A stretch of DNA of 64,000 nucleotides from Octopus sinensis (Eukaryota), in assembly GCF_006345805.1 (NCBI RefSeq), contig NC_043008.1, positions 48,794,001-48,858,000 on the forward strand, written 5' to 3'. Within the stretch, counting starts at the first letter, position 1. Every line of letters starts with the position of its first letter. The notes beneath the pieces were generated by a model, which made no database searches, was not told where the DNA came from, and saw only the letters and a list, made by a program, of their open reading frames with translations. Made by a program: the position numbers and the translations under genes. Shown piece by piece: positions 1 through 64,000 of this stretch.

Positions 1-3000
1 GTTGGACAGTTTGACCAAGGGCTGGCAAGCCAGAAGGCTGCACCAGGCTCCAATCTGATTTGGCAAGGTTTCTACAGCTGGATGCCCTTCCTAATGCCAA
101 CCACTCCAAGTGTATAATGGGTGCTTTTTATGTGCCACTGGTGGAAACTCCAATTATGGCCAATCAAGAAACCCCACAGATCCAGGATTATTCTAACCAC
201 TAAAGGTATGAGGCCTTTCTTCTGCTTTCCAATCCACAGGTTCACTCTAACCATTTTTGCAACAGTCACCCATCTTCTCACAAATAACACTTTCCTTTCC
301 AAGTGGAACTTATCCTTTCAGTCTCGTCCACCATAAAACTTTATTTGCTATAGCCACTCGTCAGAGGAAGACTGCCTGCCCTGCTTTGTTAATGGTGGGT
401 GGTGGGGAGATACTCACGACAGATTTGCCCCACACATGACAAAAGCTGTTTGACCTAACTCCACAAATCAACAATGCTCGAACGCTGTGCAAGTGCATGC
501 AAAATGGTTTCATCATTCTGCGTGCACCTCAGACAGTCCTGCCAAACAACACTTTTGTGCCTATAGAATTTATCTCAAATTGACAGTGTCCTCGGTAGCA
601 CTGCCAGGCCAGAGATTTCTGGAAGTTAACTATGATTTCAAATTTTGGCACCAGGTGAGCATTTTTGAGGGGAGGGGCTAGGCTTATTACATCAACCCTG
701 AAAGGATGAAAGGCAAAGTTGCCCTTGGTAGGTTTTGAACTCAAAGTGTAAAGAGCTGCAACAAATACCACAAGTATTTTGCCCTACACTAATGATTCTA
801 CCAATCCACCGCCTTCAGGATAATGATAATAAATAACGGGCAGTGGGTGAGGTGGCAAAACTGGTAGAGTGTTAGACAAAAATATCCTACATAGCTTTTT
901 TTGTTTTTGCTTTGAGTTCAAATCCCATCAAAGTTGATATTGTCTTTTATCCTTCTGGGGTTGATAAAACAATGTGGCAGAATTGAGGATCAATACCAAC
1001 AGTTTAAGAAAGTTTGCGGAGTGTCAATAAAGTTTAGTTGCTTATAAGAAGTTGAGAGGTTAACGTTTTCAACTTTTGTCCTTCAAGTCAAAAAAGGGAT
1101 GAAGAAGTTGTGTGTATGTGCCATTAACCTTCGACTCTCCATTTATTACTCTTCTATTCAAGGGCAAGAGTCCTGGACAATAGCCTCTCAATTTCTATTA
1201 ACAAATTGATATGACATTATTCCATAAACTCTCCATTAGATTTATCATCAATCACATAGGCCGTCACCATTTTCATTCTGGGCATTACGTTAAGATTAAA
1301 TTTTCTCCCAAAATTCCAAGACTTGTGTTTGTGTCAGAAATCATTCTTCAACCTTTTCTCTCTTCCAACCAGAGTTCATAAAACACAGTACCATTTATAT
1401 ACTGGAGTTGGTTCAAGTGATTATCTCACCCCATTTCCTGACTTTGTAATAGAAATGATTATTATTAATTAATAATTTGTATAAAAATTATCATTATTAA
1501 TCAAGGTGGCAAGCTTGCAGACTCGTTAGCATGTCAGGCAAAGTACTTCACAGCATTTTGTCAGTCCTTGTATTTGAGGTCAAGTTCCACTGAGGTTGTT
1601 TTTGCCTTTCATCCTTTTAGGATCAATAAAAAAGTACCAGTTGATTATGGGGGTCGAAGTAATTACCCCCTTCCCCGAAACCGCTGGCTTCGTACCAAAA
1701 CTTGAAACCATTATTATTGTTATCATACAGGATCACATCAGAGGCAAACCTTCTCTTATCAATGAATTTAATCATACAATATTCAGAATGAGAAGAAAAA
1801 AGTTCAAAGGGAAAATCTTAAGATATATTACAAGCCATATTCAAAGGTAGGACTTGCAAGAGAAAAGAAAGAAAACATTAGGTATGCACACACACACACA
1901 CAGAGGGTGGTGGTGTATGGGAGCAATTGGTTGGCTTTCACCAACATCACAAACTGCAAAACTAATTATTGAACAGTAGCAGACTTAGGATCATCCAGTT
2001 TTTTTCCCCCTCAGGTCTGGTGTATCTAGGACTACATTGACCATTATATCCTTCTTTGTAATAAAGACTGTAAGATGCGATCTGAGGGTGGATTCAGCTG
2101 CTCTTTCTGGAAAACTAATGAATCACAGAAGAGTAAAGGAGGGAAACCTCACCCCACTAAAAACAAAAAAAAAAACGAAGACCAGTTAGTGAAGTAGTAG
2201 TGAAAATATATAAATATATTAATAACTCTGGAATCTGACACCGAAATACTATACTGGAGGGAGGAGGGAGCAGGAAGAGGAGGAGGAAGGAGTGAAGACT
2301 TTAAATAAATAAATAAATAAAAATACGGTGCTGCCAACGTCGAAAGATGGAAATGGTAAGATCATCATTATTAGAGGGATGATGATGGTCCATTCCAAGT
2401 GGCAAAAATATCCGAGTAATCGAGCGATACTAAGAAGGTAGGAAAACAATGTTTGTTTACATGAATATTTTCCTAAGATGGATGTTGATGCAATCAGCCT
2501 TGATCCGACACCGGGGTAACGGAAACCCTTCGCCGTCTCTCCTGGTCTCCTTCCTGTTTCCATCAACCAAACAAGAAGACCTACACAGATAGTTGCAAGA
2601 CCACACGGAACCTCTGTACGGTCGCCTGACCCGTTAGAAATAGCAACTAAATCCTACCCCCATCACACCTTTCTGTTTTAAATGAGAAAAGGGTTATATA
2701 GTGTTCCTGATAAGGATAGGATGGTCATGGCCGGAACGCCTTTCACCATAGGTCAGTTCGATCACGGCTGACATAAACAAGGAAGGGCCCATCACAATGT
2801 ATTCCGAGACAAGCGTGGTCTCGGCTGGATTGCCCTTGATCATGTTTACTCAATCAGGCCTGACCTAGGGCTAATCAGCAGTGGCAACAACAACGCAGCT
2901 ATTTCAGAAATCAAAATGATTGCACTTACATAAACACGTCCACACACACAGACACAGACACAGACACACACACACGGCTACAGTTTCTCTCTATTTATCT

Positions 3001-3229
3001 ATGTTTTTCTCCTGCTGACCTAAAATATCAGCCAAACACAGACAGCAGTAGATTTTCTTGGAACGTCACAAGAAGAAAAAAAAAAAAAGAAAAAACCAAA
3101 TAAATAAACAATAAAAAAGTGATGAAACAGAAGGCATTAAACATCGACAGAGCATTTGACTAATCAATCATAACGAAGTAACGTCTATACACACATCATA
3201 CACATACATTATATATATATATATATATA

Positions 3230-3484
3230 GGGAGAGAGAGAGAGAGAGAGAGGCGACTGAGTACAGATCACACGGACACAAAATATGTAGACAGAAGCAG
3301 AAGGATTACCAAATACACAAACAGAATTCTAGACACATAATAATAATGATAATAATATAGGACATCATATACACAAACGTGTAGACACACAGTTTCGAAA
3401 ATAATAAATCACTGAGGTTAATTATTCGATAGTTATACACACAGACACACACACACAGGTGTGTGTATTTTTATACACACAGAC

Positions 3485-3519
<35 letters not shown>

Positions 3520-3987
3520 ATATATTATATATCCATGAATACAAATGGAGAGTGTAGGTGGGAGTGTGCACACCCACACTGTGTAGAAAAAGCAGAAATA
3601 GGCGCGCACAGACACACGGAGACTGGTTCTCATGATAATGAAATATGGAACACAGAGAGAGAAGTAGGAGGGAGGGAGGGAGAGAGAGATGTGCTGTCGT
3701 AAAGACTGAAACGGGGGGAGGAGGAGGGGGAGAGACACACATAAATGAATGGAGCTCAGTCAGCAAAAGCTAACGTCTACACACATTATATATATATATA
3801 TATATATGTATATATGTGTGTATATATAACTTGGAGTCATTAGATATAAAGGCATGGAGAGGGACGTGTACACATCTATATTCATCTACACGAAACTCTA
3901 GATCTTTGAGTTACTCCTTTAACAATTTCGTCTAATATAAAATTATGTATCTCTCTCTCCCTCTCTCCTCCTTGTATATATAACTTA

Positions 3988-4024
<37 letters not shown>

Positions 4025-4199
4025 ATATATATCCCATTTGTATGAGGCGGCGACGCACACGCCCTCTCCCATCGTCTTTTCATCTAAAGAGTGTATTCAG
4101 AAGTATTTAATCACGAGGGGAGTTCACCATTAGTTGATTTAACAGTCTATATAATACATAACACACCGATATGTTAAAACATTTGCTAAGCTCTTTTAT

Positions 4200-4234
<35 letters not shown>

Positions 4235-4787
4235 CATATAAGCTTTACCAAGCACAGTGCATGTGTGTGCGCGCGCGTTGTGTGTGTGTGTCTGTTCGTC
4301 CTCACAGTTTACCGCCCGAAACTCTTCTTCCAGCTCAATCGTTAAACACTGAATGATACGAAAGTGGATCGTTTGTTTTGTTTAAAATCCGTAAAACAAG
4401 ATAAGGAGAACGGAGTCCTGACATTTCGGGCAGACGAAATTTTCTACATATTTTATTGAATTTCAGGCAAACAACTTTATATAAACTGGGTTACGGTGAA
4501 TAGTGGGTCGTCTGTGAGATCGGGGAGAGGAGAAGAGAGAGAGAGAGAGAGAGAGGCGACTGAGTACAGATCACACGGACACAAAATATGTAGACAGAAG
4601 CAGAAGGATTACCAAATACACAAACAGAATTCTAGACACATAATAATAATGATAATAATATAGGACATCATATACACAAACGTGTAGACACACAGTTTCG
4701 AAAATAATAAATCACTGAGGTTAATTATTCGATAGTTATACACACAGACACACACACACAGGTGTGTGTATTTTTATACACACAGAC

Positions 4788-4824
<37 letters not shown>

Positions 4825-5289
4825 ATATATTATATATCCATGAATACAAATGGAGAGTGTAGGTGGGAGTGTGCACACCCACACTGTGTAGAAAAAGCAG
4901 AAATAGGCGCGCACAGACACACGGAGACTGGTTCTCATGATAATGAAATATGGAACACAGAGAGAGAAGTAGGAGGGAGGGAGGGAGAGAGAGATGTGCT
5001 GTCGTAAAGACTGAAACGGGGGGAGGAGGAGGGGGAGAGACACACATAAATGAATGGAGCTCAGTCAGCAAAAGCTAACGTCTACACACATTATATATAT
5101 ATATATATATATGTATATATGTGTGTATATATAACTTGGAGTCATTAGATATAAAGGCATGGAGAGGACGTGTACACATCTATATTCATCTACACGAAAC
5201 TCTAGATCTTTGAGTTACTCCTTTAACAATTTCGTCTAATATAAAATTATGTATCTCTCTCTCCCTCTCTCCTCCTTGTATATATAACT

Positions 5290-5336
<47 letters not shown>

Positions 5337-5511
5337 ATATATATCCCATTTGTATGAGGCGGCGACGCACACGCCCTCTCCCATCGTCTTTTCATCTAAA
5401 GAGTGTATTCAGAAGTATTTAATCACGAGGGGAGTTCACCATTAGTTGATTTAACAGTCTATATAATACATAACACACCGATATGTTAAAACATTTGCTA
5501 AGCTCTTTTAT

Positions 5512-5550
<39 letters not shown>

Positions 5551-5862
5551 CATATAAGCTTTACCAAGCACAGTGCATGTGTGTGCGCGCGCGTTGTGTG
5601 TGTGTGTCTGTTCGTCCTCACAGTTTACCGCCCGAAACTCTTCTTCCAGCTCAATCGTTAAACACTGAATGATACGAAAGTGGATCGTTTGTTTTGTTTA
5701 AAATCCGTAAAACAAGATAAGGAGAACGGAGTCCTGACATTTCGGGCAGACGAAATTTTCTACATATTTTATTGAATTTCAGGCAAACAACTTTATATAA
5801 ACTGGGTTACGGTGAATAGTGGGTCGTCTGTGAGATCGGGGAGAGGAGAAGAGAGAGAGAGA
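3230..5862. repeat. Direct tandem duplication of about 1.3 kb (two copies)
   Basis: aggcgactgagtacagatc starts at 3251 and again at 4554 (offset 1303). The copies differ almost only in microsatellite lengths, and the junctions lie in (GA)n tracts. Confidence 0.95.
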
Positions 5863-6261
5863 GGGGGGAGGGAAGTAACGTTTCGGGTTATGCTCCTCAC
5901 ATAGGACAAACCCCACTTTCTGAGGTGATCCCACACGGGTATCCTCTACCTATTAAACCCTTCCATTCCACGCTGATCCAGTCCAAACGGGTGCCGTCGT
6001 ACCCAGAGCTCCACTTCTCTCCACCCCTCATTCTAATCTAAAAACTTTCCCCTTATATCCTCTCCCCTGTTTATATCTTCACATTAATACCCAAGAGATC
6101 CACTTCTCTCTACCCACGGGGATGCAGACCACAAGGGTACCCTCATGACAATTATCCACGAAGGTTTTCAGTCGAGATTCGTGACTATTACAAATATTAA
6201 TACATTCACTCCCTACCATAGGAATGTGTATGTGTGTGTGTGTGTGTGTGAGAGAAAGAGG

Positions 6262-6294
<33 letters not shown>

Positions 6295-7229
6295 GGTGTG
6301 TGTGTGTGTGTGAGTGTATTTGGCGATTAACTCGGCATCAGTATCCAGTTTCTGCTCGTTTTATCGATCTCTAGATGAAAAAGTAGCCAACACTCCCTCA
6401 AACGATTCCTTACAAACTTTAAAAAAAAAAAAAAAAGACACATTTGATAATGTTGTCCTAGATATATACTGTCTGATCTAATTAAGACGGAGTGGTCACG
6501 TTGAAAACATCTGTGATAATAGGATGTGCAGGACGAGGACTGACCTGTGGCTAAACAACAGATGAAAGTCGATCACGGAAATGCAAGTCTGAATCATTCT
6601 CCATCACTTTTTGACTCACCAAGCTTCAAGCATCGAATTCGGCGCTCTCTTGTCTGAGCCAATAATTATGATTCCAGTTACATAAGCCAGCGATTTATAT
6701 AACAATAATAACAATAATAATAATAGTAATCGTGGCAACAGTTTCGTAATTACTCAATTAAGCATGAAATTTAATTAATTGTTGGTTCTTAATAAAGTTA
6801 TTTATGTTGCACTGAGATGTTAAACCCGTCTCAATCCATCCCCCCCTCCTCTCTTCCAACAAAACGAGGAAATAAACACATGGAACGAGTATAGAGAAAT
6901 ATTTTTAAAAAGACATTTCTCAATTATCATCATCATCATCATCACCGTTAACATCAGCATCATATGAAAGATAGAAATTTAAATGGATCGCAAATGATGA
7001 CGTTCGTCATCATCAATCAATGAAGAGAACAACAACAACAACAACTAGAAAATAAATAAATAAATAAATGTAGTCATTCGTTGAACAATTTAAAATAGAT
7101 TTGTTTGGAGATGACGGTTGTCAAAAGCCTATACAAGAAAGAGAGAGAGATAAACAGACATATATTGTTAGATATACACAGACAAATAGAATCAGAGGTA
7201 AACAGACACAATGATAGAGTGATCGATAC

Positions 7230-7307
<78 letters not shown>

Positions 7308-7420
7308 ATCTGGGGAATATAGAAGCAAAATGGATAGGCGACTGGAGAGAGAGAAATAGGGAAAATTTAAAACCAAACAAAAACAAGAGAATGTATAAGA
7401 ATGTTTGTTTTTGTTTTTAC

Positions 7421-8197
7421 CAATTCCTTGTGTTCCTTAACAGGCTGAGAGGTGCCGACGGGGGTCTTTGAAGACTGGTGAGGTTGCTTTATTGTGATTC
7501 TTAAGGGAGGTCGTTGATCTGGAGTAGTAATATCCAAAGAAGCGGTAACACTGCCGCCGTCGCCACAGGTACTGGACACCTTACTAGCAGGTGCTTTACT
7601 ACTACAACTACTAGTGGTAGTGGTGGTAGTATTACTAGTGGTAGTAGTAGTAGTAGCAGCAGCAGTAGTTGTGGTGGTGGTAGTGGTGGTATTAGTGTTG
7701 TTGTTGTTATTGTTATTGTTGTTTGTATTTGTTGGTTGCCAAACGTGGGATCGTTTCGTCTGGACGCTTTTCCTTTTGGCAAAGATCTTTAACTTCAGTT
7801 GGCCCCGATCGAAGTTCGTCTCTTGAATCCGAAACTCCTTCGTTTCGTGCTGACAGTCTCCGTAATCGTCGTCGTCGTCGTCATCATCATCATCATCGTC
7901 GTCGTTTGTGTTCTTGTCTTTGTTATTGTTGTTGTTGCTGTTGCGGCGGTGGTGGCTGGTTTTGATGTTGCTGTTGCTGTTGTTGTTGTTGTCGTCGTAG
8001 TTAGATTCGGCACCGCCACTAGAGGTACAGTTCTCCGATGTGGAAGAAGAACAAGACGATGAGGAAGATGAAGAAGGTGATGATGATGATGGCGAAGATG
8101 AGGAATCAGTCTCGTCACTACTATTTTCGGCTTCAGGATTATATCCGTGGGTCAGTTTCTTGTCGTACGCTGAATTCGATCTGTCCAACTCACTCAT
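7421..8197 (-). CDS. ASH1L: ASH1L-like histone H3K36 methyltransferase, first large coding exon (exon 8228-7421, probable ATG at 8197; gene continues leftwards)
   Basis: The ORF contains KEFRIQETNFDRGQLKLKIFAKRK and RPPLRITIKQP, which resemble the human ASH1L N-terminus as I recall it ([25 protein letters not shown]...RPAIKTTIKHP). Acceptor ctaacttccag|G at 8229/8228 and donor GAATTG|gtaaaa at 7421/7420. No SET, bromo, PHD or BAH exons were seen in the window. Confidence 0.75.
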
Positions 8198-9299
8198 TGC
8201 TTGGTACACGCACCAACTCCAGTTGTTCCTGGAAGTTAGTTCGTGCGACCGAACTTGCTTGGTTCTTCTTCTCACAACAATGTGAGACAGAACCAAGGAA
8301 CAATAATGACAATATTAATAATAGATAAATAGTTATATGATATAATAATATAATAACGATATATATATATAAGTGGAAACTGCAAAGAAGCCTGGAAGAT
8401 CTTCTTGTTTCTTTTTGTGATTCCCTTTTGATGGCTCGATCTACAAATTTACAGAATAAACGTCTCCGTTGGTTTATTTCGTTGAGCGCAACTCATTGCA
8501 CTTTTGTCAAAAGTATGACATATATAATTAATTAACATCCACAACAGATATGGAAAATATTCAATTATCGATCGGAGATAATAATAAAAATGATGATTAT
8601 CACTGCAAAAGCTTTCGTTTTGTCGTTTTTTTGTTTTTGTTTCTACAATACGATTATTACATATTAATTAGGGCGAATTAATGAGACGGTTATAATCCAA
8701 GTTTATCAAACAAATCCATGTGCATCGTTCGTTGTTTACAATAGTGATCATAAATGTGTGGTTAGTGTGAATAGATATCGAAGAAGAAGAAGAAGATGGG
8801 AGAAGAAGATAGGAGCAGCTCGAAGGAGGACTTGTTACAGCATAGCAGCAGTGAAAAGGGATCGAACCCGGGGAAAATACCAGTTGATTTCGAGGTCTCT
8901 TCGATGGTGAAGAGTGTTTACAAAAAGCAGAACAAGTGTTGTGATTTGTGTCGATAATAAAAGAGAAATCGCAGCAGATTTTGGTTGGAATAGATTTTGG
9001 TTTTGGGAGAAAAATGAGTTTTTGGCTGAAGAGGAAAAACAGCGACGAGAATAATTGAGCGATTTGTGATGGAAATTGGCAGTCAACAACAAGCTTCCTT
9101 AATAATAAAACTGTACGTGCGTGTGTGTGTGTGTGTGTCGATGTATATATATGTACACATATGTATATAGGTGTGTGTGTGTGTATCTGTGTGTGTGTGT
9201 GTGTGGTGTTGGCAGAGAATAATTGCAGACGGTTCCGATGAGAGAAAACGATTGATAAATAAATGCAATATCGTTAGAGATACAAGGTGGAAATGGTGT

Positions 9300-10040
9300 T
9301 GGGTAAAGTACCGTTTGAGATAGTTTGAAAGAGAGAGAAATAGGCAAAAATTTGCTTGGTTCTTTTCTTTTTTTTTTCTCTTCTAAGAAGCGTGGTCACG
9401 TAGGTGACCGCCAAAACTACTCTTTTCAGAAGACATGAAGCGACTATGATATAAACAATACATGTCATCCAGTTCAAACATCATCTGCTCGATAGCCTAC
9501 CTTATCTTCTTTCAGTTTGATAGGTGGAAATAGTGAAAATATCGGGCAAATGGTTCACCCAAACAATCCGTACAAACCATTCTAGGATACATTCACAATA
9601 TGGCGGTTGGCAGCGGAGCTCGACAGTTACGTAAATCTAGTTTCCGAACCGAAAATCAATTCCTTCCAACCACTTCCAACGCCTCTTTTCCTCACGATCC
9701 TTACATTAATCACAAAGAATATGATGTTTCCTTTCCAGTCGAATCTATTCGCCGTGGATCGAACGAATCAGTTTAATACTTGAAAAGATTGTCGGATTAG
9801 GAAATTCTACTCCTTTCGGATTTACTCGTGTTGTTGTGGTAAAGATATAAATGAATAACATCTCGCGAGATTCATTTTTCAGGTCATCAAATAATACTCT
9901 GTCTCTATTTTTTCTCTTTTCGTAATCGATTCAATTTTAGAAATAACATCGACAAAATCGAAAACAGAGATAATTTTCCCAAAAAATAGCTTCCAGCCTC
10001 TTTTCCCAGAATCCTGTCGGCCTCCTTCAAAGATGGCTTT
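9300..10040. promoter_or_regulatory. Putative bidirectional promoter between ASH1L and DAP3
   Basis: CpG-retaining unique sequence between divergent genes. It contains TCTCGCGAGA (9861-9870), TTCCCAGAATCC (10003-10014, ZNF143/Staf-like core), CAATATGGCGG (9596-9606, YY1-like) and the inverted repeat GGTCAC-GTAG-GTGACC (9394-9409). Confidence 0.55.
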
Positions 10041-10167
10041 CTCCGTGTAATTTGATCAGAGACGGCGAAAGAGCAAAATATTGCAACTCGTCGGTTGTCT
10101 ACCTTATATCGTCTACCTTGGATGATCGTCGGACGGGGTTTATCAATTTTATAAGAGCAGCACTCAG
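10000..10167 (+). other. DAP3: Candidate non-coding first exon of DAP3 (5' boundary uncertain)
   Basis: Strong donor CAG|GTAAGC at 10167/10168 directly downstream of the promoter motifs. The first coding exon at 21443 begins with an acceptor, so an upstream exon is required. Confidence 0.4.
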
Positions 10168-11442
10168 GTAAGCGAAACACTGGCAATTATGTGCCATTTC
10201 TATTACCACAATTGCTGTATTTACTTCACTTCCACACACATACACATACATTGATGTGTGTGTGTATGCATATATATATATATGTGTGTATATATACATA
10301 TATATACACACACAGACATGTGCTCGAATTATATATGTTTATAATTAATTTTATATATATATATATGTATATAAAATTAATTATATATACACACACAGAC
10401 ATGTGCTCGAATTGTATGTGTTCAATTATTTATATATGTATATATAAAATTAATTATATATATATATATTTAGCAAGCTTTATTATATTGTTTGCAAGTA
10501 TTCGGATTCTTCCGAGTTCAATTAATTTTCCTCATTAGAACGAGTCGTGTTGGTATTTATTATTAAACATTTACCTTTATTACTTTCCTTCCATAATTTA
10601 TTCACAAATAAAGTTTCGAGTTTCTAAGACACGTTTTTTTAATTATTTATTTTTATTATTTGGGAAGGAGGGTTAAGGTGATTCCTTAATTTAATCCCGA
10701 TCCCTTGTATGAAAAACTTTTATATAAAAGAAAGCATTAGATCCGATCCTTGTGTGTTTCGTTCATCAAGTGTCTACGTTTTTCTTCCTTTCTAATTACC
10801 GTGTTAACCTTTTTAATTAAGTTGACATTGAAAACAAAAACGTGTCCTAATGGAGCCGGGAAATAAGTTCAAAACTATATCTCTCAGTTGACATTGAAGT
10901 CCTTTTTTATGTCCTTACTTTTTGGTGGATCAAATTAAAAACGATTCTGTTTATAATGTCCAGGTTGATTCGTATCACCTTTAATTATCTGCATCACCTC
11001 CTCGGACCTACCCTGGATATATCCTCAAAATTCCCTTTTATCTCTAGTTCAGTGTGTTCAATTATTATCACCTGTCTCACTTGCACACCAAACTTTTAAA
11101 GGTTAATCTCTATATTAGTGGGTAGATCTGGTGATACTCGAACTCGCTTCGCATGTGTCGTAATGTCCTTGAGAGGCGGAAGAAATAAATAAATAAGGAA
11201 ATGCCGAAGTTCGATCCCTTCAATGGGCAGTAATTATTAACAATGTTTCAAAATAGTCCAACCAAGGGAACTATATATATACATACATATATTATCAATA
11301 ATAACAAATTACTTATATATAACAATATCCAAACTTTTAAACGTGGTTAACACAGATATGTCCTGGACCAGAGAATTAAAAATAACTTTTAGATTACGAT
11401 GTTTAGGGATTTGTTATTCCTTAGTAACCAGGAATTCGTGTG

Positions 11443-11651
11443 GGTACTACTAGCGAACAGTGGTCCCGGTGCGCGTACTCGCGCATCCGCGCTAGCTAGT
11501 CGTTCCTTACTTTGCGTTTTTGTGTTTTATTTACTTTGTTTAACAAAAATGATTTATTTTGTGTTTTATTTACTTTGCTAGGTAGTCGTTGTAGGATCGA
11601 CTAGTCACGACTAGCTAGCGCGCACCGGGACCACTGTTTGCTCGTAGTACC
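11443..11651. mobile_element. MITE-like element with CpG-rich terminal inverted repeats
   Basis: GGTACTACTAGCGAACAGTGGTCCCGGTGCGCG at the left end versus CGCGCACCGGGACCACTGTTTGCTCGTAGTACC at the right, plus inner GCGCTAGCTAGTCG/CGACTAGCTAGCGC. The core is AT-rich with an internal direct repeat, TGTGTTTTATTTACTTTG. Confidence 0.65.
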
Positions 11652-12249
11652 ATTCGGGTGTCGAACACGTGTTGTTTATTTTGATTACTACATGACGGAA
11701 TCAAAAGCCATGGAGAGAACAGCATTATAAAATACATGTAACAAAATTTTAACGCGGATAGTCATTTCACAGAGATACTGTCTGGAACGAAATGGCATGG
11801 CTGTACGTGATCGTCTGACCCGTTAGAAATAGCAGCCAAATTTCCCTCAAATCCCATACCATCATTTTAAGAAAGAGAAGTATATATTGGATAATGTAGG
11901 GGGGAGGTGAGATGATCATGGCTGGAATGTGTTTGATCATCGGCCTGTGATTGAACAACAACGGAATGACAACAGGCTCTTGGAATCAGCGAGTGATGAG
12001 CACCCTAACCTCATCTTGCTCTTTCTCGTTTCCTTTTTGGGGACTGTGTAAGGGAAGGAAGAGAGAAGGGTGGGACCGGGACACTGACTTTCATGGTCGT
12101 AAGTTCAATCTTACATTCTGTTTCCGTTGCCCCTGTCTGCCTGACTGACAACAATCTCCTTCGAAGGAGGAGTTTTCGAGAGTCTGGATCTTTTCTATTT
12201 TCTCTCAAAAGACAACTAATGGCAATAGTCAAGTGGACCTGGTGCCATA

Positions 12250-13320
12250 ATCACTGCTAACTGTCATTGGGTGATTACCTGTCTGTCGATGAGTCATTAG
12301 CTGACTGTTAATGGGTGATTAGTGGGCGGGGTGGTGGGTGATAAGCTGTCTGTCATTTGGGGGTTGGCTGTCTTTTAATGGGTGGATTAACTCTTTCTTA
12401 ATGGATGATTAGCTATTCTGGCAGAGAGTGATTAGCTGTCTGTCAGTGGGTGATTAGGTCCACTGTTAAGGAGTGATTAACTGTCTGTTGGTGGATGGAT
12501 TATCTTTGTTGTTGGGTGGTATAGCTGTCAGTATGTGATTAGCTAGCTGTCATTGGGTGATTATCTGTCTGTTGCTGGAGGATTGGCTGTCTGGTAACGA
12601 GGAGATTAGTTCTCAGTTAATGAGTGGTTTGCTCTCTGTTGATGGGCGATTATCAGTGGATTAGTTGTTTGTGGATGACTGGTAGATTAGCCCCTGTCGA
12701 TGGCTGTCTCAGTGAAGATTAGTTGAGTGGATTTGTGGGTAATTAGCTGCCTGTTGGTGAGTGGATCAGCAGAACTGTCTGTGAGTGATTGACTATCTGT
12801 TTATGAATGGATGATTGATTATTTGTTGGTAAGGGATTAGCTGATTGTGTGGGGGTTAACAGCTGTCTGTCAGTAAATGGATTAGCCGTATTGGTGGAGG
12901 ATAAGCTATCTTTAAAAAGTGATTAGTTGTCTGTTAAAGAATGATTAACTGTTAGTGGCAGATTAATCCTCTGTCAGTGAGTGGACCGGCTGTGTTGGTG
13001 GGGGGTTGGCTATCTGTTAATAGGGGATTATCTGTGTATTAATAAGTGATTAGTTCACTGTTAAAGAGGATCAGATAGCTTTCAGTCAGTGGATTATTAG
13101 CTATCTCTTGGTGGCTGAATTAGCTCTGTCATTGGGTGGATTAGCTGTTTGTTAGGGGCTGGATGAACAGTCCGTCATTGGGTGGAATAGCTGTCTGTCA
13201 GTAGCTTGATGGGCTGTCAAGATGGAGGTGGGGACTGGATGAACTGTCTCTCTGTGGTTGATAGAATGAATAAGAGCCTTTCTTTCGGCATGTGTTTAGC
13301 TGTGTTTTACAGGTGATTGG
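12250..13320. repeat. Degenerate minisatellite, unit about 22-27 bp (like GCTGTCTGTCAGTGGGTGATTA)
   Basis: The ctgtctgt/gtggattagc motifs recur with short periodicity over about 1.1 kb. The unit length was estimated by eye. Confidence 0.7.
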
Positions 13321-16099
13321 CTGCTCCTTGAGGGGGACTTTCCCATTTCTGGAAAGAGAAGGAATTGACTCTTTTGCATCTTTTTTATTGGTGACAGCAA
13401 CTCAAATGAAAGAAACGACCGTAATTGGAAACTAAATTACAAACTTCCCCTGATAGTCATTGAACGGTGCTTCTACTTACATCATCATCATTACCATCAT
13501 CATTGTTTTAACATCCACTTTTCCTTGCTTGCATAAGGAGTTTGTCGTGGGCAGATTTTGTATGGCTGGGATGCCCTTCCTGTCACCAGTGCTCACCTCT
13601 TTCCTATCATGGTAGTATTTCCTGATAATTAGACATACGAAACAAACTTCTTGTATGGTGGTGATACTCATTTGTAACCATCTTGTGATGTCAAGAAAGA
13701 GCACACACACACACACATGCACAATGGGCTTCTTTCAGTTTCCATTTACCAAATCCACTCACAAGGTTTTGGTTGGCCTAGTGTTATAGTAGAGGAGACT
13801 TGCCCAAGGTGCAATTCAGTGGGATCAAACCTGAGTCCAATGATTGGGAAACAAGCTTCTTAGTTACCCAGCACACCTGCACCTTGTGTGTGTGTGTGTG
13901 TCTGTTTGGGAAAATATGTTTTCTTGTTTGATTATCTGTAAAGTACAATGTGAAACACATCCAGTGCACCCTGTTATAGGGTTGAGATTAGGAAGGGTAT
14001 CCAGCTGTAGAAACTATGCCAAAGCAGGCACAGAACTTGGCTGAGACCCCTGTTCGTCTGTTCTTGTCCAACCAATGCCAGTATTGGAAAAGGGGACATT
14101 AAATGATGATGATGATGACGATGTGAATTCTAACTTTTGCCATCACAAATAGTTTCCTGTGCAGGGTAGTGAATATTTAGTGTGATTCTCACCTGAATCA
14201 GATGTTTTATTTAATCAAGGCAGGTAAAGTAGGGTCCATTGCATTTCTTGAGTTCTCCCAGTATGAACTTCTTTAGACTGATGTCTGCAAGAGAAGACTG
14301 TGCAGTCTGTAGTTCCAGGGATTACAATAATGTGAACCCTGTCAAATAGTTGGCCAGGTGGTGATATTAAACAAAGTTGTTAAGGTGGTGAGCTGGCAGA
14401 ATCCTTAGTTTCTTGGGAAAAATACTTTGTTGCATTCCTAAGTTCAAATTCTGTTGAGGCTTTGACTTTCAGAGTCAATAAATTAAGTACCAGTTGAGTA
14501 CTGAGGGTCAATGTAATTGACTTAGAGCCTCCCCTGAAATTGCCAGCCTTGTGCCAAAATTTGAAACCAATATTTCTTTATTGCCCACAGGGGGCTAAAC
14601 ATAGAGGGGACAAACAGACAAACAAAAGGATTAAGTCAATTATATCGACCCCAGTGCATCACTTGTACTTATTTAATTAACCCTGAAAGGACGAACGGCA
14701 AAGTTGACCTTGGCAGAATTTGAACTCAGAACCTAACGGCAGACGAAATACCACTAAGTATCTCGCCTGGCATGCTAATGATTCTGCCAGCTCGCCACCC
14801 TGATTTGAAACCAATATTAAACGAAGTCACATACGGAAGTCTACAACCTGCAACCTTCTATGTTGATTGACTGTCCAGAAACTGACCTTCTCTTCAGACT
14901 CCCCAAATTACTGATCTTCTACAAAGTTCAGGTAAATCTCATACTGGAGCACTTCTCTCAAATTTAGATCAGTGCTGCTGCTGCTGCTTCTTCTACAAAT
15001 ACAGACCACATCCCAAGAAAGGCTACTTAATTGGTTTATAAACTCAATCAGCAACACACTCTAACTTCTGACCCATAGATCTGCTGGCTTCACCCTCCTC
15101 TTTTTTTCACTGCGACTTGAGTGGCTCCTGTTTCCCTTAGCTGACTACACTTGTGTCACATCACCTCCACTCACACTCCTTCACATATTCACTTGTCTTG
15201 CTACCTCTCTTCACATATACTACAATAACCAGCCAGTCCTTCTTCCCCACTTTAAACTCTCACAAATGTGAACAAGGATTCCAGTTAGGATCAATATTAA
15301 GCTGCTGTAAGGTAAAGATATTACTAAAAGCAACAACTAAAAGCAATATATTTCAACATTCTGATGAGTGCTTTGATGACCTCTCTAAATAATATATATG
15401 TATATATATGTGCAGCATTTCATACAGAGTGCTGGGGGTGAAGATCACAAGGGCAAATTAGGGTTAAGAGTGGGTGAGTGGGGTAAAAATGATATGAAAA
15501 GGTATCTGGTTGAACAACAAAATGTCTGATCAAAACAACAAACATCACTGACCTTGTTAATTGATAGTAGACCTGTGTATTGTCACTGATTTTTTTCATG
15601 GTCAACTTTTTCCCATTGCTGGCAATATTGTAGGAAATATTCCCAGAGATAAAACAGCCGTTTATTGATAACATGTTTCTTGTTTAATGTACGAGTTTGT
15701 TTGGTGATGGCACATAATAAAGGCTTTCATTGCAGGCCTGTAGCACTAGGCTTATTTTAGTGGTCAGAGTCAAGACTAAATTTATTTTTACCTTAGTCTA
15801 GGATGGATAGTGTTCCATGGCCTTTTCCAGGGATCTCTGAAGATGATATGAGAAAAGAAAGGATTTCTCTGTAGACTGGCCACCACGCTTACAACAGAGT
15901 GGACTCAACTAAAGCAGATTAAACCACATTTTAATTTTATCTCCCTACAACAGGAATATAGTCCACCCACCATGCTTTCATATTGTTTCTCTCTTCCAAA
16001 TTTCACACTTGAGGTTTTGGTCGATCGAAGGTCTTGGTGAAATCTACTTGCTTGAGGTGCCCAGTTGGGGGACTGCACCTGAAAATACACAATCGCAAA

Positions 16100-16833
16100 G
16101 CAAACTTGTTATTCACCAATTATAAAGCTACTTTTACAAAGCACTGACCAATATCATGAAACATCTCTGCAAACTAACAAGGAAATCTTTTTGAGGTTGC
16201 TGAACTTTCTAGAAATAGCAGCTAAATCTCCCTTATAGTGTAGCTTTAAGTACAACCTAAGAAAGACAAGATGGCAAAGAGTGGAAAACTGTTGATCAGT
16301 GGTCTTCTCAATTATACTTGACCTGTGGTTAAACAGCAGCAATGACAACCAACATAAGAATCACTCCTGATCCTGGCAGAAATTTTTCTCATCTGAGAAA
16401 AACCAAAGCATGTTCGGTGGGAGGGGATGCTTGAGTTTGTTCAAAAGCTTCATAGTGGGGTCTTTCCTCTTATCCTTGATGGCTTGGCATAAAAGCTGGC
16501 CCTTTCTTATCTTGTATGAGGAATACCAAATGTCTTCATGCACTACTTGCCTAAGAAACTCAGACACTCCCATATCCCTGGTGATGGTCCTCAGATTTGC
16601 ATCCAAACACTCTGAAATGTTCATATTAGAGCTTCCGGCCTGAATGCCAAGCAGTGCAGCATGTCATTTCCAAATTTCTGGCAGAGTGAATTGTGTCATG
16701 GTGCTGTTTTTCTCACAAACAAACAATGCTCAAATGACCCTACTATACTGTGGAGTTGACAAAATCAAATACAAAGAACGTGCATGCACAAAATTAAAAA
16801 TATAAAATGGTGACAATTTACCCATCACACCGT
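16100..16833 (-). mobile_element. Degenerate Tc1/mariner-superfamily transposase relic
   Basis: ORF 16361-16624 has an HTH-like segment followed by KLLNKLKHPLPPNMLWFFSDEKNFCQDQ, with the first catalytic D in an FSDEK motif. Boundaries are approximate. Confidence 0.6.
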
Positions 16834-17019
16834 GTGTGTGTGTAGATCAAGATTGGAGCATGGTGCAGCCATCTGGTTCGCCAACCCTCAGTCAAAATCG
16901 TCCAACCCATGCTAGCATGGAAAGCGGGCATTAAACGATGATGATGATGATGATATATATAGATATACACACACACACACTGATTACATAAGACATATGA
17001 AGTTTAGAGAGGAATGAAG

Positions 17020-17275
17020 CTTGTATGCTCAGCTGGATGTGCAATGTCAGTGTATATGTGCAACAGAGTGCTAGTGTATTGAAGTTGGGCGCAAGAGGTA
17101 TTAGATGCAATGTGTACGAGAGAAGTGAGTGCTGGTTTGGTCATGTGATGCTTATGAATGTAGACAGTTGCATACAGAATTGCCAATTACTTAAAGTGGA
17201 TGGAAGTCCTGCAAGAGGGAGAGCCAGGAAGACATGGGATGAAGAATATTGAAAGCTGATCTCAAAAGAGACGAG
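17020..17275 (+). mobile_element. RTE-like LINE ORF2 C-terminal fragment
   Basis: MLSWMCNVSV...IRCNVYERSECWFGHVMLM...ARGRARKTWDE is homologous to the 38680-38900 segment of the larger LINE copy. Confidence 0.7.
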
Positions 17276-18386
17276 AAAGGACTGAGATATCTGCTGCCTT
17301 TCTCTACTCAAGAAGATCTGCCTACCACAGCAGAATTGATACTGGTGCAGGGGCCACACAAGATTAGCACTGGTGCAGGGGCTATGTTAAAAGCACTCGT
17401 GCTGGTGCCACATAAAAAATGCCCTTTTATACTGTGTGGAGTGGTTGGCATTAGGCTAAGTGTCCAGCCATAAAAAACCATGCCAGAACAGACAATGGTG
17501 TTTGGTGCAGGCCCCCCCCCAGCCTTACCAGCTCCAGTCAGACCATCCAAACTATGCCAGGATTGAAAACGGATGTTAAATGATGATGAATGATGTGTGT
17601 GTGTGTCTTTGTGTATCCTCCGCTACTGCTTGACAACCGGTGTTGGTATGTTTACATCCCTGTAACCTAGTGGTTCGGCAAAAGTGACTGATAGAATAAG
17701 TACCAGGCTTTAAAGAAAAACGTACTGGGGTCAATTGATTTGACCAAAAGTTCTTCAAGATGGTGCCCCAGCATGGCCATAGCCAAGTGATTGAAAGAGA
17801 GAAGATAAATTGAAGCCTTTGTATTTTGGCTCTTTCCTATTCTCCCAGTAACTAATGGAACCAATGAGAAATCTCCAAGGCCCATTCCATTCTATTCCCA
17901 CAATGTTTCAAAAAACTTCCATCCTCCATTGCCGTCACTGCAATCCCAGTTTCACACAACCATTCCAGAATCTAACAAGCAATTTAATCTTTCTGTGAAG
18001 GTGGTGATTGTGGGGAGTGGTTGAGGTGGTAGTGATGTCAGGTGGGATGGGTTCTTGTTGATGTTGGGGAAGGAAGCAGGGAGAAAGAGGAAGGGTTGTC
18101 TTCTGGAGGTACTTAATTATCAGCTGCAAATAGTCTTCGTGGTGGTTGACATCAATGGCCAATTTTGGTTGGATGTTGGAACTGGTGGTGGTGGTGGTGG
18201 TTGGAGTGGTGCCAGTGGTTGTATAGCAATGATGGTGGTAGTTGCATGTTCTGCTCTTTTCAAATAAGATGTGTTTTTTGCTTGTCCTCTCCCCCTCTCT
18301 CTCTCTTTTTATCTTTCTCTTTCTCATTAAATAACATTAATTTTTAAATACAACTCAACTAACCCATTAAAATATTAATTTAGTTG

Positions 18387-18430
<44 letters not shown>

Positions 18431-21400
18431 TGCCTTACTCTCTCCCCTCTTCCTCATCTCTCCTCCCCTCCTCTTCCTCTCACTCCATCTCCTGTCTCTC
18501 CTTCCCCTTCATTTCTTCTACATCTTCTCTTCAGGTTTTCTTTTCCCCCTCTTGCTTTACCTCTTCCTATTTCTCCATAGTTCTTCATCTTCTCCACACT
18601 CTCTCTCTCTCTCTCTCTCTCACTTCTCGATTTTTTTTTCTTTTGCTTGTCTTTTAGAAAAATTACCTTTAATTGATTTTTTTTGCCGTTCCTCCCCCAC
18701 CCCACCGCATCCCCACTCCACCACAGAGGTAAACACTTCCTGACACTTAGCTTTGTATTTCAAAATAAAAGAAGTGCATTTACATGTGCGTGTGCATGTA
18801 TATATACGTACACATATCTGTGTGTGTGTGTGTGTGTAAGAATATATATGCAAGAATATAGGAGAGTATTTGAGTTGCTGACGGAAAATGGGAACATTTT
18901 TTTTAACAGAAGACTAAAAGCTACAAGAAGAATGACTTATTGATTGTGTTCTTCGATTCTAAACCTTATCTGGTATGGGTTGGATTGGTCTTGAAATTTT
19001 CATATTTACCTATATACTGTCAATGGTCAGAAATAGTAAGCATTTTAGTAAATGTTTTACATTTTCTAGCATTCTCTCTCTCTCTCCCCTTTTTGAGATC
19101 TGATTTTGCAGCAGTGACCCTTGCCTATGATCCTTAAAATATTTTATCTGCTATCTTGTTCCAGTCCTTAGTCTGTGGCCATGCTGGGGTACCATGTTGA
19201 AGAATTCTTAGTTGAATGAATCAGCCTCTGTACCTTTTGGTTATCTTAAGCCTGGTACTTATTCTGTTGGCCTCTTTTGCTGCACTGCTAAGTTATGGGG
19301 ACATAAACCAACAAGCGGTGCTGGGGGACAAACAGACACAAGGACACACACACACACACACACATGATGGCCTTCTTTCAGTTTCCTTGTACCAAATCCA
19401 CTCACAAGATTTACTTTCTCCACCCCCACCCAGCCCCTTTCTCCCTGCCAGTTGTGGATTTGTCCCAGAATCCTGGAACAAGACTATATCAGAAGGTGTA
19501 ACCTCATTATTGAAGTCTCCAAGAATAAAGATAAAGATTTGAGTTGTATTAGTTAAGGGTTTCAATCCTCTCAGAATACTTGTGCAACTTCTAACCAAAT
19601 AATGTTGGATGTCATTGAGTTAGAAATAATGCAAAACTGAATTCAGTTTCCAATTAAACAAACACCCCACGTGGGATGCTGAGAAACCTTTCCTTATATT
19701 GTGACATTATTTGATGGTACAGGTAACCATGCACACCAGTACTGTTTGTTAGAGGGAGACAGTTGACCTTCCCATATAGAGTGACACTGTTTGATGGTAG
19801 AAGTGGTTTACCATGGAGACCTGCCCTACCCTCAGAATAAAACAACTAGTCTGAGGCTATTTGATGTATATTCAAAGATTTCTTAGACAGGTATACAATT
19901 GGTCCTTGGTCCTATCAAGTCAGGTGTTGTGATTACCGAGATATTCTCAAATTGAAAGAATCAACCAAATCCTCAGAGTTTAAGTAACAATTTGTTTTAC
20001 TCTCAGTTTGATACACACAAACAGGAACAGCTGAATTTTGGATTTCAAGTAACAAGGACTTAGGCTCCACCACTCTCACACTGGTTGTCTGTATTTCCAT
20101 GTCCCCCACACAGCACTGCTAGATAATTATTGACCCCAAACTGAGGCTAATCTGTTCTTTTGACATGTTTTTGTCCTGCCGAGTTACAGCAACCTTCATC
20201 TTTTGGCTAGTTTGGTGGGGGAAGGGTCAGCTTACTTTCGGATGGCAGACCATGTCACATGTTGGACCTGTTACTGAAGCATCCAAAAACAATTGACGGA
20301 ATGAAATGGGTGAAAATCTTTCTACCTCAAAAGATTGTTCTGTTGGCTGGTTTTGAACCCTGTCTCTTCCCTACTCCCCCAGTTCATAACTGGGGTCCTA
20401 ACAAACAGGATCTCATAAGGCCCACTTCTTGTGATAACCAAACTTCAACTAATAACCTTGTAGCACTCACGTGACTCTTTCAATGTCAGGCTTTGGCTGT
20501 CAGGTATCATCTCAGCTTCAACACTTTGATGATGTGATTGTTTATTTTTAGAATGGTGCAGGTAGCACGTAAAAAACACCTTTTGAGTGTGGTCATTGCC
20601 AGAACTGCCTGACTGGCCCTCGTGCCGGTGGCACGTAAATAGCACCCACTACACTTTCGGAGTGGTTGGCGTTAGGAAGGGCATCCAGCTGTAGAAACTT
20701 TGCCAGATCAGATTGGAGCCTGGCACAGCCTTCTGGCTTACCAGTCCTCAATCAAACCGTCCAACCCATACCAGTATGGAAAGTGGATGTTAAACGATGA
20801 TGATGATATTATCGGATATGTGTGAGAGGCCAGATCTTGTTGGTTTGAACATAAAACAGAGTATTTGGTCTGGATTTGGCTGGTTTCAATGCTAAAGAGT
20901 TAAGCAACAGAGTAGTAGTTGTAGGTACCAACCATCTTTCTCCTGCAATGGTCTTCTCAGCGCTGCTCTGTTTTCTACTAAACATTAAAAAAAAGAAAGA
21001 AATTCTTATGACTTGAGAAACTTAAATGGTATTGTAACACCCCAAGAAACATTGTTATTATTGTTGTTGTTGTTACTATTATTATTATTATTATTGTTGT
21101 TGTTGTTGTTGTTGTTGTTATTACTATTGTGTTTAAGGTGTTGAGCTGGGAGAATTGTTAAGATGCCAGGCAAACTACTTAGTTGCATTTTGTCTGTCTT
21201 TGTATTCTGAGTTCAAATTCTACTGAAGTCGACTTTGCCTTTCATCCTTTTGGGATTGATAAATTAAGTACCAGTGTTTCACTGGGGGAGTCAATGTAAT
21301 TGATTATCCCCCTCCCCCAAATTTGAGGCCTCTTGCCTTTAGTAGAAAGAATTATTATTATTAATATAATTGTAAGCCAGTCTAAAGTAAAGTGCTTAGA

Positions 21401-21462
21401 GATTTCATGTGTTCACATGTGTTACATCTCCATTTTCTACAGGTATCAACCCAACTGAAGTG

Positions 21463-21657
21463 ATGCAGTCCCTTCGAAAACTAGCAACCTCCTCATTGGT
21501 CTGGAATCGGCTGGAATGCAAGCTACAAACATCTATTGCAACCACGGCAGCAGCAGCAACAGCTGCTGCTACCATCAGTGGGAAATATTCCACGTTAGCT
21601 CAGCAGTTCTTAGAGGCAAACCAAAAGAAACAATTCCGCACACAGATTCAAGACCCT
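21463..21657 (+). CDS. DAP3: DAP3/mS29 coding exon 1 (exon starts at 21443); mitochondrial-presequence-like N-terminus
   Basis: Acceptor ttctacag|G at 21442/21443, ATG at 21463, donor CCT|gtaagt. Encodes MQSLRKLATSS...KKQFRTQIQDP; FRTQIQDP aligns with DAP3 ISRTNENDP. Phase 0. Confidence 0.8.
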
Positions 21658-22479
21658 GTAAGTTAATATTTCTTATGATAGGACGGGTTGGGGGTGGTGA
21701 GCAGAATTACACAGCAGGGGTAGGAGAGAGAGAGAGAGAGAGAGAGAAACTTACAAGATTAGTTTGTGGTATTTAATTTTATTGCTTTGCATTTCAGACG
21801 TTGTCGAATCCTTGCTTGGGTCAACTTTCATTGAAACGAGGTCACCACAGACTATTACCAGTAATACATTACGATGCCATCAATTGATCAAAATTCAATC
21901 ATAACCCAGATTCTTGGCTTCTTAAACATCTTAGTGTTTTGGCTGTCTGTGAAATATTTGCTTTCCAACAATAATTCTCACACTTCACAAACATTCAATG
22001 CTTCCAGTTATTTTTTTTGTCTGTCTGTCTGTCTGTCTATCTTTTCATTTCTTCTTTTTCTCTCTTTCTCCTTCTCCCTCCCATTCTTGCCTCTGATTTC
22101 TTTTTTTTTTTTTTTTGACACTTTCTTTTCCTTTTTCTTTGCCTCTCACAACTTTCTCTCTCTCTCTCTCTGCTTTGTTTCCCCACCCTCTCTGTATCTC
22201 TGCTTTGTTTTCTCCTCCTCTCCCCCCTCTCTCTCTCAAATAACCAGCAGACTTCAGTATTTCAAGAATACTAAAGAGAAATGTCAAAGAGAAGACTCAA
22301 CACTCCTGCAACAATTGAAGCACTGAAGTCAGAATAGATGATGGTAATGGCAGTGGTGGTGGTGGTGGTGGTGGCAGCGGAGGTGGTGAAATAACTTACT
22401 GGCGGTAGTTGATAGTTTCTGTTACCTAGGTGATCTACTTAGTATTGGGGGTAGGGTGGTTGGAATAGGAAGTTTAAGG

Positions 22480-22995
22480 AGTTGCTGTTTGTGGTTGGTA
22501 ATCGGGATTATATCATCATGGAAAAATGTAGACGGGCGATGTTGCATGTTCATGTGACATGGGGCATTGCACGGGAAGAGGAGTTGTGGAGGCTGATGAG
22601 GATGGTCTTTTGGAGGTGTGTGATGTTACATGTTTGTGTGACATGTGGTAAGAATGGATCAATTGGATGATATGTCTGAAAAGTGACCCGTGTGCGAACA
22701 GCAGATGACTGTGAAGCAATCAGGTGATGTGTACAGGTGAGGAGATTGTATTCTTTTGGAAGGTGGGAGTGTTTGGTGTTGGTTGGAAATGATTTCTGTC
22801 TTTGTGTAAAAGTTGGTCTGTTTTGATGTGTAAAGTTACTGGCCAAAGGAATGGCAGAGCATCAGTGAGCTGAGAGAATGGCTTAAGGTTGATGTAGATT
22901 GGAAAGGTGACTTCAGGATATGACTTGTGAGCTGACTGGAAATGTGTTGTTGCATGATGGTTAATGGATGATAGCTGTGGCATAGGAAGAAATGG
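22480..22995 (-). mobile_element. Possible highly degenerate Penelope-like RT C-terminal relic
   Basis: Minus-strand translations contain LPFL and HGSLFRHIIQLIHSYHMSH...SH.SK, loosely resembling the Penelope LPFLD...S.YxKPTxSHSYL...SSHP region. The match is weak and frameshifted. Confidence 0.3.
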
Positions 22996-23005
22996 CCAAG
23001 AGACT

Positions 23006-26000
23006 GCCAGTACTGCCTGACTGGCTCCTGTGCTGGTGGCATGTAAAAAGCACCATTCGAGCAAGGTTGATGCCAGTACTGCCTGACTGGCTCCTGTGCT
23101 GGTGGCATGTAAAAAGCACCATTCGAGCAAGGTTGATGCCAGTACTGCCTGACTGGCTCCTGTGCTGGTGGCATGTAAAAAGCACCATTCAAGCAAGGTT
23201 GATGCCAGTACTGCCTGACTGGCTCCTGTGCTGGTGGCATGTAAAAAGCACCATTCGAGCAAGGTTGATGCCAGTACTGCCTGACTGGCTCCTGTGCTGG
23301 TGGCATGTAAAAAGCACCATTCAAGCAAGGTTGATGCCAGTACTGCCTGACTGGCTCCTGTGCTGGTGGCATGTAAAAAGCACCATTCAAGCAAGGTTGA
23401 TGCCAGTACTGCCTGACTGGCTCCTGTGCTGGTGGCATGTAAAAAGCACCATTCAAGCAAGGTTGATGCCAGTACTGCCTGACTGGCTCCTGTGCTGGTG
23501 GCATGTAAAAAGCACCATTCAAGCAAGGTTGATGCCAGTACTGCCTGACTGGCTCCTGTGCTGGTGGCATGTAAAAAGCACCATTCGAGCAAGGTTGTTG
23601 CCAGTACTGCCTGACTGGCTCCTGTGCTGGTGGCATGTAAAAAGCACCATTCGAGCAAGGTTGATGCCAGTACTGCCTGACTGGCTCCTGTGCTGGTGGC
23701 ATGTAAAAAGCACCATTCAAGCAAGGTTGATGCCAGTACTGCCTGACTGGCTCCTGTGCTGGTGGCATGTAAAAAGCACCATTCGAGCAAGGTTGATGCC
23801 AGTACTGCCTGACTGGCTCCTGTGCTGGTGGCATGTAAAAAGCACCATTCAAGCAAGGTTGATGCCAGTACTGCCTGACTGGCTCCTGTGCTGGTGGCAT
23901 GTAAAAAGCACCATTCAAGCAAGGTTGATGCAGTACTGCCTGACTGGCTCCTGTGCTGGTGGCATGTAAAAAGCACCATTCAAGCAAGGTTGATGCCAGT
24001 ACTGCCTGACTGGCTCCTGTGCTGGTGGCATGTAAAAAGCACCATTCGAGCAAGTTGATGCCAGTACTGCCTGACTGGCTCCTGTGCTGGTGGCATGTAA
24101 AAAGCACCATTCAAGCAAGGTTGATGCCAGTATGCCTGACTGGCTCCTGTGCTGGTGGCATGTAAAAAGCACCATCCAGCAAGGTTGATGCCAGTACTGC
24201 TGACTGGCTCCTGTGCTGGTGGCATGTAAAAAGCACCATTCAAGCAAGGTTGATGCCAGTACTGCTGACTGGCTCCTGTGCTGGTGGCATGTAAAAAGCA
24301 CCATTCAAGCAAGGTTGATGCCAGTACTGCTGACTGGCTCCTGTGCTGGTGGCATGTAAAAAGCACCCGAGCAAGGTTGATGCCAGTACTGCCTGACTGG
24401 CTCCTGTGCTGTGGCATGTAAAAGCACCATTCGAGCAAGGTTGATGCCAGTACTTCCTGACTGGCTCCTGTGCTGGTGGCATGTAAAAAGCACCATTCAA
24501 GCAAGGTTGATGCCAGTACTGCCTGACTGGCTCCTGTGCTGGTGGCATGTAAAAAGCACCATTCAAGCAAGGTTGATGCCAGTACTGCCTGACTGGCTCC
24601 TGTGCTGGTGCATGTAAAAAGCACCATTCGAGCAAGGTTGACAGTCAGTACTGCCTGACTGGCTCCTGTGTGGTGGCATGTAAAAAGCACCATTCAAGCA
24701 AGGTTGATGCCAGTACTGCTGACTGGCTCCTGTGCTGGTGGCATGTAAAAAGCACCATTCGAGCAAGGTTGATGCCAGTACTGCCTGACTGGCTCCTGTG
24801 CTGGTGGCATGTAAAAAGCACCATTCAAGCAAGGTTGATGCCAGTACTGCCTGACTGGCTCCTGTGTGGTGGCATGTAAAAAGCACCATTCGAGCAAGGT
24901 TGATGCCAGTACTGCCTGACTGGCTCCTGTGCTGGTGGCATGTAAAAAGCACCATTCAAGCAAGGTGATGCCAGTACTGGCCTGACTGGCTCCTGTGCTG
25001 GTGGCATGTAAAAAGCACCATTCAGCAAGGTTGATGCCAGTACTGCCTGACTGGCTCCTGTGCTGGTGGCATGTAAAAAGCACCATTCAAGCAGGTTGAT
25101 GCCAGTACTGCCTGACTGGCTCCTGTGTGGTGGCATGTAAAAAGCACCATTCAAGCAAGGTGATGCCAGTACTGCCTGACTGGCTCCTGTGAGGGTGGCA
25201 TGTAAAAAGCACCATTCGAGCAAGGTTGATGCCAGTACTGCCTGACTGGCTCCTGTTGCTGGTGGCATGTAAAAAGCACCATTCAAGCAAGGTTGATGCC
25301 AGTACTGCCTGACTGGCTCCTGTGCTGGTGGCATGTAAAAAGCACCATTCAAGCAAGGTTGATGCCAGTACTGCCTGACTGGCTCCTGTGCTGGTGGCAT
25401 GTAAAAAGCACCATTCGAGCAAGGTTGATGCCAGTACTGCCTGACTGGCTCCTGTGCTGGTGCATGTAAAAAGCACCATTCAAGCAAGGTTGATGCCAGT
25501 ACTGCCTGACTGGCTCCTGTGCTGGTGGCATGTAAAAAGCACCATTCAAGCAAGGTTGATGCCAGTACTGCCTGACTGGCTCTGTGCTGGTGGCATGTAA
25601 AAAGCACCATTCAAGCAAGGTGATGCCAGCCAGTACTGCCTGACTGGCTCCTGTGCTGGTGGCATGTAAAAAGCACCATTCGAGCAAGGTTGATGCCAGT
25701 ACTGCCTGACTGGCTCCTGTGCTGGTGGCATGTAAAAAGCACCATTCAAGCAAGGTTGATGCCAGTACTGCCTGACTGGCTCCTGTGCTGGTGGCATGTA
25801 AAAAGCACCATTCGAGCAAGGTTGATGCCAGTACTGCCTGACTGGCTCCTGTGCTGGTGGCATGTAAAAAGCACCATTCGAGCAAGGTTGATGCCAGTAC
25901 TGCCTGACTGGCTCCTGTGCTGGTGGCATGTAAAAAGCACCATTCGAGCAAGGTTGATGCCAGTACTGCCTGACTGGCTCCTGTGCTGGTGGCATGTAAA

Positions 26001-26336
26001 AAGCACCATTCAAGCAAGGTTGATGCCAGTACTGCCTGACTGGCTCCTGTGCTGGTGGCATGTAAAAAGCACCATTCAAGCAAGGTTGATGCCAGTACTG
26101 CCTGACTGGCTCCTGTGCTGGTGGCATGTAAAAAGCACCATTCAAGCAAGGTTGATGCCAGTACTGCCTGACTGGCTCCTGTGCTGGTGGCATGTAAAAA
26201 GCACCATTCAAGCAAGGTTGATGCCAGTACTGCCTGACTGGCTCCTGTGCTGGTGGCATGTAAAAAGCACCATTCGAGCAAGGTTGTTGCCAGTACTGCC
26301 TGACTGGCTCCTGTGCTGGTGGCATGTAAAAGGCAC
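23006..26336 (+). repeat. 66-bp tandem array of about 50 units, inside a LINE-3'UTR-type element that ends near 26510
   Basis: Unit GCCAGTACTGCCTGACTGGCTCCTGTGCTGGTGGCATGTAAAAAGCACCATTC(G/A)AGCAAGGTTGAT. The last unit runs into CACCCACTAC...TAGGAAGGGCATCCAGCTGTAG...GGACGTTAAAC and a GAT-rich tail. Confidence 0.97.
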
Positions 26337-26929
26337 CCACTACGCACTCGGAGTGGTTGGAATTAGGAAGGGCATCCAGCTGTAGAAACCTTGCAAGATC
26401 AGACTGGAGCCTGGTACAGCCTTCTGGCTTGCCAGTCCTCAGTCAAACCGTCAAACCGTCAAACCCATGCCAGCATAGAAAGTGGACGTTAAACAACGAT
26501 GATAATGACTGAACCTCATAATTTGTATGTCTGTGTGTGTGCACATGTGTACTAATTACTTTAGGCCATAAATGTTTTTCTTACTCCATATGTATCTAAG
26601 TGTCTTGTTTGTATTCATGATAAGACAACTGCTAAGCTTATGACACCTATTGAGGTAGAAACATGTTCACAGCTGTCCTGTTGTTTCCAGTCAGACTGTT
26701 TATCCCTTAATGGCATGTCTGCTTTGGAGAAATCTTCATTCTTGAGATTATCTCCCCTTCTTATTTGGTGTTGGTTGCAATTGCCACAAGGTGTTACTTT
26801 ATTCTTTTCTTGAAGGGAAGATAATTTCACGGTCAAGAATTTATCTTGTATGGTATTTAATATCTTTACTTATTTGCATTGTTTATAACCATGCTACCCA
26901 CCACCCTCAGCTATTTCTCTTAACTAATT

Positions 26930-27183
<254 letters not shown>

Positions 27184-27189
<6 letters not shown>

Positions 27190-27533
27190 GAGATGACACC
27201 AGAAAAAACACAAATGTCATGTAATGAAATTCACTAGTTTACAGCTGTTTCTGCTATGAGATGTGGTGGACTCTTAGTTGAGTACCAGGGTAACATTCTA
27301 TAGCTTCATCAGAGCCTTGAATATGAATGCACTCTACTTGGGAACGCCTGTGTGTTCTAAAAATGTAACTTTTTCCAAATAAAGTGCGCTTCATATTCAA
27401 AGCTCTGATGAAGCTATAGAATGTTACCCTGGTACTCAACTAAGATTCTATCACATCTTATAGCAAAAACAGCTGTAAGCTAATGAAGTTCATTACATAA
27501 CATTTGTTTCTGTCAGTGTCATCTCTATGTTTT
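27184..27533. mobile_element. Palindromic element (arms about 160 bp, loop about 28 nt), each arm carrying a hammerhead-like motif
   Basis: Left arm 27184-27344 is the imperfect reverse complement of 27373-27533. Each arm reads CTGATGA-AGCTATAG...ATAGCA-(G/A)AAAC-AGCT-GTA. Confidence 0.75.
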
Positions 27534-30500
27534 CTATCCCCACTCTATACTCATATAACATTGTGTTCTGGACTACACAAGTATTGAGTTCTACACCAGG
27601 TTATTAATCTCACTATGCCTAAGTGAAATATTAAAACATCTTTCTGTATCTTTTATCTTTTATGTGTTTCAACCAGGTGGCTGTGGTCATGCTGGAGCAC
27701 CACAATAAAATATATATGCTTTTATTCTTTTAGTCATTAGGCTGCGGCCATACTGTCTTCATTTAACACCTGTCTTCCATACTGGCATGGGTTGGACCAT
27801 TTGATGGGAGCTGGCCAAGTAGAAGACTACACCAGGTTACTGTGTCTGTATATATAGTTATATATATATGTGTGTGTGATGTATATATATATGTGTATAT
27901 ATATATAGGTAAAAACGGTTAGATAACAAAATGCATTTACAGATATATATATATATACGTATATGTATGTATGTATGTATATTATCTATCTGTATATATT
28001 AGATGTCAAACCTGTTCTTCTAGTTCATCAGTCTTGACAGTAAATATTTAAGTATCTAACTGTATTAAACAATACACACACACACACACAAAGAAAAATC
28101 TGTTTTAATAAAGTTAAACACTTGTCTTTTGAGGGTTCTCTGTTATATTTTTGTTGTATGTCATGTCAATGGAAAAGATTACAACAGCAACAACAACAAA
28201 AGGCACGGCACCAACAATACTCACTGCCACCACTTCCTCCACCACCACCAACACGTGTAATTTTGTTGAAATTTGATCTGGGAATAAAACTTGAGGTTTA
28301 TGAGAAATTCATGTCTTCAGGACTTGCTTTAATGATTTTTATCAGAGACTGACTTGTCGAGAATGTATAGAAAGTAAGTCAGAAGAAAAATATGAATAAG
28401 TTTTACAACAATAATGCTTGTGTGATGTCTGTCGTGGTTGATGTTTGTTGTACAGGTAAATAGCTCTACTCACGCTATCTTACCTTGTTCTTGTGCCTCC
28501 ACTGTGAAATTGCTGTTGAATTCAGTCGTTCTCTTTCAACAACTTTATGCCTCATTTGCATTGAATACACTCCAGTTGTGCAAGCTGATGAAACATTCAT
28601 CCATTCTACAGTTCTCCCACTATCTACACCCATGAATAACACTTGAAACTATTTACTTGCTTTTTGTTTTGTTTTAGAGTATTAAGTAGATTTAACGCCC
28701 TTTCTCATGGTTCCTGTTTGCTAATCTGAAAGGTTTTATATACTATCCCCACCCCCTCCCATCCATAAGGTCGGGTGGTCATGGCAGGATTGCTTTTCAT
28801 AAAAAGTCTGCTTGATGAGGGCTAACATGGGATTAAACAACTACTAATAACAAAAGACAGGTTTGTAACTGAGGCAGAGGAGCAGTAATTTTGAGTCGGG
28901 GTTAGTCAATAGTGTTGACCCCCAGTACATGACTGGTATTTTATTCTATCGATCCTGAAAGAATGAAAGATAAAGTTGACCTTAGAGGTATTTGAACTCA
29001 CGGTGTAAAGAGCTGGTAGAAATTCTGCAAGATATTTCCTCCACTGCTCTGCTAATTCTGCTGAAAACAATGGAGCAAAACTTCCAGTCCTTTTATATAT
29101 TCCTCTTCCCACCCCCACCGCACCCCCGCTCTGCTCCTCCTCCTCCTCCTCCCTTTTTTCCAATCATACTTGATCAAGTTTCATCATTATTATAATTAAT
29201 GTCAACAGCTGTTTGCCATAAGAAAAAATTAGGTTGACTCATTGACCATACTCTGTGGCAGGAGTGGTCCATAAACAGCCTTTGGAAGTCACATGTCTTT
29301 TTTTCTTTTTTTGGCAATTAATGGTGTAATCACAGAAATGCAGTTTCAGGGGTCAGGGTGGGGGTGTATTAGAATCCTTTTATCATCATAATTAAAGTTA
29401 GAGACGAAAGTAATGGCACCAATAAATGGGTCGGATGCCTGGACGCCTTTCCTGTCACGTACTCTCACCTGTTTCTAAACTCAGTAATACTTCCTGTTGG
29501 TCAGACATGTTTCAACAGAAGATTAGATGCTTGTTTACAATGTTGAGGCAAAGGGAAATGCACTCACACACTTAAAAATATGTGTTTACAACAGGCTTCT
29601 TTCAGTTTCCTTCTACCAAACACTTCACAAAGCTTTGGTCAGATCAGGTGCCACAGGAAACCATGTGGTTGGCAAGCGAACTTCCTAACCATGCAGCTAT
29701 TCCTTTGCCTATGACGATAGAAGTCACAGCAACCCCTCCTCCTCTTCTCCCTCCTCCCCTTCTCCCTCCTCCTCTTCTCCTTTCTCCTCTTCTCCCTTCC
29801 TTTTTCTTCTTACACATGCACGTAGTCCTAAGACAGACGTATCTAAATAGTATTATCTTGAAGTGGGGGATGTTTGTCAGCCAGGCAGATTCAGGCCTAA
29901 TTAACGATACTCCCATGAACACAACATAGTTGCTGAAGTAGAGATATTTGTTAGTATCTCGTTAATAATCTTTTCTACATTAGGCACAAGGCCCGAAATT
30001 TTTGTGGAGGAGACCAGTCAATTAGATTAACTCCAGTATGCAACTGGTACTTAATTTATTGACCTCAAAAGGATGAAAGGCAAAGTCGACCTCGGTAGAA
30101 TTTGAACTCAGAACGTAAAGACAGATGAAACACTGCTAAGAATTTCGCCCAGTGTGCTAACGTTTCTGCCAGCTCGCCACCTTCGTATCTCGTTAATAAT
30201 AAAGCAATTCTGTTAGTAGGCAAAGCTGTGTAGTCTAACAATTTGGCTTTGTAACTACATTGTTCTGTGTTCAATCCCATCACTCAGTACCTTGGATCAC
30301 TATTTCATCATTAGACAGATATTTTAATGGATATTTCTCTGTTGTAACCCTTCTGATCAGGTGTATGGTTTGAGGGTAACTTCTGATTTTGCTCCCACCA
30401 AATACAGACACACAGAAAGCGATCAGGGCTGCCATTAAAAGACCTGTTTCTCACCATTGCCAACAGCTGTAGAACTAAAGTGGTTAATTCTTGTAGCATT

Positions 30501-31030
30501 ATTTTATAGGTAGAATGGATTTTTCTGCTCTAAATAATTATACATACAAATTATTACACATGTTACCGTTAGCAGTTGTGGCCTTGAAACTGTCACCTTA
30601 TTGATAGACCGGGAATAATTATGAGGGTTTATTTTTGTTGTTTTATTCTTGTTTTGTTTTTTTATTTAGTTTTAGTTTTGGTTTTAAAATTGCTCTGTGA
30701 ATGAGAAGTAAATTTACATTTAGAATGGTTGTTGGTTCTGAGATAATCCTATTTAGATATGTCTCCTATGTTTGGCCTGCTTGCCTATGTAAGGAGTTAT
30801 TGGTAGTGGTGAACTGGTAGAGTCATTAGCAGGCTGGACAAAATGTTTAGCAGCACTTCTTTTGGCTGATGTTCTGAGTTCAAACTCTGCCAAGGTCGAC
30901 TTTGCTTTTCATCCTTGTGGGGTTGATAAAATAAGAACCAGTTGGACATGAGCGTTGATGTAATCGACTGGCCCCTTCCCTAAAACTGTCAGGCCTTGTG
31001 CTTACAGTTGAAAGGGTTATTATTATTATT

Positions 31031-31586
31031 GTTGAGTGAGAGAGCAGTGCCTGCCATCAAAGTGACACTGGGGTAAAATATACGAAGCCCAGTATACCCA
31101 TCATGACTACCCGTCTGATAAGGCTACACCAGGAACATGCATCACAACCATATGTGTGCGATATGGTGATCTCGAATCAAGATAAACAGTGTATGACCTT
31201 GCAGGTGGGGCCCACTTAGAATTTTCTTCTGGTTGAGTAACCCATCCCCCTCAAAAGGTCCCTGAATAAGGGTCGTTTAAGGATGTTAAACGAAACACCC
31301 ATGTTTCCAGAGGTAAATTATTCAAACCCCAAAGAATCCCTCTCAACACATGGCTATGATGCTCCCCCACTACTTCTGCTCGTGATCAGAGATGCACATA
31401 TCGTCAGCCACTAAGGGACATGCTCAACTGGTTGAGGTCAAACAACTGACAAGCAAATCTATGATTTTGAGCAGAATATTTGCTGTAGCCTATCTTTTAT
31501 ACCAAGACACAATGGACATGATAACACTTCCAATCAGTTAAGATCAGAAGCCATGAGAGCCACTGCCCTGTACTGCATCAAGGCAT
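31031..31586. mobile_element. Unclassified interspersed element of about 555 bp, flanked by (TTA)n on both sides
   Basis: Complex non-coding sequence bounded by tattattatt (31021-31030) and ttattattattatt (from about 31587), consistent with insertion into a TAA microsatellite. Only one copy occurs in the window. Confidence 0.4.
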
Positions 31587-31764
31587 TTATTATTATTATT
31601 ATTATGGCTTTGGATGGACAAAATGCCTCCCAGTATTTATTTCAGCTGTATGTTTTGACTAAAGGGTTCTTTTGTCCCTCCAGGGTTGATAAAACTAAAA
31701 TACCAGTCAACTATTGGTGTCAGTGTAATTGAACACCTTTTCCACTTAATATTTGTGGACCTCT

Positions 31765-31986
31765 GAGGTGGGCAAGCTGGCAGAATTGTTAGCATGCCGT
31801 GCAAAATACTTAGTGGCATTTCGTCTGTCTGTGCATTGTGAGTTCAAATTCCACCAAGGTCGACTTTGCTTTTCATCCTTTCAGGGTCAATAAATTAAGT
31901 ACCAGTTACATACTGAGGTTTATCTAACTGACTGCCCCCCCCCCCAAAAAAAAATTTTGAGCCTCATGCCTTGAGTAGAAAAGAAT
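31765..31986 (+). mobile_element. tRNA-derived SINE family A (representative of more than 15 copies, e.g. 620-815, 14380-14800, 21140-21350, 29980-30182, 42060-42270, 47598-47810, 55380-55815, 57820-58030)
   Basis: A-box-like TGGCAGAAT, B-box-like GAGTTCAAATTCC, and a shared body GGTCGACTTTGCCTTTCATCCTTTC...AAATTAAGTACCAG found in both orientations. Confidence 0.8.
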
Positions 31987-32478
31987 ATTTGTGGATCTCT
32001 GCCTCTAAATTTGAATTGCATGTTGCAGAAAATGTATTTACATTGTTGAGGTGTAATTAATTGAAGTCAACCCCAATATATAACAGGTATATACTTCAAA
32101 CTTGAGAAAAATTCATTTCTGGCTTCTGTCATTGTTTTCTCTCTCTCTCTCTCACCCCTCCCTTCTCTACCTCTCTATCTCCCTGTTCCCCTCCTCACAA
32201 GCATGTCTCTGGGTAGTGACTATTCTACATTGACAGTGTGTACAAAGCAAACCCCAGCCCCCATGCTGTCACACCAGAACTGTGGGGGGGATTACAAATC
32301 ACCCCCTGGAGTGATTTGCAAGCAAGCAAGCAGATGGAAAGTAGAGTGGGGGGGGGAGGTCCTTCTTGTTTTGCTGAGGACTTAACAACTTGTTTAGTCC
32401 TGCTGGCACCATGGAAAACTGCACCCAGTGCACTCTGCAAAGCGGTGGTGGTTGGGAAACAAGTAGAAAACGTGGTAC

Positions 32479-32832
32479 AGGTGTGGCTGTGTGGTAAGAA
32501 GCTTGCTTCCCAACCACATAGTTCTGGGTTCAGTCCCACTGTGTAGCAAGTGTCTCCTACTATAGCCTTGGACTAACCAAATCCTTGCAAGTGGATATGA
32601 TTGAGGGGAAACTGAAAGAAGCCTGTATATATCTATGTGTTTATGTCCTTGTAGCTGTGTTTGTTCCTCACCACTACTAGTGCTGGTGTGTCTACATTCC
32701 TGTAACTTAACAGTTCAGCAGAAGGGATTGATAGAATAGACACCAGGCTTTGAAAACAAAAACAAATACCGAGGTTGATTCTTTCAACTAAAGTTCTTCA
32801 AGGCAGTGCCCCAGCATGGCCGCAGCCTAATG
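32479..32832 (+). mobile_element. tRNA-derived SINE family B (other copies at about 13700-13880, 19140-19410, 35156-35320, 51700-52070, 52440-52810, 57390-57545)
   Basis: Head TGGCTGTGTGGTAAGAAGCTTGCTTCCCAACCAC...GGGTTCAGTCCCACTG, and a shared tail GGTGCTCCAGCATGGCCGCAGT. Confidence 0.75.
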
Positions 32833-33089
32833 AGAGGATCGTTTAGTCTTGTCTTGCATCCAATAAAGTCTGTGGTGCAGTTGGTGACGGGGAGAGCACC
32901 AAGTCATAGAGACTGGCCCTAAATGGGACCCACGAGCACCAGTCTCTGAGAACAGCTGACTGAAACCATGAAGACGCATCCAACCCATGCCAGCATGAGA
33001 AGTGGATGTATTATGATGATGATGATGATGATCAGTGGGAGTTGAACTCAAAATACTGTAATGGATATATAAATATTTGTTGTATCCCT

Positions 33090-33406
33090 AGGAGCACTCG
33101 GTCGGTTACGACGACGAGGGTCCCAGCTGATACAATCAACGGAACAGCTTGCTTGTGCAATTAACGTGGAAGTGGCTGAGCACTCCACAGACACGTGTCA
33201 CTTTAACGTAGTTCTCGGGGAGATTCAGTGTGACACCCAGAATGTGACAAGGCTGACCCTTGGGAATTACAGGTACAACTCATTTTTGCCAGCTGAGTGG
33301 ACTGGAGCAACATGAAATAAAGTGTCTTGCTCAAGGACACAACGCGTCGCCAAGAATTGAACTCACGACCTTACAATCGTGAGTGGAATACCCTAACCAC
33401 TAAGCC

Positions 33407-33407
<1 letters not shown>
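33090..33407 (-). mobile_element. tRNA-derived SINE with a conserved-core-like central domain (other copies at about 47400-47575 and 57555-57760)
   Basis: Minus strand reads TGGCTTAGTGGTTAGGG...GAGTTCAATTC followed by TGTGTCCTTGAGCAAGACACTT, reminiscent of V/Meta-type SINE central domains. Superfamily not verified. Confidence 0.65.
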
Positions 33408-33446
<39 letters not shown>

Positions 33447-33507
33447 CAAAAAAAAGAATGAATGAGACCTCGATATTATGTGAATAGAGGAATTTATCTA
33501 TAATATA

Positions 33508-33627
33508 ATATGTGACAATTATTCGGTTGCCATAATAAAACTCAGAGTTTCGGATGTCGGAGCAGACTTCCACCCCAGTACCCGAAACTCTGAGTTTTAT
33601 TATGGCAACCGAATAATTGTCACATAT
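33508..33627. repeat. Perfect 46-bp inverted repeat with a 28-nt loop, embedded in (TA)n
   Basis: 33508-33553 is the exact reverse complement of 33582-33627. Confidence 0.9.
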
Positions 33628-33639
33628 TATATATATATT

Positions 33640-33681
<42 letters not shown>

Positions 33682-34069
33682 TTATGTATATATATATATA
33701 TATATGTATGTATATATTATATATATATATATATATTTATGTATACATGCATGTTAAATAAAATGCACATGGGCATGTACATATGCATTCACAACACGTT
33801 TTTATATACAAATACTTATATAGATTCGTGTATATAAAAACCTACAAAGACACACACACACACACAGATATATATAATCTCACACGTATGTGTATATGCA
33901 TATGTACAGGTATATTGATAATAATGACATATATCCCAAGTGTAAAACGGTGCAGTGAGAGAGTAGGGTGGGAATTGAACCCTCAAACTTGCTCACCTGA
34001 TTCTCACTTCCACCTTGTATAAGCATGCTCTCTCTCTCTCTCCATCTTATTACCTGTGTCTCTCATATA

Positions 34070-34418
34070 TATATATGTATGTATGTATGTATGTATATGT
34101 GCATGTATGTATATGTGTATGTATGTATATGTGTATGTATGTATGTGTATGTATGTATATGTATGTATGTATATGTATATATACGTATGTATATATGTAT
34201 ATGTATATATACGTATGTATATATGTATATATATACGTATGTATATATGTATATATATACATATGTATATATATATGTATATAAACATATATGTATGTAT
34301 ATATTTATATATATATATATGTGTATATATATGTATGTGTATATATATGTATATGTATATATATGCATATATGTATATATAAAGTGTATATATGTATATA
34401 TGTATATATATATATATG
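34070..34418. repeat. Compound (TATG)n/(TA)n microsatellite
   Basis: Seen directly in the sequence. Confidence 0.95.
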
Positions 34419-37400
34419 AGAGCGAATCTGGTGAGCAGGCAGGAAGGCAGTGCAGTATGTAGCTTTTAGTCCTACTCAACAGTAAGTACAACAACAAAAG
34501 AAGCTACAAAGACAGACAACAACAGCAACAACAACAACTACAAAAAGGCCAGCTGGCTGCTTTGCTTGGCACAGCTGGTATGTGAGGAGTGAGCTGTAGA
34601 GGGAACAATGGCAAGAATAAATAATAATAACGATGATGACAACGATGATGATGATAATGGTGATGGTGATAATGGTGATGGTGATAATACTGTACAGCTA
34701 AGTCAACAACTAAAGAACAGAAACTGTTGGAGCAGAGGAGAGAAGAAAGCCTCAGTAATAAATGTAGGTAGTAGAATAGGGGGGGGGGGAGGGAGTAGAA
34801 AGCAGACATGGGGACAAACAAACAAACAGACTTATAAGCCATGGGTGGTGGTGGTGGCGGTGGCGGTGGTGGATGAGAAAAAGTGGAGAAGAAAGAAAGA
34901 CTTTTGTGGGTAGTAACACATTGGTAATTTGATCTGTCACTCATACACACACACACACACACAAGTGCCAGAGCTGCAATGTGCGCCGGCACCGCCGCCG
35001 CCGCCGCCGCCATACACAGTGTGTGGAGTGTCAGGGAGGGCATTGTTATGAAAGGAAGAAAAACTAGTTAGTAATGGTTTAACACATTTTTGGCAGGGGA
35101 GGTGGGGGTGGGGGGTTTACTTTATGTCATTGCTACATGTGTGTGTGTGTGTGTGTAAGCATGGCTGTGTGGTAAGAAGTTAGCTTCCCATCCACATGGT
35201 TCCAGGTTCGGTCCCATTGCATGGCACCTTGGGCAAGTGTCTTCAGCTAAAGCTTTGATCCAACCAAAGCCTTGTGAATGGATTTGGTAGATGGAAACTG
35301 AGAGAAGCCTGTTGTATATATATGTATATCATCATCATCATCATCATCATTGTTTAACGTCTGCTTTCCATGCTAGCATGGGTTGGACAAATGACTGAGG
35401 GATGGCAAACCAGATGGCTGCACCAGGCTCCAATCTTGATCTGGCAAAGTTTCTACAGCTGGATGCCCTTCCTAACGCCAAACACTCCGAGAGTGTAATG
35501 GGTGCGTTTTACGTGCCACCGGCACAGGGGCCAATCAGGCAGTACTAGCAACGACCTCGCTCAAATCTTTTTACAAATGCCACCAGCACAGATGCCAGTA
35601 AGGCGACGTTGGTAATGATCATGCTCAAATGGTGCCCTTTTACGTGCCACTAGCACGGAAACTAGTTGGCTGCTCTGGCAACGATCATGCTTGGATGGTG
35701 TTCTTGGCACCCTACTAGCACGGGCACAAGTGCCAGTAAGGCGACGCTGGTAACGATCATACTCGAATGGTGCCTTTTTATGTGCCACTGGCATGGAAGC
35801 TGGTTAGCCGCTCTGTCAACGATCACGCTCGTATGGTGCTCTTTGCACCCCGCTAGCACGGATGCCAGTCATCGAATGTGATTTTGATTTAACTTGCCCA
35901 ACAGGTCTTCGCAAGCAGAGTTTAGTGTCCAAAGAAGGAAAGGGTACACATAAGTGGGCTGGTATACATCTATATGTGTGTTTGTCCTTGTGTTTCCCTC
36001 CCCCCACCACCACCACTTGACAACTGGTGTTGGTTCATTTATGTCCCCTGTAACTTAGCATTTCAACAAAGGAGACTGGAAGCATAAGTACGAAGTTTAA
36101 AAAGATAAGTCCTGCGGTTGATTTGCATGATAAACGATTCAAGATGCTGCCCCGGCATCATGGCTGCAGTCCAGTGACTGAAACAAGTGACAGAGAAAAG
36201 CCAAATGATATAGAAAGGCCAAGCTGGGGCACTGCCTTCAGGAGTTTCTTCAGTCATATTTATTTCACCCCACTGTGTTTATTTCTGTTTGTTTTTTTTA
36301 TTTGATCAATCTTTGTCAACCTGCTCAGTTATGAGACTTAAAGGAACTTAATATAAACAATACCAGTGCCTATTTTTTAGGCTGTCACAAAAGTGAATAG
36401 GCACAAATATATCTGTTTTTTCATCCATCGACCTGCCCAGCTGCTTGATAGAGAGAGAGGGGGGGAAGCAGTTGACACACACATAGGTAACAATTGAATA
36501 ATGATAAAAGCAGCTTTTGCAGGTGACTCTAAACTCCAGAAATTCAGCCAAATTTGATTAATTAATTTTACCCTTTTATTATTAATTTGAAATTATATAT
36601 CATCATCATCATCATCGTTTAATGTCCGTTTTCCTTGCTAACATGGGTTGGACAAATATATATATATATGATGATGATGATGATATATATATATATATAA
36701 ATTTTCGTAAACTTTCCCTATATATATATATATTTGTGTGTCTGTGTTTGTCCCCCACCATTGATTGACAACTGATGTTGGTGTGTTTGTGTCTCCATAA
36801 CTTAGCAGTTCAGCAAAAGAGAGTGATAGAATAAGTACTAGGCTTACAAAGAATAAGTCCTGGGATCGATTAGTTCGACTAAAGACAGTGCTCCAGCATG
36901 GCTGCAGTCCAATGACTTAAAGAAATAAAAGAATACACACACACAAAGCTTTCACTCTACTGGCTTGTGTCATAGCTCCAAATAATTAAGAATTTATATA
37001 AATATTTGTTGAGCACTTTTGGTGGAAAATACTTTGCTTAGACTAATAGTATTGTACCCTATGGAGTATTTATGTCTTAGCACTGAGTCTGTCAGCTCTT
37101 AAGAACTGAAGTGAAGAATCGCTCCTTTGTGGCAGTTTTCCCTCATAAGACAGTTCTGTCTGTTTGGGTACAAAGCATTCGTTTTGCTTTTTTCTTTTGT
37201 GTTTTGGCACATTTATCTATTATGTGCCCTGATGTTCAACTTGTTCTAACTCCTGGTCACAAAGGGATTCTGTCTTTTTACACCATCTGATGAGAGTCAG
37301 ATTCTGAAATGGAAGATTTACTACAAAGATAAAACCACACAGATTCCATTTATAAAATTTATGAGACATTAGCTCTTCCCATCTTATTTATTCACTCTAT

Positions 37401-37954
37401 AGACTTGGATCATAGCCCCAAATAATCCAAAGCACCTTTGGTGAATATTTGTGGAGCACTTTTAGTGAAAAGTACTCGGTGGAGTATGCATGTGTCTTAT
37501 TGCATGTGTGTGTGTGTACACGCACGCGCACACACACACACACACAAGCATATATATGTACACATGTATACATATACATGTTTCTTTCTTTATTCAGACA
37601 TGCTTCAGTGAATTTTCCTTTTTCAGAAACTTGTTAATTTTGTCTTAATATTTCCTCCCCAGTTTTATTGTTGTTATTGTTGTTGTGCAGTGAACCCCTC
37701 ACCCCTCTATCATTCTGTCAGCCCCAATCATGCAGGCCTGTTGTTGTTGTTGATGTCTTTTGTTATATTGAAAGTCATGGCATTAAGAATGGTCTTTTGT
37801 TGTTTTCTTTTATATTCTGTTTTGTATTTGTGGTCATGATTCTGTGACTACGAACCCATACTGCCCTGATACAAGAACACATGCACACTCACACACACAC
37901 GTATGTATGTATGTTTGTATATATATGTATATATATATGTGTGTGTGTGTGTGT

Positions 37955-39570
37955 GTAGAGGTAGGGGTCCACCAAGGTTCAGTCCTCAGCCCCCTCCTAT
38001 TTATCATAGTCCTCAAGGCAATAACAGAGGAATTCAAAACAGGATGCCCCTAGGAGCTCCTCTATGCTGATGACCTTTCTCTAATTGCTGAGTCACTATC
38101 AGAACTAGAGAAGTTTCAGGTGTGGAAACAAGGATTAGAATCGAAGGGCCTAGCTAAAACCAAAGTCCTAATAAGTAGGAAGGCAGGCAAACCACAAATC
38201 CTTTCAGGTAAATGGCCCTGCTTGATCTGTAGAAAAGGCGTAGGTAGAAACTCTATAAGATGTACCCAGTGTAAGTTATGGACACATAAGGGGTGCAGTA
38301 ATATCAAAGGAAGTCTAACTGGGAAGATAGTTTTTGCATGTGGCAGATGCTCGGGAGTGATAAACACTGAAAATGTGCAGACAACAACTTCTGCCACATT
38401 CCAGGGAGAAAAACTAGAAGTAGTTGATAGCTTCCGTTACCTAGGTGACCAAGTCAGTAGCGGGGGAGGGTGCACTGAAAGTGTAACTGCTAGAATAAGA
38501 ATAGCCTGGGCAAAGTTCAGAGAGCTCTTGCCTCTGCTGGTGACAAAGGGCCTCTCGCTCAGTGTAAAAGGTAGACTATATGATGCATGTGTATGAACAA
38601 CCATGCTACATGGCAGTGAAACATGGGCGGTGACTACTGAGGACATGCATAAGCTTGCAAGGAAGGAAGCCAGTATGCTCCACTGGATGTGTAATGTCAG
38701 TGTGCATACATGACAGAGTGTAAGTGCATTGAGAGAAAAGTTGGATCTAAGAAGCATCAGATGTAGTGTGCAAGAGAGACGACTGCACTGGTGTGGTCAT
38801 ATGGCGAGAATGGATGAGGATAGCTGTATGAAAAAGTGCCACACCCTAGTGGTTGAGGGAACCTGTGGTAGAGATAGACCCATGATGAGGTAGTGAAGCA
38901 CGACCTTCAAACATTAGGCCTCACTGAAGCAATGACTAGTGACGGACACCTTTGGAAATATGCAGTGCGTGAGAAGACCCGGCAAGCCAAGTAAGACCAT
39001 AACCTCATGGCCTATGCCAGGGGTGTAACCAGCCCACTTATGTGTACCTTTCTTTTATTGGACAATAAACTCTGTTTGCGAAGACCTGTTGAGGCAAGTG
39101 AAATCGAAATCAAATCAAATTTGTGAATTCAATGACTGGCATCCATGCCAGTGGAGCGTTAAGAGCACCATCTAAGCGTGATCGCTGCCAGAGCAACTGA
39201 CTGGCTTCTGTGCCGATAGCACATTCAAAGCACCATTCAAACCTGATCGTTACCAGCGTCGCCTTACTGGCACTTGTGCTGGTGGTACGTGAAAAACATT
39301 CGAGCGAGATCATTGCCAGTGCTGCTGGACTGGCTACTGTACAGGTGGCCTGTAAAAAAACCACTTGAGCGTGGCCATTGCCAGAACCGCCTGACTGGCA
39401 CGTAAAAGTACCCACTACACTCTCAGAGTAGTTGGTGTTAGGAAGGGCATCCAGCTGTAGAAACTCTGCCAGATCAAGATTGGAGCCTGGTGCAGCCATC
39501 CGGTTCACCAGTCCTCAGTCAAGTCATCCAGCCCATGCTAGCATGGAAAGCGGACGTTAAACGATGATGA
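37955..39570 (+). mobile_element. 5'-truncated, decayed RTE-like LINE: RT C-terminal half, long 3' UTR and (GAT)n tail
   Basis: GVHQGSVLSPLLF, then LLYADD (38063-38074), a C4HC3 finger, VDSFRYLGD and RLHWCGHMARM, with in-frame stops. It continues through a UTR with degenerate units related to the 66-bp repeat and ends in GGACGTTAAACGATGATGA. Confidence 0.88.
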
Positions 39571-39586
39571 GTGTGTATGTGTACGC

Positions 39587-39619
<33 letters not shown>

Positions 39620-40851
39620 CATGCCTGTAGAAAAGGCATGGGTAGAAACTCCATACGATGTACCCAGTGTAAGCTATGGACTCATAAAAGGTACTGCAAT
39701 ATCAAAGGAAGTTTAACCGGGAAGATATGCTTGAAAAGACCTGTTGAGTCAAATTAAACCAAGATCATAGCTGTGGCCAGTGCACCCTGACTGGCTCCCA
39801 TTCTGGTGGCACATAAAATGCATCATCCGAATATGGTTGATGCCAGGTCCGCCTGACTGGCTCCCATGCTGGTGGCACGTAAAAAGTACCATCCAATCAT
39901 GACCGATGCCAATATCCCCTGACTGGCTTCCATGCCAGTGGCACGTAAAAAGCACTATCCAGACGTGATCGATGCCAGGCCTGCTTAACTGGCTCCTGTG
40001 TTGGTGGTACATAAAAAGCACCCACTACACTCTGAGAGTGGTTGGCGTTAGGAAGGGCATCCAGCTGTAGAAACATCGCCAGATCAGATGTGTGTGTGTG
40101 TGTGTCCTCATCATCAACCTTTAATGTCTGTTTTCCTTGCTGGCATGGGTTGGATGGTTTGACCAGAGCTGGCAAGCCAGAAAGCTGCACCAGGTTCCAG
40201 ATGTCTGTTTTAGCATGGTTCCTACGGCTGGATGCCCCTCCTAATGCCAAACACTTTGTAGAGCATACTGGGTGCTTTTTATGTGGCACTAACACCAACA
40301 GGGTCACCAAGAACCTTGCAAGGCAAAATCCCTTCAACTGGGACAGGGTAATAGTATTAGGTGAGGGTGGCCTTATGTCATTTCAGAGATTAAAGGCATA
40401 GCAGGAACAGAAATAGGGGCCCTGCTGTAGAGTAGATACATGGATACTCCAGTTGGAAAAAGAAGGAGAGTGAGTTGGAGAAGAAGCTAAAGAGAGTGAT
40501 AAAAAGAGAGAGATGGTGGCAAGGATGTGTTGGAGGCTTCGAGGGATATTGGGGGTAGTGTCAAGAACAGGTGAGGGTGATATAGGGCTTTGGACTGGGT
40601 GAGTGGGTAGGATTGAGGTGGCTAGCAAATGATGGAGAGAAATATAGGAGATACTCAGGGGCAAGGACTGTGTTAGGTATGTGAGGGCATTGAGAGTGAT
40701 AGCAAACAAGCAAGGTGTTATATATATCTGTCTGTCTGTCTTTCTTTTTTTACTTGTTTCAGTCATTAGACTGTGGCCATGCTGGAGCACTGCCTTGAAT
40801 TTTTAACCGAATGGATCAACCCCACGACTTAATTATTATAATTATTTTCAG

Positions 40852-40956
40852 GAAAAGCATACCAAACAGCATGTGGGCCTTTATTACACCATCCCTGATG
40901 CAGATGTGAAAAAGTGTTTTGAAACGAAAGGTCTTTCCATAGTCTATCAGAAACAG
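40852..40956 (+). CDS. DAP3: DAP3 coding exon 2
   Basis: ttttcag|...CAG|gtaaga, 35 codons EKHTKQHVGLYYTIPDADVKKCFETKGLSIVYQKQ, aligning with DAP3 AKHGDQHEGQHYNIS...RFVMQ. Confidence 0.85.
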
Positions 40957-43900
40957 GTAAGATGTTCTTTCTTCATTCATATTGAAACTCAGCATCTTCA
41001 TCATTGTCCTTCTAGTTCCCAGTTTTCAAATGGTTACCAGGATTCTCAATGACCTTACACCATCTTTTCAGCAACAGCCCCTCCTCCTCCTCCAAACACA
41101 TTATTGCTGCCATTAAGATTTGAAATTAGCCTTAAGAATTTCAGTACACCTCCCTTTGTTTCCTCATACCTTGGTATTCTATTTGTGATTTGCATGAAAA
41201 TATTGGGTGAAAGGGAGAAGACGGCTGAATTGGCAGACAGAGTAGCTCTGGTCATAAATTAGTTAATTCATGCCCACAGGTTGGTATAACTGAATTGTTA
41301 ATGAAGGAAATGAGGACATTAAAAGAGAGTTTTTGGCATTCATGCCTTTCTCAAAGTCATTTGCTATGGCAACGGAATCAAATGGCTGCAGTCAGTAAAT
41401 CCAAAGGTGTTATAGCCTTGAATCCATCAACAGTGACAGGAGGATATCAACAGTATTTTCTATTCAACATGTGTGTGTGTGTGTGTGTGAAAAAAAAGCA
41501 CATGCGCTTGTGCCATATACAAAGCACCCATACTGGTTTTGCACATAAGGCACCCACACTGGTGCCATGTATAAAGCACCCTGTACCCTATGATAAGTGG
41601 TTGGTGTTAGGAAGAGCATGCAGCCCTAGAAACCATGCCAAAATAGACAATTGGGACCAGGTGCAGCTCACAGGCCTTTCCAGCTCCCATAAAAACAATC
41701 AATCCAACCCCTACCATCATGGAGAACAGTTGTTAAATGATGATGATGATGGTATGTAAGTATGTGTGTGTGTGATAGATTGCTATAGATTATGTTATTA
41801 GTCAAAGTTTCAAATCTTTAAGGGTTCAGTGATAAATGCAATTGAGAATGTTTGAGAATATTTTGCCCTTATGGTTGGGTGATCTACACCCACCACATCA
41901 CCGCTCTCCTGCTAACTTCCTTCCCTACACTGCAGTGCTTTCCATTTTGCCTCCAGAAATTCATTGATAGCTTTTTAGTTTCAACATTGAAGTCTCACTG
42001 GTCTTGGATTCTGACCCGCAAAGGTCATGGACTTCACCAATAACTCCTTTGCCGAACATGGCACAAGCCCAACAATTTTGAGGGCAGTCATATGCCAATT
42101 ACATTGCCAACCCCAACCCCTGCTTGATTGGTACTTATCTTATTGACCCCAAAAGGATGAAAGGCAAAGTCGACTTTGGCTGAATTTGAACTCAGAACAT
42201 AAGGTTGGATGAAACACCAGTAAGCATCTTACCTGACGAGTTAACGATTCTGCCAGCTTACTGCCTTCTTTTTGGCTAACTTATTAAAAAACTGAAAAAG
42301 ACAACTCTTTTACTTTAAGCATATAATGGTTTCTTTACCATTTTACATCAAAGCTATAAGTTTCTATAGACCTACAGCTTGGCCACATCCATGGCAGCAT
42401 TCTTTGGAAGTTCAATTGGCAGCTCTGGAATCTGATTTGATTCCATTAATTAAAACATTTTGTGCCAGTGTTTTCTTCTCTACCCACAGGTTGACTAAAG
42501 TCTTCTGAATGGAATTTGGTCTGGAGAAATTGTATGGAAGCCCATTGTAGAGTCCCTTCTTGCATTACCTTCTACCTGTTACTCGCTTCATCATTGGATT
42601 GCATCTATCCTGGGCCACCACCTTGAAGTTTTAGTCAAATGAATAGATCCCGGGGACATAAACGCACCAACACTGAATGTCAAATGCTGCTAGAACACAA
42701 ACTCAGATACAAAGACACACACACACACACACACACAAAATATATGATATCCTAAAACCATGGTGCCCTGTAAAAAGCATTGGTATTGGTGCTGGTCACA
42801 TAAAAAACAGCCAGTGGAGCACTCTGTGAAGTGGTTGGTGTTAAGAAGAAGGAGGTGGAGAGAAAAATGGCCAAGTTCAAGCACATCATAAGGGTAAAGT
42901 TACCCAACAACGTGTACCCAGAGTGTGTGAAGGCCATGGTGGTCGATAGGGAAACCTATAAGAAACTTAGAGACATGTGCGGGTGTAGAATTGACCCAGC
43001 TGGAGCATTGGTGGAATTCAATGAGCTGCCACCAGGGGTTGATTTGTTAGAACTTGAGCAGTATATGAGACGTTAAAAGGACAAAAAATTAATTACTTGT
43101 TATTTAAGGGGAAAAAAAAAGGAAAAAGTTTTTGAAAAAAAAAACGATAATTAAGAAAAAAACAACAGATAGTGACCATGTGTACAAACATTCAGATGGT
43201 ACTGCATGAGGAGTGGGGCCCATGTAGCCATTCATCTTTCATTTTTATATAATATTCATACTCATTCATTTTGTGTTTTTTGTCGCTACTGTGGTGATGT
43301 GTCTGTCCTTGTAGTGTCCCGTCTGTCTTAGTGGCCTGAGTGCCAAAATAAAGAAAATGTTAAGGAAGGGCATCCAGCTGTGGAAACCAAATGCTCGAAA
43401 TACAAGAGTAGAAAAACAGCCAACGACTGATGAAGGGTCGTTCTTTATGCTGTTTGTTTTGCTTTCCATTTGTGTCTTTCATTGTTCAAGAAAATAGTTC
43501 ATATTCCATGTACTCGTGCTTCATAAATTTTGTGGTACTCGTTTTGTGATATCCTGTGCCCACATATGCATATATATATATACATACACACGTATAGCTA
43601 TAAGTATGTACATATACGTATGTATATATGCATATATGTATATTATTTATATTATATATATATATATATCTGTTCGCTTTTGTCTGTCTTAGGTTGTTCA
43701 TAAATAAGTTATGTACAATTTAGATTTGAAAATCTTAATGTTTATGATATATAACTAATTAATCTTTGTGTGTGTTTGTTTAGCCTGTATTGTATTAATT
43801 ATGTATTCATTAAGGATTTGAGCCTTTTGACTGAGTCATAGGTGGTGGTGAAGGTTGGTGTGGAGGTGCTGGCAAGAAATGTGGTGGTGAAATGGTGTGT

Positions 43901-44825
43901 AGGGAGAGGCCAGGTAAACAGCCAGAGGGTAGAGGGACAGCTGAGCTGACAAAAGTTAACAAACCATGATGCAGGTGAGGTATTTTGGGGTAAGAGGAGG
44001 GCAGCCAGGAAATTAATGGGGCATGACTCTGCCTGTGTGTGTGAGAGAGAGACTGCTCACACACACTCACTCACACACAGACACACACACAGACAGACAC
44101 ACACACACACACTGCTTATTTGGACAATGAGATTAATTGAATAAATAATCCTATGAAATGAAAGGTGTATAAGTAGAGATTGAGATGAGAATAGAATGAA
44201 TGGTGGGTTTCTTTTTATTTTATCATTATTATTATTATTATTACTGAAGGAATAGGGGCCAGGCTCTTGGACAGGGGCTTATGGTTAACTGTACAGGTCC
44301 AGAGGATGATGACAGTGTAGTTAATGTGGGTGACACCAGTGCAGTTGACGTGGGCGACTGATGATGGTGGTGGTGGTGGAGGCAAGTTGATGCAGTCAGT
44401 GAATGAAAAGCTTGTTCTCAGGGAAGGAAAAAGCGGGAAAAGCATTTCTTATCATCTCTCAACTCTATTATGTTACTGTAGACGTATCTTTTGGGATTGC
44501 TGTGATATTATTGTAAATACATCACTGTAAACACTTCTGACACGGGACTTAAGTTTATTACATTAGTTAATTAAACAGTTTAAATTCGTCCCATGACCAG
44601 CCTCCTTGCTGTGACCATCTCGGTCATAACTCGAGTCTTATGTTGGTGTAAGTTTTACACCTTCAAACATATGGTCACCGTTTTAAAGATGAAGGCAAGT
44701 TTGTTGAGAGATATTTGGCTGCTATGTTGTGCAGATCAATTGTATAAGTTGCTTATTTCCCTCGGGTGGTTGTGGATGGAGGTGTCTACAATCTCCCTCC
44801 CTCTTTTTCTCCTCTGTTGTTGCCT

Positions 44826-45145
44826 ATCTATCTATCTGTCTATCTATCTACCTATCTATCTATCTGTCTCTGTGTTTGTCTTTGTCTCCCTCTCTCTATT
44901 CTCTGTATATATGTGTGTGTGTGTGTGAATACGCGCACACACACACACATGTATGCGGATAGATAGAAAGATAGATAGATAGATAGACAGATAGACAGAC
45001 AGATAGTCAAACAGACAGACAGATAGACAGACAGACAGGCAGACAGACAGACAGATAGACAGACAGATATATAGACAGACAGATAGATAGATAGACAGAT
45101 AGACGGAGAGATAGACAGACAGATAGATAAACAGACAGACAGATA
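44826..45145. repeat. (CTAT)n and (GACA/GATA)n tetranucleotide repeats
   Basis: Seen directly in the sequence. Confidence 0.9.
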
Positions 45146-45693
45146 GTTTTCCAAGTACATGGCTTTGAGTTCAGTCCCACTGTATGCTACTTTTGGATAG
45201 AGTCTTATAATAAAGCCCCAGGCCTACAAAAGCCTTATAAATATACTTAGTAGACAGAAACTAAAAGAAGCCCATCGTGTGTGTGTGTGTGTCTCCTTGT
45301 CTTAACAGAATATGTGGATTGTGCCACTGGCATTCAGGCATTGCCCTTCACTGCCAATGTTCTGTGAAAATATGTCTAGCCATGGAACACAATATTACCC
45401 TTCCCTTGTTTGCAAGTGAAGGGTGGTGATAGGGAGGACATCTGGTGGCAAAAAATGTGTCTCCACAAATTCTCTGTGATGCATGCAAGCCTGGAAACGG
45501 GGACATAGAAATGATGATGTGTGTGTGTGTTCCCTTACCTGCTCTTCTATTACCTGTTAAGTTTTGTAGTTGAGGACACAATAAAGCTCATTGTTAATAA
45601 AAGCCTATAAAATCTTGACTGATTTACCTGAATAAGGTCAACACCTTACTGGCTCCTTCCTTCCTTGTCATTCCTACAGCAGCAGCAACAAGT

Positions 45694-45892
45694 GGAGGCG
45701 CAATAGCCCAATGGTTAGGGCAGCGGAATCGCAGTCGGAGGATTGCGGTTTCGATTCCCAGACCGGGCGTTGTGTGTGTTTATTGAGCGAAAACACCTAA
45801 AAGCTCCACAAGGCTCCAGCAGGGGGTGGTGGCGACCCCTGTTGTACTCTTTCACTCCAACTTTCTCTCACTCTTTCTTCCTACTCAACCGC
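45694..45892 (+). mobile_element. tRNA-derived SINE family C
   Basis: A box TAGCCCAATGG and B box GGTTTCGATTCC, followed by a non-tRNA body and a CT-rich tail. No complete cloverleaf. Confidence 0.7.
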
Positions 45893-46684
45893 TGAGCCTG
45901 GATGCGCATTCATCTATCTGTTGATGCTCTCAGTGTCGGGGGTTGACCTGCTTTCTCTTCTGTGGTTCTTACGAATAGCAAAGGACCACGTTTCGGACTT
46001 CTCCCACCATGGACAAAGACCGCTACGCTCAACAGCAACAACAACAACAACAACATCATAACTATGATTGTCCTTTATTAACATAGATCTTATTACCATC
46101 TTTAGATGGTTCGTTTTAGTCATATTCTGGAGAAGAGGAATTGTGTTGTTTTTCGCTCTGCTAAAGTAGACAAATGGTACAAGGCATTCCAGTTGTGACC
46201 AACCAGTCCTTTGTAAAATTATGTACAACTAGAGTGTGTTGTTCCCTTATTTAAGAACCTGGTATAAATGCTTAACCCACCTCCATTAACATGTTCCTAT
46301 CTTACCCCTTCAAATATCGGCATCCCCAAATAAGAGATTAAGATCCAGTGTTATCCTAACCATGGCCACTCCATAGAATAGTTATTTCATCTCTCAAATT
46401 AACACCATCTTCTCTTCATGTTTTGTACACGTCACACCGTGTATGTACAATTTTTCTTTTACTTTTTAAAACACCTTGATTTGTTTCACAAGAAAACTAC
46501 TTACAACATGGCATTTTGAGTCTGTTGTGTTGCCCTGTTTAGTTGTCCTTTTCTATTGATTAATATTGATCTCTCCCTCCCTCTGCCCCCTCCCTCTCCC
46601 ATGTTCACTGCTGCCACTTTTCAATGCATAATTACAATCTTTTTTTTTCTTTTTTTTTCCTATCTCTTTATTTTTCTCCTTCAG

Positions 46685-46793
46685 TGCCAACTGTTTCGTG
46701 AGACTAGTATTATGGTGAGGCAACCAGCTTTGGAAATTATTGACTACATCAAGAATGCCAATTACGACCATCCCGTACTCAGACTTATGCTTT
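46685..46793 (+). CDS. DAP3: DAP3 coding exon 3
   Basis: Encodes CQLFRETSIMVRQPALEIIDYIKNANYDHPVLRLML, versus DAP3 [24 protein letters not shown]...IRYLL. Ends in phase 1 at T|GTATCCTTT. Confidence 0.93.
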
Positions 46794-48344
46794 GTATCCT
46801 TTGTCTTTCACTTATTTCTTCACATGCCTCCCTAGAAATATGGTTTAGCGGTTCACAAATTCACTTGGGATCAGCAAAATATTGCTTCGGTTTATTTGCA
46901 GCTGAAGGACACATTGTGAAGTTGGCCGTTACTTTTTACAATGTTAAATATTTAACATCGTCAGACTCCCTTCAGCAGGAGAACACAGATGGTGTAGTTA
47001 CTGTTAATATTAATACCCATGTGAAAATACTACATTTAGAAATCAATATTTATATTAGAAATCAATATTAATACTATTGGAGGGCATTGAGTTGGCAAAA
47101 TCAATAGATTGCTGTTAAAATGGCTTGTGGTACAGAGAAATAATCCTTAACATTCTGTGTTCAAATCTCACTAGGGCCTTCTTTACCTTTCATTATCCTG
47201 GGTACATACAATGCCATTGATGTTCTGGCTTTGGGTTAATCACCTTTTCTTCTCTACCAAATTGAGGTGTTGTACTTGGGTTAGAAACCAATTCTCTAAA
47301 AGACAGTGAATGGAAGAATCAGCCGAGTTTCTGGCACAATGTCTTGTGCTATTTCTGTTCTTTTACATTGAGAGTTCAAATTCCACCAAGGCATTTACAA
47401 CAAGTGTTCCAATTGATCCAATCAACAGAACATCCAGCTGGTGAAATTAACATGCAAGTGGCTGAGTACTCCACAGACATATGGACACAGGATGTGACAA
47501 AGCTGGCCCCTTTGAATTAAAGATATAACTCATTATTCCCAGCTGAGTGGATTGGAACAGCAGGAATTGAACTTGTAAACTCACAATCTATTACTTTGTT
47601 GCCCACAAGGGGCTAAACACCGAGAGGACAGACAAATGGATTACGTCGATTACATCGACCCCAGTGCATAACTGGTACTTATTTAATCGACCCCGTAAGG
47701 ATGAAAGGCAAAGTTGACCGTGACAGAATTTGAACTCAGAACGTAGTGGCAGACGAAATACTGCTAAGCATTTCGTCCGGCGTACTAACAGTTCTGCCAG
47801 CTCGCCGCCTCACAATCTCACAATCATGAGCTGAAAGCGCTAAGCACTAAGCAACATACCTTCACTCCATTGCAGAACTGTAATACCCTAATGTTTGTTT
47901 TGATGAAACTGCATTGCACAACCTCAATTTCTTTCATTATATATCGAAATTCTTGTATTAATCTGAAGTCAAGAACATCCACTCATTTGATGTATTGAAT
48001 TTCATGACACAAAGTTCTGAGTTGAAAAGCTTATCAAAGTTCATTATTTACATTTGACGGATATTTATCGTCATCTTGTTTGTTGTTAACACAACGTTTT
48101 GGCTGATATACCCTCCAGCCTTTATCAGGTGTCTTGGGAAAATTTCAAACCTGGGTTCTCATTCCTAAGGTATTTTTCAATGTTATTATTGTTATTATTG
48201 CCTTTGCACAGCTTCTAATGCTGGCGATGTACTATGGTGACAGCTGTTCACTACCAGTGAACTAAGGTAATACCTCTTATTTTCCAAGCACCTTCCAGAA
48301 TTATTATTATTATTATTATTATTGTTATTATTAATATTATTCAG

Positions 48345-48905
48345 TAGTTTTATTTTTATAGCGTGCTTTCACTTCACTACCGAGTGCAGCTCTGTGTGCC
48401 TTGGGTATGTGTTGTGATTTGTTGTGATTCTCTGATGGTTATTGTATGGAAAGTGTTCTGCGTAGGATGTGTGCAGTGCCTAGTAGTGCAATTTTCTGTA
48501 TGTTATATGTGTTTGTAAGTCCTGGTGTTTTTGTTATGTATTTGTCTGAATATTTTTTTATCATGCCTAATGCACCTACTATGATAGGAATTGTTTCTGT
48601 TTTTAGATTCCACATCCGTGTTACCTCTATTTCCTGGTCTTTGTATTTTGAAAGTTTCTCCATTTCTTTTAGAGACACATTGTCATCTGCTGGCATTGAT
48701 ACATCAATTAGAAAGCATTTTTTTTTTCTTTATGATCTCTAACAACTATATCTGGCCTATTGGCCTTAATTTCTCTGTATGTATTGGCATATCCCAGAGC
48801 ATGGTTGCTTTCTCGTTTTCTGTGACCTTTTCTGGTGTGTGCCTATACCATCTTTTTTCTGTTGTTATTCCATAATGTTGGCATAGCTTCCAGTGTATGT
48901 AGCTC
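48345..48905 (-). mobile_element. R4/Dong-like non-LTR retrotransposon 3' end (restriction-like endonuclease domain)
   Basis: Minus-strand translation shows KANRPDIVV...FLIDVSMPADDNVSLKEMEKLSKYKD...RMW...IPIIVGALG, a PD-(D/E)xK endonuclease. The 3' end abuts (TAA)n at 48298-48345. Confidence 0.8.
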
Positions 48906-50049
48906 CCATTATTCATCATCATTATCGTTTAACATCCACTTTCCATGCAAGCATGGGTTGGACGATTGACTGAGGGCTGGTGAACTAGATGGCTGCACCA
49001 GACTTCAATCTTGATCTGGCAGAGTTTCTACAGCTGGATGCCCTTCCTAATGCCAACCACTCTGAGAGTGTAGTGGGTGATTTTACATGCTGCCGGCACG
49101 GGGGCCAGTCAGGCGGTACTGGCAATGACCTCGCTTGAATCTTTTTACACATACCACCGGCACATACCACGATCACGCTCAAATGGTGCCTCTTACCTGC
49201 CACCAGCACGGAGGCCAGTTAGCCACTCTGGCAACGATCACGCTCGGATGGTGCTCTTGGCACGCTACTAGCACGGGTACAAGTGCCAGTAAAGCAACGC
49301 TGGTAACAATCACACTCAAATGGTGCCTTTTAAGTGCCACTGGCATGGAAGCTGGTTAGCTGCTCTGTCAACGATCACGCTCGTATGGTGCTCTTTGCAC
49401 CCCGCTAGCACGGATGCCAGTCATTGAATTTGATTTTGTATTCTTCTTCTTATTATTATTATTATCAGACTCAGGATCTTGAAGTTAGTAGCCTGCTCTC
49501 TTAACCACAGTGGTTAAGAGCACGTGCTACTAACCCCAAGATTCCAGGCAGTGACCTGAACAACAATAATAATAATAATAACATTGAAAAATACCTTAGG
49601 AATGAGAACCCAGGTTCGAAATTTCCCCAAGACACCTGATAAAAGCTTGGAGGGTATATCAGCCGAAATGTTGTGTTAGCAACAAACAAGATGAGGACAA
49701 ATAGCTGTCAAATGTAAATAATGCAAATAATTCCTCATCTCTTAAATATAGAACTGTCTTATCAAAGTTAATTTACCTTTGGAGAAATTACTAATCCTCT
49801 GGTTTAATTAGTTCATCTACTATTCTCCTCCTCCTCATTATAATCATTTTGGTGCCACATATAAAACACCTGTGCTGGTACCATGTAAAAAGCACCCAGT
49901 ACACTCCATATAGTGGTTGGCATTAGGAAGGGAATCCAGCTGTAGAAACTGTGCAAATACAGACAAATGGGGTTTGGCGTAGCTCTCTGGATTGCCACTC
50001 CTGTCAAACCATCTAACCCATTTCAGCATGGAAAATGGATATTAAATGA

Positions 50050-50547
50050 TGGAGATATGCTGTGATTGCAAAGACCCGGGCTGCTTCCTGCACCAGTTTC
50101 GCATAGCCCCAGCCCATCCAAAGTACCTTGGATTGCAGAACGACCTGCTGTGCTTGCCTTGGATCGTAGGGTGACCTGCTGTTCCTGAGGAGACCTATTG
50201 AGTCAAGTACATCAATATCAAAATAAATATCAAATGGAAATTGTAGTTACGATACCTGTGCCAGTGGCACGTAAAAAGCAGCATCCGAACGTGGCTGATG
50301 CCAGCACCACCTTGACTATCTTCTGTGCCGGTGGCACGTAAAAAGCACCAACCGATCGTGGCCGCTGCCAGCCTCCCCTGGCACCTGTGCCGGTGGCATG
50401 TAAAAAGCACCCACTACAATCATGGAGTGGTTGGCGTTAGGAAGGGTATCCAGCTGTAGAAACACTGCCAGATCAGACTGGAGCCCAGTGCAGCCTCCTG
50501 GCTTCCTAGACCCCGGAAAACGGACATTAAACGATGATGATGATGAT
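50050..50547 (+). mobile_element. 5'-truncated LINE 3'UTR copy (similar copies at 1-140, 17400-17590, 20480-20810, 35330-35930, 48920-49440, 57110-57390, 58700-58985, 60500-61015, 63800-64000)
   Basis: Shares the terminal block TAGGAAGGGCATCCAGCTGTAGAAAC...CCAACCCATGCYAGCATGGAAA...(GAT)n and the internal GTGGCAYGTAAAAAGCACC units with 39100-39570. Confidence 0.8.
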
Positions 50548-50711
50548 GTGTGTGTCTGTGATAATGTACCTAATGAGAGAAATTATTAAAGTTAAATCAG
50601 TAATTTCCTACATGTTGCTACAATTATGACCATCTCGTATTTTCTCTATCGCATGATAATAAAATTACAAAATCCAACTCTCGTTAAATATTCCCTGACT
50701 GTTTCTCTAAG

Positions 50712-50804
50712 ATGGTGAAAGAGGAGTAGGCAAAACCCTGACTTTGGCTCATGTCATACATTTCTGTGCCATGCAAAAATGGTTTCTCGTTCACGTTCAT
50801 TGGC
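50712..50804 (+). CDS. DAP3: DAP3 coding exon 4 (P-loop)
   Basis: Encodes (Y)[30 protein letters not shown], a Walker A GxxGxGKT matching DAP3 YGEKGTGKTLSLCHVIHFC. Donor C|gtaagt, 93 nt, phases 1/1. Confidence 0.95.
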
Positions 50805-53800
50805 GTAAGTATTTCACTTCTGTCTCGTATATTTTCTACTTTTATCTTATTTTAATAATTTCCCAGTTTTTTTTCTTCTTTCTTTCTTCGTAAAACGTAT
50901 TTCGTTGTGAATATTTTGATAATTTTACACCACGATTTTTTTTTCTTTTCTCTTGTATGTTTTTAAACACCTTTTTTTTTTTTTTCGAAAGTCCACAGCA
51001 GAAGGCAGGCAGCAGCTAGAATTTCATCTTCTGCTGATTCTCTTCCCATCCAAAATGCTTTTTTTTTTATCTCTTATATATTTGTGTTCCACCATTACTT
51101 AGGCAGAATTTACAATGAAGGTGGTTGTGTGTGAAAGCAGTAGCTAGACCTGACACAGTGCTGCCTGCAGCTTTCACAGTAGTCAGGCTGTGAAAGAGTT
51201 AATCCATTGACAGCAAGATTTATAGTTGAGAATAGTTGTCTGTAACAATAGACATTAAACACTGCTGCTTGCAATTGAATGCTTGCAATTAACTCATGTA
51301 TGAGTGTCTGTCTGTCAGTCTCTCTGCATGTGTGTGTGTGTGTGTGTGCATATATAAATAGGTAGATGTGTGTAAGAGCTAAAAAAGAAACGAGATGAGG
51401 TAAATCTTTGAAATAGCCAGTTGCAGGTAGCACTGTATTTCAACTGCTCTGATGTAAAACTATTAGAAATGAAATATCTTGTTGGTTTTGTCAACCATCC
51501 AACTCACTCTCTTCTCTCTTCCGGCAAACGGTCTTTCTGGAAATGTTAGAATTTTTGCACCACTCTCCCCCCCCAGTCCCACTCCTCGTGACATATTATT
51601 TTGTGAACTTCATCCAATTGATTTCTATCACATCTTTTCCTCACATGTTAACGTTGTGATCCCGGATTGAACCTCCCGCACCTTTCCTCCACATAAATAG
51701 GTGTGATCCAGTGGTAAGTAGCTTGCTTCCCAGCCATATGGTTCAGGGTTCAGTCCCACTGCATGGCACCTTGTGCAAATGTCTTCTGCTAAAGCTTTGG
51801 GAGGCTGACCAAAGACTTGTGAGTGGGTTTGATAGATGGAAGCTGAAAGATGCCTGTTGCGTGTGTGTGTGTGTCTGTTTGTCTCCACCATCACTTGACA
51901 ACTGCTATTGCTATGTTTACACCCTTGTAACTTAGCAGTTCAGCCAAAGAGACCAATAGAACAAGTACCGGGTTTTAAAAAAAAAGATCCTGGGTTTGAT
52001 TCACTCAACTGAAATCTCTTCAAGACAGTGCTCCAGTATGGCCACAGTGTAATAACTGAAACAAAAGATTAAAAAAACCCTTTGACCCCCCCCCCCGAGG
52101 AATGTGACCTTATTCTGCACTGGTTTTTACTGTATTGAGTGCATTATCACATAGCTGACATGGTGCTGGCCAATCTATTCTTGGACATCTATAGACGTTC
52201 TGTTGGTGACCATCACAGCTGACAGTGTTGGCTGTCAGATTCACACGAGTTGTTCTTTTGCACTCAATTGTTGGTGGGGTTCGTTCTAGCAGACTGGTCC
52301 AGGTTGATCTGCTGCTGCTGGCAGCGGCGGCAACCATAATCATCTGCTACTCAGAGTTCCGCTTTGTATCCTTTGTCTTTCACTTATTTCTTCGCATGTC
52401 TCCCTAGAAATATGGTTTAGCAGTTCACAAATTCACTCTTTTACACGTTTCAGTCATTTGACTGCGTCAATGCTGGAGCACCGCCTTTAGTCGAAGAAAT
52501 CAACCCAAGGACTTTATTCTTTGTAAGCCCAGCACTTATTCTATCGGTCTCTTTTGCTGAACTGTTAAGTTTTGGAGACATAAACAAGCAATGGTGGGGG
52601 GGGGGGAACAAACACAGATACAAAGACACACACACATAAATATATATTTACACATGATGGGCATCTTTCAGTTTCTATCTACCAAATCCACTCACAAGGC
52701 TTTGGTCAACCAAGGCTATAGTAGAAGACACTTGCTCAAGGTACCATGCAGTGGAATTGAACCTGGAACCATGTGGTTGGGAAGCAAGCTTCTTACCACA
52801 CAGCCACGCTGTTGTTGTTTTGTGTGGGCCACAAAGTTTTTATGAATGGCTTACTGTGACTTAAACCATTCAGTTATTTAGAAGGGACAGTGAGCAGTTG
52901 TATTAAAAGATCACTGAATTCTGACATGTTTGAGTCTTGGTTAAACTGACATACAAAGAAAGAGAAAGAAGCATTAAATAGTTTCAAGACATTCAACGTT
53001 TTGCACTAATTACTTACTAAAATGGTTGCCGCCTCTTTCTTTGATTTAACTCTCTCTCTCTCTCTTTTTCTCTCCTTTGTTCCTCCCTCTCTCTCTCTGT
53101 CCCATCTGCCTCTCTCTTTTTTTTCTCCTCTCCCTTCTCCATCAGTCACCAAATATTGACTTAATAATTGTTCTGCACTATTTAGTTGACCTTTTCTAAA
53201 CACACACACATACACACACATACACACACATATATATATATATATGGTACATACGTGTGTGTGTGTGTGTGTAGTTTAATGAGAGGCAAATCTTTAACTG
53301 GATGTGAACTAAAAAGAATTACAAAATAATGTAGTGAAATAATAAAGTGAAGCAAAATGTTTGTTTTAATTGTAACAAGAGACACTTTTTACACAAAGAA
53401 CTCAGATTTCAAAATTAGTCGTTAAAACTAAATCTAAGGAACTTTTACATTTTAATTCATTCTATCATTTCCTCAAACAACATGAAATTTGCGTGGCTCC
53501 CAGTTTGAGAGATTTACTTTTGATGGGGGTAAACATGTAGCTGTTGACCTGTTATCTTTACCAGAAACACACACACAGACACACACACACGTTTGTCAGG
53601 CTCATGTATTTGTTTATATATTTTAACATTTTTGTCTCTCACCCATTATGTTCTTGTTAAACCTCCATTTGTTCTTCACCCCCTCTCTTCGTTGCCCTCT
53701 CTCCTATTAATTACCTTCTCTCCTATTTTTCTACCATTTCATCTTTGTAATGAAATATAGTTTTGAGTCTGTCCATATCTAACACCCATACCATCAGCTG

Positions 53801-54233
53801 CCTTTGCTCACCATCTCTCTCTCTCTTTCTCTCTTTTACTCTTATTTACTCTCTCTTTCTCCTACCACTTAATTCCTTACCAGTTTTTACTGACATCCAT
53901 TACTCTTTCTTTGTCTCCCTCCTGTCTCTCCCTCCCCACCCTTATCTTACCTATGCTGTTTTCCTATTCAACCTCATTACCAACAACCAGTAAGTAGCTG
54001 CCAATCAGTCTCTCTTCCTCTATCCCCCCCTTCTCTATCGACTTCTTGTTCTAAACCTCAATTTCCCCTCATCATAAATCTCTCTTCTGTCACCCTTTCA
54101 CTCCCAGTTCTCTCCCTCATCCCTCTCTCTTTTACTCAGCCATCCAATCATTGCCTTCAATAAAATAGTTCTTGTCTGAGAACCTTGTTTTCGTGTGTGT
54201 GTATGTGTGCACATGTATGCGCGTACACACACA

Positions 54234-54273
<40 letters not shown>

Positions 54274-55160
54274 CACACAGTGTTTTATTCAGACTTGCTC
54301 TACTAAAAGTTAGGGTTAGTGTTAGGGATGCCGAAATCAAGTTTGATCATTCGAATGTCCTGAGTAGTAAAGACAGCCCCAGGGTTTCTAAATAAGGTCA
54401 ATTGCTACTAAACGAAGAGCAAAGTTTATTCTTATTGGTCAGTTTCAGCTGCATGGTGGAACCAATAATTTAATAATTGCTACATGTTGTAGAGACTGCT
54501 ATGTATCGCCTGGATGGGAGGCAACTGTCATAAGAGACAGTGGTCTCCCTTGCTTTTATTATTTCAATAAAATTTTCGAAATGGGACAAACAACTAATTT
54601 ATATTATTTTCACACTATTCTTTAAATTCTACCAAAATTTTAAATTTTGCTGCTGGAATTTCTACTGAAAGCAAGATATTACTGGTATCTATTGTGCCAG
54701 AGTTGCCGCCCACCCAGCAGCTGTCTGACATTAGCACCTTGTCAAATTACATACTTCACCACATCGTCCAAACTAATAAGAGCCTTCTTCATTATCATCC
54801 AATGATATTTCTCCTTATTTAGAACCCGTGACAGCCATACAACTCACTATTATCGAATTCAAGTAATCAGACATACTTTAGTGTATGTGAAACTTGTAGT
54901 AATTGCTTATCAAAGTCAAACTGTTAATACAAATATTTAACGTCCACAACATGTATTGAATACTCTTTTCTTTATACATGAGTGTGTGTATGTGTGTGTG
55001 TGTGTGCACGATTGACCACTAAATCCACAAGGTTTTTTCATTCTCTCTCTTTTTTCATTCTCTCTCTCTTTATTTCCTTGTGTCCTTTCTGTTGAAGAGC
55101 ATAGGCTCGAAATGTAAAGGACTTTCTCACCTTCCCAAGCATCAGACTAATACAGATATG

Positions 55161-55192
<32 letters not shown>

Positions 55193-56240
55193 GACCTATT
55201 TTGGGCACATGGCAGTCGAGTAATCCACTTTGTCCACGTCCTGACCAACAAAGTCTCTTTAATTCATGTTTCCACCATTTTTTAGATCTTAAAAGATTGT
55301 CACTCATGGGCTTATCTAATCAATGCTCTATTATTATTATTATTATTATTATTTATTTATTAATTAATTAATAGATATGGTAGCAAGCTGGGTGAAATGC
55401 TTAGCAGTATTTTGTCTGCCACTGTTGTGAGTTTAAATTCTTCCGGGTCGACTTTGTCTTTCATCCTTTCTGGGTCATTTAAATATGTACCAGTTATGCA
55501 CTGGGGTCGATGTAATCGACTTCATCCTTTCCCCCAAATTTAAGACCTTGTGCTTCCAGAAGAAAGCATTATTATTATTATTAATAGATAAGGCAGCAAT
55601 CTGGCAGAGTTGTTAGCACCCTGGACAAAATGCTTAGCAGCCTTTTCTCTGTCTTTGCATTGTAATTTCAAATTCTACTGAGGCTGATGTAGCCTTTTAT
55701 CCTTTCGTAGTGAATAAAATAGGTACCAGTTGGTCAATATAACCGACTAGGGGTGATATAATCAACTCACTCCTACCCAGAGAATTTCAGGCCTTGTGCC
55801 TACGGTAGAAAGGATTATTATTATTATTATTAGAGCTCAACACTGAACTAAATACCTTGTGGTGTTTATAACTATAACCCTTTAAGTTTAGAGTTCAAAT
55901 CTCACCAAAATTAACTTTACCTTTCATTCTTAAAGGGTAGGTAAAATAATGTACCAGTTAATTACAGGGGTCGATGTAATCACCTGTCCCCTCTTGACAA
56001 ATATCTGGCCCTGTACCTATGAAACTGTTGTTGTTGTTGTTGTGGTGCAGCAGAAACAGGAGAATGCCAGACTAAATATTGGTATTTAGTTATTGTTCTG
56101 TGTTCAAATCTCAACCGGATTGATAAAATAACAAATGGTATTGAATTACTGGGATCACTTCTCCAACCATGACCCCCCCCCATCCCTCAAGAATTTGTTG
56201 CCTTCAGCCAATAAAAGAAATTACCAATATTGTTTTTCAG

Positions 56241-56377
56241 CGTCAATGTGGAAAAAGGCTTGGCGAGAAATCTCTATGTCAACATTCAAACCGGGTCGAA
56301 TCGACTTCCCTCTCATAGCAGTGGATTGGTTGAAATTGTTCAAGAGTCAGAATGAAGTATTTTTACAGGATATAAAG
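56241..56377 (+). CDS. DAP3: DAP3 coding exon 5
   Basis: tttttcag|...AAG|gtatga. Encodes SMWKKAWREISMSTFKPGRIDFPLIAVDWLKLFKSQNEVFLQDIK, versus DAP3 HLWVKNCRDLLQS...RFDQPLEASTWLKNFK. Confidence 0.93.
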
Positions 56378-56531
56378 GTATGAGAATTCTGTGCGTTCAT
56401 GCGTAAAATAGAGAAGAGTACCAATGCTACCATGTAGCACACTTGAAAATTGTAAATATCTCTTTTTTGTCTTTTTACATGAAACCATTTGTAGCCTTGT
56501 TAACCCACAATTAAGTACACCCCCACACACA

Positions 56532-56930
56532 TATTGGGTCAGCCCATAAATAATGTGGTTTTCTTTGTTTTTCAAAATTAAGATAAACAAATTTCTTTTA
56601 TAATCTAAAATATACTCCCTTTCATTTTCTCCAATGCTCTTCCATCTATATGATAGTCTAGCAGGGCCCCTTTTCCAAAATTCACTCCTCCAGTACTGTT
56701 CTGACCTCCTCTACAGAATTCATATTTTTTCCGTCCAAATGATTTTGAAGATTGCAGAATAAATGATAATTGGAAGGAGCAGTATCCGGTGGGTGGGTGG
56801 GTGGGGCATCGTTTCCCATTCAAACTGCTTCAGCCTTTCGAATGTCATCCTTGCTGTATATGCCCAAGCATTAGTCTGATGGAAGAATACCTTCCGTTTT
56901 GAAACCAAAGATGGTCATTTTTATTCTAGT
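56532..56930 (-). mobile_element. Mariner transposase 3' relic with terminal inverted repeat
   Basis: Encodes AWAYTARMTFERLKQFEWETMPHPP (the HDNARPH...PHPPYSPD region). Terminal TATTGGGTCAGCCCATAAATAATG at 56532. Confidence 0.7.
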
Positions 56931-58549
56931 GCGAACTTAAGCCACGCAAGCTGCTTGCTGTAGATCTCCTATGTAATTGGTTGGTTCGGGTTTAAAAGTT
57001 GAAAGTGGACTAAACCTTTCATATCCCACCAAACAGATAACAACACCGTACCTGGGCGAAGATCTTCTTTAGCCTGGGGTGCACACACACACACATATAT
57101 ATATATATCATCATCATCGTTTAACGTCCGTTTTCCGCGCTAGCACAGGTTGGACGGTTCAACCGGGGTCTGGGAAGCCAGGGGCTGCACCAGGCTCCAG
57201 TCTGATCTGGCAGAGTTTCTACAGCTGGATGCCCTTCCTAACGTCAACCACTCCGCGAGTGTAGTGGGTGCTTTTTACGTGCCACCTGCACAGGTGCCAG
57301 GAGGGTCCGGCATCAGCCACGATCGGTTGGAGCTTTTAATGTGCCACCGGCACGGAAGCCAGTCGGGGGGGCGCTGGCAACGGCCACATATATATGATGG
57401 GCTTCTTTCAGTTTCCATCTACCAAATCCACTCACATGGCTTTGGTCGGCCTAAGGCTATAGTAGAAGGCACTTGCCCAAGGTGCCACGCAGTGGGACTG
57501 AACCAGAACCATTTGGTTGGTAAACAAGCTACTTACCACACAACTTGCTCATAAAATTAATCTACAAGTGGCTGAGTACTCCACAGACACTTGTGGCCTG
57601 AATGTAGTTCTCAGGGAGATTCACAGTGATAAAGAATTACAGGTACAACTCGTTTTTGCCAGCTGAGTGAACTGGAGAATCGTGATATTAAAGTGTCTTG
57701 CTCAAGGTCACAACACTCCACCAGGAATTGAACTCTTGATCTTACAATTGCGAGCTAACACCCTAACCACTAAGCAATGCTCCTTCATAAAAATATTTTT
57801 ATTACTTTGTTAAATCAGATGGTGAGCCGGTAGAATCCTTGGCAGCATGACCAAAATGCTTACTGGCGTTTCATTCGTCTTTATGTACTGAGATCAAATT
57901 CCACCATGGTCGGCTTTACCATTCGTCCCTTTGGGATTGACAAAAAAAGTACCAGTTAAGCGATGGGGTTGATGTTATCAACACATGCCCTTCCCTGAAA
58001 TTGCTGGCCTTGTGGCAAAATTTGAAATCATTAATTAGTTAAAACCAAAGTTGTATCTGACCAAGATTCCAAACCAGCAAGCCTCTGCTTTATCTCGTTT
58101 GTCAGTTTGTCACAAAAGCAATGCTGTTTGGTGCCATACCAGTAATTACCAGTTTGGTCGTTGTGACACTACATATCTCTAGCAATGAGGAACTGACTTA
58201 AGTTTCAGTGGAGGGAATTTTATTATTTTTTTTTTTTTATCTTGTTGCATCGAGATGCAGAGAAACGGAATCTGACTTTGTATAGAGAACAGATGTGGGT
58301 GTTTTTATATATTTTCTGTTTTTTTCTTATTTTTTTTATTATTTTGTTTGTGGAGAGGCTGAGCTGCAGAAGGAAATCTGAGATAGTGAGAAGTTTTTTT
58401 AATGCTGTACATATGTTTTCCTTTTGTCTGCCTGAATCTCTCTCTCTCTCGTGTGTGTGCATATGTAATGTACATGTGTGTGTGTGTCCACAGTATGTTA
58501 TGTGTATGTGCATTTTATATGTGTGTATATGTCTGTGAGTGTGTGTGTG

Positions 58550-58591
<42 letters not shown>

Positions 58592-58618
58592 ATGTGATTG
58601 TGTTTATATATTTTTCAG

Positions 58619-58693
58619 ACTACCTCAAAGTATATCTGGAGTAAACGAGAATCTGCTGAAGAAGGAACAACGTTATCTGAATTAATTCAATTT
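58619..58693 (+). CDS. DAP3: DAP3 coding exon 6
   Basis: tttttcag|...TTT|gtaagt. Encodes TTSKYIWSKRESAEEGTTLSELIQF, versus DAP3 [22 protein letters not shown]. Confidence 0.93.
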
Positions 58694-59539
58694 GTAAGTA
58701 TTGCTGGTGGCATGTAGGAGGCACTATTCAAGCGGGATCATTACCAACGTCGCCTTACTGGCACCTCTGCCGTTGGCATGTGTAAAAAAATTCGAGCGAG
58801 GTGTTGCCAGTACTGCCTGACTGGCCCCGATGTGGTTGGCATTAGGAAAGGCATCCAGCTGTAGAGACTCTGTGAGATCAAGACTGGAGCCTGGTGCAGC
58901 CATCTGGTTTGCCAGTCCTCAATCAAATTGTCCAACCCATGCTAGCATGGAAAGCAGACGTTAAACGATGATGATGATGATGACGATTAATAGTATTAAA
59001 TATTAAATAGTATTAAATTATCTGCCCCAATTCAGGGAGTTAGAAAAAGAGTAACAGTGCAGTCAGTATGGTCATAGGCATAGCTGTGGGGTTAAGGTGT
59101 TCACCTGAGGTTTGGGATCCAATCCCAATGTGTGGCACCTTGGACAAGTATCTTCTTCTACAGCCTTTGGTCAATTAATGCCTTGAGTGAAATGTAGTTG
59201 ATGGAAAGTGTGTGAGAATCTAATGGAATGGTTTGAGGCTGGAGATATATTCTGTTGACCAGTTTCACTCCAACACTTGGCTCCTAGGTAGCTTCAGTTG
59301 AAGAATCCGCTCCAAGAATTATGACCAGGTATTTGGTCTGAGGATAACTTCCTCCCATCATTCTTGGAGGCTTTGAAACTGTTCACTGCTGCTATCATTC
59401 CTCTTCCAACAAATACCAAAAAAATTAGTTTCTACCTCTAATGTCAAATGTCATTTACTTTATTCCACGTCTCTATTTAGATTTTTTTTGTTTTGTTTTT
59501 TCATTTGTTTTTCATTTGGCATTTTGTTTATAATTCCAG

Positions 59540-59618
59540 GGTTTAGCAAGACCAAGATATGCCAGTGATGTTGTGGGATTATTCTGAAAGAAGTAAAGAA
59601 ATCAGCTTCTGAGAAGAA
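59540..59618 (+). CDS. DAP3: DAP3 coding exon 7, with an apparent 1-nt deletion near 59575-59580
   Basis: Reads GLARPRYASDVVG and then, in a shifted frame, ILKEVKKSASEK (DAP3 [21 protein letters not shown]). The exon is 79 nt, but the flanking phases need 80. Confidence 0.85.
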
Positions 59619-60081
59619 GTAAGCAACATTGTGAAACATCATTAAAAATATTTTGTTATTGCAGACATTACATGATTATGCCAACAGTGAATTGTGGGTC
59701 TCCCAGTTGTGTGTGTGTGATGTGTATACTAATGTACGTGGTTTGTGGCTGACACTGTATTTGTGTATGATTAAATGGATGCCTCATGTGTCTCCACAAA
59801 ACTTTATGTAATGTGGAGCTGAGTCAAACTGCTATTAAATATATATACAAAGATACCTGTGTGTGTGTAGTGTATATATATATATATATATATATTATAT
59901 AAATGGATGAATGAATTATCCTTTGTTTACCATTAACATGGAAAATTCAATAAACAGTTACCAGGGTAGCAAAATTCACGCAAGTAACAAGGATGTAGCG
60001 ACCTATTCAAAGGTAGAAACTCCGGGTTAATGTGTAGCATAAGTAAATAAATGGAGTTGAATGAAGATGTTAATAAAATTC

Positions 60082-60173
60082 TTTTACTTTCGACATATAT
60101 TTCGAAGACAACATTGGTTTTATTCCAAAGGAATAAACAGTGTAAAATGCAATCTTCTCATCAGGAAAGAAAG
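60082..60173 (-). ncRNA. Minimal type I hammerhead ribozyme motif (Penelope/retrozyme-like)
   Basis: Minus strand reads CUUUC-CUGAUGA-GAAGA-[long loop]-UCUUC-GAAA-U-AUAU-GUC/GAAAG. All core nucleotides are present, stems I and II are 5 bp each, and stem III has a palindromic AUAU loop. Predicted cleavage is 3' of the C at 60092. Confidence 0.7.
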
Positions 60174-61198
60174 AGAGCCTAAAACCAATGTTGTCTTCGA
60201 AACATATGTCGAAAGTAAAAGAAGTTGAATAGCATCTGCGTTCAACTCCATTTATTTACTTATATATAGATATATTTCATTATGTGGGACCATTAATCCC
60301 TACACAATTTTTTCTCTCTCTGCAGTTTTTTTTTTTTCCTCTCAATCCTTTTCATCGAAGAGCATAGGCTCGAAATGTCGAATACTTTTCCATTCTTTGC
60401 CAGCATTAAACTAATACACTTGTTCGTTGTTTCCTCACTTGTTTTCATCTTTTGTTTTCTGTAAATTTGAGCTGTATATATAGACAAGAGACCGAGACCT
60501 CTGAAGATATGCTGTGATTGAGAAGACCCGGTAAGTAAAGTGAGGTCACAGCCATGGCCTATACCAGTGTTGCATAACCAGCCCATTTAAAAGCTACCCT
60601 TGAATCATCAGGCAATACGCTGCACTTCAGAAGATCTGTTGAGTCAAGTAAAATCAAAAATCAAAAGCAAATCAAAATGGAAGTTGTAGTTGTGGCCGAT
60701 GCGAGTGCCACCTAACTGGCTCCCCATGCCAGTGGCACATAATAAGCACCATTCAAGTGTAGGTTGGTACCAGTGCCACCTGACTGGCTCCCCATGCTGG
60801 TGGCACGTAAAAAGTACCATCCGAACGTGGTCAATGCCAGCGCCGCTTGACTGACACTCGTGCCAGTAGCACATAATAAGCACCCACTACACTCTTGGAG
60901 TGTAGAAACCTTGTCAGATCAGATTGGGGCCTGGTGCAGCCGCCTGGCTTGCCAGTCCCCAGTCAAACCGTCCAACCCATGCCAGCGTGGAAAACTGACG
61001 TTTAACGATGATGATAAATACATTACACACCACACATGTGCAAGTGTCAAGTTTATGTGACTAGTTGTGTATATATGCAGGTGTCAAATTATATACCTGT
61101 GCGTGGGAGAGAGAAGATAGTATGTATGTTTATGGATTGTGTGTATGCGTGTGTGTATCTGTATATATTTAATTCAGATTGCATTTATCTCTCCACAG

Positions 61199-61277
61199 AC
61201 ATCGTGTCCTGGTAGCTGTCGATGGTGTGAATGGACTCTGGGGCACAACTAGCGTCAAAGACGAGAATTATGACTAT
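61199..61277 (+). CDS. DAP3: DAP3 coding exon 8 (Walker B-like region)
   Basis: ctccacag|...TAT|gtaagt. Encodes HRVLVAVDGVNGLWGTTSVKDENYDY, versus DAP3 HLLVAVDGINALWGRTTLK. Confidence 0.95.
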
Positions 61278-61401
61278 GTAAGTTTATCAATGGTCATTAT
61301 CCATCATATATCCATATTGTATCTGTTTGCATCCCAAATTTTGATTTTAATTAATCTTCCAGCTTTTTGTCTATTAACTAAAAGTCAGCCTGTTTATCAT
61401 A

Positions 61402-61968
61402 TACGATGGTGAGTCAGGAAGTAATGCCGTTTTGTTTAGGACAGGTATAATTACCAGCACAGGAACATGTATCATACATCAAAATGAAGCTGGTTCTCTA
61501 TAGATCACATCCTTACTTCTCAACATAGTCACTGTTTCTCTCTATAGCAATGTACCACCTTGAATGAGAGCCTGTATTCCCGCCCCGTAAAATTCTGTTG
61601 ACTGTTCTTTGAGCCACTTCTTCACTACAGTTTTCTCTTCCTCGTCACTAGATTTAGCGCCTTCAGACTATCATCTTTTTGGCCCCATGAAAGAGGGTTT
61701 GAGATGCAAACATTATTCCAGTGACGAGGGAGTAAAAACTGTAGTGAAGAAGTGGCTCAAAGAACAGTCAACAGAATTTTATGGGGCAGGGATACATGCG
61801 CTCATTCGAAGGTGGAACATTGCTATTGAGAAAAAAGGTGACTATGTTGTGAAGTAGGGATGTGATCCACAGAGGACCAGCTTCATTTTGATGCATGATA
61901 CAAGTTCCTGTGTTGGTAATTATACCTGTCCTAAACAAAACGGCATTACTCTTTGACTCACCCTCGTA
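61402..61968. mobile_element. Mariner-derived foldback element/MITE: two inverted copies of the transposon 3' end
   Basis: TA-bounded termini TACGAKGGTGAGTCA. Arms 61402-61649 and 61720-61968 are reverse complements. The plus strand encodes SLDLAPSDYHLFGPMKEGL...GIHALIRRWNIAIEKKGDYV, a mariner C-terminus. Confidence 0.88.
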
Positions 61969-62122
61969 GTTGCTTACTTCTATTGATGTTGTTTGCTGTG
62001 TGAGATTTTTAATGTCAACACTTTACATGCCTGAATGTCTGTCTTTGATGCTATTGGAACCGTTTGTTGTATTTTCTGCAGCCAAAAGAAACATTCAACT
62101 TTTATCCTTCTTAATTTTTCAG

Positions 62123-62182
62123 ATATCCTGTGATAAAATATCTCTTTTCCACAATTTTAGGAAAATATTGAAAAATGATTGG
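62123..62182 (+). CDS. DAP3: DAP3 coding exon 9 (last one found in the window)
   Basis: tttttcag|...TGG|gtaaga. Encodes ISCDKISLFHNFRKILKNDW, versus DAP3 [20 protein letters not shown]. Confidence 0.93.
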
Positions 62183-62244
62183 GTAAGAAATTGAGATTTT
62201 ATTTCCTTGTTTTTCATTTCTTTGTGTAAGATATTGTCTAACTC

Positions 62245-62515
62245 CGGGATCCCAAGGTACTTTTCCCATCATCATCCAGGTCTTCCATTATCTCTACGTA
62301 GGGAAATTCTATGTCCTTGCCATCTGCTCTTTTCCCTCGTTTCAAAGTGAGCAACGTACACTTCGAGATACCGAATTCCATCCCTAGATCCTTGCTGTAC
62401 ATTTACACAATCTCGACCCCCTCTCCATTTCAGGCTCTGTTTTTGTGAATAGTTTTAAATCATTCATGAAATGAAAGTGGTTGAGACATCCATTCTTTCT
62501 CATCTCGTAGTGCAC
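62245..62515 (-). mobile_element. R4/Dong-like reverse transcriptase fragment
   Basis: Frameshifted minus-strand translation LNHFHFMNDLKLF...DLGMEFGISKCTLLTLKRGK...KYLGI resembles the FMDDLKL...FG..KC...YKYLG signature. Confidence 0.6.
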
Positions 62516-64000
62516 ATTGATTTTGTGTAGGACAACAGAGAGTGGGGTTGAGTCATTATTATTATTTTTATTATTTAAAACTGTTTGATTCAGCCCTGTG
62601 TTTTAAATAATAATATATGTAACTCTTAGTAAATATGTTGAATGCCTCTTTCTTTTATTTGTCCACTCACGTGTGTGTGTGTGTGTGTGTAAAAATACTT
62701 ACTGGTTTCATTCATTAGGGCACTGTCTGAAAGGCTCTTTTCTATTTATCTTACTGATCCCAGTACATTTTTGAATCTGGTACTTTATCAATCTCTATTT
62801 ATCAAGTAGCTAAGTTACCTTCTTTTGGCATAACTTGCAACTTGTCATGTTTTACACTGGTACACACACACACATGCATGATGTGTGTGGGTGTGTGTGG
62901 TTCTTGTAGTATATTGGTTTACAAAGGCGCCATTTGGTTTGGAGGCTTTGTCTCCACATTAGTGTTCGTATCCATGGCAACTTTGTTTCTAGCAGATTGG
63001 AATCCAGTTCTTTACGTCACCCAAACACTTCTCAGAGAGACGGTTGTGTTACTGTTTCTGGCTGTCAGAGAGCCAGTAACTTTTGCTTGTTAGGACAACA
63101 TGGCACTGGTGATGAGGTGTGAAACGTTGACTACTGCTTGTGTAAGTTTATGTGTGGGATACAGAGATGTCTCTCAGTCTATATATGTGTATATATATAC
63201 ATTATATACTCATGCACACATACATACATGTGTACATGTAGTTTAACAGAATTGTATGTTGTTTTTTTCCCTCTGTTATGTTGTTATTATTTTCTCTAAA
63301 GAATTATTGTCATCTGCAGCCAATTTACCATTCTTGTTTGGGTGGGGTTTCACCTTCTTTCTCTCTCTTCTTTTACCTCCTTTTTATATAGAATTTCCTT
63401 TTTTAATTCTTTATTTTCTTCCTTTTCCATCTTTTCCTTTTCTTATTTTTTCCTCTTTTCAAAAAAAGGTGGGGCTGGGGGAGAAATGATGAGGATGAGG
63501 ATGGAGAAAGGGAGGGGGTGGGTAGAATTTATTCTTTCTGCCTTTTTTTACTTCCTCCTCCTCATCTTTTTCTTTTTCCCTTTACTTCTTCCTCCACATG
63601 TACAAATGTTTGTATATATACATCTAAGTATGTATTTGTGTATATTTAATTCTGTATGTGTGTGTATATATGCCTCTTATGTGTGTGCATATGTATGTAT
63701 GTATGTATGTACACATATATATATGCTTGTATGTATCTGTGTGTGTGTGTATAAATTTATATATATGCTTGTATGTATCTGTATGTGTGTCATCATCATC
63801 ATCATTTAACGTCCGTTTTCCATGCTAGTATGGGTTGGATGGTTCAACCAGGGTCTGGGTAGCTAGGAGGTTGCACCAGGCTCCAGTCTGATCTGGGAGT
63901 GTTTCTACAGCTGGATGCCCTTCCTAACACCAACCACTCTGTGAGTGTAGTGGGTGGTTTTTATATGCCACCAGCACAGGGGCCAGAGGAGGCTGGCAAT

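What the first reader, a model, noticed from the sequence alone, without database searches (positions are those of the whole stretch)
52330..52437. Orphan duplicate of the U12 donor in the next intron, with the intronic part better conserved than the exonic part
52366-52437 copies 46794-46865 with only 3 differences in 72 nt, including an intact GTATCCTTT. The preceding 25 exon-derived nt differ at 6 positions. The copy sits in the U2-type intron 50805-56240, whose acceptor has no evident U12 branch site. Possible AG acceptors lie 73-76 nt upstream (52289, 52292), which would define a frame-shifting exon. U11 binding to non-splicing U12-like donors is known to activate upstream 3' splice sites in the SNRNP48 and RNPC3 feedback loops. 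A similar decoy or poison-exon sensor on DAP3 would be new. Neutral local duplication is the null explanation.
Basis: partly seen in the sequence, partly recalled or inferred. Interest (0 to 1): 0.7.

Follow-up and report, generated by a model that had tools for sequence, protein, structure and literature searches.

The report
Neutral short duplicate of a splice junction
A 90-base piece spanning the end of a DAP3 exon and the start of its rare U12-type intron has been copied once into the next intron; it looks like an ordinary repair patch wedged between two SINE repeats, and nothing suggests it acts as a splicing sensor.

Summary
46794-46865 and 52366-52437 differ at 3 of 72 positions. The 25 bases before them differ at 6. 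GTATCCTTT is intact in both copies. The host gene is DAP3/mS29, and the source intron (46794-50711) has U12-type signals.

The functional reading finds no support here:
- The copy carries a single U12-like donor. The known U11-binding enhancer (USSE) is a tandem pair.
- No second U12-like donor lies within 2.7 kb, and no branch-site partner lies downstream.
- The proposed upstream acceptors have poor pyrimidine tracts.
- The host gene is not a minor-spliceosome component.
- At 4-7% divergence, an intact 9-mer is the expected neutral outcome (probability 0.7-0.8).
- The three intronic differences are all transitions, two of them at CpG sites.
- The "exonic part diverged more" signal depends on where the left edge is drawn (p=0.01 with 25 nt, p=0.1 with 18 nt).

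The copy ends exactly at the 3' tail of an antisense SINE. It sits in the predicted loop of a hairpin formed by two inverted SINEs. It has no target-site duplication and no further homology to the source.

The best reading is a neutral templated patch or short local duplication. Conservation across species and RNA-seq junctions could not be tested with these tools.

The parts
46685..46793 (+). DAP3 exon (…NANYDHPVLRLML, ends in phase 1). Its last 18-25 nt are the exon-derived source of the copy.
   Evidence: Pfam DAP3 PF10236 E=1.4e-27; PDB mS29 chains E=1e-34.
46794..50711 (+). Intron with U12-type GT-AG signals. Donor GTATCCTTT at 46794-46802. Branch site TTCCCTGAC at 50691-50699 (7/8 to TCCTTRAY), with the branch A 13 nt from the AG. 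Its first 72 nt are the intronic source of the copy.
50712..50804 (+). DAP3 P-loop exon ([12 protein letters not shown]…).
50805..56240 (+). U2-type intron (GTAAGT … TTGTTTTTCAG) that hosts the copy.
51711..52065 (+). tRNA-derived SINE in sense orientation. It is the left arm of an inverted SINE pair.
52066..52347 (.). Spacer unique in the window, with no protein or RNA family match. It contains the proposed weak acceptors at 52289 and 52292.
52348..52437 (+). The duplicate: 18 nt of exon tail plus 72 nt of intron head, 93.3% identical to 46776-46865. A possible ragged extension reaches 52341.
52366..52374 (+). Orphan U12-type donor motif GTATCCTTT.
52438..52812 (-). tRNA-derived SINE in antisense orientation. 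Its 3' tail (…GTAAAAGAG) abuts the last base of the copy. No A-rich tail, no target-site duplication.
56241..56377 (+). Next DAP3 exon (PSMWKKAWREI…QDIK).

Best explanation
The feature is a young, selectively neutral, two-copy local duplication. About 90 nt spanning the junction between a DAP3 exon and its U12-type intron was copied, in the same orientation, into the next intron 5.57 kb downstream. The most likely origin is a short templated patch laid down during repair of a DNA break at the 3' end of a pre-existing antisense SINE. The template was either nearby DNA or the unspliced DAP3 pre-mRNA. The intact GTATCCTTT is a passenger that has simply not yet mutated. With no branch site downstream and no tandem partner, it is expected to be ignored, like the many chance U12-like motifs in introns. 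What is shown: the duplication, its boundaries, its context and the absence of partner signals. What is inferred: the repair-patch mechanism and the lack of function.
For: (1) There are only two copies in the window: 93.3% over 90 nt, sharp edges, no homology resuming beyond either edge. (2) The right edge coincides to within 1-2 nt with the 3' terminus of a minus-strand SINE, as defined by eight family tails. That SINE lacks an A-rich or microsatellite tail and has no target-site duplication. Only AG is shared at the junction. (3) No TSD, no poly(A), a short patch and intronic or unspliced template sequence all match class 2 templated sequence insertions attributed to break repair (PMC5110952). 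(4) The three intronic differences are all transitions, two at CpG, with K2P distance 0.044, as expected of recent neutral drift. (5) Under that divergence the probability that the 9-mer is still intact in the copy is 0.74-0.83, so its survival needs no selection. (6) RTATCCTT occurs at chance frequency in the window: 3 found, 4.9 expected. Orphan U12-like donors are therefore commonplace. (7) No partner branch site lies between 52438 and 56240, and there is no tandem U12 5'ss. (8) No RNA family, stable structure or coding signal lies in or beside the copy.
Against: The exon-derived end is much more diverged: 6/25, mostly transversions, all derived in the copy. Uniform neutral decay does not predict this (p=0.012 with the 25-nt boundary). 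I attribute it to a ragged or error-prone junction, or to non-homology of the last 7 nt, but that is inference. The only short dispersed duplicate in 64 kb happens to cover the only authentic U12 donor (source-position chance about 90/64000 per event). That is a coincidence, although one selected post hoc. The crude SINE consensus (about 9% divergence of the head) dates the SINE only roughly, so the order of events is not established. Copy number in the whole genome and presence in related species are unknown.
Confidence: 0.77

Rival explanations
1. USSE-like decoy: U11/U12 di-snRNP binds the orphan donor and, by exon definition, activates the upstream AG at 52289 or 52292. This would create a frame-shifting, stop-containing exon, or nuclear retention, coupling DAP3 output to minor-spliceosome activity.
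For: The 9-nt U12 5'ss is identical to the authentic one, including the three exon bases before it. AGs lie 73-76 nt upstream, and the hypothetical exon carries an in-frame TAA. A GTAAGC lies 157 nt downstream at 52523. U11 bound to unspliced U12 5'ss does activate upstream 3'ss in SNRNP48 and RNPC3 (PMC5473595, PMC8329584).
Against: USSE is a tandem repeat of U12 5'ss. Here there is one, and the nearest motif with one mismatch or fewer is 2.7 kb away. The acceptors have 55-60% pyrimidines with a G-run, against 95% for the exon at 46685. The host is not a minor-spliceosome gene, so there is no feedback logic. Any intronic insert would carry stops. The sequence pattern is explained by recent neutral drift. 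The site lies in the loop of a predicted long inverted-SINE hairpin, i.e. in repeat-derived DNA.
Confidence: 0.04
2. The copy is the remnant of a larger segmental duplication of the exon and intron region, later eroded by the SINE insertion, deletions and divergence.
For: Same orientation and close proximity. Weak residual identity (10/22) in the 22 nt left of the HSP. Other local duplications exist in the window.
Against: No homology resumes beyond the SINE or anywhere else in 50805-56240. The spacer 52066-52347 matches nothing upstream. A SINE inserting into the duplicate should leave a target-site duplication and the continuation of the homology on its other side; neither is present.
Confidence: 0.1
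3. The 90 nt, perhaps together with the 282-nt spacer, is cargo captured by a mobile element and is present at many places in the genome.
For: It is embedded between transposable elements, and the spacer is of unknown origin.
Against: There are only two copies in 64 kb. No terminal inverted repeats or target-site duplication bracket it. There is no transposase-like coding signal.
Confidence: 0.06
4. It is an assembly or polishing artefact.
For: None specific.
Against: The two copies differ at 6 of 90 positions with a biological (transition/CpG) pattern. Artefactual duplications are normally identical.
Confidence: 0.02

Closest known systems
Class 2 templated sequence insertions (DNA or RNA-templated patches at repaired double-strand breaks; Onozawa et al., reviewed in PMC5110952)
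   Same: A short patch copied from an intact donor site. No target-site duplication and no poly(A). Minimal microhomology at the junction. Donor sequences include intronic or unspliced transcribed DNA.
   Different: Here the donor is only 5.6 kb away in the same gene. The event is fixed or old enough to have 4-7% divergence. One end is ragged. The mechanism is inferred from anatomy alone.
[quoted passage not shown] 2010; PMC5473595, PMC8329584, PMC3584512)
   Same: A consensus U12-type 5' splice site lying in non-coding RNA, not usable for splicing, with AG dinucleotides upstream.
   Different: It is single, not tandem. It sits in a mitoribosomal gene, not a minor-spliceosome gene. The upstream 3'ss is weak. 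There is no evidence of conservation. It lies in repeat-rich DNA.
Chance U12-like donor motifs in introns
   Same: An orphan RTATCCTT with no branch-site partner. Such motifs occur at about 0.04 per kb per strand in this window by chance.
   Different: This one arose by copying the authentic site, so it carries the full 9-mer and the authentic flanks.

Membership tests
[quoted passage not shown] | Tandem repeat of two U12-type 5' splice site sequences | tested here: not met
   There is one motif at 52366. No RTATCCTT, and no GTATCCTTT with one mismatch or fewer, lies within 2.7 kb. Definition from PMC5473595 and PMC8329584.
[quoted passage not shown] | Host gene encodes a U11/U12 di-snRNP protein, giving auto- or cross-regulatory feedback | tested here: not met
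   The host is DAP3/mS29.
[quoted passage not shown] | Deep conservation of the element and of its spacing to the upstream 3'ss | not testable with these tools
   No related genomic sequence could be retrieved.
[quoted passage not shown] | A competent upstream U2-type 3' splice site that is activated | tested here: inconclusive
   AGs exist at 52289 and 52292, but their pyrimidine tracts are 55-60% with a G-run, against 95% for the exon at 46685. Usage needs RNA data.
U12-type intron (orphan donor as a real 5' splice site) | 5'ss consensus RTATCCTT | tested here: met
   GTATCCTTT at 52366-52374.
U12-type intron (orphan donor as a real 5' splice site) | Branch site TCCTTRAY about 10-15 nt upstream of a downstream 3'ss | tested here: not met
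   No TCCTTRAY on the + strand between 52438 and 56240. Five sites have up to 2 mismatches, but none has a good match; only three have an AG or AC in range at all, and those lie in SINE or microsatellite DNA.
U12-type intron (authentic intron 46794-50711) | 5'ss consensus plus branch site at the correct distance | tested here: met
   GTATCCTTT, and TTCCCTGAC (7/8) with the branch A 13 nt from the AG.
Poison (NMD) cassette exon | Usable 3'ss and 5'ss flanking a stop-containing or frame-shifting segment, with junction reads | tested here: inconclusive
   The frame shift and the TAA are present. However, the 5' end at 52365 has only a U12 donor with no partner and 3/9 matches to the U1 consensus. 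The 3'ss is weak. RNA-seq is not available here.
Interspersed repeat / transposable element | Multiple dispersed copies, with terminal repeats or a target-site duplication | tested here: not met
   Two copies in 64 kb and no bracketing repeats. The genome-wide count is not testable here.
Templated break-repair patch (class 2 TSI) | Short insert copied from an intact donor, with no TSD or poly(A) and with NHEJ-type junctions | tested here: met
   Criteria from PMC5110952. The empty pre-insertion site is not available, so insertion as such is inferred.

The most novel reading that the evidence does not exclude
A single duplicated U12-type donor, held in the loop of an inverted-SINE hairpin inside a DAP3 intron, recruits U11 and makes DAP3 (mitoribosome/apoptosis) expression sensitive to minor-spliceosome activity. 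This would be a newly born, lineage-specific USSE-like sensor outside the minor-spliceosome genes.
Probability: 0.04. Interest if true: 0.65.

Novelty: already known. Interest (0 to 1): 0.12.

Why it matters
If the decoy reading were true, it would be the first U11-dependent splicing switch outside SNRNP48 and RNPC3, and would show how such switches are born by duplication. As it stands, the locus is a tidy example of how a short templated patch can plant a perfect minor-spliceosome donor in a new intron. That is raw material for evolution, but there is no sign that it has been put to use.

Tried and rejected
- **Cross-species or other genomic copies.** Nothing was retrieved, so conservation is untested.
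  - A protein search with 113 aa of DAP3 found no hits.
  - A search with a multiplexed six-frame query of both loci found no hits.
  - Exact-product look-ups of ORFs beside the copy and across the source found none on record.
  - A metagenome DNA scan with a 23-mer found 0 matches.
  - The DAP3 coding sequence runs off the window end, so the full protein could not be looked up.
- **Literature on a DAP3 minor intron.** Nothing relevant was found.
- **Intronic 72 nt as an old SINE head.** This was suggested by a 21-nt, 76% match (family D7). Only 1 of 5 SINE copies gave a marginal local alignment against shuffles, so I treat it as chance.
- **Hidden RNA gene or structure that could explain the conservation.** There is no Rfam hit at either copy, and the folds are no better than shuffles.
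- **Coding or transposase signal beside the copy.** There are no Pfam hits.
- **Larger duplicated block.** No further colinear homology was found.
- **SINE 3' transduction or reverse-transcriptase template switching.** The geometry does not fit. The copy lies at the SINE tail and is antisense to the SINE, and no SINE abuts 46866 at the source.

Full report

Direct reading and counting confirm the finding. 46794-46865 and 52366-52437 differ at 3 of 72 positions, and the preceding 25 nt differ at 6. BLAST within the window gives one HSP, 46776-46865 to 52348-52437: 93.3% over 90 nt, E=1.5e-33, same strand, 5572 bp apart. A self-comparison of the whole window shows only these two copies. Identity on the same diagonal drops to the 25-34% background immediately outside. 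GTATCCTTT occurs exactly twice in 64 kb, at these two places.

**Gene context**

The three exons at 46685-46793, 50712-50804 and 56241-56377 translate to a peptide that matches two references:
- Pfam DAP3 (PF10236, E=1.4e-27).
- Mammalian mitoribosomal mS29 chains in the PDB (E about 1e-34).

The gene runs off the window end.

Intron 46794-50711 has U12-type GT-AG signals. Its donor is GTATCCTTT. Its branch site is TTCCCTGAC (7/8 to TCCTTRAY), with the branch A 13 nt from the AG. Intron 50805-56240 is U2-type, with a GTAAGT donor and a T-rich tract before CAG. I could not verify the taxon, and nothing here depends on it.

**What surrounds the copy**

The copy lies between two tRNA-derived SINEs of one family in inverted orientation: 51711-52065 (+) and 52438-52812 (-). 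I aligned the 3' tails of eight family members. The minus-strand SINE ends at …GTAAAAGAG, and the very next base is the last base of the copy.

That SINE has no A-rich or microsatellite tail, unlike several relatives. It also has no target-site duplication: its 5' flank is …AACAACAACA and its 3' flank is GTGAATTTG…. Homology to the source does not resume beyond the SINE or anywhere else in the intron.

The 282 nt to the left of the copy (52066-52347) are unique in the window and match no Pfam family. RNA folding of 51690-52830 predicts that the two SINEs pair into a long imperfect duplex (-511 kcal/mol). The spacer and the copy would form its loop.

**Does the sequence pattern call for selection?**

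- **Intronic differences.** All three are transitions, and two are at CpG sites. The K2P distance is 0.044.
- **Motif survival.** With 4-7% pairwise divergence, the probability that a 9-mer in the copy is still intact is 0.74-0.83. It is 0.54-0.68 even if every change fell on the copy. Motif survival is the expected neutral outcome.
- **Exon-derived end.** This end really is more diverged. The changes are mostly transversions, and the copy's codons (H L L L R V P L) do not look ancestral. The Pro of the "HP" motif, which the copy lacks, is conserved in the mammalian mS29 sequence aligned. The statistic depends on the boundary: p=0.012 with 25 nt and p=0.10 with the 18-nt BLAST edge. I read this as a ragged or error-prone junction, or as non-homology of the last 7 nt. 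This remains the one feature that simple neutral decay does not predict.

**Tests of the decoy or poison-exon idea**

- **Tandem donors.** The USSE of SNRNP48 and RNPC3 is defined as a tandem repeat of U12 5'ss. It also has a conserved distance to an upstream 3'ss, and it sits in minor-spliceosome genes (PMC5473595, PMC8329584, PMC3584512). Here there is a single site. The nearest motif with one mismatch or fewer is 2.7 kb away.
- **Host gene.** The host is DAP3, not a minor-spliceosome component.
- **Branch site.** No TCCTTRAY lies on the + strand between the copy and exon 56241, and relaxed scanning finds no usable branch site with an acceptor.
- **Upstream acceptors.** The AGs at 52289 and 52292 follow tracts of 55-60% pyrimidine with a G-run, against 95% for the exon at 46685.
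- **Hypothetical exon.** The 76/73-nt exon shifts the frame and carries a TAA, but most intronic segments would.
- **Background frequency.** RTATCCTT occurs at chance frequency in this window: 3 observed, 4.9 expected. Pre-mRNAs must routinely tolerate orphan U12-like donors.
- **Cooperative recognition.** The U11/U12 di-snRNP recognises the 5'ss and the branch site cooperatively (PMC3584512). A lone donor is therefore a poor substrate.
- **Other functions for the 72 nt.** No Rfam family or stable structure explains them.

**Most likely origin**

The features are:
- a short insert;
- an intact donor site;
- no target-site duplication and no poly(A);
- a junction sharing only AG with the SINE end;
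- a template that is transcribed, unspliced sequence.

These match class 2 templated sequence insertions ascribed to double-strand-break repair (PMC5110952). I therefore favour a patch laid down at a break at the SINE's 3' end, templated either by nearby DNA or by DAP3 pre-mRNA.

The SINE head is about 9% from a crude six-copy consensus. The patch shows about 2-3% divergence per lineage. This hints that the SINE is the older of the two, but the consensus is too rough to be sure.

Alternatives with lower support are an eroded larger duplication, capture by a mobile element, and an assembly artefact.

**What could not be done**

No related genomic sequence was reachable. The evidence is negative results from two protein searches, two exact-product look-ups and one metagenome scan. 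No RNA-seq is available here either.

**Verdict**

The duplication is real, and it is an ordinary kind of event. The functional reading is unsupported and fails the one defining USSE feature that could be tested. Interest is low. The residual probability of a USSE-like role is about 4%.

Noticed in passing
window 51711-52065 (+) and 52438-52812 (-): Two SINEs of one family lie in inverted orientation 372 nt apart. The arms are 78-88% complementary in blocks. The predicted fold is a near-continuous, roughly 350-bp imperfect dsRNA hairpin (-511 kcal/mol) inside the DAP3 pre-mRNA. This is the kind of substrate expected for ADAR editing. The orphan donor sits in its loop.
   Followed up: partly
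window 23005-26337: A 66-bp satellite array of 50.8 copies with 96% matches.
   Followed up: partly
window 3232-5863: A tandem duplication of about 1.3 kb, 98.6% identical, with only two copies in the window.
   Followed up: no
window 48042-48200 and 49564-49723: A 160-nt inverted repeat pair, 92.5% identical and 1.36 kb apart, inside the U12-type intron. Only two copies in the window. It could be the terminal inverted repeats of a DNA transposon.
   Followed up: no
window 47144-47151: A perfect U12 branch-site consensus TCCTTAAC lies 350 nt into the authentic U12 intron. The nearest AG is about 24 nt downstream, too far for a normal U12 3'ss. The motif count in the window is at chance level.
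   Followed up: partly
window 2046-2053: ATATCCTT on the + strand, far upstream of DAP3. The motif frequency in the window is at chance level, and no gene context was examined.
   Followed up: no
window 53190-53280 and 54186-54271: CA/TA microsatellite palindromes give sub-threshold matches to several miRNA models in Rfam. All are far below the gathering scores, so they are low-complexity artefacts.
   Followed up: yes
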